Assembly: GCA_003693705.1 (NCBI GenBank)
Contig: RBZT01000607.1
Span: forward strand, 1-64,000
DNA: 64,000 nt
Reading direction: 5' to 3'
DNA from: Polymyxa betae A26-41
Lineage: Eukaryota; Protista; Endomyxa: Phytomyxea
The notes beneath the pieces were generated by a model. That model searched no databases. It had not been told where the DNA came from and was given only the letters and a program-made list of their open reading frames with translations. Within the stretch, counting starts at the first letter, position 1; each line of letters starts with the position of its first letter. The translations under genes and the position numbers were made by a program. This document shows positions 1 through 64,000 of this stretch, in pieces.

Positions 1-736
1 TGGTTTTGCAAGCCTGGTTGTTACAGGTTGGGGATTTGCAGACTTTGCATAGTCCTTTCTGTTTACTGGACGGTGCGGCGACTGGGTATTCTCGTTTTCC
101 GATGTAGTTAAATAATAAATTATTTTATAAGCTCCTAACCCTAAAACCCTCTGTATATTGCCTCCAAGTCTGTTACTGCTCTGAGCTCAGTGCAAACTCT
201 AACAGATTTTGGCAGCAGCCTCTCTAGGAGAAAACCTGTCATACAAACTCGGGGTGAAACCTGGGAAGACACTGTTCATATGGATGCCAATACGGAGCCG
301 AAATGAGCCTAATGGGAGACAATGACTTCGCTCCTGTTTCTCTCTGAATGTAACACAAGAGACAGCAAGACTTTTTATTTCGCAAACTTAGTTAAACAAC
401 GCAGTAGCGGATTAATACATAAAAAAATGCTTCGAGAGGGAATCGTGGCAATCAAACGAGATGTCCGCAGAATTATTTGAATCAGACATGCCGAGAAACT
501 CATTTCGGGCAGAATGAGTTTTAAATAATAAAAAACGGAAAGCAAACCCTAAGACGTTGACATCTATGACCGTGAATCCACACCATCAAACACTCTGTTT
601 CAGCTCGTGTACAGTCGCAGTATTTTTCGCAGCAACTTGGTACAAAGTGCGCAGCAACGCCGTACGCACTACGCAGGTTCGTGACTCGACCGCTGACCTG
701 TGACCATTCCCTGACGCCATTCTCATTTCCACTACA

Positions 737-2296
737 ATGTACGTTCCGGTCCTGGTCCTGATGGCTGCAGCCGTACTGGGCCTGGGGCGCGCGGCCTCCT
801 CGGCCGAGCCCGAATGCGGGTTCGATCGTCTCCCGGATGAGATTCTGGCCGTGATCCTGGCCGGCCTCTCCGTCACGGACTTGGGACATCTCAGTCTGAC
901 CTGCCGCCGCCTGCTGCCTCTGGGCCGTCACCAGGTCGTACCGGCCCTGTTCGAATCGCCCCTGATCCCGGACTACAAGATCTGCGAGCTCGCCCGTATC
1001 GTTGCCGTCCAGGTGCGATACGACCGCGAGACCGTCGCGCTCGTCCAGGAACTCCGTCCGCAACAGGTCCTGGTCCTATACCAGTCGATTATGTTGAGCA
1101 AATTGAAGGACAAGGAGAAGGCCGCGCTTCTGCGCTGTATGATTCGAAGACTTGGCCTGACCTTGATGAATGATGTGGCGGTGTTTCTGGACAGGGCTTG
1201 TTTCTGCAGTCATCTTTTGCCCGGACTTCCTGTCCTGGACGTTCCTGTTCCGCGACAGGAACTTCCCGAATCCGTCCTCGATGTCGTCGAGAAGTTCATC
1301 AAACCGAGACTGTCTTGGTTACAGCGAGGGCCCATGAGCCGATTCTACCTTCGGCAGGAAGCCGCGAAAGCTCGTCGAATCGAAAATCCTCATCTCAATG
1401 ATCTCAGAAACATCATCCGGCCTCTTTATCCGTCTCTGTTCTGTCATGCGCTCGGATACAGCATTTGGGTTGCCACGGCTCTTCTGCGATCGTTTCCCCG
1501 AGAATCGCATCCGCTTTCGGAAGCGAAGAATGTTCTGGCTCTGCGCCACTACGGGATCGTGCTCCCATTCGATCGCTACCTTGAGCATGTCGAGATTCCG
1601 CCCGAGTCCGTCGCGGACATCGCCCCATTGCTGCATTTCGACATTCCGGAAGTCCTGGCTCGATTGTGCCAGCTGGTCAAGGCCCACGGTACTGGCCCGG
1701 CCCAGGCCCTGGAATGGCTCAAGGTCCCGTTCATTCAGCGACGGATTTTCTTAAAGCCGAAGCTGTTCATTCGTTCCGCCTGTGATATGTTGGAATCTCG
1801 TAACACGGAGTTCTTCGAGAGTTTGTCCAAACTGCCATTCATGCCCCGGGTCATCGATCGATCGTGTTCCTGTGACGGCAAGCACACTCTTCTGGATAAA
1901 TCTTTTTCCCTCCAGTTGTACGATATTGTTAAAATTCTGATGCAGATTCCGAATGCGTCCCTGTTCCTGAAGAATCACCTCAATGCTTCCTTGTTCGACT
2001 ATTTTTTGCGGCATACTCTTCGTTATAATTGGGTCGCGGGAACTATCGAATTCGTAAAGTGCCCTGAGTTTATGAAGCTGATGCTCTCCAACATTCCAGC
2101 ATTGAAACGATCTCTTCTGTCTCATATTGATCCGGAGTATGTGAGATCGTTCCGGGCTCTTGTTGAACATCCCATCTATTGGAATATTCCAGAATATGTT
2201 CGATCTGAACTGATTCAATATTCAAGTGATCATGATAGTGACATCTATGAGATTTTATCTTCTGCCGAACAGCCTCTCATCACAGATTCAACTTGA
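737..2296 (+). CDS. Secreted F-box protein with probable ankyrin-like repeat (candidate effector), 519 aa, intronless
   Basis: Hydrophobic N-terminus MYVPVLVLMAAAVLGLGRAASSA, then the F-box motif FDRLPDEILAVILAGLSVTDLGHLSLTCRRL. The later segment DGKHTLLDKSFSLQLYDIVKILMQIP resembles an ankyrin repeat. AATAAA lies ~20 nt after the stop. Confidence 0.8.
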   Translation: MYVPVLVLMAAAVLGLGRAASSAEPECGFDRLPDEILAVILAGLSVTDLGHLSLTCRRLLPLGRHQVVPALFESPLIPDYKICELARIVAVQVRYDRETVALVQELRPQQVLVLYQSIMLSKLKDKEKAALLRCMIRRLGLTLMNDVAVFLDRACFCSHLLPGLPVLDVPVPRQELPESVLDVVEKFIKPRLSWLQRGPMSRFYLRQEAAKARRIENPHLNDLRNIIRPLYPSLFCHALGYSIWVATALLRSFPRESHPLSEAKNVLALRHYGIVLPFDRYLEHVEIPPESVADIAPLLHFDIPEVLARLCQLVKAHGTGPAQALEWLKVPFIQRRIFLKPKLFIRSACDMLESRNTEFFESLSKLPFMPRVIDRSCSCDGKHTLLDKSFSLQLYDIVKILMQIPNASLFLKNHLNASLFDYFLRHTLRYNWVAGTIEFVKCPEFMKLMLSNIPALKRSLLSHIDPEYVRSFRALVEHPIYWNIPEYVRSELIQYSSDHDSDIYEILSSAEQPLITDST

Positions 2297-3144
2297 AGCA
2301 TGTCCAATTTTTTTGCAATAAAACCCATCATTCGTCTTAGCTCTGTGTTTGCGCACTCACTTTTTCTGTAGAATCCTTCTAGATATTTCGTGGACCCAAA
2401 GATTCATTTCGCAGATTTTCACTGCAATCCGGAGATGCTGTGAATCGGTTTACCGCATCTCACGACTTCGATCCCAACAATGTTGATGTCGTCATTGTGA
2501 ACTAGGCCTGATAGGCGCCTATAACAAGTTTGTGAAGCGCGGAATCTTCATTCGGTTCCAGGACAGCGATAGTTTCGATATCGAACAGCATGGAATACAC
2601 CAGATGGATATCTGGATTTCCGATCAGCAGGTCATTGATCATATTGTATTCCATCATGCCGACAGCGATTCTGAGGAACGATCGCGAATCGGTCTTTCCT
2701 GTGAAATCTACATTAGAGCTCCATTATACTCCTAGAACTTGTTATGAATAAACCCGACCGATAGTTGCGTCTGGCACGAGTTTGTTCGATCACTTCTATA
2801 AGAAGTCAATACAAATAGTCACTCTGCTTTCTGCCCATATACCCCAAAATGCATTATTAAATCGGACATGATCCGGTCATTCTCGATCTAGAATATTAGG
2901 AATGAAGTGCCCATGCTACCGTAGTATAAGAATGTTGGCATAATGGAAGATGATACTTGTACACATTGCAGCAATGAATCCGAAAAAGTCGTCATTGGCA
3001 AGACCGATGACGAAGTGGGTATCGCTGCCCACGAAGTTCGTCGCCGAAGAGCGACGACCGCCCAGGAAGATCGCGAAAGACACCAGCAGCGCGAGTCAGC
3101 GCGATAAGAAACTGAAGAATCTCATCCGAGATATTGAGAATCAA

Positions 3145-3244
3145 GCACCACAGAGAACTCGGTAACGTCAGTACTGTCAGGATGGCTGCGCCGCACCACA
3201 GAGAACTCGGTAACGTCAGTACTCTCAGGATGGCTGCGCCGCAC
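3145..3244. repeat. 48-bp tandem duplication (2 copies)
   Basis: GCACCACAGAGAACTCGGTAACGTCAGTACT(G/C)TCAGGATGGCTGCGCC at 3145 and 3193, one mismatch. Confidence 0.95.
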
Positions 3245-4240
3245 TTGACTCGTTTTACCATTTCGATGTTCTCATAATCTGGTGTTTATGGGGATTCCAT
3301 TCGCTGCCTATAGGTCAGCTTTCACTTCCGACGTGGATACGCTCTTTGAAGCACTTTTTATTTACTGTTTCAATTATCATTGAAAGTCTGCAGATAGCTT
3401 CGCCTTGTTGAAAAAATCATTTATCTTTAGATGTTCGTTTCTCGGTTTTGCACCAATTAACAGAGGCTTACATCCGGTTTTCCCTTTGTAAGAAACTCAG
3501 CTCCCTTTTCCTTGACAAAACGCAGCCATTATTGTGGTTTATCCATTTGTTTGTGACACGTTTATAGCTGTCATCTGAATTCTATGCTCCGGGATACGTT
3601 GATGCCAGTGGAAATGAGGGAATGCAGCCGTCCCGGATCGTACAAAGGTATCTACGTGGACGATTCGCTCTTGATCTCATCGTGACTCTCTCGAATTTGC
3701 GATTTGTATAACGGAAACTGATAATGAGGCAGAGGGCAAAAAGTTGACCAACCCGTTAAACAAAGAAATGCAATGAGCCAATGAGCACAGGGTAAACGTT
3801 TAACAGCATTCCAAATCATTTCGATAATAGGCTTTCGCTTCCGAGGTATCATTGCTCCAGTTGCTCTTTGATGGAATGCTGGATCCGAGCACGGCTCGCT
3901 GGGGCAGACCGGGCCACACTACCCGTCTGCTATTCCATATCGTTGGCAGAAATCCCTTCTCAGAACGAGCATGACGGAGGCACGAGAACAATTTTCCGAA
4001 CATCAGGCAGAAATTGTTTATTGCAATGTCACCCCCTTGTCAACTCTGGTATTCCGTAAGTGAGGTCTCATCCAAAGACGCATCGACAGATTCCAGATGC
4101 TCTGAAGTCCACTCCAGGAATTTCCGGACATTGTTTGAGCTTTGGTTTTTACTGAATAGAGACTTCATCTTCTCTAAATAAAAGTTTGGTTTCAAAGAGC
4201 CTTGTAAGCTGCTCATCTCATGCGAAGAATCATCGCTATC

Positions 4241-5913
4241 CTAATGGTGCTCTGCAATTCCGTATTCAGAGATACAAAACGAACAAGAACCAATTCGCAG
4301 ACCTTTGATAGCACCCAGATCGGGTGATGGCATAAAAACCGACAGAGCGGAGCCGGAGGTCCAGCACGCCAGCGCCTGAACAACGCTGGGCGCGGTGCGG
4401 AACAACGCCCGGGCAATGCTACAGACTGCGAGAGAAGCGAGTTTGTTGCCGGACTCGACAATCGCGTGCGGGTAGCCGCAATGAATAAACCGCAGGACGG
4501 CCAGATGACTAGTGTTGCGAACGCCAAATTTCTCCGGTTGGTCTCCGATGACTGTTCCGAAGTAGGGCCGCATCTTGAAAGTAATTTTCGTCGAATCCGT
4601 GTGAGGGAAATTGGTTTCATCATAATAATCGACCAAGATCTGGAACAATTCTTCGAGCGATAAGGAGCTAGTACGAACTAAATGAGCAATGAAATTCGCT
4701 GCCAAATTGGTGCGAAGAGCAGCATGTGGCTCATAGGAAAGTGGCAGCAGACAAACGATAATGTATGGATCATCGACATCGTTCTTTGATTGTTCGTTGA
4801 GCTCAGATATGTATCTGTCACAAGAAGTAAGGCCGAATTGAGCAAAGGCCGCAATGAAAATAAAAACTTCATGAAGATAATGATGCTGATCTGAAAAACT
4901 TGGATCCATGAAAAGAATTTTAAAACGAAAGACAGTTTCATAGAAATTGTAAAATTATCGAACTAAATAGCAGAGCGGACGGACTGTTGGAGAATGATAC
5001 GCCACATGTGTAGAATTTCAGTAGGACGGGCACCGGGAACATTACGTAGAACATCTTCATCCAAGGGCTCGGTATAGAATACCACACACGCAGTCCGAGT
5101 TAAAACAGAATCGAATTTGGGCCCGTACGGACATGATCGCCTTTGAAAATACATCAGCCTGTTGATCACAAGTAGCGTTAGCAAAGATTCCGATGAACGT
5201 TGACAATAGCAGACCATCTCGGGAATACATATTCATAGAGAAATGTGGATTATGAATGACCATCAATATTGCAAAGAAGGATAGAATCCACAGAGGTCCA
5301 GATATTGGAATCATCCCTACACAAAAACTGTGTGAATCATTAGAAGTTATAAGAAAGACGAAGTTCACCTTTGTCCGTGAGAAAACAACTCGAGAGCAAA
5401 CTCAGGCGGGAATGTGATATTTTTGATGCTGTACCATGATCAATATCAGGAATAGCTGGCACAAATAGCTGTAAAACTTTTTGGAAGAAATTTTGGAAAA
5501 CATTTTTACAAAAGAGAATCGGAAAATCATCCCTACTTGAGAAGATTATCGATAAGTTTGCACTCTTCGTCACTATCAGCATTGGTAAACGAAGCTGGAG
5601 GAATCTCTCGCAGTGTCTTGGAGAAGTCCCAATCAACTGGTTGTGGTCCCAGGGCGGCCTCCGACAATGCCAGAAGTAACGAATCACCGTCATGCCACGT
5701 TATAGTCGATGAAGCCGGCAGGCTCTGTATCCTATCCCGCAGCGATTCCCATTGTACATTAGAAGATGGTAGCTCCGTATAATGGCGGACATCCCTTATC
5801 AGCTTCACAATATGACCATGCTGATCGGGTTCCGGATTCACAGGTGATGCGGTAAGGCCACTGCGCAGAAGCAGAGTCAGCACGACCCACGCCAGTTGTG
5901 AGGACCAGATCAT
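4241..5913 (-). pseudogene. Probable disrupted secreted-protein gene
   Basis: Signal-peptide-like start MIWSSQLAWVVLTLLLRSGLTA-SP at 5913, then abutting minus-strand ORF pieces (5533-5913, 5340-5550, 4241-4909) separated by frameshifts and stops. No recognisable domain. Confidence 0.4.
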
Positions 5914-6592
5914 GATCACGAAAAGAGCAGTAGTTGATTGGTCAAATTAATAGCCGAGTCAGCGGCGGCGTCTAAGACAGATTATAGGAGGCCTGAGACA
6001 GTTGGGCAATCAAGTGTTAAGGATCGAAGAAGATCGTGGTTTTGAGAGTTCTACAAAGTTGATGTTGGCAATAGACAGTGAAATCAAGTCTGTCAAATTG
6101 AGTATTCCGAATGAGAGGTAGAATCCTAATCGGATGAGAACGATTAATCCCGTAGGCTCATGTTTTGACTAATCCATAATAATCCAAAAATCTCATCCGT
6201 TAGTAAGAAATCTACCAGAAATTGCTGATTAATCCGACAATTTGAAAGGGCATCGTTTATAGCAATATGATCCAGAATCTTTCAATCCAGTCCAAGAATA
6301 CTCTGTATAATATCATATCATACAAGCAAGATCATTATTGACGTTACGGTAAGGGTCTGAAATTTTCCAAACTTTGATAGACTTTTGAGTTTGGAAAAGA
6401 GCTTAAAATCTCCCTCGTCTGACATAATGATGCTTTGACCGCACCTAAGACTTGCAGCAAACAGAAATCATCGAGCACTTCCTCGTAAGAATCTCCACCA
6501 ATGAGGTGTAACATAAACGTGCGTGACCCCTCTCCATTTGATCGGGGCTGTCTCTACGAGATCCTCACCTTCTGCAATCTGCGGACGCTGAA

Positions 6593-6930
6593 TTAAATCC
6601 TTTGAAAACACTTGAGGTTTTGTTGAACAAAGAACCCTTTAGTGACCTGACTGTAACTACCAATAATTTTCGGTTCTGTAGCCAAAAAATTTTCCGTGGG
6701 CCCGATCGCCGAAATCTGAAAAAAAAAATGAATATTGTCCGACCAATAGGAGTGATACATCAGGCTCAAAACCTGTTGTAGTAATCGGCATTCAGATCGC
6801 GGAAGTGATTCGAACACCAGCACAAGAGACACATTGCTGGAACGAGCGCTTCCTCAGAGCTGTGTATGGGATCGACAAATGAAAACCTCCTCCTTCTGAG
6901 CTCTTCGCTATAGTCCAGATAGCCGGGTTA
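6593..6930 (+). pseudogene. Relic of BTB/POZ family gene
   Basis: Translates to LNPLKTLEVLLNKEPFSDLTVT and FLRAVYGIDK*KPPPSELFAIVQIAG. These match VLQTIFNQPGFSDLTLV and FLKSIYGLYQPNPGQIEECFAIAQIAD of the 15701-16626 gene. Contains stops and frameshifts. Confidence 0.7.
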
Positions 6931-7207
6931 GGGCTGGACTTTCAAGATTCTTCGTCACAGGAAGTTCATCTTCGGTGATGGTCATAATCAAGCGCAAAAA
7001 TCTCCCTCCCCGCTTGAATGATTTTGAGTATTACACTTTGACGATGCAGATTTCAAGTTGTTCAGTTTTTCAAATCTTGTTCGAGCATAGTATTAGCTCT
7101 AAGCCGAAATGAAAACCTTTGTTGTTAGGATTCCATTCAAATGATTCCTTCTCTCAGCTTGACCATTGTCATACGGTATCTATAGGTCCGCATTAGCTAT
7201 TAGTGAT

Positions 7208-7460
7208 ATGAGAGCGGCGAAGGTGACGATGGTGCCTTCGTCGGTGGCTACCAGGCGGCTGTTCCTTGGGATTGGCTTGCCGCGGTACCTGGCGTGTTGT
7301 ACGGTGGCGATCACATCGCTGCTGGCCGGAGCTACTGTCGTCCATCACATCATCAAACCCGATCTGGTAAGCAAGCTCTTCTTGATCTGCTTGCTTAATC
7401 AGAATGTTTAATTATTATCAGCATATCCCCGAAATTGCTCAACCCGATTCGCAAGATTAA
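7208..7460 (+). CDS. BRAWNIN/UQCC6 (C12orf73, DUF4516)-like mitochondrial micropeptide; exons 7208-7366 and 7422-7460
   Basis: Spliced product ...YLACCTVAITSLLAGATVVHHIIKPDL|HIPEIAQPDSQD* matches the family signature GAxVVHxxxxPDLxIP. 55-nt GTAAGC...CAG intron. The start may instead be the ATG at 7229. Confidence 0.8.
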
Positions 7461-7878
7461 GATGCTTTCAGCAAATGATAAACTTTAAATCTGTATTTTT
7501 CGCCAAGGCGAGATTGCTCCAATCGGTTCTTTTTTCGAAGATTTTATACAATATTTGAAGATTTCAAGGTTACCAACAATACGATCTATGGCTCGCAGGG
7601 GCCGTCCTTTCAACAGAATGCTCTACTAACGATAGCGGACAACTATAGCGAACTGAATCACCTCTCATGTTGTTTCACAGACTAATGTTTAACTCTACTT
7701 CAGATTCCTACCGCCTAGAACGAAACCTGTCGGAAGATCATTTATTCGTGATCGAAAACCGTATCTGAATATCTCATTCGTCATTAGTCTGGCGCGTGCC
7801 AAGAACATCGTCGTTTGCTCATAGCGGCGACGATCGTCCAGGCAGACGGCGTTGGCGTGATCGCCTTCCTGTCTCGGC

Positions 7879-10800
7879 ATGGGGAACAAATCCAGCAAGA
7901 ACGCCGAATATCAGCGCCTGCGGGCCAAATGTACGTCGTGCTGGCCCCCTGGCGTCCATTCTGGCTGACAGCGTTTCGTTTAGTTGATAATAAGGAGCTG
8001 GCCGTGCTGCAGCAGGCGTTCCAAGACCTAGCTCAACGAAGCAGCAGCAAAAAGATCGATAAGCTGACATTCACGAAGGTGTTCCAGCTGCCCGGCATCC
8101 TCGGCGACCGCCTCTTCTCGGCCTTCGATCGGAAGAATATCGGCGCCATCGACTGGGAGGAGTTCATCGGCGGTCTCGGCTTGATCGTTCGCGGAAACCT
8201 TGATGAGAAGGTCCATTTTTATTAGCTTTTCTGTTTTTTTTGAATTACTGTATCGATTGTTGTGGATTTTGAAAGCTTTTTAAACATCTCTTGTTCGACT
8301 TGATGACATTGCTAAGTTGTGCTGTCAAATTCCCGACTTTAAATTGTTTTGCTTTTTTGCTTTTGCTCTTGAGTTGTTCTATTCTTTCCCTCTTTGCTTT
8401 CGTTTGGATGATCATGGTTGCGCTCAGATCGATTTCTTATTTCGCATGTACGACATGAACGGGCTTGGCTATCTAACGCGGACTGAACTGACGACGATGT
8501 TGAACTCGGTGATGTTTGCTGCCTATACTATCGTGGACGCCAGCATGGATGGAGATAACTTATCTGCAGAAACCGTTCAGAAACTCAACGAAAAGGTCTG
8601 CAGTTTGAAACTCTCTTCTTTTCGACAGAAAATCATTGCCTTGCAATCTGTTTTCATTTAAACAAAATCGTTCAAAGTTTAAGCTTTCTTTTTTTGTGAA
8701 GTTTCGTTTATCTTTGAGGTGCTTTTTGTTTACGAAATGGGTTTGTGCCGTACTGAACCACGACGTCTTCTTAGGTCCAATTGCTGGTGTCGAGTGCGTT
8801 CTCAGGGCTGGATTCGGATCGTCTCTGGCAGGGCCAGTTCAAACAATGGGTCGGTCGATGTCTATGACGACGACCTCGCTGATGGCATTGTCGAACAGGT
8901 CGTGGAGCACACTGAGACGCTCGATTTCCTAGATTTGGTCTTCCAGTCGAATGGATCGGCGCCCACGCCCGAAGCCCACAGCCATCGCGGCCATCAGAAG
9001 CGCCCTTCATCCTTTGACAAAGAGAAGATCACGTTTGATGGTGTAATGTCACCCTGAAGATTTTTCCGTTTGGGGGAATAGTTGTTTTTGCTTTTATTAG
9101 AGTTCTGTCATTTGGAGATTTCGTGTTTGTCTTTTGCCTTTCTATTTCAATAATGTCGATCATGGAAACGCTAATGCATTGTGTTTAGCATTTTTCAAGT
9201 TTCCTCCTTCTATCGTGCTATATCTTTCGACTTTGTGAGATTACATTGTTTTGTTTCATCTGAGGAATGGGGCACTGAATGTCGTATTAGATTTTGCATT
9301 CGAGCAGCCCAGCACTATCCCGAAATGCAAGTTTTCGTCAACATAACACCGCCCCGGTCAGCCGCCTGCGAAAAGCTTCCAGCGTCCTCAGCAATGCTTT
9401 CCTAAAGACCCTGACTGGCTCCGAACCGACGAGCCAGTCTCCCCATGCCCATAGGCGCCACCCCAGTGAAACCCTGGAACGCGATAGGTTCGCCCTCCAT
9501 TCTATTTTAACTCTTTTCTTCTTTATTATTCACACTGAGATTGGTCTTGTCAGTGCATTTTTTTGTTCCATATTTTGCAGATTAATTTTTTCTCTTTTAA
9601 TGCTGCATTATGAACTTGTCTCAGAGAATCCTTCTTGTTATATTGTGCTTTTCGCTTCTTTATTTTGGTACTTTGCTGGTGTTGCAGTTCTTTCACGTCA
9701 TTTTCGGTTCCTTGTGGACGTTTTATGTTGCTCATGTTTCATTCGAAATTCCAATAACTGATTGAAATTAGTTATGGAATGCACCTCACTTGTCAGGCCT
9801 GTCATTACCCGATCTCAATTCGTAACTGCTGTCGGTGTGGGAAGCCGTTACTATCAACCGGGAGTAACATCATCACGTGCCGGGATTGCTGCGCTCTGGG
9901 CATGCAATGGGCCTGTACGCATTGCATGCATTGTGGGTTCGACCTGTCGTTGAACGATAAACCACTGGAGCCGATGTTCGGTCGAGGGTAGGAGATTTTT
10001 CCTACGATGAAATATCTCTGATTCTGTCTAGGCTACCGGAAGACGGCAGCTGCCAGATAGAAGGATGGCTCTACAAGATCGGAAGCATGTTTAAGGTCGG
10101 ATTGAGTTTGGCTTTCATTTCGAATTCATCGCAGTTGTTTACACTTTGTCGTGCTCGCCTTTCACTTTTTTCATTTGTATTGAATCTGGTTCGCTGTTCA
10201 GTGTTCTGGAATTGTGATGTTATTCGCCTTTCATCCTGTTGCATTCTAATTTTTTTTCTTCGTCTTCTGTTCAATGTTTCGCTTTACTGTTTCACGTAAT
10301 TCAAGATCTCATTTTCGTATGGTATTCTAACAATGTTTTGATGTTTTCATCTTTGCATCCAAATTTCTTCCTTCAAGCAAAACACTGATATCAGTTCGCA
10401 CAGAAACTGAAATACCGATGGTTCATGATCAAGGACAACTTTCTATACACGTTCCACAGCGACAGGGACGTACGACCGACCGGGTTGCTCTGCCTGGAGG
10501 GATGTTTCGTGGAGCCCGTCGATCATGGCGGACGCAATCCTCGTATGAAGTTCGGCATTGAGGTGTCAATGCCGACTTTCGATCACACCGTCTCGCGCTT
10601 CTTCTACGCTAAGGATGAACAAACGCAGAATGATTGGTGCGTCGCTTTTCGTCACGCTGCTCGTCAGTTCGTACTCGAGGTAATGCTACGTCTGGTTCAG
10701 CATTTCCCAGTTAACACAATGTCTCTCAAGCTTTTCAAATGCGGTTTGATTTTATAGCCAAGGTGACTGAGATACGTCAGGATTATTATGAGATTGGAGC

Positions 10801-12677
10801 GCAGCTCGGCACTGGGAAGTTTTCATCGGTCTGTGGCTGTACACACAAAGTTTCACAAAAAAAGTATGCTGTCAAGATCATCGACAAATCCGGTAATTGT
10901 TTTCGGTTAACTTGATGTTATCCTATATATCTGTCTTTTTTCTGTTGGTATCTGCTGACGTTTCAATCAACGCATCAAGATTGGAGTACTGACCCATCTG
11001 TAGGTATGAGCGATACGGAGCGGGAGATGCTGCGCACTGAGATCGCCGTTCTCCAGCTTATCCATCATCCAAACGTCATCCACCTGAAGAACGTTTTCGA
11101 GACCCGAACCAAGATCTTCATTATCACCACACTTGTTGAAGGTGTGTTCACGTTTCTGTCATTAATTTTGTTTTGTGCTTCAGTTTTGCCAAGTCTTGAA
11201 CTAAATAGGTTTCCTGTGTTTTGTGTTTGAGCGTCTCTCCCTTCCAATGTCTTTCGTAATTATTCGAAATAATCGATTTTTGTTTCCCAAACAGCGCTGA
11301 GCTTTAACTGTATTCGCATCAGGTGGAGATCTGTTCGAGCGGATACTGAAGCGGCACCGGTTCACAGAATTCGCAGCACGGTCTGTCGTTCGGCAGCTGC
11401 TAACTGCGGTCCAATACTTACACGAACGCGGTATCGTACACAGGTTCGTCACTCCTTTTTGTATATTAAAGACGATAACGTTTCCGGTCAGGGATTTGAA
11501 GCCGGAAAACATCATGATGATATCTCCGGATTCCGACATGGATATTCAGGTTTCTGAAAAAAATTTAGCTCTTCCAAACAGCACCGTTCTTGTTCTGACC
11601 TGTTTCTTTCTGTTGGTTTCAGAATAGTTGGATTTATGATCCTGCTGTGTTCAGGTCGGTGATTTTGGCTTGAGTAAGTTCGCGGCGCCGAACGAGTCCA
11701 TGAGCATGCCATGCGGGACGCTGGCGTACGTAGCCCCGGAAGTTCTGACCCAGGTCGGGTACGGCAAGGAAGTCGACCTCTGGTCCATTGGTGTCATCAT
11801 GTACGTCCTGTTACGAGGCCGGCTACCTTTTGAGGCCAAAAACAAGGACGAAATGATCGATAGGGTTCGTACTGGTCCAAAAATATAGAGCTTCTGGCGA
11901 TCGAATAGCTTTTTCTGATGATTTTGAGTTTTTTCATCATTTTATTTCAGATTTTTTTGCCTAAGATCGATTGTTTCTTTTTGCCCAATATTATGATTTG
12001 GTCTCGTTTTGCTGTTTCTACTATGTGCTCAATTCGACTTTTCTGATGGTTTTGCTTGTTGAATGTTTGGCAACCTTGGCCAATTAACCGCGTCTTGATA
12101 CCGATCGATGATTCTTTAGACGATCAGCGGCAGACTGCCGATGGAAGGGGACCCTGTCTGGGTTCACATCTCCGAAGACGCCAAAAGCATGATCCGCAAG
12201 CTGCTCTGTCCGGATCCACGACGTCGCCTGACCGTCCTGCAGGCCCTGAACGAGCCCTGGATCCTGAACGAGCCCAAATCCGTTGAAGGCTTCCCAATGC
12301 CGGCCGCTGACACGTCATCATCGTCGACCTCAGGCTCATCCAATGCCATGACTGCCGCTACCGTACCCGTACGGCCCGAGGATGTGTGCCCACCGATTCC
12401 GGAACAGCACCGGTCGATGAGTTTGGAGCACGATCCAGTACGACTGACGGTCGATGCCGTATCATCAGCCATGGAGAATCCGTGGTCATTGCATACGGCG
12501 TCGCCGTCTGCATCGCAATCTCGCCCGGAGTGGGATTCGCTGCCTCCGAGCATGGCCGAGGATGGGACAACGTCGGCGATTGCTTCGCCACGATCGTGCT
12601 CGCCTGCGTCACGCTCTCTTCATATGGCGAGTTCCGCTGTGGATTGCAGCGGTGAAAATCTATCACCGTCTTCATAG
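7879..12677 (+). CDS. CDPK7-like kinase: N-myristoylation motif, EF-hands, Cys-rich region, PH domain, CAMK-group kinase, Ser/Pro-rich tail (multi-exon)
   Basis: MGNKSSK start. EF-hands DRKNIGAIDWEE and DMNGLGYLTRTE. CxxC cluster at 9779-9950. PH domain (EGWLYKIG...RWFMIKDNFLY...WCVAF). Kinase motifs GTGKF, AVKII, HRDLKPEN, DFG, APE and DLWSIG on successive exons with GT-AG borders. Not every exon border was resolved. Confidence 0.9.
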
Positions 12678-25438: not shown

Positions 25439-25873
25439 TGCCCACTATCTTAAACCGCCAACTTTTGATAGAGAGGAAAGCGCAGCCCGATAAAATCCTC
25501 AATGAGATTCACAATGGGGTAAATACAGCACATTTCGTCAGATCTCATCAATCCGAGCTCAAAAATACTTCGATTTCATTGTGAAAATAAATACTCATGA
25601 AGTTATCGCTGTTTTTCGAGATAAGGGAACGGAAATTTTTTGGACTAACCCTATAGCGCAGTGAGCGCACAAATACTTTAACGGGCTTTTTAATTTGCGC
25701 AGTCAGAAAAGTAAAACTCCGTCTGCTTCGTTGCTTATTTTACAACCTTTTGGCCTCCGAAAAAAGCAAACAAATCTTGGGGCATTTTGAGCCAAATTCC
25801 GAAAAACTGCGTGCGGACTTTTGGATTCTGAATTGGACTTTCCATCAAAGTTGGCGGTGTAATACAGTGGGCA
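25439..25873. mobile_element. TA-flanked MITE (Tc1/mariner-like) inserted in the LINE copy B 3' UTR
   Basis: ~30-bp imperfect TIRs TGCCCACT(A/G)T(C/A)TTA(A/C)ACCGCCAACTTT. The empty site GAACCCTGTA|CTCAAA is seen in copy A (~29300-29315). Three extra bases (TGG) sit at the left junction. Confidence 0.85.
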
Positions 25874-25883
25874 TACTCAAAAA

Positions 25884-25926
25884 CGGTTCTGATGAAGTAG
25901 TCGAGACTACGAAAACGGTATGAACG
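25884..25926 (+). ncRNA. Hammerhead-ribozyme-like core (probably degenerate)
   Basis: CTGATGA-A-GTAGTC-GA-GACTAC-GAAA: both core boxes flank a perfect stem II. Stems I and III are imperfect. Confidence 0.45.
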
Positions 25927-27174
25927 CAGATGGAATGAAAACAGAGTGACTGTATTATATCGTGTACTTCCGGGCCAGTACGCCCGGGCGACAGTAAAGA
26001 TGAGCAGGAAATTAGCGCGAGTGCGCCGTGGCGGAAGAGGACTGGACAGCATTAAAGGTCGCCGGGAGGGTGAGACGCGGCCTCCGACTCATCTCGCCCT
26101 CGACAGGTTCGATCTCATGCTGGTCTCCCAGGGTTGTTTCTACAGTGGCTGGCTGTGATGGTTTTATTCAGGTGAAATTGTCAGTTCTTTCCGGCTTTCT
26201 TATAGAAATGGAGTCGGTATGGAGCTAACAAAAGGGTAGTCGTCTAATGGGGTGCCACCCGTAGCTGCGGCTTTCGCCAACCCGCCGATTCGTTTCGCTT
26301 TCTGGAATGGGAGCTTGAGTGTATCTTGGCACGAAGTGTGCTTCAACTTCGTTGTTCGGGGCCAGTATGGTCAGTTGCTCAGCACAGTCACAAAGTCGGA
26401 AATCATCACCTAATTGGTTGACTTTTATCACAGAAAGCTTTATCTTGTAAGAGAGAGAATCTCGATATAGCGTCTAGTAAAGGGATCGGTGCTGATTTCA
26501 TACATCCAGAATATGTTCTCATATATTCTTGATATGAGAGTTCGGAAGGTCGAATGGCTTGTTTGGTGACGTATTTACCTCCGATCCATGGTATTAGAAA
26601 TGGCCTCCAATAAAATCATGACCTTCTTGGGGGAGATAGTTTCCGGTATTCTGTAGTTCCGCAGACGTTTCACTATAGATTGCACTTGTCGATTTCTTTT
26701 GCAGTTATTTTTTGTCGATTGATATTGAAAAGTCATATTATTTTTCTCCTTGTTTGCTGTGAATTCAGCACATAAACAATGTATCGAATCAGTCGTTTTA
26801 TTGTCATATTTTTGAGATCGCGGGGATCATTTTGACTGAAAACGGCGAGTCACAGGCGGGAGTCCATTCCACATAATTCACGGCGTAAAGCGTTCGAAAC
26901 CGATCTGGATAAACAAACTGCAAAGAGGTTTCTCATATTTTGGGAATGAGGGCGGAGCCTGATTCCGATTCAGTCAGACAGAATCAAAGTCCGTGTGTGC
27001 TTTGGGACTCCGAGGTTTTACACACATAACAGTCTTCGGACTTGAGTCGAACTCAGCTGGATGTTTTATTCAAAATCCAATGTTCCGATGTGAACTTTAA
27101 TAAAGTCAAGCTTATTAGGCGTGGTTCGAAATGGACCCGACCAGCATATCAATTGATGATCGCACCATATTATA

Positions 27175-28720
27175 CGCTAGGGTTAGGGTTTGATAACACT
27201 ACTAATCCATTAAATCCCTCCTTTTGAAAACTGGCAATGAGCACTACCACGTTCATCTGTTGGTTTCCACGAACGACAAACAGATAGAATCAAAACGTGA
27301 TTTCTATATTAGGTCTCGTTAGCTCCAGATGTGTGGCTCAGGCTGGCTTCGTCGCCCTTAATTTGGCAGCCGCCAAATCGTCTGAATTAGGGCTGCGCCG
27401 GGTCGCGGTCGACACCCGCCTTTATCATCAATGCGCCTTTCAAGACAGTACTGAGACTGACAAAACTAATCACGGAATCGCCCAGATGCAGACACACCGC
27501 CCAGACCGTCAAAATGGTTTGCTGAAATCACGACCCTTATAATGAAATCAACAGGTCTCAATGCTACTTCATCATTTATTCATGTTTAGCCTCGATTTAG
27601 CTACTATATAAATATCTCAATATATATATGAGAGCATTCTGTGGTCTAGGGGGTTGCTGCCGTACTATTTCCTCAGCTGTGGTCGTACTGTTTCTAGAGA
27701 GGAAGGGATTTTGGAATGAGTAACTCCGGCTAATGCCAATGAACGTACTGCGAATAGTACGTAGCCATGGACAGTCATAATGATCTCTATTTTCAACAAA
27801 TCAATATATTTTGAGCGATTCTTGTATGGCTGGTTGATATTATGCCTACAAAGACAGTTGATCGATGAGAAGATCACAGTTGTTGAGTGTAGAAATCGGC
27901 AGCTTGGTAACGTAAACTGCGTAGGGTTGTACAAGTAATTCTACTGCCATGAGTACATGTTGTGGTTGGGGACACAATACATGACTATTTAGTAACATAA
28001 ATGCAACGTTATCTTAAACCATAGCCACGCATCCAGTGGCACGCGACTGTCGGAGTTTGCCAGGTTCTAACATTGAGCACAGCTAAACCCAATTGTTAGA
28101 TGAGGAGATCACAGGTACTGAACGTCTTACGCTTTCTTCAAGCCCCTGATCAAAAAGTAAAAGATGATCGAAAACGCCACACCAAGAACTACATAACCCA
28201 CGATATCAATACGATGAAAACCAGCGAATAACGCCGAAGGAACGATGATTAAAGAAGTAGGGCCGGATGCAATCGGTGCCATAGAGAGCAGCGACTGGTC
28301 GGAGTCCGCACTACCACTGTATAATAGATCAGATCAGGGTTCGGAAATGCATCAAATGAACGGAACTGACAGAGGACGAGGACGGACCATGACGGATTGA
28401 AGCAGCAGCTGGACCTGTACGGCCAGGATCTGGAACAGGATGACGGAGCGATTCATGACGATTGAGACGAGAGGAATGGGAAATGAACAGATGGAGGCGG
28501 AGAGAGCAGAATTGTCGGAATGACGCAGCCCGGTCCATAGAACTAGTTCGCGCCATTACAGTAGCTGCGGGTTGCTCATTCGCTCTGGTTGCTGACCGCA
28601 GCAAACGCTGCACACAGCTGCTGGCTAGCATCCGGGCCGGTACGGCTCCGCAACTGCAGCCCTTCACTGAGATTGGCCTCCTGGGCCCGTGACGTGTTCT
28701 GGTCACGCGGGCTACGGAGA
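27175..28720 (+). repeat. Right arm of the large inverted repeat (copy 2), ending in a Helitron-like GC hairpin
   Basis: Inverse of 23815-25160. Internal GAGGAGATCACAG subrepeats. Terminal GCCCGTGAC...GTCACGCGGGC hairpin near 28685-28711. Confidence 0.85.
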
Positions 28721-29075
28721 CTGCTTGACATTGATCTCTCTACCGAATATCTTGGGCAAATAACCACGACCAAATAACCTCTATCGATGTACATAAGAAG
28801 TGCGATTTGTCAATACTTATCTTCTCCCGAAACTATTACGTGAAGATTCTCGTGATTGTGGAATGGCAGCCTGCATTTTTATTGGATTGCATTCACAATA
28901 AAACTTATGGGGAAGTTAGGATGATTTTTATCATCCCTATGTGCAGCCAAATTTTGATGATGGTTTCGGTGTTTATTGGATTCCACGCTTCCACAGCCCA
29001 ATGGGCGACAATCTGTGATTCTCGGAACCAACACGAGAAACTATGAAGTCAACTTGCCCGACAGTAGTGCTAAAA

Positions 29076-30060
29076 GGATTGGATTGGATTGGATTGGATT
29101 GTACTAGCTATTGTGCCTTTCGGCAAGGTGGGCGGCACTTTAACCCTAGTGCGGGGCACAGACCCGAAGGTCCGTGGCTCTCCTAGTAAAAATTCGGAGG
29201 CCTACACCCTTGAGAGGAAAAAGCGAATTTCAGCCCAACGGAGGGCTTAGAGACCTATCAATGACCAGCGACCTGTTGGCCCAACCCTACAGGGAATTGA
29301 ACCCTGTACTCAAACATTGACTCGATCTCATGGTGGTCTCCCAGCTTCTATCACACGCTGTATACTATATTGGACATCCATGTTTGTATGCTTTCTGTAA
29401 CATCTGTCTCATGAGTTTGGGCTGTTGCCATAGGGCTGTATTGAAGTTAATTATCCACAGGGAACTGTAGTTGCGCCTATGGCGTGATAATGCTGTCTTG
29501 AAATATGAACATTTCAGGAGATGCTCCAGTGTCTTATAATAATTACAATATCGACATGTGTTTTCTTGTTCAATTCGCATCTGATGGAGATGATCCCTAC
29601 ACCGAGTATGTCCGGATCGGGCTCTGTTAAGCAGTGGATGATAGTGATATACTCTGATATGTATCGTGTGTCTCCCACGTTTCATGGGATATCGACTGTA
29701 TATGAAGGGGTCTCTGCCGGGGTATCCCCTACAGTGACTCGATCTAATTGCTTTTTCCAGATTAACCTGAAGGTGTGTCCTTGTAACTTTGTGAAGGATT
29801 AACAGAGCAGTCTTTGCCAGTTTGTCTATTTTATCGCTTTCTGGAATAGGTGGTTTGGTTTGACTTGGAACAAAATGGATTTCTACGGAATTATTGGCTG
29901 TTAATATCGCGGTAGTTGATCAGCACAATCTGCCACTGTATCATTGACATATCGAGGTTTATATGGTAACGTAGCAAGCTGTTACATACACGACAGCAGA
30001 CCATCATGTTGCTATGTCAAGTTCAGAGTTCGAGTTTCTTTCAGGATCTTTCTTTAACTG
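29076..30060 (-). mobile_element. 5'-truncated LINE relic with RNase H and C-terminal CCHC knuckle, copy A
   Basis: VEIHFVPSQTKPPIPESDKIDKLAKTA (RNase H end) and RARSGH...CRYC...TLEHLLKC (ORF2 C-terminal zinc knuckle), then the 3' UTR and a (CAATC)5 tail at 29076-29100. Confidence 0.85.
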
Positions 30061-30130
30061 GATTGAATTCCTGACTTCCAAAGGCCGGCGAGTGCGCAGC
30101 CTTCAATCCGCCGGCGGATAGTAAAATTAA

Positions 30131-30725
30131 GAGTGCGTTTGGCAACCACGCAAAACTACAGTTTTGCCTCAGTTTTGTTCCGAAACGGTAGTTTTCGGCA
30201 GTTTTGCAAAAAATGCGCGTTTGGCAACCAAAACTGAGGCTCAGTTTCAGTTTTCAAAACTGCACCAAAACTGTAGTTTTGAAACGGAGCTCAGAGCTCC
30301 GTTTTGGTTCAGTTTTGAAACTAAACTCGAATTGCGAATAAAATTTCAACGTTTTCTCACATAACTGTTGTTATGGATTTCGTAGAGCTGATTACAGTCT
30401 TTGTAACAGCCTGGTACGTCACCGTGTATCTGCTGAAAGAGCCATGTCGCACCTCCAAAGTCCAGGCCAAATCGATACTTTAGTGCGAATGGGCATTTTC
30501 TACATCGTCGGCAAGCCATGGATCTGTTTGAGCACCGATGAGTCAAGAATATTGCAGATGGTTGCTTTTCTCAAAGTTGCTAATATTTTATTTGGCAGCA
30601 AAACTAGTTTTTGAAGTGCGTCTGGCAACAAAACTGTACAAAACCTAAAACTGTGGTGGTCCCCGCAGAAAACGGTAGTTTTAAGAAAACTACAGTTTTG
30701 TAATCATTTGTTGCCAAACGCACTC
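30131..30725. mobile_element. PIF/Harbinger-type (Tourist-like) MITE, 595 bp
   Basis: 16-bp TIR GAGTGCGTTTGGCAAC / GTTGCCAAACGCACTC, TAA TSD on both sides, and subterminal AAAACT(A/G)(C/T)AGTTTT repeats. Confidence 0.92.
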
Positions 30726-31184
30726 TAACTGATCTGAGTCTACTTCGATCTAAGCCACGGAATATTCGAATTTTAGACTTGATCCACTAAACCCTATACC
30801 CTAACCCTATTTTTCCAAACTTGTTTGGAGATGTCATTGTGATTTGGACACAGAAAGCTGTCTCGTTAGCGGCCAAATTTAACTTGAGTTCAGCGCTGGC
30901 ACGACATAAAGATCAAAATCGCATCCGAACAACAAATTCGAGTCCTGGAATCAAATGTCAATGATCTGTTCGGGCGTATTCACAGACTAATACCAAAGTT
31001 TCGCTTTATGAAATGGAGTATCATGCCATTCCTCTGAGTCTGACCGAATTCCTGATATGAGCAAGGGTTTCGACATCGAAACACCCATCTCAAAATTCCT
31101 TCCAAAGAGCGTGGTCTTTGTTACCATCTCCGTTTCGGAGGCACTTGAGAGCCAGAACATCGAAGTCGTCAAAGGTGGTCAATC

Positions 31185-31560
31185 ATGAGCCTCGAATTGT
31201 AGCTAGCTACATATCTGCATATTGATATGAGAACAATCTGTGGTCTGGGAGTTGCTGTCGTACTATCTCCGCGGTTGTGGTCGTACTATGTCTACAGTGG
31301 AATGGATTCTGTCATTCTGGAATGAGGCTGGCCGTGATTGCGGTTAATGACAATGAAAGCAATGCATGCGAATAGTACGTAGTCATGGACAGTCATGGTG
31401 ATCTCTATTGCCAACAAATCAATTTATTTTGAGCGATTCTTGTATAGCTGGTTGATGTTGTCCCTACAAATACAGTTGATTGATGAGAAGATCACAGCCA
31501 CTCAACATCTTAGCAGCAACTAAAACCCAACCGTTAGATGAGGAGATCACTGTCACTGAG
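31185..31560 (+). repeat. Third, partial copy of the dispersed repeat
   Basis: Direct similarity to 27580-27880 (TCTGTGGTCT...GTGGTCGTACT...GCGAATAGTACGTAG...GGACAGTCAT...GATGAGAAGATCACAG). Confidence 0.9.
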
Positions 31561-32601
31561 CGTTTCACCAGCTCGTGCAGACAAGGTCGTTGGTCTGTCG
31601 TTTACAAGGCCGTTGCTGGACTAGCTGGACTGGAAATGCATTTTCGTTAGCCAGAAGGCACGATTGTAGCCCTGAGGATTCAGCCTTTAACAGGATGATA
31701 GTATTGGGATGTGTACGCGACGGATTTCATCAGAATCGAGATTTGTCGTTCTGCTTTTGCTCACTTTTTGCTATCAGATATAGAAATTCTGCAATGACCT
31801 ACATGCATGCTGATCGGTGTAATTAGAACAAAATCTATATAGTATATATCAATGCAGCTCATTTACTGTTCAAATCGGCATTCTACTGCAGTTTACGGAT
31901 GGAATAACTGAGATGTCAGTTTCATCCATACGTCGTAGCGATTTTTCTGATTGACAACGAGAAGTGAGGTGCTGCCCTTCACCTGGAGATATTCACACTC
32001 AGCGAGTTTCATGGTGTCCTTCGGCCTTGATTGAAGACAGATCGCATTTAATACCGTTTTACAGACCATTAGGGGTTGAGAGCAGAGAGAATGAACGATT
32101 GACAAATGCACCAAAAAGGCAGACAGATATGGCTGGGTGATGTTGAATCATGTAATGTCCCGAAAGAGTGGCGATGCTGCTGATCTCAAAAAAAACGCAA
32201 TTCCGGAATCTCTTATTATCACTTCCTTGAAAAATTGAAAAATCACACAGGTGGGCTACGCAAGCAGAGGAGCACGTCCACGGAGTTTCACTTCAAGTTC
32301 GAGACATTCTGACATGTTTGTTGTTGATAACCCAGCCAAGCCATTTGACACGCTCACGACGTTAATATGGTGTTATGTACGCAACATATTACAGCAAATA
32401 CAAATCCAGAATCAACGAAGAAAATCAAAGTTCAGAATGTGATAAGTTAAAGAACAACGCAGTGGTCGAAAAAAGGAATAGATGAAAAGTTCCGTCATCT
32501 CAGAAATTTGTAAAAAATCTGAATTTGCGCAATTTTTCTGAATAGAAGTGCGTAGCTTTCTAGCAGAGGGTCTCGTCTTCAATTTGTCGTCTTTCATATC
32601 G

Positions 32602-34395
32602 ATGTATTCTGACCTTGCTGAAGTTGACGACGAGGTGGATACTCAGCCAGACCACGACGACTTAGAGACCCAACCAGAGAGCGACGACGACGTCAATCCA
32701 GGGTTTGAGACCCAGCCCGAGAATGCAGATTCCCAGCCAGGTTTTGACGATGGGACTCAACCAGCAGAAGTCGATATCGACACGCACCCAAACAAAATCG
32801 ATTCGGAAGCAGAAATGGATGTCATTAAGTTTGAAGAGACCATCATTGTTGCAGAATCAGATCCTTTAGACGGCCAAGAATCGCCGCTTTTGCCTGCCGA
32901 TGAGCCCGATCAGCTGCCCTTAACCCCCCTGCCAATCAATCCTTCACTTGATCGATCTCAAAAACAGGCTCAGAATGCATCCACAGCCGCGAAACGCTCT
33001 GGCTTGAATGGGTTCAGAATGTTCGCGAAACAGTACCGCTTGGATCATGCCGATGAATGTAAACAAGTTGTATCTGCTGTTAGCAAGGTACCTTTGCTTC
33101 AATTATTGATTAACTTGAATCTTTTCGTTTCTTCTTTGGTTCTCTGCTTTAAATTGGTTTAGCCATTGCTTTCCTGGCTCTATGTTTTTCTCATAAAGAT
33201 TTGACATTTGCCTGGCCCGTGCTTTCTTCTAACCTTTTAACTGCTCGGGTTCTCTTATCTCTGTCAAACTCGCCGCGATGATATTGTTTCTGCAGATTTT
33301 CGTTTTAGGTTTACTTCATTCTATACCTCTCTTTTCTGTTTTCGTCAAGATGAGTTCTTTCTCGATGTGTTTCAGATTTTTCAGTTTGCGGCTCTAAATG
33401 ACCTTATAGATAATCGGTGCAGCTTGGAAGGCTTTATCGGATGATGAGCGGGCGGAATGGAATCGATTGGCGGCTGAACAAGCTCTATCAGACCCACCTG
33501 GTGCCAAGCAATCTAAGGCCAAGGAATTTGATTCTCAGAAGTTGGGATCCCATCTTCAGGTTGTTCATGTTTCCTCTTTCCGTTTTTCAAATTTTATGTG
33601 TAAGCTGAAATCACGTTCTTATTTTTATTGCAACATATTCGGAATTGGTGTTTTGTTCTTGAATGCTTTTCCAAGTGCTCTCAACCTAACGTTTTGACCT
33701 TTTGGGTTGATGTGTGCTCATTTGAGAGCTATTCATCTGTCGTTCAGAGCTTTCATTTTTTGCTTTGATTTCAATTTGTTAGACCAATCAGCATCACCTT
33801 ATACATTCGATTGACACTGAATTAGATGTCTCGTGTCAAAGGAATCATGCAGCTCGATAAAGATGTTCACCACATCAGCAAGGAAGCTGTCGAATTCGTT
33901 CGTGCTAGTGCTGAGCTTTTTATCGGGTTCATGTGCAAGACCGCTGGACAATATTGTGGATCGCGCCACTCCATCCAACATGTAGACTTCAGGCAAATGA
34001 TCAAGTAAGTAACTTTAAACGCTTTTTCCTTTTTCTGTTTTGAATTCAATCTAAATTGTTGCCTGCATTGATTTGCCTCAATGCTAACTACTCATGTTTG
34101 CTTTACTTTCCGCTTCCAACCGCTTTCTTACAATTCAGTTTTTCGTAATTCTGCGTTTCGATGATGTTATTAGCCCCTGTCGTCTAGTTAACCTGACTAT
34201 TTCTTACATAGGACCGAACCGAAGTTGAAGTTTCTTCTGGGAGCTTTCAATAAGAATAATACGCAAGCTCAAACCGCTAGCTTGAGGACTCCTGCTGGAA
34301 AACGCGGCCGGAACTCTATTACTGATGCTTCCGTACAACCTCCGGCGAAGGCCTCGAAAATTACTTCCTTTTTTCAAAAGGCTCCTGCTGCTTAA
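32602..34395 (+). CDS. Chromatin protein: acidic S/TQ-rich N-terminus, HMG box, H2A-like histone fold (DPB3/CHRAC/NF-YC type), C-terminal PIP-like motif (4 exons)
   Basis: GFRMFAKQYR...VSK|IIGAAWKALSDDERAEWNRLA (HMG box). SRVKGIMQLDKDVHHISKEAVEFVRASAELFIGFM...IQHVDFRQMIK|TEPKLKFL (histone fold). Ends ASKITSFFQKAPAA*. Confidence 0.85.
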
Positions 34396-35469
34396 TCTGC
34401 AATCAGAATCTCTATGTCCAAATCGGTTTTTGTTTTGGCTCAAACAACTCCAACGAGTTCTCCGAATTCATGAAATGAGATCTTCTGGCGAGCATGAAGC
34501 CATTTCGTAGAGCAATTTGTTGCATGTTTGGAAGCATTCCATATTGGAATGATGTGAAACGATGTTTATAAACTCATCATTATCATCCAAACCAGAACAG
34601 AATCCAGCTCGAACACAACGCGACTCTGTGGCTGTTCCGACTTCAAGGCTGGCCAGCAGCTCGATTTTACTTCAGATATGGGCTGCAGTTAAAGTGTTTC
34701 CTCAGGATCACTCTCCTTAACTGGACCAACCTATGAGGGTGAAGCATGCTCATAGACTGACTGCTCACTTGTTGGATGGTCACGTTTATGAGCCATACGT
34801 GCTTGTTGCCCTCTATTGCTGAAAGCGGGCCTTTCGCCAGATTCTTGGTGTCCGAGATCTCTTTTAAGGCGCTGAGATCGACCAGAGCCGATCGGGATTG
34901 ACTGAAGAAACCAAAAACTTCGAATTTTTGCGATTTTGTGAAAATACAACTAAGATTTTGTTACGTACCAAAGTTTCAATCCAAAACCATAGAGTCCCAA
35001 TGCCCTTCACGTTATGGTAGCCTTTGAAAGGCGCATTATTTCTGTCAAAACACCTTTTGCGCAGTTTTTAAGACAGAACTTGAACATACCTCAGTCGCGC
35101 AGTTTTTAAGACTATGCTCACAATAACAGTCTGGATTCATCTTCGCCGAGTCGATCTAAACTAAATAAGCTTTAAATTTGGACGTCGTTGTTCCCCGAAA
35201 CTGATATTGGCACTGCGGTTCGTCTGAGCCAGAAAACCTAACCCCAACAATTTGAAGGATTGAGGCAGTTTACAGTACATGAAGACAAAACACACCATGT
35301 CAAACGTCTGGCCACTGAATGAGGCACAAAACCAGTGCAACGAAATGTTATACAGAATGCGAAGTTCTCTGATCATTGGCATCCAGGACTGCTATACGAT
35401 AAACTCAAATGAATTCGGCGTGGATTTGAGGCTTCCTCCGAACGATTTTTTCATTGTTTTTCCCTGCCG

Positions 35470-36469
35470 ATGTCGAATCCGCCAGATGTGGCTATATTCG
35501 ATACAGGCAAGGTCCTACAGACGATCTTCAATCAGCCCAGATTCAGTGACCTGACTTTAATCGTCGGCGATACCGAATTCCACTGCCATCGCGCGGTGCT
35601 GGCCCCGATCTGCGGCTACCTGCAAGGTCTCCTACAATGGCCTGTAGAAGACGACCGAACCGAGGAGCAGATTGCAGCGAACGACCTGAAACGGATCCAG
35701 ATCGACCTTCCAGATATTACTATTCCGAGACTGTTCTTCAGTAGATCGCAGCGCACCAAAGTCGAGTTTTTCGACTTGTTTCTGAAAACCGTCTAATACC
35801 AGCCCAGTGCGAAGCGTGTTGAGGAATGTTTCGCGATCGCTCAGATCGCGGATTTTCTCGTTTGCGAGCTCGTCCACGGTCACTGTGACGAACTTCTCAG
35901 CTCGGTCAAATACTCCGCTCAGAACGTTCTCGACGCCGCTCGTTTCTGTCAGAAATTCGCGCTCGCAAAGAGGCTCAACACCGTGAACAAGATCATCGCC
36001 GAGCGCCTGTACGACTTCCGCCACGACCCGCGCCTCTATCAGTTGGAAATCGATCATTTCAAAGCCATCCTGAAATGCAGCCGCTGTTTCGATCCATGGA
36101 GCTTTCTGATTCCGTCATCCTGAAATGCAGCCGCTGTTTCGATCCATGGAGCTTTCTGATTCCGTCATCCTGAAATGCAGCCGCTGTTTCGATCCATGGA
36201 GCTTTCTGATTCCGTTGTACTTTGCGTCCGGACAACTTTCCAACCAACGAGCGATCGATTTGACGCCAGGAATCAAGAACGATGCTATGAGGGAGCTCTT
36301 CCGGAACGAAATCCTTCGAGTTTGCTTTAGCTGGGATCGGCCAACTGTCAACGTTATAGCGCGAATCGTCAAAGGATCCCAGGTGTTTGCTGACTCCGAA
36401 AGCGACCAATTATTCATCTACAAGATTCTAACCGAATGCTATTGCCGGTGTGATAAGAACACGATCTGA
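35470..36469 (+). pseudogene. BTB/POZ-BACK-like pseudogene, paralogue of 15701-16626
   Basis: Near-identical N-terminus. A 6-nt deletion creates TAA at 35794-35796, and the frame is broken again by a 50-bp triplication. Confidence 0.9.
36066..36215. repeat. Perfect 50-bp tandem triplication
   Basis: CATCCTGAAATGCAGCCGCTGTTTCGATCCATGGAGCTTTCTGATTCCGT at 36066, 36116 and 36166. Confidence 0.97.
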
Positions 36470-38486
36470 ACATCTTCTCTACTTGCAGGTATCGTGTAAA
36501 TTCATTGATAGTCAAAACGATAAAAAAATCTGAAAATTTGCCATCACAAAATATCATGGAAAAATGCCCAAGTTGATGTTTCCAGTTCAACACGATCTGA
36601 AAATGTTTTTCGGTGTCATATTCTGGTCATTTTGCATTGACTAAAAACACAGAGCCTGTGGATGCTCTTTGTCATCACGATTAAGAAGGAAATATTTCGC
36701 CTTTCATTCTTTAACACGGACATTACCAATACACAGAAACAATCGAGTTTATGCTGACGGTTTCAAGAGGAAACAATTCCTCAGATAAGATCCTGTGAAC
36801 GAAAGCTTTTGTCATACTGTACTGTTTTATAAAATCGGCTTGAATAATGGCAATGGCGAGATCGAATTCCTTCCTCCAATTTTCATTGAAATTCTGCTTT
36901 AACAGCAAACAAATGTCATTCAATGTCGCTTCTCCGGTCTGGTAACGAAAAATTACTGGCTGTACTGGCCCCCAGCTGGACAGAGTTGACCATTTCATTG
37001 CGTGATGATCTGATCGCTTTTACATCCGAGGTTGGAATCTCATTTCATCGTCTTGTCTAAGGCCAGGAATCGGGCCTTATCTGGGCCTTCAGATTGGCTG
37101 CTTGCTGCCTATCCATCGATGATAGAATTCCTGGAGTTCCAGATTCCATGATAGCGGCGTCTTGGCTGTTTGATCCAACTCCAAATGCAGATCAAGAATT
37201 TTGTACTCGAAAAAGTCAGAAACCCACCCTTCGAAGAGGTTCATTGATATCGTGTTAGTAGAGGGACTTTCCCCCTCCAGAACACTCCAACTAATACTCC
37301 AAGCAGACTGAGTTTTTAGGAATCTTTCCATTTGATAACGCTCGCGATAGGAATCGCATCTCTCCGGGCTTCTTTCACCGCTCTAAAAAAGGATCCGCTC
37401 TGATAGAGGTGAAGTCGCTCGAAGCCTGTTATTGACGACCAAATTTTCGGCCTGGATTTCTGATGGCAAGATCGCGTACGCCATCAGAGAGGCTGTTAAT
37501 GGAATCACCCGTTATTTGTGGCTCTCAAGAAAGCCGCCGACGGCAACAAAGCTGCAGTCAGAATCTGTATTGACCGATGCCTTCCGTCCGGGATGTTTTC
37601 GTGGCCATGATCGGCCGCTCGGCCTTCTTCAGTCTCGACCTAAAACAGAGCTCTTTTGCTCTTCATGTTTGCATTGACACCGTTTGGCCTGAATGAGAGT
37701 CCTCTTTGATGGTCGCCGTCGCATTACTTCATCCAGGACGATATCGCGATCGGCTCCGATAACGATAATCGATGATCTCGTATTCGATCGCAATGTTTTG
37801 ATCGCTGCGGCTTAAGTAGCTGAATGTGCTCGGACACGTCCGATCCAGGACGCATTATTCATGGCTCGAATTGAAGCTTGAAAGCTTCTGTTTGGTGATT
37901 TGAAGACGATTTGATGCGAGCGTTACGGTCGTATAATTTGTATTGAATAAAATGCATCACATCATCAGCTCGGCTATCTGAAACACCCATGCTACATTCC
38001 GATCGAGAGAATCCAAAACAGAAAACAATGAGGCGGCTTTCGAAAACGAGCCTCTTTGCACGATCTGACCGTTAGCAGAGCTCTGTGATATTCGAATGGT
38101 GTTTACAAGGAAGTTACGAAATCTGATGGGTTGAGTGAATCCATTGATAAAGCGTTATCGGTGAGATGACCTCAAATCGGGATTCGACACCGGATGGGGT
38201 TGTCGCCAGATCCGGAGAGCAATATCGAACACGAAAATTGAAGCTTGACAGTAGATAAAGCGGCATTGAGCCGAATGGGCGAATGACGGGCGATTCGACC
38301 AGAACGAAATCAACGAGTTCAGGACTCTTTAGCTGAGACGACTTGTTCATATTACCGCAATTTAATTTGAAAATAAAAACTTTTCTAAAAATCACAACTA
38401 AGCGATTGTTGGGAGAAACGATGCGAAAATGAGATAGAGATTGTATTACTGAAACAATGAAGAGATATTTGAGACGGAGCGACGAT

Positions 38487-41400
38487 TTAAACAGAGACAG
38501 CAGCGGCCTGAGCAAGAACCGACGAATGCGAGATCGAGACGTTGATCGAGCGGACGCCGACCGATTCCGCGATCCGTTTCGCGTCGCCGTGCAGCACGAC
38601 GCGCGGCGCGCCGGACTCCGTGGGCAGAATCTCGATCGCCGCCATCGGAGCGGCGTCACCACGATCCCAGACCTTCTCCTGCTTGCTGGCGAAATCCGAG
38701 ATCGATTTCAGCACCGCCTCTTTGGCGCACCAACGCCCGGCGAACGACACCTTCGGATCGGGACGGCTGCGGCAATACGAGATCTCATCCGGCGTGAAAT
38801 TGCGCCTGATGAACTCCGAATCTGGATCCGGGAACTCCGAAAGCCATTCGTTGTCGCAGCCGATTCCGGACTTGACGGAGCCGCCGATCAGGTCCTTGAA
38901 CATGCGATCGAGCGGCGGTTTCGCGCCCTTTCCGTACTGCGAGAAGTTCCACGTTTGCTTGGCGGCGTCGAACTTAGCGCGCGCCAGAGGATCGAGATAG
39001 ACGGCGGATTCTTGCTCGGGCGTGAACGGCGGCGAATCCTTCAATTGAACGTAGCGGCTCGATCCGATCAACGAATCGTGCAGATAGCGATAGATTTTCT
39101 GCTCACGAACGCGACGCTTCGCCACGTACGAATCGAGCTGCGACGCCTCCAACGAGGCGAACAAAAACTTGGGATGAATCACGAGACATTCGCCGCCGAC
39201 TTGACCGAATCCGAACGATTTCAACAGACCGGCGTTGAGACCATCGGTCTGAATGCTGCGAGACGGATAGAAGACGAAGTCCATTTTCGCGAGCTTCGAT
39301 TCGATGTTATCGGCGTTGCGATTGCCGGGGATGATGCCGGTGTTCAGGACGTTCAGCATGCCGTTCAGCATCCAAGCGGCGGCGGCGCCTTTCGGATGTC
39401 CGGTCAGATACTTCTGGAAGATGGACGGAATCAGATTGCCGGCGCTGCGTCCGAGATGCGCCAGCTGCTTGTCGACGACCTCGGATTCGTTGACGTCGTT
39501 GGCTTTGGTTCCGGTGCCGTGGAACGACGCCACGTCGATATCGTCGACCGTGAGACCGTAAACCGCGAGCGCGGCGCGCAGCGGCGAGATCGTCGGATCG
39601 TCCTTCGCGAAATCGTGCGACCACAACGCCAACGTCGCTTTGTACTCGCGTTCGGATTGTTGCTGAATGAACGTCGCGCCTTCGTCGATGAACAGTTGTC
39701 GCTCCGAAGCCGGCAACGTCTCGGCTTCGCTCAGCAACGCTTCCATCTCGGCATCAGCGCGCTCCTTGATCTGCCGACGGCTTAACTTCAGCCGATCGGA
39801 GCGGAACTTGAAGTCAAGAAGGCGCGAACGCCGGGACGATTTTGATTCGCGCGCGGTCGTCAGAACGCCTTGGCCGGGAGCGGGAACCGAACGCCCGACT
39901 TTGTCCATGGCCGTGGCCGTATGAGCGATGATTCCGTAGATCGGGACGCCCATCTCAATGGCGATCTTCGCCGTCATCAAGACATGAACGCCGGCGCCAT
40001 GCGACTCCATGAATCCGCCGCGCGACGACGTCGCCGGGCGCGACATCTCACGAGGCTCGCGACCTTGAGCGAGTTCGTGAACGCTGTTCGAAGTGGCGCC
40101 GATGTTGCCGAACTCCTGGCTGCTTTCTTCGGTGAAGTCGTCGTAGCCGCCGCAGATCACGATCGAGGCTTTCCCGCTCAGCAGGGTATCGACGCCGATC
40201 TCGACCGATTGCACGGCCGTGGCGCAGGCGCCGACCGGGCTCTTGATAGGACCGGCGCTGGACAGCAGCAGCAGATTGACCCAGGCGGGCATCGTGTTAA
40301 TGAAGCTCTCTTGCAGGACGTCTTTCTGCACCTGCTTGTCCAGGAAACGTTCGCGGAAGATGCCGCGAAGGGCGTGCATGCCGCCGATGCCGCCGCCGCA
40401 CGTGTTCCCGACGCTGCTGACGTGAACGTATTCGTAGAATTCGTACGGATCGGTGATACCCGACGAGACGAGGGCGTCGACGGTCGAGACGAGCACGTAG
40501 AGCGTGACCGGATCGACCTGATCGACGATGTCTTTCGGGACGCCGTAACGCTCGGCGTCCCAGCCGGTGGGAATCTGTCCGGCGACGAGACGATCGAAAC
40601 GCAGCGCCTTCGGGATGTACAAGGTCGCGCCCTTCTTCAGACGAACGTTGAACTGCGACGATCCTTCGACCGGGAAGATGTCGACGAAGGCGCCGTGCTG
40701 CAATCGGAAGCTGTCGGCTTCGGCGCGCGAGCATTCGAACGCGGGCATCTCGCTGTTGATCACGACCTCTTGCAGGAGCAGCTTCTTGTCCGGATCGCAA
40801 CCGTTGAACAGCTGCGGCTCGATCAGACGGATTCCGGTGTGCTTCAGGATGCGCTCTTCATATAGGCGTTTGATATCGTATTCGCGGAGCGGCTCGTCCG
40901 AGGCCGAATCGACCCAGCCCGAGAACGACGTCCCGTCCTTGTTACGACGATTGGCGACGTACTTGATGTAGCCCATGATCCAGGCCAGCTCGATGCAGCC
41001 TTCCAGCGAGAACTCGCCGAACGCTTCCATCTCCCAGCGAGTGCGGGCGTTGCCGTACGGACCGACCTCGCCGAACCCGGTCACGACGATGACACGATCC
41101 AGGTCCAGCATTCCCTTCATGTAATCGATCGATTTCAGATCCGTGGGCAGATCGGGGAGATCGAAGGCGAGATTCGAGCGCGGTTGGATTGATGGGGATT
41201 TGGCGGCGACGAAATCAGGGCCTTGGACGAGTTTGGCTTCGGCGCGATCTTCGTGAAGAACGGCTTTACGAACGGAGGCGGATTGCATAAACGACGAACG
41301 AATCTCCATGGAAAGCGTCTTGAGATTGGCGATCGATTTCATGCCGCCGCTGAGATCGGCGAACAGCGGCGCCTGCTGCGATAAACGCACCATCAACGGA

Positions 41401-44400
41401 TGCATGAGCGCGATCAGGTTGAACGTCATCTCGTTGGTGCTGAACGTGCGACAGCCGCGAGCCTCGATTCCTTCCGCGACGAGATTGTTGTCGCTCATGA
41501 GACGGGTTCCGCGAGTCCATCCGATCACGGCGCCAACAACCGTGAGGAAATCGCTCCAGTCTTCCGACTCCCATCGATTCAGCAACGACTCCAGACCGAT
41601 CTTCGATTCCGAATAGAGACCATCGTTGCCGAAGACGCCGTGATTCGGAGACAACGGCAGAATGACCTGCGCAGGGCGCGTGCGCTGATTCAGCGATTGC
41701 TTCTTGGCGGCGACGTTCCCGAGAAGACGGTAGAGATTCGTCAACATGATCCGATGAGCGAGTTCCGATCGCGAATCGATGTTGAGCAGCGAACGGCCGT
41801 TCTCGGAGATCGCCGCGAATGGAATAATGTAGTCGAGGTCGACGCCGAGACCCTTCTTCGACGAATCGTAAATGAAGTCGATGAGGGCGTCCACATCCTG
41901 CTTCGAGCCTTGATTGAACTGCAATACGGTGAGACTCGATCCCGTCGAGCCATGATTCTCGTAAATCTCGCGGAAGTAATCGTGAACGGGTTTAAACAAA
42001 CGAGAGGTGGTGGCGATAACCTGAGAGGAAAGGGTTAGGGTTTAGGGTTGGCAGAGAGCGATCATGGTCACCTTGGCACCAGCAGCGAGAAGAGCTTTGA
42101 CGAGATCGCCGCCGATCGATCCAGCGCCGCATCCCGTAACGAGAACGTTCTTGCCATGGAAAGAGACGCCGCCGACCATGGACTCGAGAACATCGAAGAA
42201 CGTGTTGGTCATGGATTGGTCGAAGGTCCATTGGCTCGGATCACGCTGATCGCGAGATGAAAGAAAGATTAAAGGTTGCTTGGCGCCGTCGCTGGAAAGC
42301 TTCATCTCGCGAACGTAATCTGCGAACGAGTTAACGCCAGGGCGATGGACTTCGCTGTAGACGGCGTCGCCGCTCTCAGCAATTGACATTCGCGGACCCG
42401 TCGGAATAGAAACTGAAAGAAAAAGTTAAAAACGGCAGCCGGGGTTAGGGTTTAGGGTTTACCTTCGCGATACAGAGGCAGGGCGCCCTGAGCGTCTTCG
42501 ACGAGTTTAATGAGCGTTTGTGCGAAGGTTTTCGCCTGTTCGTTTCCGCGAGCAGGATCGAGAACGCGACACATCAGATAGCGAAGATGCTGTACTAAGC
42601 GCCCGTTGGATCGATTGATCAATTGAAGGCATTCAGCAGAGACATCGCCATTGATGCGGCCGGAAACGAGGTCAAACAGGACGCGAAAGGCTTCTTGATG
42701 CGACCAGTTCCAGTAGCTGTCGTATTGACGGATCTTCAACGGATCGAACGACGGTCGAATGCCTTCAGCGTAATCAGAGCCGTGCTCGGCGATCCAGAGA
42801 TCGAGCTCGGTGACGGCCTGGCGATGAGCAGCTTCCTCTTTGTCGAGATCATCGTAGCCTTCGCGTAGATTCAAGCCGAGATAACGAGCGTGCGATTCGA
42901 GCTGATCGCGGATTTGAGCGTCCATTCGCAGCTGCATCTGGACGAGCTCGGCGCTGCTGACGGCCGCGACTTGAGCGTTTTGCGATTCCGACGACGACTG
43001 CAATGAGACGACGACGCCCGTCATCTTGCAGTAGGATTCGACAACCGATGAGATCCAGAGCTGGACGTCGCTTTCGGAGGATAAACGGCTGCTGGGCTCC
43101 ATGGTGACTGCATGAAGCAGAACGCCATCGGATCGCTGAGGACCCAGACCGTACGATTTCGAGAGCAGCGATTTGACGGCGGACAGCCCGAAACCGGCGG
43201 GAAACTTGTTGCTGAGCAGCTTGTTCACCAATCCGGTCGTGTAGCTGCCGAGAGCGCCGTTATGAACCGGAGCCAGAAGAGCGGCTAATGCATCCAGAGG
43301 GAGTTCCTCGGATTTGTCGGGAACCAGATCGCTGCCGAACTCTTTCGCCAGATCTCCGAGCATCTCGTTCTGCATGGTGGATTTGCCGCCGACAACGTCC
43401 TTGATCGATTGATTTAGAGCAACGTTGGGAGCAGAGCGTTTCAGCTTATGAGCGATGATGGAGCGAAGAACTTCCGATGCGGAAATGGGAGCATCACTGA
43501 AAGCAAACAATGTCAGAAACAGGTTCGAAAGTAGGAGCAAACCAGACCGTTTCCTTAGGGTTCTAAACCCTAACCCCCCATGAACAAATAAAACAGAAAG
43601 AAACAGGATGAACAAGTAAAACCGATAAAAACACGATAAAAAGATAAAACACGATGAAAATATAAAAATAATCAAGATGAAGATAAATGGCCAAATCTTA
43701 CGTAATGGGCGCTACTGACGAAGCAGCGGGAGCACTAACTTGGACAGGAGCAGCGACAGGAACAGATGGCGCGGAAGCAGCAGCAGGCGCTGGATTAGCT
43801 TCCTGAGCGGGAGCAGCAGGCGCCTCTGTTTCCACATTCTCGAAATAGATCGCATCGCGATCGCGAACGTAACACAGATTCGAACGACGAATGCTATTAG
43901 CGACATCGACTCTTCCGAACTTCGCCTTCAGCGTCTTGTCGGCCATACCGCTGAGAACCGGTCCAGGACCGATCTCGATCACGCGCTCAGCTCGGCACGT
44001 TGTGTACAGCTGAACCTGTGTTTGAATCCATAAAACCGGAGACGCGAACTGATACGCCAACAGTTCGATCAACAGAATGCGACAGAGTTGCTGCTGCTCC
44101 GAAGGCGTCGAGTACGACTCGTCCGTCCAGGCTTCGAGAATCGTCTGTAAAGTTTCGCTGTTGGTCGCCTTGTAGACGCGCTCGATATAATCGGGCGTGA
44201 GATCGAACGGCTCGGCGATTACGTTGGGAATGTAGCGATGACGAAGGAGGCTGACATCGATGAGCGATTCTTTGATACGCGAGGAGAGATAATGACGGAA
44301 GGCAGGGACGCCGGATTTCAGGAAATTCGAATGGAAAGGGACGTCGATTCCAGCGAGGGGAATCGAGGCGAATCCACGCTGCAAAGCGACGAACGACGTG

Positions 44401-47400
44401 CCGGGTTCGCAACGAGATTTGACGCCCTGGACGATTTGCGCAACGCGAGGAGAAACGCGACGAGCGATTTCGGTCGGCGAAAGATCCAAAAGCAATTTCA
44501 GATCGTATTTGCCCGAGCTGAACAAGTTCAGAATCTCCTTGAGCGTCTCGAGACTGATCAGGTCGCCGGCGACGACGTATTGTTGACCTTCGACGTTGTA
44601 GTTGACGATCTCCAGCAATCCCTTCGATTCGATGCCGATGAAGCTGACGACCATCTGGAGCATTCGCTCATTGAACAGCTTCGGATTGACGCGCATCGGG
44701 TTGACCGCCACCATTCCATAGTTGGAGCGTCCGTTCGAATCGCGAGGAACAGCCGATTGCATGCTGAGGCCACGATAGAATACGACGTCCACCAACGTCT
44801 CGATCGAGAGGACATCCGCGACCGATGTCAAAGCGCTGTATTCACCGAGAGAGTGACCAGCGAAGGCGCAATCAGCAGGAATGAGTCCCTTCGATTTCAT
44901 GTCCTCGAACGCAGCCTTCTCCATCAATGTTAACGCCGGCTGTGTGAACTGCGTCGACGACAGCAGCCCATCGGGCGACACGAACGTGTAGCTTTCGGTG
45001 TGTTCGGTGATCTCCGGGAACAGCGGCTTCTTCACGGACGCGCCATCGGGCAGGACGACATCGACGGACAGCGCCTGATAGTTGCTGCGGATCTTCGCGC
45101 CGCGACGATTGCCGAAATACACGGTGCGCTGCGTCGGGTTGTTCCGAACGATATCGAGAATAGAGACGCCGTACAGGTCCATGAAATGTTTGTCCGCACG
45201 GTCCCAGATCGAGCGGGCGATGGGCGACGAGTCGTACAGGTCCATGCCCATGCCTTTCGACTGCGATCCTTGACCGGTGAACACGAACGCCGTCGGCGGT
45301 TGATCGACCTCGGCGGTGCCTTCCAGTACGACCGAGCCGTCCTCTTTAACGGTGACGATTTTGATCAGCTTCTTGCCATCTTCCATGCCGATGTGCGTCA
45401 ATCGGGTTTCGAGCTTCTCGTCCGGCAGAAGCATGCTGACGAAATTGACGGAATAGGCGCGGACGGCGTCGGGTTTGTTGTCGGCAGCGAACATCTCCAC
45501 CCATTTCTTCGTGGCGGCGCTCGTCCACATTCCATGCGTGATGGTGCCGGGAAGTTCAGCGAGCGCAGCGACGTAGGCATTGGTGTGGATGGGATTGACG
45601 TCGCCGGAGACACGAGCGTAGGCCGAATTGCACGAGGGCGACGAGAACGCCGACGAGAATGCCGCAGCCGCCGGAATCACGGAATATCCGCCCGAAGCGA
45701 ACAAATGCTTCGGATCGAGATTCGATCCGTGACGCGCCAGGTACTGCACGACCGGGTCGCCGTAGCTGATACCGCTCTTCTCGTAGGAAACGTGGCCGAT
45801 CGCGACCGATTCTGTGCCGGAGATGAGCATGGAGACGGTCCCGTTGGTGATCACTTTGCTATAGGCGGATTGATCGGCGTATTCGTAATACGAATCCAGG
45901 CGGAAGACGAGCGTGGATCCGACACCGATTGCGGGAGCTCCGGGCGTTGCGACGAACCACGGACGCGATTCGAGAACGGAAACGTCGTCCTGAGTCTTCA
46001 GCTCGACATTGACGGGATTGTGGGCGATTCTCTCGAACGTGTTCTGGAAGTCGGAGAAGGAGCCGCGATAACAGAATCGGGTGACGACTTCAATGACAGG
46101 TTTGGAATTGCAGAAGACGGTGCCCTTCACTTGCAGAATCTTTCCAGATTTCGTGTTGACGACCGACTCGATCTGCGAAGAGGCGTGGACAACGTCGCCT
46201 TCGCGTAATCCGTTCACAGCGGGATCCAGCATGCGGAAGCTGTTCGAAAGGTGAACGAGCTTGAGAATGTCGGCGTCGATGAACTCGGCGAAAAGCGCGC
46301 AGATGATGCTCTTCCAGCCGGCGACGATCGCGTAATCCATCGGAGCGGACAGCTGGTCTTGGGCAACATACGACTCGGCCTGATTTCCGACACAGCGGCA
46401 GAATGACAAAATGTCGCCGCGAGTGATCGTGTGCTCAGCAGAAACGAATTTCGAGTCGCGGTCGTACATTGGAATGGGCAATTCTCCAACCCAAAGGCGG
46501 TAGTAAAACTCCTTAATGCGATCATTGCGACCCTGCAAACAACTTAGAAAACAAACCTCTGCATGATAAACAAACAAACCTCCATAATTTCATGAATCGG
46601 CGCGTAAGCTTGGCCAGGAACATATTCGAACTTGAGAACGAGCTCGGCCGATCCACGATCTCCGCTTTCGAAAAACGAGACGTCAATCAAAGGAGACGAA
46701 AAGGTGGCTCGGACGAAAACGGCATCGCCTTCGCGAATTTCGATACCGATTGGGTTGGAATCGTCACCAAATTCAACCTTGATCACCTGGCCACGACGAG
46801 GCCCGAAAACACGTTGAAACGGATTCGGAGAAGAGCGTTTTCCTTGGAAGATCGATTTGGAAGTGAGCAGCGAACGCAGCCAGCTCGCAGAAGGTCCGCT
46901 GACGAAGTCGAGCCATTCGTCGGGTTCAGGAAGACGGGCATCGCTTTGCGAAAGATAATAGGTGGTCGAACGCTGGTTGGACGAGAGAGCAACGCCTTGA
47001 GGAACGCAGCGCCGTTTCGAGTTTCCAGAATCGCCGAGAAACTCAACAACCGGGACCATGTTGAGATCGTTGTTGTATTGCCGCTCGAGAAGAGCTGCAA
47101 TATGACCTTCAACAATCGAGTCCATGATGACGCCGACAGGCTCGTCAACGACACGAGAATGTTTGACGGCAACAGGACCTTGGAGAATGCAGACTCGTTG
47201 CGGATCGTGATCGACAACAGCATCGAGGTCTTCAGCTTGCCAAAGACTATCCTTCTTGAACCAGGTCTCGAAGCTTTGGTCCAAAACCGGGATGAAGGGG
47301 ACGGGCTTTTGGCCGCGCCGCGAACAGATCGTGAAGAAGTAACCAACATCCTCGCTGGTCAGCAGCTGTTTCGTCGCCTGAGGGAACTTCTTGGCGAAAA

Positions 47401-50400
47401 GCGACACGATCGAATCGGGCTGAAGCAGGTCGTCGGCGGATTGCAACAGGCTCTGATCAGATGCGTCCAGAAAGCGCTCCTGAATGCGGATTAAGAAGTC
47501 GAAGACGATGGTGCGGTAGCTCGAATGGATCCATCCATGATTGTTGTACCGGACGAACATCAGCTCGATCATGCGATTGACGACCTCCAGATAGGTCATG
47601 TCTTGAACATCAGCGACGGAGCCGTCCGAGCGACGACCGAACCAGGGCTTCTGGAAATCAGCATTAAGGCGCTTGATGATATAATCCTTCTTGTTGACGA
47701 GAGCAGCTGCGCGTTTCTCAGGCGTCAAACTGAAGATCGTATCGTCGAACTCTTTCCAGAGCAAAACGCCGCGGGTCGCCACCTTGTGAATTGGCTCTCC
47801 CAGCTCGCTCTTAACCGTGATCACGCCACCGGTGACTTTCTCGTAACTTTCGACCCATTTGGATTCGTCTTCGATACCGCTGGCGGCGACGATACAGTCC
47901 TTGGCGCCTTTGCTGGTTTTGGCTTCGCGAGCGACCATCAGCCGTGATCCCATTAGAAGGCCATCCACAGGCATGGAAGGATATCCGAAAGGAACGCTCC
48001 ATTCTCCGGTAAGATAACGAAGCGAGCCATCGGCGTCACCGATTCCGCTGCCGAACACGAGAATCAGGTTGGACTGGCGACGAATGCTCGAATACGTCTC
48101 GAGGAGAGGAAGATGGGCGTCTTCAAAGCCATGATGACCTCCAGCACGTCCTCCGGTCCATTGAAGAATGACGGGGAAATCGGGACAAGCGCTCGCTATG
48201 CGAACGACTTGCTGGATGGCATCGATGCTTCCGGGCTTGAAAGCGATATGTTTCAAGCCGGCGTCTTTCATAGCGTTGACGATCTCGATGGCTTTCTCGT
48301 GCGAAGGAACACCCGCAGCCACGCAAATGCCTTCGATTGGAACACCTTCTTTCTTCATACGAAGAGCGAGAGGGAACTGGAATCCCCATTGCGCTTGGTT
48401 CAGGTAGAGGATGTTCAATGTGATCGACTCTCCGGCGGGAACTTGTCGGAGGATGTCATCAATGGTACGACGAAGAGATCCTTCATTGTAGTGTCCACCA
48501 CCGGCGAGTTCAACGTGATAGCCGGCGTTCACCGTAGCAGCAACGAATTGAGAGTTGACAGTCGTTGGGGTCATGCCAGCCACCATCAACGGCGGTTTCC
48601 CAACAACGCGACTGAAACCGGTGTCAAGGCGAACTTTCCCATCGCTAAAAACAAAAAATCAATAAATATCATTCGGTGGTTTGCGATGACGTACTGTTTT
48701 GTTCGGACCAGCTTGGGACGATATTCGTTCTTCCAGTTAACGGAGCGGATCGGGGTGGAGGCATCGTGCAGAAACTGGGTCTTGGTCATGAACGAATTGT
48801 TTGTGGAGTCCAACGATCCCATTAGGACGATTTGGACGCCGGTGCCATCCAGATTACGATGCGTTAGAGCGCCGATGCCGGTTGAACCACCAGGCCCGAA
48901 ATCAAGGATATGAGTAGCGCCGGTAGATGATGAGGCTTTCTCCCAGAGGACAGGTTTGCAGCAGATTTGTTCGGCGAGTGAAAGGGAGAGATTCTCACTG
49001 AAGCGAAGATCAACGCCAGAATCCGTGGAATAGACCGGAACAGAAAGCTTTTCAGCTGGAAAACTGAGGTCGAAGCGCTCGATATCATCAGCGATGAGGT
49101 CGAGAGCGTCTTTCAGAAAGTCGGTGTGAAACGGAACCGAAATCGAAAGGAATCTGGTCGAAAGCTTCAAGAGGCGTTTGTTGAAGGGAACGCGGCTCTC
49201 ATCTTGTCCAGGTTTCGCTTCCATCTTGAGGAGCGCCACGTTCAAGCCGTGCAAACTCTGCGGATGCCCAGCGCAAACGAACGCTCGTGGACCGTTGAGA
49301 AGCGAGACGATTATACGGCGGTTGCCAGGGAGAAGGTTGTTGTGCTCGTTAACCAGCTTGAGGAGAACGTCGTAACTCAGGTTGGTTACCGACAACATCG
49401 GAGTCGGAGCGCCATCATCGCTATCGAAAGATTCCTTGAGAATGTTGGGACTGAGCGTTGTCACAGGATAGGTTTGCTGGGAGCGGCAACCGATCCAGAA
49501 CAGCAGCAACAGAGCACGTCGAGAGTTTTCGAAAAACTCTTCCTCGGTGTCGGAAGCAGAAATAGCGACCGCAGCAACAATTCCTTGAGAATGACCGGCG
49601 GCGCCTGAAAAACATTTGAGTGAAATTAAATGAAAAAAAAATGCGAAAATACCGATGAAATAGCTCTTCAACTGCTTGGGGGAAATGTCCAAGATTTTGA
49701 ACAGCACGTAATAGTTGAGGAGCTGCGACAGGCCGATCAGGGGCAGGCTGACTGGAGCGGCGATAAGATAATCCGATGAGGGACGATGTTCAGGGGAATG
49801 AATCCATGTTAGAACATCGAGCCCATCAGGATAGAGCTCCATCGCGAGAGGGTGCGAAGCTTGCGAACGCAATGCATTGGCCATCTTCTCAACGTATTGG
49901 TCAACAAATACGGGGTATGTCTTGACGATATCGAGGAGCTCGTCAAAATAGTAATCGGCACCTTGGCCTCCAAAAATGGCGAGCAAGGATGCTTTGCCAT
50001 CCTTGGAAGCTTGGAACAATCCCGGTTTGGGTGCAGCCAAAACGTCGACGGTTGGCGAACCAGGATCTGGCGACTTAACGTTTAATGGAAGCTGTCCGAG
50101 CTGTCGAAGGCACCAACTAGATTTGTAGAAGACACCAATGACGAATTGCCGAAGCGGAAGAGGAAGGTTTTGGCTCGCAGCATGGACATTGTTGTTACGT
50201 TGCAGGAATTGCAAGCAATATTCTTGCAGCAACGAGGTCAGGATGCGCTTAGATGTTGCCAAGGGAATATCGATCTTTGCGTGAAGGATCTGAAAGACGA
50301 CGAATTGCAGGAAGCATGTAGCGAGACGAACCCGACGTTCTTGCTCGGTAGTGGCGATAACACCATTGAAATGCTGAACGACATCTTCATGCATGAAACG

Positions 50401-50649
50401 ATCCCGAAACAGATCGGCAGCGTGAAAATCTTGGGTTATGATCGGAAAGCTGACATACACTGGTGGCTCCATCGTCGTCTCGTCAATCGACAGCAGTCGG
50501 TTCGAAATGGCACTGGGCGCGCCAAGCACAGACTTCGGAGAAGTATCGGCATCAACGAACTTATCGAGCGTCAGCGGGTGATGCACGCCTGCCATGGATG
50601 CAGGGCCGTTGCCCAGCGTGGCGAGGCCGAATTCCGTTCCAAACGTCAT
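38487..50649 (-). CDS. FAS: Single-chain fungal-type fatty acid synthase (FAS1+FAS2 fused: AT-ER-DH-MPT-ACP-KR-KS-PPT), about 3903 aa
   Basis: Motifs GHSQG (AT), GGRAGGHH (ER), DVNPIH/HGMW (DH), GHSLGEY (MPT), GGKSTMQNE (ACP), GCGAGSIG and YSESK (KR), GACATA, HGTGT and GHPKGA (KS), GIGCDNE...AGRWCAKEA (PPT). Introns 49605-49652, 48645-48694, 46533-46579, 43497-43701, 42413-42462 and 42021-42071 give an 11712-nt in-frame CDS. Confidence 0.97.
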
Positions 50650-50744
50650 GGAGACGGAGAAGCAAGATTCAATTGATCCTGCGAGTGGTTACGTCGTGAC
50701 GGCAATCGATAGCGCCGCCACGGCGTACTGGGGATGCAATGTCA

Positions 50745-51180
50745 CGCAACTGGGGAACGCGGTGACCTATCTCCAAGTCATAGCATGCCACTACGTGCCT
50801 TAACCCCGTCACCACTGTGTCTAGTCATGGCAAACCGAGTGAAGACGCGGCCTCGCCACGCAAGTGATGCGCGACTGGGCGACGCGGTGGCCTGCTCCAA
50901 GTCGTAGCATCCTTGCTTCTAGTCATGTTGCCGAGAGGTGGCGCGGCCTCTCCACGCAAGTGATGCGCGACTGTGCGACGCGGTGATCTATCTCCAAGTG
51001 GTGGCATGCACCACGTCCTCAACGCCGGCACCCCTGCGTCTAGTCATGTCGCCGAGCGGTGGCGCGGCCTCCTCGCGCAGGTGATGCGCGACTCGGCGAC
51101 GCGGTGACCTATCTCCCAGTGGTAGCTTGCACCACGTTCCTCAACCCCGTCGTCCCTGCGTCTTTTCATTTCGCCGAGCC
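50745..51180. repeat. GC-rich ~120-bp tandem repeat (~3.7 units) immediately upstream of FAS
   Basis: Units start ACGCGGTG at ~50757, 50882, 50978 and 51099. They share TCTAGTCATG, GCGGCCTC and CGCA(A/G)GTGATGCGCGACT. Confidence 0.9.
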
Positions 51181-52115
51181 GCGACCAGCCAGCGACACCA
51201 TGCAAGTGAGTCGTCTACAGTAGGTACTCGTTTGCTTCCCGTCAGCGACAAACTTGGTGCTCTCTGAGTGGGTTGCGCTTCGGTTCTGTCTGTCTATCAA
51301 GCATGCAATCGGTTCGATGGACGTCCGATGCAGTTGCTTAGTGCTGGCTTGTTTTTCTGGTCGATGAAGGAATGTTGATGCCGAACTACTTCCCTGCTCT
51401 GCCGGTTTGAGTTGGTAGGCTTCGGTAATGTCGCGAAGAAAAGCGTTCTGTTGCTCGACCAGCCTTTTATTGGCATTCTGATACATTGTTCTTTCTGAAG
51501 TCATGAAGCAGCTTTGCATTCGTTGGCCTTCTATCATGCTTGCAAAAATGCGATTATTTTCTCCACAAATGGTGTAGGAATATTACTTCGTTTTTTAAGT
51601 CATGAGGCTCAGTATGTATTTTCTAAAGATACTGGACAATAATTTGTGAATAAAATGAGTGGCTGGAAATTTCCCAACATTCTCTCTCTGATTTTTTATA
51701 TTTGCTGACGATGATTCGTATCGAAATCAGCTGCTTGACGATATCGGTATAGTATTCGCGCACCGAGTAAACGTTAATCACCATGACGGCTACGACGCGA
51801 GCTACGACTTTTTTGCTGAAATTGAAACCCTGGATTCTGAACAACAACGTTTAAGGTTTTCAACGAATAGACCTGCGATGTGCACTTTGCTCAGGCTGCT
51901 GCAATCCAAAGTTCCGTTCTAGCTGGTTGCATTGCTATGTTCTTTATATTTCCAACTTTATGTTTTCCCACTAAATATTGCTGCAGCTTGATGCGCTTCC
52001 TGTTCGCTCGAATCCCTAAAATCGTCGCAGAACGACGTCACAACACTTGTTCGACTAATGGTAATATGCCACTGCATTTCGTGGACTTGTTCGACCGCCC
52101 TGAACGCAGAATTAT

Positions 52116-52240
52116 CTCCGAAAATGTTAAGTAGGAGAACCTGGACCTCGGTTCAGGCCCCGCACTAGGGTTATTGTGCCGCCCACTCCGCCGAACGGTG
52201 CGAACAAATAGTGCAATCCAATCCAAATCCAATCCAATCC
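52116..52240 (+). mobile_element. LINE 3'-end fragment (copy C) with (CAATC)n tail
   Basis: TAGGAGA...CCCCGCACTAGGGTTA..GTGCCGCCCAC...TAGTGCAATCCAATCC matches the reverse complement of 29076-29190. Confidence 0.85.
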
Positions 52241-52370
52241 TTAGGGCGGCCTGAAATTTCGTGGTGGCGGAATCATGTTTGCACGCGAGCCTGAAAGGCG
52301 GGCTGCGCGGAGCGCAGCCTTCTGCGCGGGTTCACGTTACATCTGGGGGTGAGTGCGGCCGCAGATCTCT

Positions 52371-53867
52371 ATGAAGCCGCTGCCCGCCTTTCGGGCTGTG
52401 GTCGTCGTCGTGCTGGCCCTGCTGCCCTCCGAGCTCAGTGCAGGGAAGATCTGCGATCTGCTCTGCCTTCCGTGGCTTCGAGCAGCTGACAATGCCAACG
52501 TCCCGACCCCCCAGCCCAGCTGTGAAGTTCTCTCCCTCGTCCTCGACCATATCGGCTATGATCCGCCCGTACTGGCCCGCTTGGCGTATGTGTCGTCGAC
52601 TTTCTGCGAGATGGTTTCGGAGTATGCCCTGGATCCGCTTTGTGAGCAGATTCGGAGGGAGGTTGTCGTGTCTCTGTTCGATCCTGAATTGCTGCGATTC
52701 GGGTTTCAACATCGCCTGCAAGTTGTAATGGGAGAGAGACCTGCCAGGGAGGTCTATTCGGAGAACCATCCCATGAGACATCTCCGTCATCCATCACCAT
52801 TAGTTATCAGTATTCTGAAATCCGAGCTAACTGAGCCCCGAATCTTTTATCTGTCTCATCGTCTATCACACATCTATCCAGTATTCCGCACATTTGTGAA
52901 AAAATGTGTTGATTTTTTCGTACAGAAACTGGATTGCCGATTACTGGCTGGATATATGATGGGGAATATGTTAGCGGCCCAGTGCTATAGTGATCCAACC
53001 GACCTGAGACAACAGGATTCAAGCAAAGCCAATTTACTCAAAACCGTTCTCTTGCCTCATTATGATCTATCTTTACTGGATCGTTTACCTCCATTTGTGT
53101 CCGAAAATGCTCGGAGCGGTTGGTTCTCTCCACAATGTCCCCGAACTCAGATCAGGAAATTCTCTTCGCCTGAAATCAAAGTCCTTCCGGGACGATTGAA
53201 AACCTATTGTCAAAGATACGATCTGAATGATGCTCGTGATTCCATCATCGAGAAACATTTCGATCAGCTCTGTGAGGATCCTTCTCTGCTCTCGTATCTC
53301 TATCAGATCGGGATAGTATTCCCTCTGAGCCTGGTCTTTTATCCGAACCAGGACGAGGTCAAAGTCGGTCCGACCTTCCCATTATTCCAATTTCGTCGTA
53401 TGGCTCGTTATCTCCATGCTGACAGCCATCTGCTTGAGCGTCTCCCGGATCTGGTCTATTGGAGCCGGTACGACCTGCTTGACGAGGTCCTCTGCCATCG
53501 ATTTTGGGTCAACCGAAATGCTGCGCTCGACGTCCCTACGCTCTACGTCTATCTGTTCGCTCATGTCGCTCTCAAATTCGGACTTTTATCGACGCTGGGC
53601 TTGTTGCTCGCGCATCCCGAAGTGCCGTTCCAAATCCACGGAGAACTTCTTCAATTGGAAACTCAGGAGCTGGATTTGCTGGATCCGGATTTAGCTATCC
53701 GTAAGCTGATCATCTTGCTACAGAGTAATTTTGAGGATCTCCGAGACAATGCCCCTTACCTGGGCCTCGACGGTCACCGATATCAACCGGACCTCGTCGA
53801 TCTGGACCATGTCTTGTTTCATCTTGCACTTGAACGCGCCTCTACGCTCCGGACACATCTCTTATAA
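52371..53867 (+). CDS. Secreted protein with degenerate F-box-like motif (candidate effector), intronless
   Basis: Signal peptide MKPLPAFRAVVVVVLALLPSELSA, then QPSCEVLSLVLDHIGYDPPVLARLAYVSSTFCEMV (F-box-like spacing). Leu-rich helical remainder, same size class as 737-2296. Confidence 0.65.
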   Translation: MKPLPAFRAVVVVVLALLPSELSAGKICDLLCLPWLRAADNANVPTPQPSCEVLSLVLDHIGYDPPVLARLAYVSSTFCEMVSEYALDPLCEQIRREVVVSLFDPELLRFGFQHRLQVVMGERPAREVYSENHPMRHLRHPSPLVISILKSELTEPRIFYLSHRLSHIYPVFRTFVKKCVDFFVQKLDCRLLAGYMMGNMLAAQCYSDPTDLRQQDSSKANLLKTVLLPHYDLSLLDRLPPFVSENARSGWFSPQCPRTQIRKFSSPEIKVLPGRLKTYCQRYDLNDARDSIIEKHFDQLCEDPSLLSYLYQIGIVFPLSLVFYPNQDEVKVGPTFPLFQFRRMARYLHADSHLLERLPDLVYWSRYDLLDEVLCHRFWVNRNAALDVPTLYVYLFAHVALKFGLLSTLGLLLAHPEVPFQIHGELLQLETQELDLLDPDLAIRKLIILLQSNFEDLRDNAPYLGLDGHRYQPDLVDLDHVLFHLALERASTLRTHLL

Positions 53868-54065
53868 CATAAACGTTCAATTTTTCTTGCACAATCCCGC
53901 TGGTCCGCGTCATTATGGAGCATAATATTCAGTAGTAAATGTAACATTACAGCACCTGGAAGTTGATTTTGTAACAAGAACGATCCAGATGGGTAACATT
54001 AACAGATTTTTATTGCCCATAACTTTCTGAGCCATTATATTATACAAAAATGTATCGTAGACGGA

Positions 54066-55424
54066 CTATCGTCCCATCTTGATATCGAAATCGCCATTCT
54101 TCATGGTGCTCGTTTTCGTCTTACGAAGTTCAACAGCATGTTCAAGGGCTTTCTGCTCTTCGCGTAATTCCATGAAATTTGCCCACGACGGCGGATTGGT
54201 CTTCAGAAACCGCTGCAGTGAGTTCACCTCCATCAGCCTAACAAGCTGATCGGCGGCATCATCGAACATATCGTCCTCGACACGGAATCCGTCACGGGTT
54301 TTGAAAATCACATCGCGGAACTTCAACAATGTTGAGCTCGGTAGGTTGACCTCCAGAGGCGCCGTCGTAGAGAGAAACTTATCGAATATACTCCATGCGT
54401 GATCACTGGTGGGGTCACCCCGAAACCCCATCACTTCTTTCCAGAACAGAAGATTCTCTACAGAAAACTCTTTCTCCAGATAGGCCTCAAACGCAGCAAA
54501 CCCATTCTCTGTCAGCAGGAATAGTTCGAAATCGGACAGCGTCGTATTCGCTTGCGAGAAAGCGCTTCTCTCAGCCACAGATATCATCCTCGTTGACTTC
54601 ATCGCCGTCAGCCACGGTATCACAAATGCAATAGCGATCACGTAATCAGCTCCAATCAAGTTGATAAAATCTTGGATACCGAGCGGTGACGCCTGCATCA
54701 ACTTATTCGATGCGACCAGATAGAACGTGGTCGTACAGGTCGTGAACAATCCGATCCGTTTCAGCATGGCCTTGGTCCCAAACGCATCCTGGACGATTCG
54801 CAGTCGAAAACTCGTTACAACCAGGCAGCCGATCGTAACGAGATTCCGTCCCAAAAGCAAAGGCGTAAAATAAACGTACGGCGACGGTGACAGCCCTGAA
54901 GCGACGTCGTCCAGCGGAATGGAATAGTAGTCCATGGGCTGCGCGTAACCGATCAGCACGCCCATCCAGACGGCCGTGTTGGCCCAGACCCAGCCGAATG
55001 CGAACCGATTGCTTAATAGGAACGATGACCATTTGATAGAGCGCATGAATGTATCAACATCAGCTGGTGTTGATGTACTAGATGATGATAGAGCTTGATA
55101 GATGGCCATCTGCTCTTTAGTCTTGTTATAGGCAATATATTGTGATAGAGCGAATACGAAGAACGATTCATAGGCGACCAGGAGGATGATTCCGCTGACG
55201 ATCATATTCCACCAGAGGCCGAGATAATGTCCGATTCCATTTCGAAGAATCTGGTGCCATAAGAAGGCCACGCAGACCGTCAGACATTGCGTGAACAACG
55301 CTGGGCGGCGTGATCGCAGAGGGTCGTACTGTCGCTTCTGCCAGTACAGCCATGGTAGTACCAGAGTCGGTAAATGAAGGACACCGAGGACAAGCCAGAT
55401 GGCGACCTTGATGGAGTTCGCCAT
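54066..55424 (-). CDS. 7TM-RGS protein (seven-transmembrane regulator of G-protein signalling)
   Basis: Seven hydrophobic segments with PLRSRRP after TM1 and DAFG after TM5, then the RGS box FEAYLEKEFSVENLLFWKEV...IFDKFL...APLEVNL...MFD...LMEVNSLQRF. Confidence 0.92.
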   Translation of the reverse strand: MANSIKVAIWLVLGVLHLPTLVLPWLYWQKRQYDPLRSRRPALFTQCLTVCVAFLWHQILRNGIGHYLGLWWNMIVSGIILLVAYESFFVFALSQYIAYNKTKEQMAIYQALSSSSTSTPADVDTFMRSIKWSSFLLSNRFAFGWVWANTAVWMGVLIGYAQPMDYYSIPLDDVASGLSPSPYVYFTPLLLGRNLVTIGCLVVTSFRLRIVQDAFGTKAMLKRIGLFTTCTTTFYLVASNKLMQASPLGIQDFINLIGADYVIAIAFVIPWLTAMKSTRMISVAERSAFSQANTTLSDFELFLLTENGFAAFEAYLEKEFSVENLLFWKEVMGFRGDPTSDHAWSIFDKFLSTTAPLEVNLPSSTLLKFRDVIFKTRDGFRVEDDMFDDAADQLVRLMEVNSLQRFLKTNPPSWANFMELREEQKALEHAVELRKTKTSTMKNGDFDIKMGR

Positions 55425-55739
55425 CGGTTTCCGGTACGGGCAACGACCGCGGATATCTCGGCAGATATTCAGAGAGAAGGATTTCCTAGATAGAATCAGA
55501 GGCCTGTTTCATGTCAATTGTTCGGATAGAGATTACCTGAGATACGGTCTTACAAGTTGAATTGAGGAAGAGGGTCTTGATTGAGCGCCTTCTCGAGCCC
55601 TTCTGCTGTCTATCCCTAACGAATCGCGGTTGACATTTTGATGGCAAACTGTATCTGAGAAGGAGATCACTCATTTTAGTCTGTCCTGTCTTTGGATTCC
55701 AGCAATTTATATGTGGATTTTTCTAGAATTTTGTGCATC

Positions 55740-56285
55740 ATTCCAGAGTCGGACGGAATTCGTTGTCAACGAAGTGCACACAGAATTTTTCTTCTCTGTT
55801 GCAAAGTGAAGAAAACGCAGAACCTTGAGAGCAGGAGCAATGAGCAAACTCGATGAATTCCGAAAACAAACATGCGGGCCCGACTCGATAGCTTCTGGTA
55901 GTCTGTCGAGCCTGCTGATGTACGATGGTGAGCCCATACAAAATATATCCCCCATAAGGTCGAGCAAATGTGGAACCCTAAACCCTGGTTCAATTCAGGT
56001 TCGTGCTGGTCTCGCTATATCGTCCTTTGGGAAGCAGCGCCTCTCTGCAATGCTTTTCATTCCACGCCTCTGTTCATTTTATGTTCACCGGGTCGTTCTA
56101 TCACAGCAAAAGCTGTGTCCGCCCACTATCCATTAAATCACATCGCTCCATTCGGCTCTTCGATCACAAAGACCTGTTGACGTATCGACGCCCCCTCGTC
56201 GCCTAACACCAAAACGGCGGCCGAAGCGCGCCGACAGGAAACCCCATCACTCTTGATGATTGCGAAAGTGCGTGATTGTAATAAG
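55740..56285 (-). pseudogene. Possible nucleoside-diphosphate-kinase-like relic
   Basis: QSRTFAIIKSDGV resembles the NDK start ERTFxxIKPDGV. Downstream pieces are only weakly similar and are broken. Confidence 0.3.
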
Positions 56286-57329
56286 CTGTTCGAGCTCAAG
56301 GGGGGAGTCGTCGTCGGCGGTAGTCCCCATATAGGCACAGACACGCAGGGACTTCGGGCCCGGCTTGGTCGTTGACCCATCAATCAGCAGAGATCGTCCC
56401 TTTCCCCATCATTCCCGTCGATGTCGGTCGAGCCGGTGTTGGGGGCCGACGGTGGATTCGGCAGGGCGTATACAGGTCCGTCTGGAGCCCATTCCTTCTG
56501 ACCGAGCTTTTTACAGTAGCAAAGCAGGTGATGGATTCGACAAAATATGGGATATTATTATTTCATTTCGCTCTGATTTTAAACCCGACCAATTGAGTTT
56601 TTTTTATCCCCCGAACATCAATTATACTATTTATACACCTCATACAACATCATTTTTGATTGTTGAAACCACGCAGGAATAAATACACCAATATTATCAG
56701 CGCCAGCATAACACATCTAGGCACACCCACATCACAACGCGCTATTGGAAAATTTCTGGAAAATGGAAGCTCCATTTTTTGACCAATTTTTTGATCAATG
56801 ATCAATACAATGATCAAGTCCGTAGTGCCTGCCACCATTATAACAGCTGTCAATTATCAGCGATGACTTCCCTGAAATTTCATATTCGATCTGAATCTAC
56901 TCATGACAGACTTTGCATCCGATGATATTTGTCGGCAACTACAAATATGAATTCTCGTCTAACTACAGGAACGGCCAAAATAGTATAGATGCAGCCAATG
57001 GCGTACATCTAAAAAGCGATCCTCTTTATGTTCTGCTGCAAAGGGCAAAGATCACACTTGTGGTCCCCAACGGGGAGGGTCTTCATTCTGCATGATCTAC
57101 TTCCTCGGTCCCTTGAAGAAACTGCAGAGCGCCAGCGTCATCAATGCGGTAGAAGATGAGATCGCCGCCATCGAGAACGATTACGACACCATTGAGTACA
57201 TGCCGAAAAGGGGCGTGAGGTTTTTTAAAATTTGGATTCTATGATTGGTCTGACAAGCATGTTCCGTTTTTTAGCCGAATCTGTTTGGTTTAGAAATGTC
57301 TTGTTTGAATTTGGATTTTCACTTTCAGG

Positions 57330-57600
57330 TCCAACTATGCTTTATCAAGATAATTATGGTTCGATATCATTTGCGATGGGCATTGAGGAAGGCGGGATCG
57401 ACTAGTATCAACGGTAAATGCATATGTAAGATAAAGGGAATCAGATGCTTTCGGCGAACGTGTCGTCTCGGTTCCTATCGGTGTTTTCCACCCAATCACC
57501 CGTTAAGGATGTCATAAGACGTTCTACCGTGCCTTTGGGATAATCCAAAGGAGTTCGCGCCTGCATTGTTCACCAAGGATCCGGCTCGCATTTTAGACTG
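57330..57600 (+). mobile_element. Possible CACTA/EnSpm-like transposase relic
   Basis: GKCICKIKG...LGSYRCFPPNHPLR resembles the CxxC...HRRFLPxxHPxR block of CACTA transposases. No TIRs seen. Confidence 0.25.
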
Positions 57601-60278
57601 CAGACTACGAAATTCCGATCACAGACTATCGTTCCTTCGTTTGGAATTGAATCCATTCCAATCTCTACGATTGTCAGAGCCGCAATGCTGAAAGGGTTTA
57701 TTTTGGCTATGCAAGATGCCGCAAAATTACTCGATGGCCGGCTTGACGACCTTCTAGACGACATCATGAAATCCACCGCAGCAGCAGTTGATTCCGTTCC
57801 AAATTAAATCTTCAGTATTCGCCACGACCTCCATTCCGCCTGCGTTGAAATATAACCAAGTCGGTAGCCAGAGCCTACGACTGCATCTGGAAGGCAATCC
57901 CAAAGCGACGACAGTTGGGTCGCAAATTGTGACCCCCAAAAATGATCCGGCATCTCCGCCTGTCCGAAAAAGTACAATAACCAAAAACATCGCGGTTATC
58001 ATTACTTCAAAATGGTTATAGGTGCTCAGAAACAGACGATATCATCCGGCAACGTCCTCAAAAAACCATTAGAAAGTCCAGGAGACCGCCAGTTCCAGTT
58101 TGACAAAAAAACTGAAACTCGTGGCTGCGTGCTTCCATATTTCGGGGAAAAAGGGCAGACTGTATCAACATGGACTGCCTTTGGGGATCTTGTCCGAGAC
58201 AAAATCAATCTTAGCGATGAGGGCTGGAAATCAACTTGCAGCAAGCATCTCGCTAATATCAGTGACAAAGGAGACCCATCCCCGTGCAGTCTATGGTTAA
58301 AAAGTTCAAAAACAAAACCCAAAAAGTTCCAGATGCTGCTGGACACGTCCGAACAGGTCAAACAGGTTGCGTGCAAATCTGCGCCTACACCGACGCGTGC
58401 TCACGCCAATGTGAGCAAAAAACACCAGTTAACCGTTATACCAATCAATTGTATAAATCACCACTAATATGATTCACATAGGCACACAATTGGGGGATAC
58501 AATTACAAAAACGGGAGGAGCGAATAGAGCTGTTTTGTATCAACGAAACGAACAACTTCAAGAGTGACGATAGAACCAAAGATAATGGTCATCCGTACAA
58601 GCGTTCTGGTTTTAAAACCGCGACGCTCTTTCGAAAACCCTGCAATCAAACTGGGACCCCAGCCGTCAGTTTAAGTCAGACTTTAAGCCCGCGCCATCTG
58701 GGTGTTATAGCGGGAGTCAACGAAGAACTTAGATAAAATTCATTTTCAAAGGCGACCGACTTTTAGAAGAATTTCATCTGTCGAGGGAGCGAATTAAGGA
58801 AAACACCGTCACGGGATGGCAATATTTTTTTCTTGTCGTAGGGTTAAATACTTTTAATTTATTGATTTTAGTTAGCGGCTAAGAGCGAAACCTATGGCGG
58901 CCGAAAACGGCGTCAGCCCGCAGGCGGGAGAACAGGCGGGCCCGAAAGTCGGGCATCGAACGGTTTCTTCCTACGCTCCGTTAAGGCCGTTATGACCGAT
59001 CATCAAGCCCAGGCTCTGCCAGGAACCGATCAGGCCCAACAGAGGCCTTTTCGGACTTCTACAGAGAGCTATTTTACTCAGGATCTCAACACGCCGCAAG
59101 AGTTAGTCGGTAACGCCTCCGCCGACCGACAAGACTGTCTATAACCGAAGAGGGGAGGTGCTGCCTGTAAACACAATCTGCTGGCAGTATTATCCCGCCT
59201 GGAACTGCTCGACCAGACAAACGATGATCGACAAGTTGTCGTCTTCAACGTACCGCAATGTGTCATTAAATCTAAAGGATTACTCGCCCTATGTTCGGGA
59301 CCAAAACCAGCCCAGGCCTTTCCTATGTACTGGCTACCGGACTACGTAATCGGGCGGCGGGTACGAAATCCAGTGGCTATTCTCATTAAGGAGGCAAGCC
59401 TAGAGGAGAAAGAGAGAAGAAATTTTTTATACAGGATGCAACTCCCGCCCGATAACTCGAGAAACATTCTTGTCGACATGAACTTGCCCCGAAGTCTTGA
59501 GACGGCCTTGAGTTAGAACGGCTTTCGTCAGGACATCAGCGATCATCTTCTGCCCGTCACAGAGACTTGGCAGTTGGGAGGCGGCCAGAGCGTGAGAAGA
59601 TTTTTGAAGAATCGATTTAAAGATTTGAGGAATGTCTTCTTTCAGTTTTCCAATTTTATCCAAGTAAAATTATATGATTTTTACCTTTGCAGAATACTAG
59701 AATCTCGTGACGGATATCACGAAGTGACTCTACTTGGTAGAGCTGAATACAAAATCTTGGAATGAGATAGTTTAAACAACCCGAGTGGTGTAGTACCATC
59801 AGCCCTGCTCACTCTTCTCTTAACCTCCAGGGACTAGCATCGAAATTCGGGCATCGAACAAATCTGGATTAAACACGATAAAGAACATTCTAGATCACGA
59901 ATGGAAAGCTGCAAACAGGAAGTGCGCCGATATATCCAAACCTTAACTGTCTATATCTTCCATAATTAACTGTACGTATAATACAATCAGTCTTGTGTAC
60001 CTAGGGTTTAGGGGTTACGGGGATTTATGGAGGATTTTGTTATCGGTTGGTATGTTTAACAAGGTAACTGTGTCCTGCTACATTATGGTCTTGCACTGGA
60101 TCGTTTTTGGTTTGTATCGAGTAAGCTCGGTTGAACCTTTTAGCGTATCCAAGGATTGGGTACACAAATGCGATTGCGAAAGAATGAAAAACCCAACCCC
60201 GAAACCCTAACTCTTGTTGTTTTCATTCTTCTTCCTCTTGTTTGCTCAGCTCACAGACACATCTCGTCGTATCGACTT

Positions 60279-60398
60279 AAAAACATATGAACTCGACAAT
60301 TCCGTGAGGGGTCGGGCCCAGCGCAAGGGTAAATGCGTCGCCAACCTCACCCATTATATGGGTGTAACATCTAGATAAATCCAATCCAATCCAGTCCA
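60279..60398 (+). mobile_element. 120-nt retroposed unit (copy D; divergent LINE 3' end or SINE) with 13-bp TSD
   Basis: TSD GTCGTATCGACTT at 60266-60278 and 60399-60411, an AATCCAATCCAATCCAGTCC tail, and the same hairpin order as copies A-C. Confidence 0.85.
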
Positions 60399-61310
60399 GT
60401 CGTATCGACTTGCGTTTATTGAGGTCGTCTAATACGTATAAAAAGCAAGATAGCAAGGTTTATTGAAAACTGCGATTTAATAGAGATCATGAATGTCTTG
60501 CAGAGCAAGTACGCATTGATGCAGGAGTGAACGAGTGCGCGGTTGGGACGGCTCAGTAAAAAGTATCCCAACATATATTCGATCAATAATTTGCAATCCA
60601 GTTTGAATACAAAATACATGAAAATTCGCCGACGAATTCCTATATTGTGTTGATGCTTTATACGAAGAGCCAGATACGGAATCTTAAATGCAGGTCTGAA
60701 GGATGACGGAGATGTTTGGCTGTTGAGGCGGCATCAGCAGATCTCACTCCCATTCTAACTTCAATAGTATATTGAAATCCGTGATGCGTCCATCAGGAAT
60801 CAAATCGGGCTCTGCAATATCGGGCCCAATAAACCCACTCTGCTGAACTCGGGTGTATCCGGGGACCAGGTCAAGGTGATAGTCCGGCCATCTGCTTTAA
60901 ATAGCAACCTACACGGTCGAACAACCACCGAGAACTTCATAAAATGGTCGTGGGTGTCGGAGCGATCGCCTTAGCACGAGACTCGAGGCGGTGACAGACC
61001 ATGGATGTTGCCGGGACTGAACGACAAGGTCAGCACGCCAGCGGCCATAGCCAAAAACCGCGGCCAGAAGCGACATCTAGATGGGATGCAGCGTGGCGCC
61101 GTTCCTGCTGGATGAGAGAAGAGTATGTCGCTCTTTCGTAACGGAGATGATGGGGACAGCGGAGCTGCAAGTCTCCATCTCTCGAATCGGTCGCGGAAGC
61201 GTGGCCTCCTTTCAGACTTCGAAAGTTCTCATCTTTTTTTAAAACAATTTTCTGAGTTTCGTTGCGGAGTGAGTGACCCTCACGGGGGCGCAGCCCACCA
61301 TCTCTTAATA

Positions 61311-64000: not shown

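Follow-up and report, generated by a model that had tools for sequence, protein, structure and literature searches.

A Polymyxa-restricted family of F-box proteins with a signal-peptide-like leader and ankyrin-like repeats that probably targets host ubiquitin ligases

Polymyxa betae, a parasite that lives within the root cells of sugar beet, carries a family of about 60 copies of a gene whose products, judged from their sequences, are probably secreted into the plant cell and redirect host ubiquitin ligases there. The member analysed here is located at positions 737..2296 of the plus strand in a window of 64,000 nucleotides (contig RBZT01000607.1 of assembly GCA_003693705.1, strain A26-41); the draft genome consists of 1,001 contigs with 27.09 Mb. 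It codes for a protein of 519 amino acids, and we consider the chances about even that this is a secreted F-box-ankyrin protein acting on the host SCF in the root cell.

The gene is intact and transcribed

The open reading frame at 737..2296 is single, intronless and intact. An upstream in-frame stop is located 11 codons 5′ of the ATG, and the start codon has an A at position -3. The gene is transcribed, probably also during infection. Colinear RNA-derived contigs from three runs, which belong to three independent studies, cover the whole reading frame and extend from 379 or 401 to 2699 with no splice joint; their word depth is similar to that over the spliced neighbouring genes. These neighbours, encoded on the minus strand, are present in spliced form in the same three runs (CT..AC joints, 47-60 nt), which identifies the runs as RNA. 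An upstream exon that removes the signal peptide had been raised in the earlier note on this DNA as an objection to secretion. Since the RNA contigs are colinear and free of joints from about 380 to 2699, no such exon strips the signal peptide.

The apparent 5′ leader of the transcript covers 379..736 (plus strand), with contigs of run X5 beginning at 379 and those of run X1 at 401. A search of the RNA contigs for splice joints or loose ends within 379..736 revealed none. Five ATGs precede the start codon within this 5′ leader, each opening a short uORF; the longest uORF (566-703) is in frame with the reading frame and has its stop at 704-706. Upstream ATGs in this number would depress translation, which weighs against a role of the protein in the host; part of 379..736 could belong to another transcript, because the RNA contigs are unstranded. 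RNA contig coverage is absent from 168-334. CCCTAAA-like words at 135-150 were considered as a telomere and rejected, since only 1.5 copies are present and transcripts run past the contig start. Run X23, a metatranscriptome and the only run on record as RNA, gave no raw reads and may not contain the organism.

The N-terminus resembles a signal peptide

Residues 1-23 (737..805, plus strand) form a signal-peptide-like leader according to hydrophobicity heuristics, conservation among paralogues and the AF2 model, in which they are a detached helix with low pLDDT. The hydrophobic core, residues 5-17, comprises 13 residues without a charge (Kyte-Doolittle mean 2.6) and is too short for a membrane span; small residues (G-x-A-A-S-S-A) follow it. 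The F-box begins 5-6 residues past the likely cleavage region. The same order of leader and F-box is found in about 40 of the 48 readable paralogue N-termini, including members at 17-27% identity. Both the signal-like N-terminus and the distance of about six residues to the F-box, which the earlier note had proposed from this one sequence, are thus borne out. In the paralogues the core is 11-20 residues long, mostly with K, R or H ahead of it and acidic residues behind, and this charge pattern argues for a cleaved signal peptide rather than an anchor with the C-terminus in the cytosol.

The call as signal-peptide-like is based on these heuristics, on family conservation and on the published P. 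betae secretome (SignalP 6 and DeepTMHMM), which includes an F-box protein whose box occupies residues 9-37 of the mature chain (PMC12503489). That protein, which belongs to a 10-member sequence cluster found only in P. betae, is listed with its leader and F-box layout and not discussed further (PMC12503489). The published entry, gene model poly_jg9577.t1 of sequence cluster 27, is comparable in layout and is not mapped to the exact gene at 737..2296.

A few family members (C53, C97, C730, C288 and C645) have no leader, which shows that the protein can also exist in a cytosolic form. In an unrooted maximum-likelihood tree, the history of the leader may be a single switch, either gain or loss. 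The leader-less members are in line with an explanation that we regard as unlikely, in which the protein is an SCF adaptor operating inside the parasite. Its N-terminus would tether or route it to the ER, Golgi or plasma membrane, or would be an uncleaved anchor, the SKP1-cullin machinery of P. betae would turn over parasite proteins, and the expansion of the family would be akin to the large expansions of endogenous F-box genes in nematodes and plants. P. betae has a SKP1 of its own (two loci, C882 and C675), which the F-box could serve as part of the parasite's own SCF, and Pfam detects about 30 further F-box loci in its genome. F-box plus ankyrin is moreover an ordinary eukaryotic architecture, and fungal clusters are among the ESM Atlas neighbours. 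However, the charge pattern of the leader would put the bulk of the protein in the ER lumen, apart from SKP1, and the comparable published protein survived DeepTMHMM filtering. The restriction to Polymyxa, the clustering at contig ends and the heavy pseudogenisation also fit genes for host interaction better than they fit housekeeping adaptors.

The F-box motif is conserved and its Pfam match partial

By its sequence, the 519-amino-acid protein contains a bona fide F-box motif (821..955, plus strand), with a Pfam core at residues 29-59 and a third helix that extends to approximately residue 73. In the Pfam HMM check, residues 29-59 score above the curated cut-offs of both PF12937 (F-box-like; 27.6 bits, cut-off 24.3) and PF00646 (F-box; 25.0 bits, cut-off 20.5), in agreement with the textbook F-box described in the earlier note. 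Residues 25-63 can be aligned position for position to the F-box of Skp2 (PDB 1fs1_A), and the family profile retrieves from the PDB an F-box protein (9kkx_C, E 0.002) and Skp2 (E 0.007). Three F-box helices are predicted by AF2 at residues 34-42, 46-55 and 57-73, with pLDDT values of 79-94.

Three observations weigh against docking of this motif to a host SCF. The Pfam match spans just 31 of the 43-47 model positions, and helix 3 carries a Leu in place of the usual Trp. Searches with the AF2 model of residues 24-150 (pLDDT 88) using Foldseek and VIA-align retrieved no F-box structure, the matches being ARM/HEAT-like repeats only (Z ≤7.7). The partial match would also suit an explanation that we hold to be more doubtful than the parasite-internal adaptor: the protein is secreted and has a role apart from SCF, its ankyrin-like scaffold binding or sequestering host proteins in the manner proposed for the ANK effectors of plasmodiophorids, with an F-box that is vestigial from a cytosolic ancestor or binds a partner other than SKP1. 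An F-box-like Pfam match is found in only six of 11 aligned family members, and several paralogues are without it. In the sister genera, secreted ankyrin proteins dominate among the effectors, and PbANK1, which belongs to this class, binds host MPK3 and has no E3 activity (PMC12503489). Against a vestigial F-box stands its conservation: the consensus L-P-D-x-L-L ... C-R-x-L is preserved in the leader-bearing members across deep divergence, and I40, L52 and C56 are among their better conserved columns at an overall identity of 20-25%, which argues for continued selection on the motif.

A long helical body carries a degenerate ankyrin segment

The long helical body seen in the earlier note is confirmed by the AF2 model of the full protein, which is all alpha (pLDDT 76, pTM 0.72). 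A Foldseek search of the PDB with this model returned non-specific helical-repeat rows only (E ≥0.016). The F-box is followed by a helical linker (956..1399, plus strand; residues 74-221), delimited with AF2 models and two family alignments (A1 and A2), which contains conserved family motifs as well as low-confidence loops at residues 148-172 and 208-220. Next to it lies a family-specific central helical region (1400..1855, plus strand; residues 222-373; pLDDT 85-94). In the alignment it is the most conserved part of the protein apart from the F-box, with invariant or nearly invariant columns at L260, L267, A268, L269, G273, F276, P297, L299, P331 and P367. Profile matches in a single stretch came solely from contaminant contigs labelled 'Beta vulgaris' and from metagenome fragments, so that by these searches the region has no relatives beyond Polymyxa-derived sequence.

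Residues from about 374 to 433 (1856..2035, plus strand) are a degenerate ankyrin-repeat segment, recognised by the match of profile positions 368-426 to ankyrin repeats and by Ank_2 matches in paralogues. The Pfam Ank models, run against the 519-amino-acid protein alone, gave no match even at E up to 10. The family profile, in contrast, matches hundreds of ankyrin-repeat proteins over its positions 345-430, which correspond to this segment, with E values down to 1e-27, and it matches a designed ankyrin protein in the PDB at E 5.6e-6. Two of the 11 aligned members have an Ank_2 match, and the relative P0004 reaches 38.9 bits against a cut-off of 27.3. By these profile comparisons, the ankyrin-like segment of the earlier note is real at the level of the family, whereas Pfam is silent on this protein by itself. 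In a VIA-align search, ankyrin domains rank first over residues 240-518 with Z values of 7-8.6, which are below the caution level of the tool for helical repeats. Among the structural neighbours are the poxvirus ankyrin protein K1 of vaccinia and a cluster labelled 'Ankyrin repeat protein OPG189'. The ankyrin-like segment is part of this wider ankyrin-like solenoid, a predicted protein-interaction domain that is separate from the F-box and C-terminal to it. The AF2 model ends with C-terminal helices (residues 434-519), which together with the stop codon occupy 2036..2296 (plus strand).

The family is restricted to Polymyxa and largely broken

The earlier note considered a single gene. It is in fact one intact member of a family of about 60 copies, many of them pseudogenised. 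The paralogous copies are spread over at least 50 contigs, often in tandem or at contig ends, and the family profile has 92 matches in the P. betae genome. Approximately 55 copies could be assessed; at least 32 are interrupted and about 22 are open, and the junctions comprise 34 frameshifts and 16 stops. Introns were rejected as the cause of the frame changes, since nearly all junctions are without the 47-60 nt of extra DNA of real introns. More than 20 copies have kept full-length open frames on branches that measure about 1 substitution per site, which is impossible without purifying selection. For the three closest copies, which differ by a one-codon indel, dN/dS is about 0.9-1.5 and not significantly different from 1, a comparison limited to 101 codons because contig ends cut two of the three.

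The interruption of over half of the copies and a dN/dS close to 1 weigh against the effector reading and also fit a decaying repeat family without current function. We consider such decay improbable: segmental duplication in unstable repeat-rich regions would have left this copy open by chance and transcribed as background, in line with the many copies at contig ends and with a variant of the gene in run X12 that has a 5-nt insertion and a ratio of synonymous to nonsynonymous changes of 7:18, but the open copies are too diverged for this, the leader, the F-box and the central motifs are conserved, and RNA contigs cover the gene fully in three studies at the depth of its spliced neighbours.

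The sole find of a word-indexed homologue search was a 100%-identical 'Beta vulgaris' fragment, and an exhaustive profile search retrieved no named relative from Plasmodiophora or Spongospora. Two metagenome matches that were followed up proved uninformative or plain ankyrin proteins. On the basis of these searches, the family appears to be restricted to Polymyxa-derived sequence. Transfer of the F-box from host to parasite was rejected as its origin, because leader-less members exist within the parasite and the family is one cluster.

Discussion

Plasmodia of P. betae and other plasmodiophorids develop within host cells (PMC5772912, PMC4815078). For a parasite already living in the cell of its host, ordinary secretion could therefore reach host SKP1, with no need of a translocation device. 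For the effector reading, we infer secretion, cleavage of the leader, entry into the host cytosol and binding to SKP1. The leader would act as a cleavable Sec signal peptide and route the protein through the parasite ER; the F-box-ankyrin protein would then exit across the plasmodial membrane, and its mature form would meet the host cytoplasm, the plasmodium being inside the root cell. There the F-box would dock onto the conserved plant SKP1-CUL1 core and the ankyrin-like domain would bring the substrate, so that host proteins would be ubiquitinated to the benefit of the parasite. Alternatively, the protein might titrate host SKP1. Expansion and decay of the family would mirror a host-parasite arms race. 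According to the electron microscopy literature, some stages of Polymyxa are walled off from the host cytoplasm, which speaks against this route.

By analogy, the Polymyxa family may be a variant on an established strategy, with SSGP-71, AnkB, GALA and Orientia Ank5 as precedents. The statement of the earlier note that this strategy has little precedent in eukaryotic parasites needs qualification, since it understates the SSGP-71 family of the Hessian fly, Mayetiola destructor (PMC4617103). SSGP-71 proteins have a signal peptide, an F-box and LRRs, and members bind host Skp (PMC4617103, citing Zhao et al. 2015). Both families come from eukaryotic plant parasites, place the F-box behind an N-terminal secretion signal, end in a C-terminal repeat domain that presumably chooses the target, and are very large, fast-evolving and lineage-specific (PMC4617103). 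They differ in the repeats, which are ankyrin-like in Polymyxa, and in delivery, as SSGP-71 is injected with saliva from outside whereas Polymyxa secretion would start inside the cell. Their sequence relationship is limited to the F-box, and SKP binding has been shown for SSGP-71 and is only predicted for Polymyxa.

AnkB of Legionella pneumophila and Ank5 of Orientia tsutsugamushi, both from intracellular parasites, likewise combine an F-box for host SKP1 with ankyrin repeats for the substrate (PMC2790608, PMC11401901). Both are bacterial effectors that use type IV or type I secretion, whereas the proteins of the Polymyxa family carry a putative Sec leader and, between F-box and ankyrin part, a long family-specific helical region. 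In the Orientia Ank proteins the F-box is C-terminal. AnkB ends in a CaaX farnesylation box (PMC2916131), and no CaaX box was found at the C-terminus of the Polymyxa protein, which is therefore AnkB-like in domain logic only and not a member of the AnkB type. Ralstonia GALA/RipG and Agrobacterium VirF are F-box mimics of plant pathogens that bind Arabidopsis SKP1-like proteins; they too come in paralogous families, whose members are partly redundant and show positive selection on their repeats (PMC4617103, PMC13243912). In contrast to the Polymyxa proteins, they are type III or IV substrates with LRRs or no repeats, and their families are small (about seven members).

The plasmodiophorid ANK effectors include PbANK1 and 17 ANK proteins with a SKP1/BTB/POZ domain and make up the largest secretome clusters (PMC12503489). 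They come from the same order of parasites and share with the Polymyxa family the signal peptide, the ankyrin repeats and a fused domain that links them to ubiquitination (PMC12503489). Their ankyrin repeats are canonical and they have no F-box, whereas in the Polymyxa family the repeats are degenerate, the F-box is N-terminal and the central region is specific to Polymyxa, with no homologue detected in the two sister genera. For P. betae, only five ANK effector proteins and no large effector cluster have been reported.

The ankyrin/PRANC host-range proteins of poxviruses combine ankyrin repeats with an F-box-like SKP1-binding motif and act in the host cytoplasm, and thus resemble the Polymyxa proteins in joining both elements in a pathogen protein. 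They differ in order, with ankyrin first and a truncated F-box last, and they have no signal peptide, as the virus expresses them directly in the host cytosol.

A bolder proposal, which we hold tentatively and think somewhat likelier to fail than to stand, is that P. betae uses the family as secreted E3 adaptors, one of the largest such sets known in a protist. Its roughly 60 genes would undergo birth-and-death turnover and be released directly into the root-cell cytoplasm, each product steering host SCF to a different plant target, as the Polymyxa counterpart of the ankyrin expansions in Plasmodiophora and Spongospora. Such a family could affect host compatibility and perhaps the cell state in which beet necrotic yellow vein virus is acquired and transmitted.

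Plasmodiophorids are major parasites of crops and difficult to work with, and a mechanism has been proposed for very few of their effectors. If the effector reading is correct, about 60 secreted F-box adaptors would give a concrete route, by F-box-dependent SKP1 binding and then substrate capture via the ankyrin-like domain, to the manipulation of sugar-beet cells. The picture of P. betae as a parasite with just five ankyrin effectors and no large effector clusters would have to be revised; the family probably escaped notice because its AlphaFold models did not reach the required pLDDT and because Pfam does not recognise ankyrin repeats as degenerate as these. The intact and broken copies and the strain variants are candidate markers for differences in host range or pathotype. 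The F-box mimic strategy, familiar from bacteria, viruses and one insect, would then extend to Rhizaria.

Transcription and structure of the F-box gene

The F-box gene occupies positions 737-2296 on the plus strand as one uninterrupted reading frame of 519 codons. Its ATG at 737 is the first one after an in-frame stop located 11 codons upstream, and the base at −3 is an A. Contigs assembled from three public sequencing runs of three studies (X1, X5 and X12) were aligned to positions 1-5000 of the window. In all three the neighbouring minus-strand genes occur in spliced form, with joints at 2697/2758, 2795/2843, 2915/2963 and 4251/4303 that skip 47-60 nt each and have CT..AC ends (GT..AG on the minus strand). 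This identifies the runs as RNA, a point on which their records are silent. The F-box gene is covered colinearly from position 401 (X1), 379 (X5) or 549 (X12), past the stop codon, to 2699, and the contigs show neither a joint across the gene nor a loose 5′ end; positions 168-334 are uncovered by them. The gene is thus transcribed and intronless. An upstream exon that would remove the leader, a possibility raised in the earlier note, was looked for, and the joint-free coverage revealed none. The RNA contigs are unstranded, and expression levels are not derivable from them. X23, a metatranscriptome and the only run recorded as RNA, yielded no reads for this region, but P. betae may be missing from that sample.

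The apparent 5′ leader of the transcript (379-736, approximately 340 nt) carries five upstream ATGs with short uORFs; the uORF at 566-703 shares the frame of the main ORF and is closed by a stop at 704-706. Such a leader is not typical of an mRNA that is translated efficiently, and the region could be regulatory or part of another, overlapping transcript. Two convergent minus-strand genes at 2297-3700 and 3850-4814 are expressed and spliced, with minus-strand introns at 2698-2757, 2796-2842, 2916-2962 and 4252-4302. An ORF at 4241-4909 (minus strand) lies inside a spliced transcript present in X1, X5 and X12 and has no Pfam match.

A leader followed by an F-box is the common layout of the family

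Residues 5-17 of the encoded protein are hydrophobic and uncharged (Kyte-Doolittle mean 2.6) and are followed by small and then by acidic residues, all N-terminal of the F-box. Two Pfam F-box models match residues 29-59 above their curated cut-offs: PF12937 with 27.6 bits (cut-off 24.3) and PF00646 with 25.0 bits (cut-off 20.5). The signal-like N-terminus with an F-box within about six residues was therefore described accurately in the earlier note, and the Pfam check suggested there recovers the F-box. No other Pfam model matches the protein, even at E values up to 10. Residues 25-63 can be aligned gap-free with the human Skp2 F-box of the Skp1-Skp2 crystal structure (1fs1): both start with L-P-D-E-[IL]-L, and they have in common the spaced leucines and, in helix 3, C-[KR]-R; the query has a Leu where Trp is usual.

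The same order of leader, spacer and F-box is found in approximately 40 of the approximately 48 readable N-termini of the family. The leader starts with Met, often followed by a basic residue, and has a hydrophobic core of 11-20 uncharged residues with a best 10-residue Kyte-Doolittle mean of 2.7-3.7. After the core come small residues (often G-A-A-S), an acidic spacer of 5-30 residues and the F-box. This layout is kept in the members on P. betae contigs C868, C17, C205, C879, C955, C415 and C125, which are only 17-27% identical to the query protein. The leader changes in sequence but not in character, which is the behaviour expected of a signal peptide. For a membrane span the cores are short, and from the charge pattern, basic before and acidic after the core, the C-terminal side is predicted to be translocated.

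A minority of the open members is leader-less and has the F-box at the very start (C53, C97, C730, C288a at 18705-19781, and C645). They may represent a cytosolic ancestor of the putatively secreted clade or a reversion from it. In an unrooted ML tree of 21 open members three leader-less members form a clade with a fourth nearby, so that the leader was possibly gained or lost once. The members on C879, C955, C415 and C125 (loci L041, L045, L046 and L054) are longer (617-744 aa), with additional ankyrin-like repeats beyond the common body; two of them carry a basic K-R-P-R or K-R-A, resembling a nuclear localisation signal, between leader and F-box.

P. betae has its own SKP1 at two loci, and the family could have an internal role with this partner; we regard this as unlikely. 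That the proteins are secreted and the F-box is vestigial seems to us somewhat less probable still.

The helical body ends in a degenerate ankyrin-like segment

AF2 with the family alignment yielded an all-alpha model (mean pLDDT 76, pTM 0.72), which bears out the long helical body proposed before; the leader is a detached low-confidence helix, and two loops are disordered. A Foldseek search with this model gave no specific match. Foldseek and VIA-align searches with a separate model of residues 24-150 (pLDDT 88) brought up ARM/HEAT-like helical repeats at Z scores up to 7.7 and no F-box structure. Exhaustive structural comparison placed ankyrin-repeat domains on top, with 200-250 aligned residues in model residues 240-518 and Z scores of 7-8.6, which by themselves are not decisive for helical repeats. 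Among these domains are those of p100/NF-kB2, a Leishmania ANK protein, TRPV3, ASB7, vaccinia K1, Notch, IkB-zeta, MIB1 and FEM1B.

When the family profile was compared with 1.84 billion representatives, its positions 345-430 matched ankyrin proteins with multiple repeats in the hundreds, and Pfam confirms the repeats in the examples checked. Against the PDB, the profile matched a designed ankyrin protein (E 5.6e-6). Two of 11 aligned members have an Ank_2 match, and the database relative P0004 is above the Ank_2 cut-off. In the query, profile positions 368-426 fall on residues ~374-433. Together, the profile, PDB, paralogue and structural matches show that the ankyrin-like segment of the query is real but degenerate; the query by itself has no Pfam Ank match. 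The helical region that separates the F-box from the ankyrin part (residues ~222-373) is well conserved, and its relatives are found only in contaminant contigs labelled Beta vulgaris and in unnamed metagenome fragments; no named protein of Plasmodiophora brassicae or Spongospora subterranea is among them.

A large family with many interrupted copies

The query protein alone has 73 matches in the P. betae genome, and a profile of 11 members has at least 92, with 87 of 145 candidates scored. The family has about 60 copies, spread over at least 50 contigs; since the draft is fragmented, these counts are lower bounds. Tandem clusters are present on C222, C35, C309, C725, C602, C288, C214, C645 and C41. 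Many copies lie on small contigs or within a few kb of contig ends, and the two closest to the query (C309, C387) end after 101 codons at contig ends; the true copy number is therefore probably higher. Inside the 64-kb window there is no second member, and one is located just past it on the same contig (67334-67633).

Among the loci inspected, approximately 22 copies keep one open frame through most of the profile. Interruptions affect at least 32 copies and comprise 34 frameshift and 16 in-frame-stop junctions, nearly all of which lack the extra 47-60 nt typical of real introns here. Sequencing errors are an unlikely cause, because the draft (RBZT01; 1,001 contigs, 27,085,946 bp, GC 45.1%) has an Illumina coverage of 225x (PMC6328671). 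In the subfamily nearest the query only the query, C309 and C932 are open. The family as a whole shows turnover.

For the first 101 codons of the three closest copies dS is ~0.08-0.12 and dN/dS 0.9-1.5, not significantly different from 1. X12 contains a variant of the F-box gene that is about 96-99% identical. One contig differs at 21 positions over 920-1453 and has a frame-shifting 5-nt insertion behind 1099, another differs at 9 positions over 1494-2264 and has a 3-nt insertion behind 1642; 7 of the differences listed are synonymous and 18 non-synonymous. The variant is either a strain allele, and then a pseudogene, or an unassembled paralogue. These figures and the dN/dS values fit diversifying and relaxed selection alike. 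More than 20 full-length open copies persist at branch lengths near one substitution per site, which demonstrates purifying selection on at least part of the family; that it is simply a decaying repeat family, as the interrupted copies might suggest, we consider improbable.

Family members in sugar-beet records

The only close database relative of the query is a 311-aa fragment labelled Beta vulgaris (P0001), 100% identical and located on a 1.1-kb contig, a label to be expected if the root parasite contaminated the beet assembly. Seven family members with this label (P0001-P0004, P0032, P0034 and P0036; KMS85982.1, KMS64572.1, KMS64600.1, KMS93801.1, KMS94377.1, KMS65249.1 and BVRB_019220) are located on contigs 0.6-1.3 kb long. 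The end of P. betae contig C649 matches P0036 with 100% identity. Judged by these sequences, P. betae contamination is evidently present in the sugar-beet reference assembly. P0004 has no close copy in the P. betae draft (best identity 29%); it may belong to a different organism or to genome sequence that the assembly lacks.

Other genes in the window

At 38487-50649 (minus strand) five long ORFs lie in series, with a GC content of 51-59% compared with about 45% around them. They encode the beta-subunit domains FAS_N, SAT, Fas1 helical, meander, DH, MaoC and acyl transferase, followed by the alpha-subunit domains ACP, FAS_I_H, ketoacyl synthase N and C and phosphopantetheinyl transferase. Together these make up the complete domain set of a fungal-type type I fatty acid synthase, in what looks like one fused FAS1-FAS2 gene of ~12 kb. 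P. brassicae was reported to be without fatty acid synthase, and Spongospora transcripts included two candidates (PMC4471660). An ORF of 452 aa at 54069-55424 (minus strand) encodes an RGS (regulator of G-protein signalling) domain.

A candidate F-box adaptor family of an intracellular parasite

P. betae zoospores inject their contents into root cells, where multinucleate plasmodia develop (PMC5772912). As the most likely mechanism, we propose that the leader would be a cleaved Sec signal and that the mature protein would exit the plasmodium and enter the host cytoplasm; as the parasite sits inside the host cell, no dedicated translocation motif would be needed. There, the F-box would engage plant SKP1-CUL1 and the ankyrin-like domain would pick host substrates.

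Some support for this proposal comes from a published P. betae secretome, obtained with SignalP 6 followed by DeepTMHMM on the mature sequences. It includes poly_jg9577.t1 (407 aa), which has an F-box at mature residues 9-37 and belongs to a sequence cluster of ten secretome proteins found only in P. betae (PMC12503489). Its F-box spacing is identical to that of the query, to which it is likened by layout. The AF2 model of poly_jg9577.t1 had a pLDDT of 57.5, below the study's cut-off of 65 (PMC12503489), which is the probable reason that the family received no further analysis there. The same secretome lists the UBC-like (ubiquitin-conjugating enzyme/RWD-like) protein poly_jg1088.t1 (Supplementary file 1, PMC12503489), so that it holds two ubiquitin-system components with predicted secretion. 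The study concluded that P. betae is without a large effector cluster and has only five ankyrin effectors (PMC12503489), which the F-box/ankyrin-like family suggests is not the case.

The P. brassicae genome paper does not use the word 'F-box', and a P. brassicae effector study mentions it only in passing, in an explanation of SCF. Viruses are known to supply F-box adaptors for the host SCF. Such adaptors are also established for Ralstonia (RipG/GALA), Agrobacterium (VirF), Legionella (AnkB) and Orientia (Ank5) (PMC4617103, PMC13243912, PMC2790608, PMC11401901). For eukaryotic parasites one precedent is established, the SSGP-71 family of the Hessian fly, in which a secretion signal is joined to an F-box and LRRs and which binds host Skp (PMC4617103). 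The Polymyxa family is homologous to none of these. It is closest to AnkB and Ank5 in domain logic and to SSGP-71 in family dynamics and in the delivery signal, here a predicted one. In contrast to AnkB, the query protein has no CaaX box, and unlike the named effectors the family has a central domain of its own. As read from its sequences, the Polymyxa family may thus represent a new version of the known F-box-adaptor strategy, with adaptor activity as its candidate function.

Follow-up and report, generated by a model that had tools for sequence, protein, structure and literature searches.

A covarying four-hairpin RNA at the 3′ end of a LINE lineage, probably from the plasmodiophorid Polymyxa betae

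The window, a stretch of 64,000 nucleotides, contains four retroposon copies (A to D) ending in a structured RNA module and short pentamer repeats. An earlier note on this DNA had described one layout for all four; its coordinates, strands, stems, loops and linkers were all verified on the sense strands, with one mismatch in hairpin 1 of copy B. Hairpin 1 is followed by CC (within CCC(C/A)), hairpin 2, CGCC (within CGCC(C/A)AC), hairpin 3, UAG and the tail (CAATC)n, i.e., (CAAUC)n in RNA. The tail pattern had nine matches in the window vs 0.04 expected. A fourth hairpin, P0 (CUCC...GGAG), lies upstream and belongs to the motif; it was absent from the earlier note. Hairpin 1 is CCUGGAC-CUCG-GUUCAGG in copy C and CUCGAC...GUCGGG in copy D, and hairpin 2 reads GCAC(U)...(A)GUGC or GCGCA...UGCGU with the loop AGGGU... 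in the four copies. The features are given below together with the scores of a covariance model seeded with 12 A/B-type copies, on which P0 and hairpins 1 to 3 (H1, H2, H3) were imposed.

29076..29996, minus strand: copy A, a 5′-truncated LINE of subfamily F1, ~920 nt, comprising the end of the ORF2 frame, 3′ UTR, module and tail (homology to genomic copies; tblastn); 144.3 bits
29289-29307, minus strand: T-arm/B-box-like hairpin ACAGGGUUCAAUUCCCUGU in the 3′ UTR of copy A
29281-29287, minus strand: "anti-tail" GGGUUGG of copy A, complementary to the tail CCAAUCC
29180..29199, minus strand: P0 of copy A, CUCC/GGAG with a GAA...AGUA loop (fold and covariation across subfamilies)
29157..29176, minus strand: hairpin 1 of copy A, CACGGACC-UUCG-GGUCUGUG (all 8 pairs changed on both sides), the same in copy B but for its mismatch
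29153-29156, minus strand: linker CCCC after hairpin 1 of copy A
29131..29152, minus strand: hairpin 2 of copy A, GCACU-AGGGUUAA-AGUGC, with the invariant CGCC (29131-29134)
29114..29125, minus strand: hairpin 3 of copy A, UGCC-GAAA-GGCA, then ...CUAG with UAG at 29104-29106
29076..29101, minus strand: (CAAUC)5 tail of copy A (sequence reading, tail pattern)
25203..25325, minus strand: copy B, module and tail, subfamily F1, somewhat decayed (model match 25208-25325, 132.9 bits)
52109..52240, plus strand: copy C, a 5′-truncated LINE copy of subfamily F2, ~132 nt (model match 52113-52229, 83.8 bits)
60279..60399, plus strand: copy D, 121 nt, 5′-truncated, subfamily F3, beginning within P0 (model match 60288-60392, 44.4 bits)
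60267..60278 and 60400-60411, plus strand: the two copies of the target-site duplication tcgtatcgactt of copy D, 12-13 nt (direct reading)

Homology of copy A to other genomic copies spans positions 1205-2011 of the query (window 29190-31200, minus strand), tblastn found RNase H-like pieces upstream of its tail, and its translation contains the C-terminal Cys/His motif CRYCNYYKTLEHLLKC. A spliced gene immediately downstream of copy A (window 27556-28920, minus strand) is visible in contigs of X1, the only run holding the locus; it has two short introns, 27787-27849 and 28317-28370 (GT..AG on the minus strand), and its poly(A) end lies at 27556. Since these contigs look spliced, X1 is probably an RNA run. 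An unrelated dispersed repeat occupies window positions ~30123-30732; contigs C730, C896 and C646 hold copies of it at 94-96% identity.

Across the whole genome assembly (27 Mb in 1001 contigs), a BLAST-level search recovered 31 copies like A, B or C and 19 like D. The covariance-model search proposed in the earlier note gave at least 113 matches in the genome (E<=0.01) from the 150 candidates scored out of 8263. Together with 60 further loci, the copies sort into about 12 subfamilies, F1-F9 and sub-variants, all of which keep the same layout: P0, H1 abutting CC-NN, H2, CG(C/U)C-N, H3 and then 8-13 nt that close in (N)UAG-NNN before (AAUCC)n. The module thus delimited makes up the last 110-130 nt before the tail, and every copy carries two to five short tandem repeats, (AAUCC)2-5, at its 3′ terminus. 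H2 consists of 5 bp and an 8-nt loop, NNGGNNAN across subfamilies, so that the AGGGU loop previously described as invariant is constant in the four window copies and not in the family at large. Within the module, hairpin 2 and CGCC form the best-conserved core. The stems vary as follows.

P0: CUCC/GGAG, UCUCU/AGAGA, GCUUC/GAAGC, CCCC/GGGG, GGCUCU/AGAGUC
H1: CACGGACC/GGUCUGUG, CCUGGAC/GUUCAGG, CUCGAC/GUCGGG, CUGAUAG/CUAUCAG, CUGGAAA/UUUCCAG, and a 15-bp stem in F4
H2: GCACU/AGUGC, GCGCA/UGCGU, GCGCG/CGCGC, GUGCU/AGCAC, GCGUU/AGCGC, GCGCU/AGCGC
H3: UGCC/GGCA, CACC/GGUG, CACUCAUAU/AUAUGGGUG, ACGCCCA/UGGGCGU, GUUGA/UCAAC

The suggestion that a covarying multi-hairpin RNA lies at the retroposon 3′ end was confirmed in an alignment of 103 distinct copies to the covariance model. 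Here, 88.8% of the cells pair, vs 73.8 +/- 0.6% in shuffled alignments and no more than 56.6% when partners are slid. Changes on both sides were found in 19 of the 21 pairs, and 308 cells were changed on both sides vs 86 +/- 8 in shuffled alignments, a number that none of 500 shuffles reached, although the kinship of the subfamilies makes these shuffle statistics overstate independence: copies decay neutrally within related subfamilies, which leaves roughly a dozen lineages, rather than a hundred, as the effective sample. All four helices covary strongly. Because this alignment was fitted to the structure and leans to the model's own pairing, the H2 core was also extracted by sequence anchors alone (CC-NN, 18 nt, CG[CU]C). 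The anchors were present in 70 of 106 rows, and at least four of the five pairs were formed in 60 of these 70. In a gapless MAFFT alignment of 50 distinct H2 cores, three of them from metagenomes, which was not structure-fitted, 84.8% of the H2 cells were paired and three of the five pairs changed on both sides (A-U/G-C 25/21; U-A/A-U/G-C 21/9/4; C-G/U-A 35/5). CC, the loop nucleotide G19 and C-G-x-C were invariant in this alignment, and G18 was present in >90% of rows; the invariant unpaired nucleotides of the whole fold are few, namely CC, GG, A, CGCC and UAG. Single-sequence MFE folds recovered P0, H1, H2 and H3 each independently in most subfamilies. MAFFT with RNAalifold on the three window families recovered hairpin 3 alone, because hairpin 1 was out of register; on F1 and F2, RNAalifold proposed an alternative, CCC:GGG with GUG:CAC, which was rejected, as F3 does not keep the pairing.

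A pseudoknot between the loop GGGU and a downstream ACYY, also suggested earlier, did not hold up: the complementarity exists in the four copies and within F1-F3 only, and is not conserved family-wide. In F4-F9, H3 follows directly after CGCCN, so that the proposed ACYY partner is the 5′ strand of H3, the partner columns being GUU of that hairpin. The pseudoknot helix shows one-sided changes only, and in 16 of 50 rows its pair 20-34 is not formed. Besides this ACYY, the loop GG has candidate partners in the 3′ CGCC and in the 5′ CC, for which the third pair is C-G in 25 rows, U-G in seven, A-U in two, U-A in two and unpaired in 14. Several MFE folds also contain a GGC/GCC helix that closes H2. 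All of these candidate pairings, the GGC/GCC helix included, involve near-invariant columns.

The motif is the 3′-terminal module of one lineage of LINEs (non-LTR retrotransposons). This lineage encodes an AP-type endonuclease (APE), a reverse transcriptase (RT), RNase H and a C-terminal Cys/His motif. In the copy L127, which has a few frameshifts, these parts follow each other in this order and are succeeded by a 3′ UTR of ~330 nt, the module and (AAUCC)3. APE, RT and RNase H were found upstream of the module also in L047/L033, L128, L131 and the metagenomic L155, and RT with RNase H upstream of F1, F2 and F3 tails (L046, L047/L033, L032, L131). The RT had no sequence-level relative in PDB at E<=0.001. 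Variable 5′ truncation and target-site duplications (12-13 nt in copy D, 13 nt in L031) are marks of target-primed reverse transcription.

A protein match with 93% identity is recorded as a partial protein of Beta vulgaris. Polymyxa betae is a root parasite of sugar beet, and the host of the LINE lineage is probably this plasmodiophorid protist. To look beyond this genome, metagenome contigs were scanned for UAG-NNN-(AAUCC)3 and then with the covariance model, which yielded three loci with a full module (L155, L141 and L191); other metagenomic RT relatives mostly lack a 3′ UTR on their contigs or are without a DNA record. L155 is a nearly intact LINE with APE, RT and RNase H that shares 65% RT identity with L127 and has new stems, H2 being GUGCU[GGGGAUAA]AGCAC. 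The RT of L132, on a JGI contig, is merely 40% identical, and this element keeps CUCC...GGAG, UCCG[UACAAU]CGGA, CCUU, GCUAG[UUGGAA]CUAGC, CGCC and H3. Thus, soil-metagenome LINEs at both 65% and 40% RT identity retain the module core, which by comparison with L132 consists of CC-NN, H2 and CGCC. The tail of L132 is (AAAU)n instead of (AAUCC)n, which makes the module older than the tail repeat. Several other metagenome loci (L167, L172, L201/L211 and L175) end in UAGNCC(AAUCC)n after unrelated upstream sequence; the pentamer tail may be shared with other retroposon families in other organisms.

By analogy with well-studied elements, we consider it likely that the module is the RT-recognition 3′ tail of a "stringent" LINE, recognised by its own ORF2 protein. 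UnaL2 and ZfL2 have a conserved stem-loop at their extreme 3′ end, followed by short tandem repeats; the stem-loop is recognised by the cognate ORF2 protein and is required for retrotransposition, and in stringent LINEs the folded tail is what the ORF2 protein recognises on its own RNA, with reverse transcription beginning on the terminal repeats (PMC1636434, PMC4176376). The earlier note had likewise considered an RT-recognition RNA, which fits the position of the module at the end of APE/RT/RNase H LINEs, the binding being what we infer. Architecture, covariation, position at LINE ends, 5′ truncations and target-site duplications were observed directly; the ORF2 protein would bind the folded module in cis, most likely contacting hairpin 2 and its invariant flanks, and the nicked target DNA would then prime reverse transcription on the tail repeats, possibly with slippage. 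The module resembles the L2-clade elements UnaL2 (eel) and ZfL2 (zebrafish) and their SINEs in its 3′ position, repeat tail and covarying stems. In contrast to the single hairpin of ~36 nt in UnaL2, it has four hairpins and a conserved core, and unlike UnaL2 and ZfL2, the LINE described here is a protist element with an RNase H.

The R2 3′ UTR RNA also forms a multi-helix fold, conserved in structure more than in sequence, that is bound by its own RT to start target-primed reverse transcription. R2, however, differs from the LINE described here in having a restriction-like endonuclease, a site-specific 28S target and a fold of ~250 nt without a repeat tail.

A SINE partner is a classic hallmark of stringent LINEs, and none was confirmed among the candidates L031, L017, L019, L029 and L064. 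F2 at first sight resembled a SINE-like element of 250 nt whose 5′ end is fixed, a reading that we rejected because RT and RNase H lie upstream in its LINE copies (L017/L032, L019/L047 and L029/L033; L047 and L033 share 96.6% identity over 3 kb). The 250-nt "short element" in L031 is likewise a 5′-truncated F2 LINE copy and not a SINE. In L064, the tRNA-Ala next to the F3 tail is a gene that has a T5 terminator of its own, directly after which the truncated F3 insertion begins.

Transfer RNA genes occur in five of 55 tail-bearing loci of ~3 kb (L014:1012-1082; L062:262-337 and 2655-2730; L064:1578-1651; L066:873-944). This proximity may reflect insertion near tRNA genes, or chance. The TRE elements of Dictyostelium are protist APE-type LINEs that insert near tRNA genes, and their structured 3′ end (the C-module) is needed for retrotransposition; the likeness is a descriptive one, and the five loci give only a hint of targeting to tRNA genes.

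Sequence further upstream bears on another reading, that the structure serves the RNA otherwise than in RT recognition, e.g., in stability, nuclear export or translation, or as a tRNA-like domain for host tRNA enzymes or pol III factors. Every readable 3′ UTR contains the B-box/T-arm-like motif GGUUC(A/G)ANUCC, 85-101 nt upstream of P0 (farther in F3), and 16 nt after it the heptamer GG(A/G)UUGG, an exact complement of the tail CCAAUCC (window 29281-29307, minus strand; L047:2830-2860; L127 ~395-425, minus strand; L155 ~4830-4856). In F1 and F2 the heptamer is followed by GCCA, resembling a tRNA 3′ end, and a D-arm-like hairpin, AAGCUGGGAAACCAG, lies farther upstream. The conserved motif and this hairpin speak for such a role, as do the several copies that adjoin tRNA genes. 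However, ARAGORN found no tRNA in the window, L001, L031, L046, L047 or L127, Rfam returned nothing tRNA-like above threshold, and of the features of a tRNA or SINE head only the B-box consensus was present, with no cloverleaf. In F7 and F9 the T-stem pairs poorly. Moreover, L132 keeps the module from P0 to hairpin 3, and its UTR of 150 nt lacks a T-arm motif, which makes the module, not the tRNA-like part, the lineage-wide constant. Such a role apart from RT recognition therefore appears unlikely to us.

The heptamer suggests a further possibility within RT recognition, namely that the (AAUCC)n tail is held by the anti-tail GG(A/G)UUGG and/or the GG-containing H2 loop in a helix that positions the template, like the top half of a tRNA or as in telomerase. 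We regard this as rather unlikely; if true, the RT would receive the 3′ end of its template from this helix, by which the repeat tail could also be set or regenerated. ViennaRNA gave the heptamer:tail pairing a probability of ~0.98 in two sequence contexts, 0.23 in one and ~0 in two. In most subfamilies the H2 loop is complementary to the tail as well, and L132 keeps the loop despite its different tail. Among 76 unrelated metagenome loci with (AATCC)3, the heptamer occurred upstream in two only, which are apparently unrelated. The anti-tail beside the T-arm-like motif is a lead and not a finding.

A self-cleaving ribozyme, or another 3′-end processing signal that trims read-through transcripts, would fit the compact multi-helical fold with its few invariant unpaired nucleotides, and LINE transcripts must somehow shed downstream flanking RNA. 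The Rfam comparison called for by the earlier note matched no family to the motif, ribozymes included, and hence gave no ribozyme signal: the 4227 models produced no match at gathering score in the whole window, and searches at E<=10 or E<=1 with short stretches (copy A, L127 and ten subfamily loci) returned chance-level hits to mascRNA, RAGATH-12 and SNORD36 only. Hammerhead, HDV-like, twister, pistol, hatchet, UnaL2 and R2 models had no match in these searches. HDV-like and hammerhead retrotransposon ribozymes are likewise small structured RNAs inside retroelements, yet they have defined catalytic cores, and no such core was found here; known examples in retrotransposons act at the 5′ end, and others belong to Penelope-like and SINE-like elements. 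The tail length of two to five repeats is what priming or slippage would give. The module precedes the tail, and each insertion receives a copy of it, so that cleavage within the module would destroy the template. We hold ribozyme or processing activity to be very unlikely.

That the hairpins are chance structures without function, kept by shared ancestry of recent copies, would agree with the 90-98% identity of copies within subfamilies and is scarcely credible in view of stems that change on both sides between subfamilies with pairing kept, and of a layout that survives down to 40% RT identity.

Recognition by the RT, the reading that we favour, places the module among elements of a known kind. 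The RNA family itself is real, well supported and so far uncatalogued; the earlier description as new is right for the family, which has no Rfam match, and not for the kind of element, which is long established (PMC1636434, PMC4176376). The RNA is thus a new and unusually elaborate member of this kind, in Rhizaria, for which the literature searched describes no LINE 3′ recognition. The current picture of LINE function is unchanged by it. As a well-delimited RNA of ~120 nt with rich natural covariation and an invariant core, tied to an RNase H LINE lineage from Rhizaria, the module is a candidate new Rfam family and a handy substrate for binding and structural work on template choice by APE-type LINEs. 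It would also help to annotate repeats in plasmodiophorid genomes and in their contaminant contigs within host assemblies.

At one locus (L007:300-360, contig C156), an F1 tail directly abuts telomere-like CCCTAAA/CCCTAA repeats, beyond which comes a second copy's inverted (GGATT)n tail.
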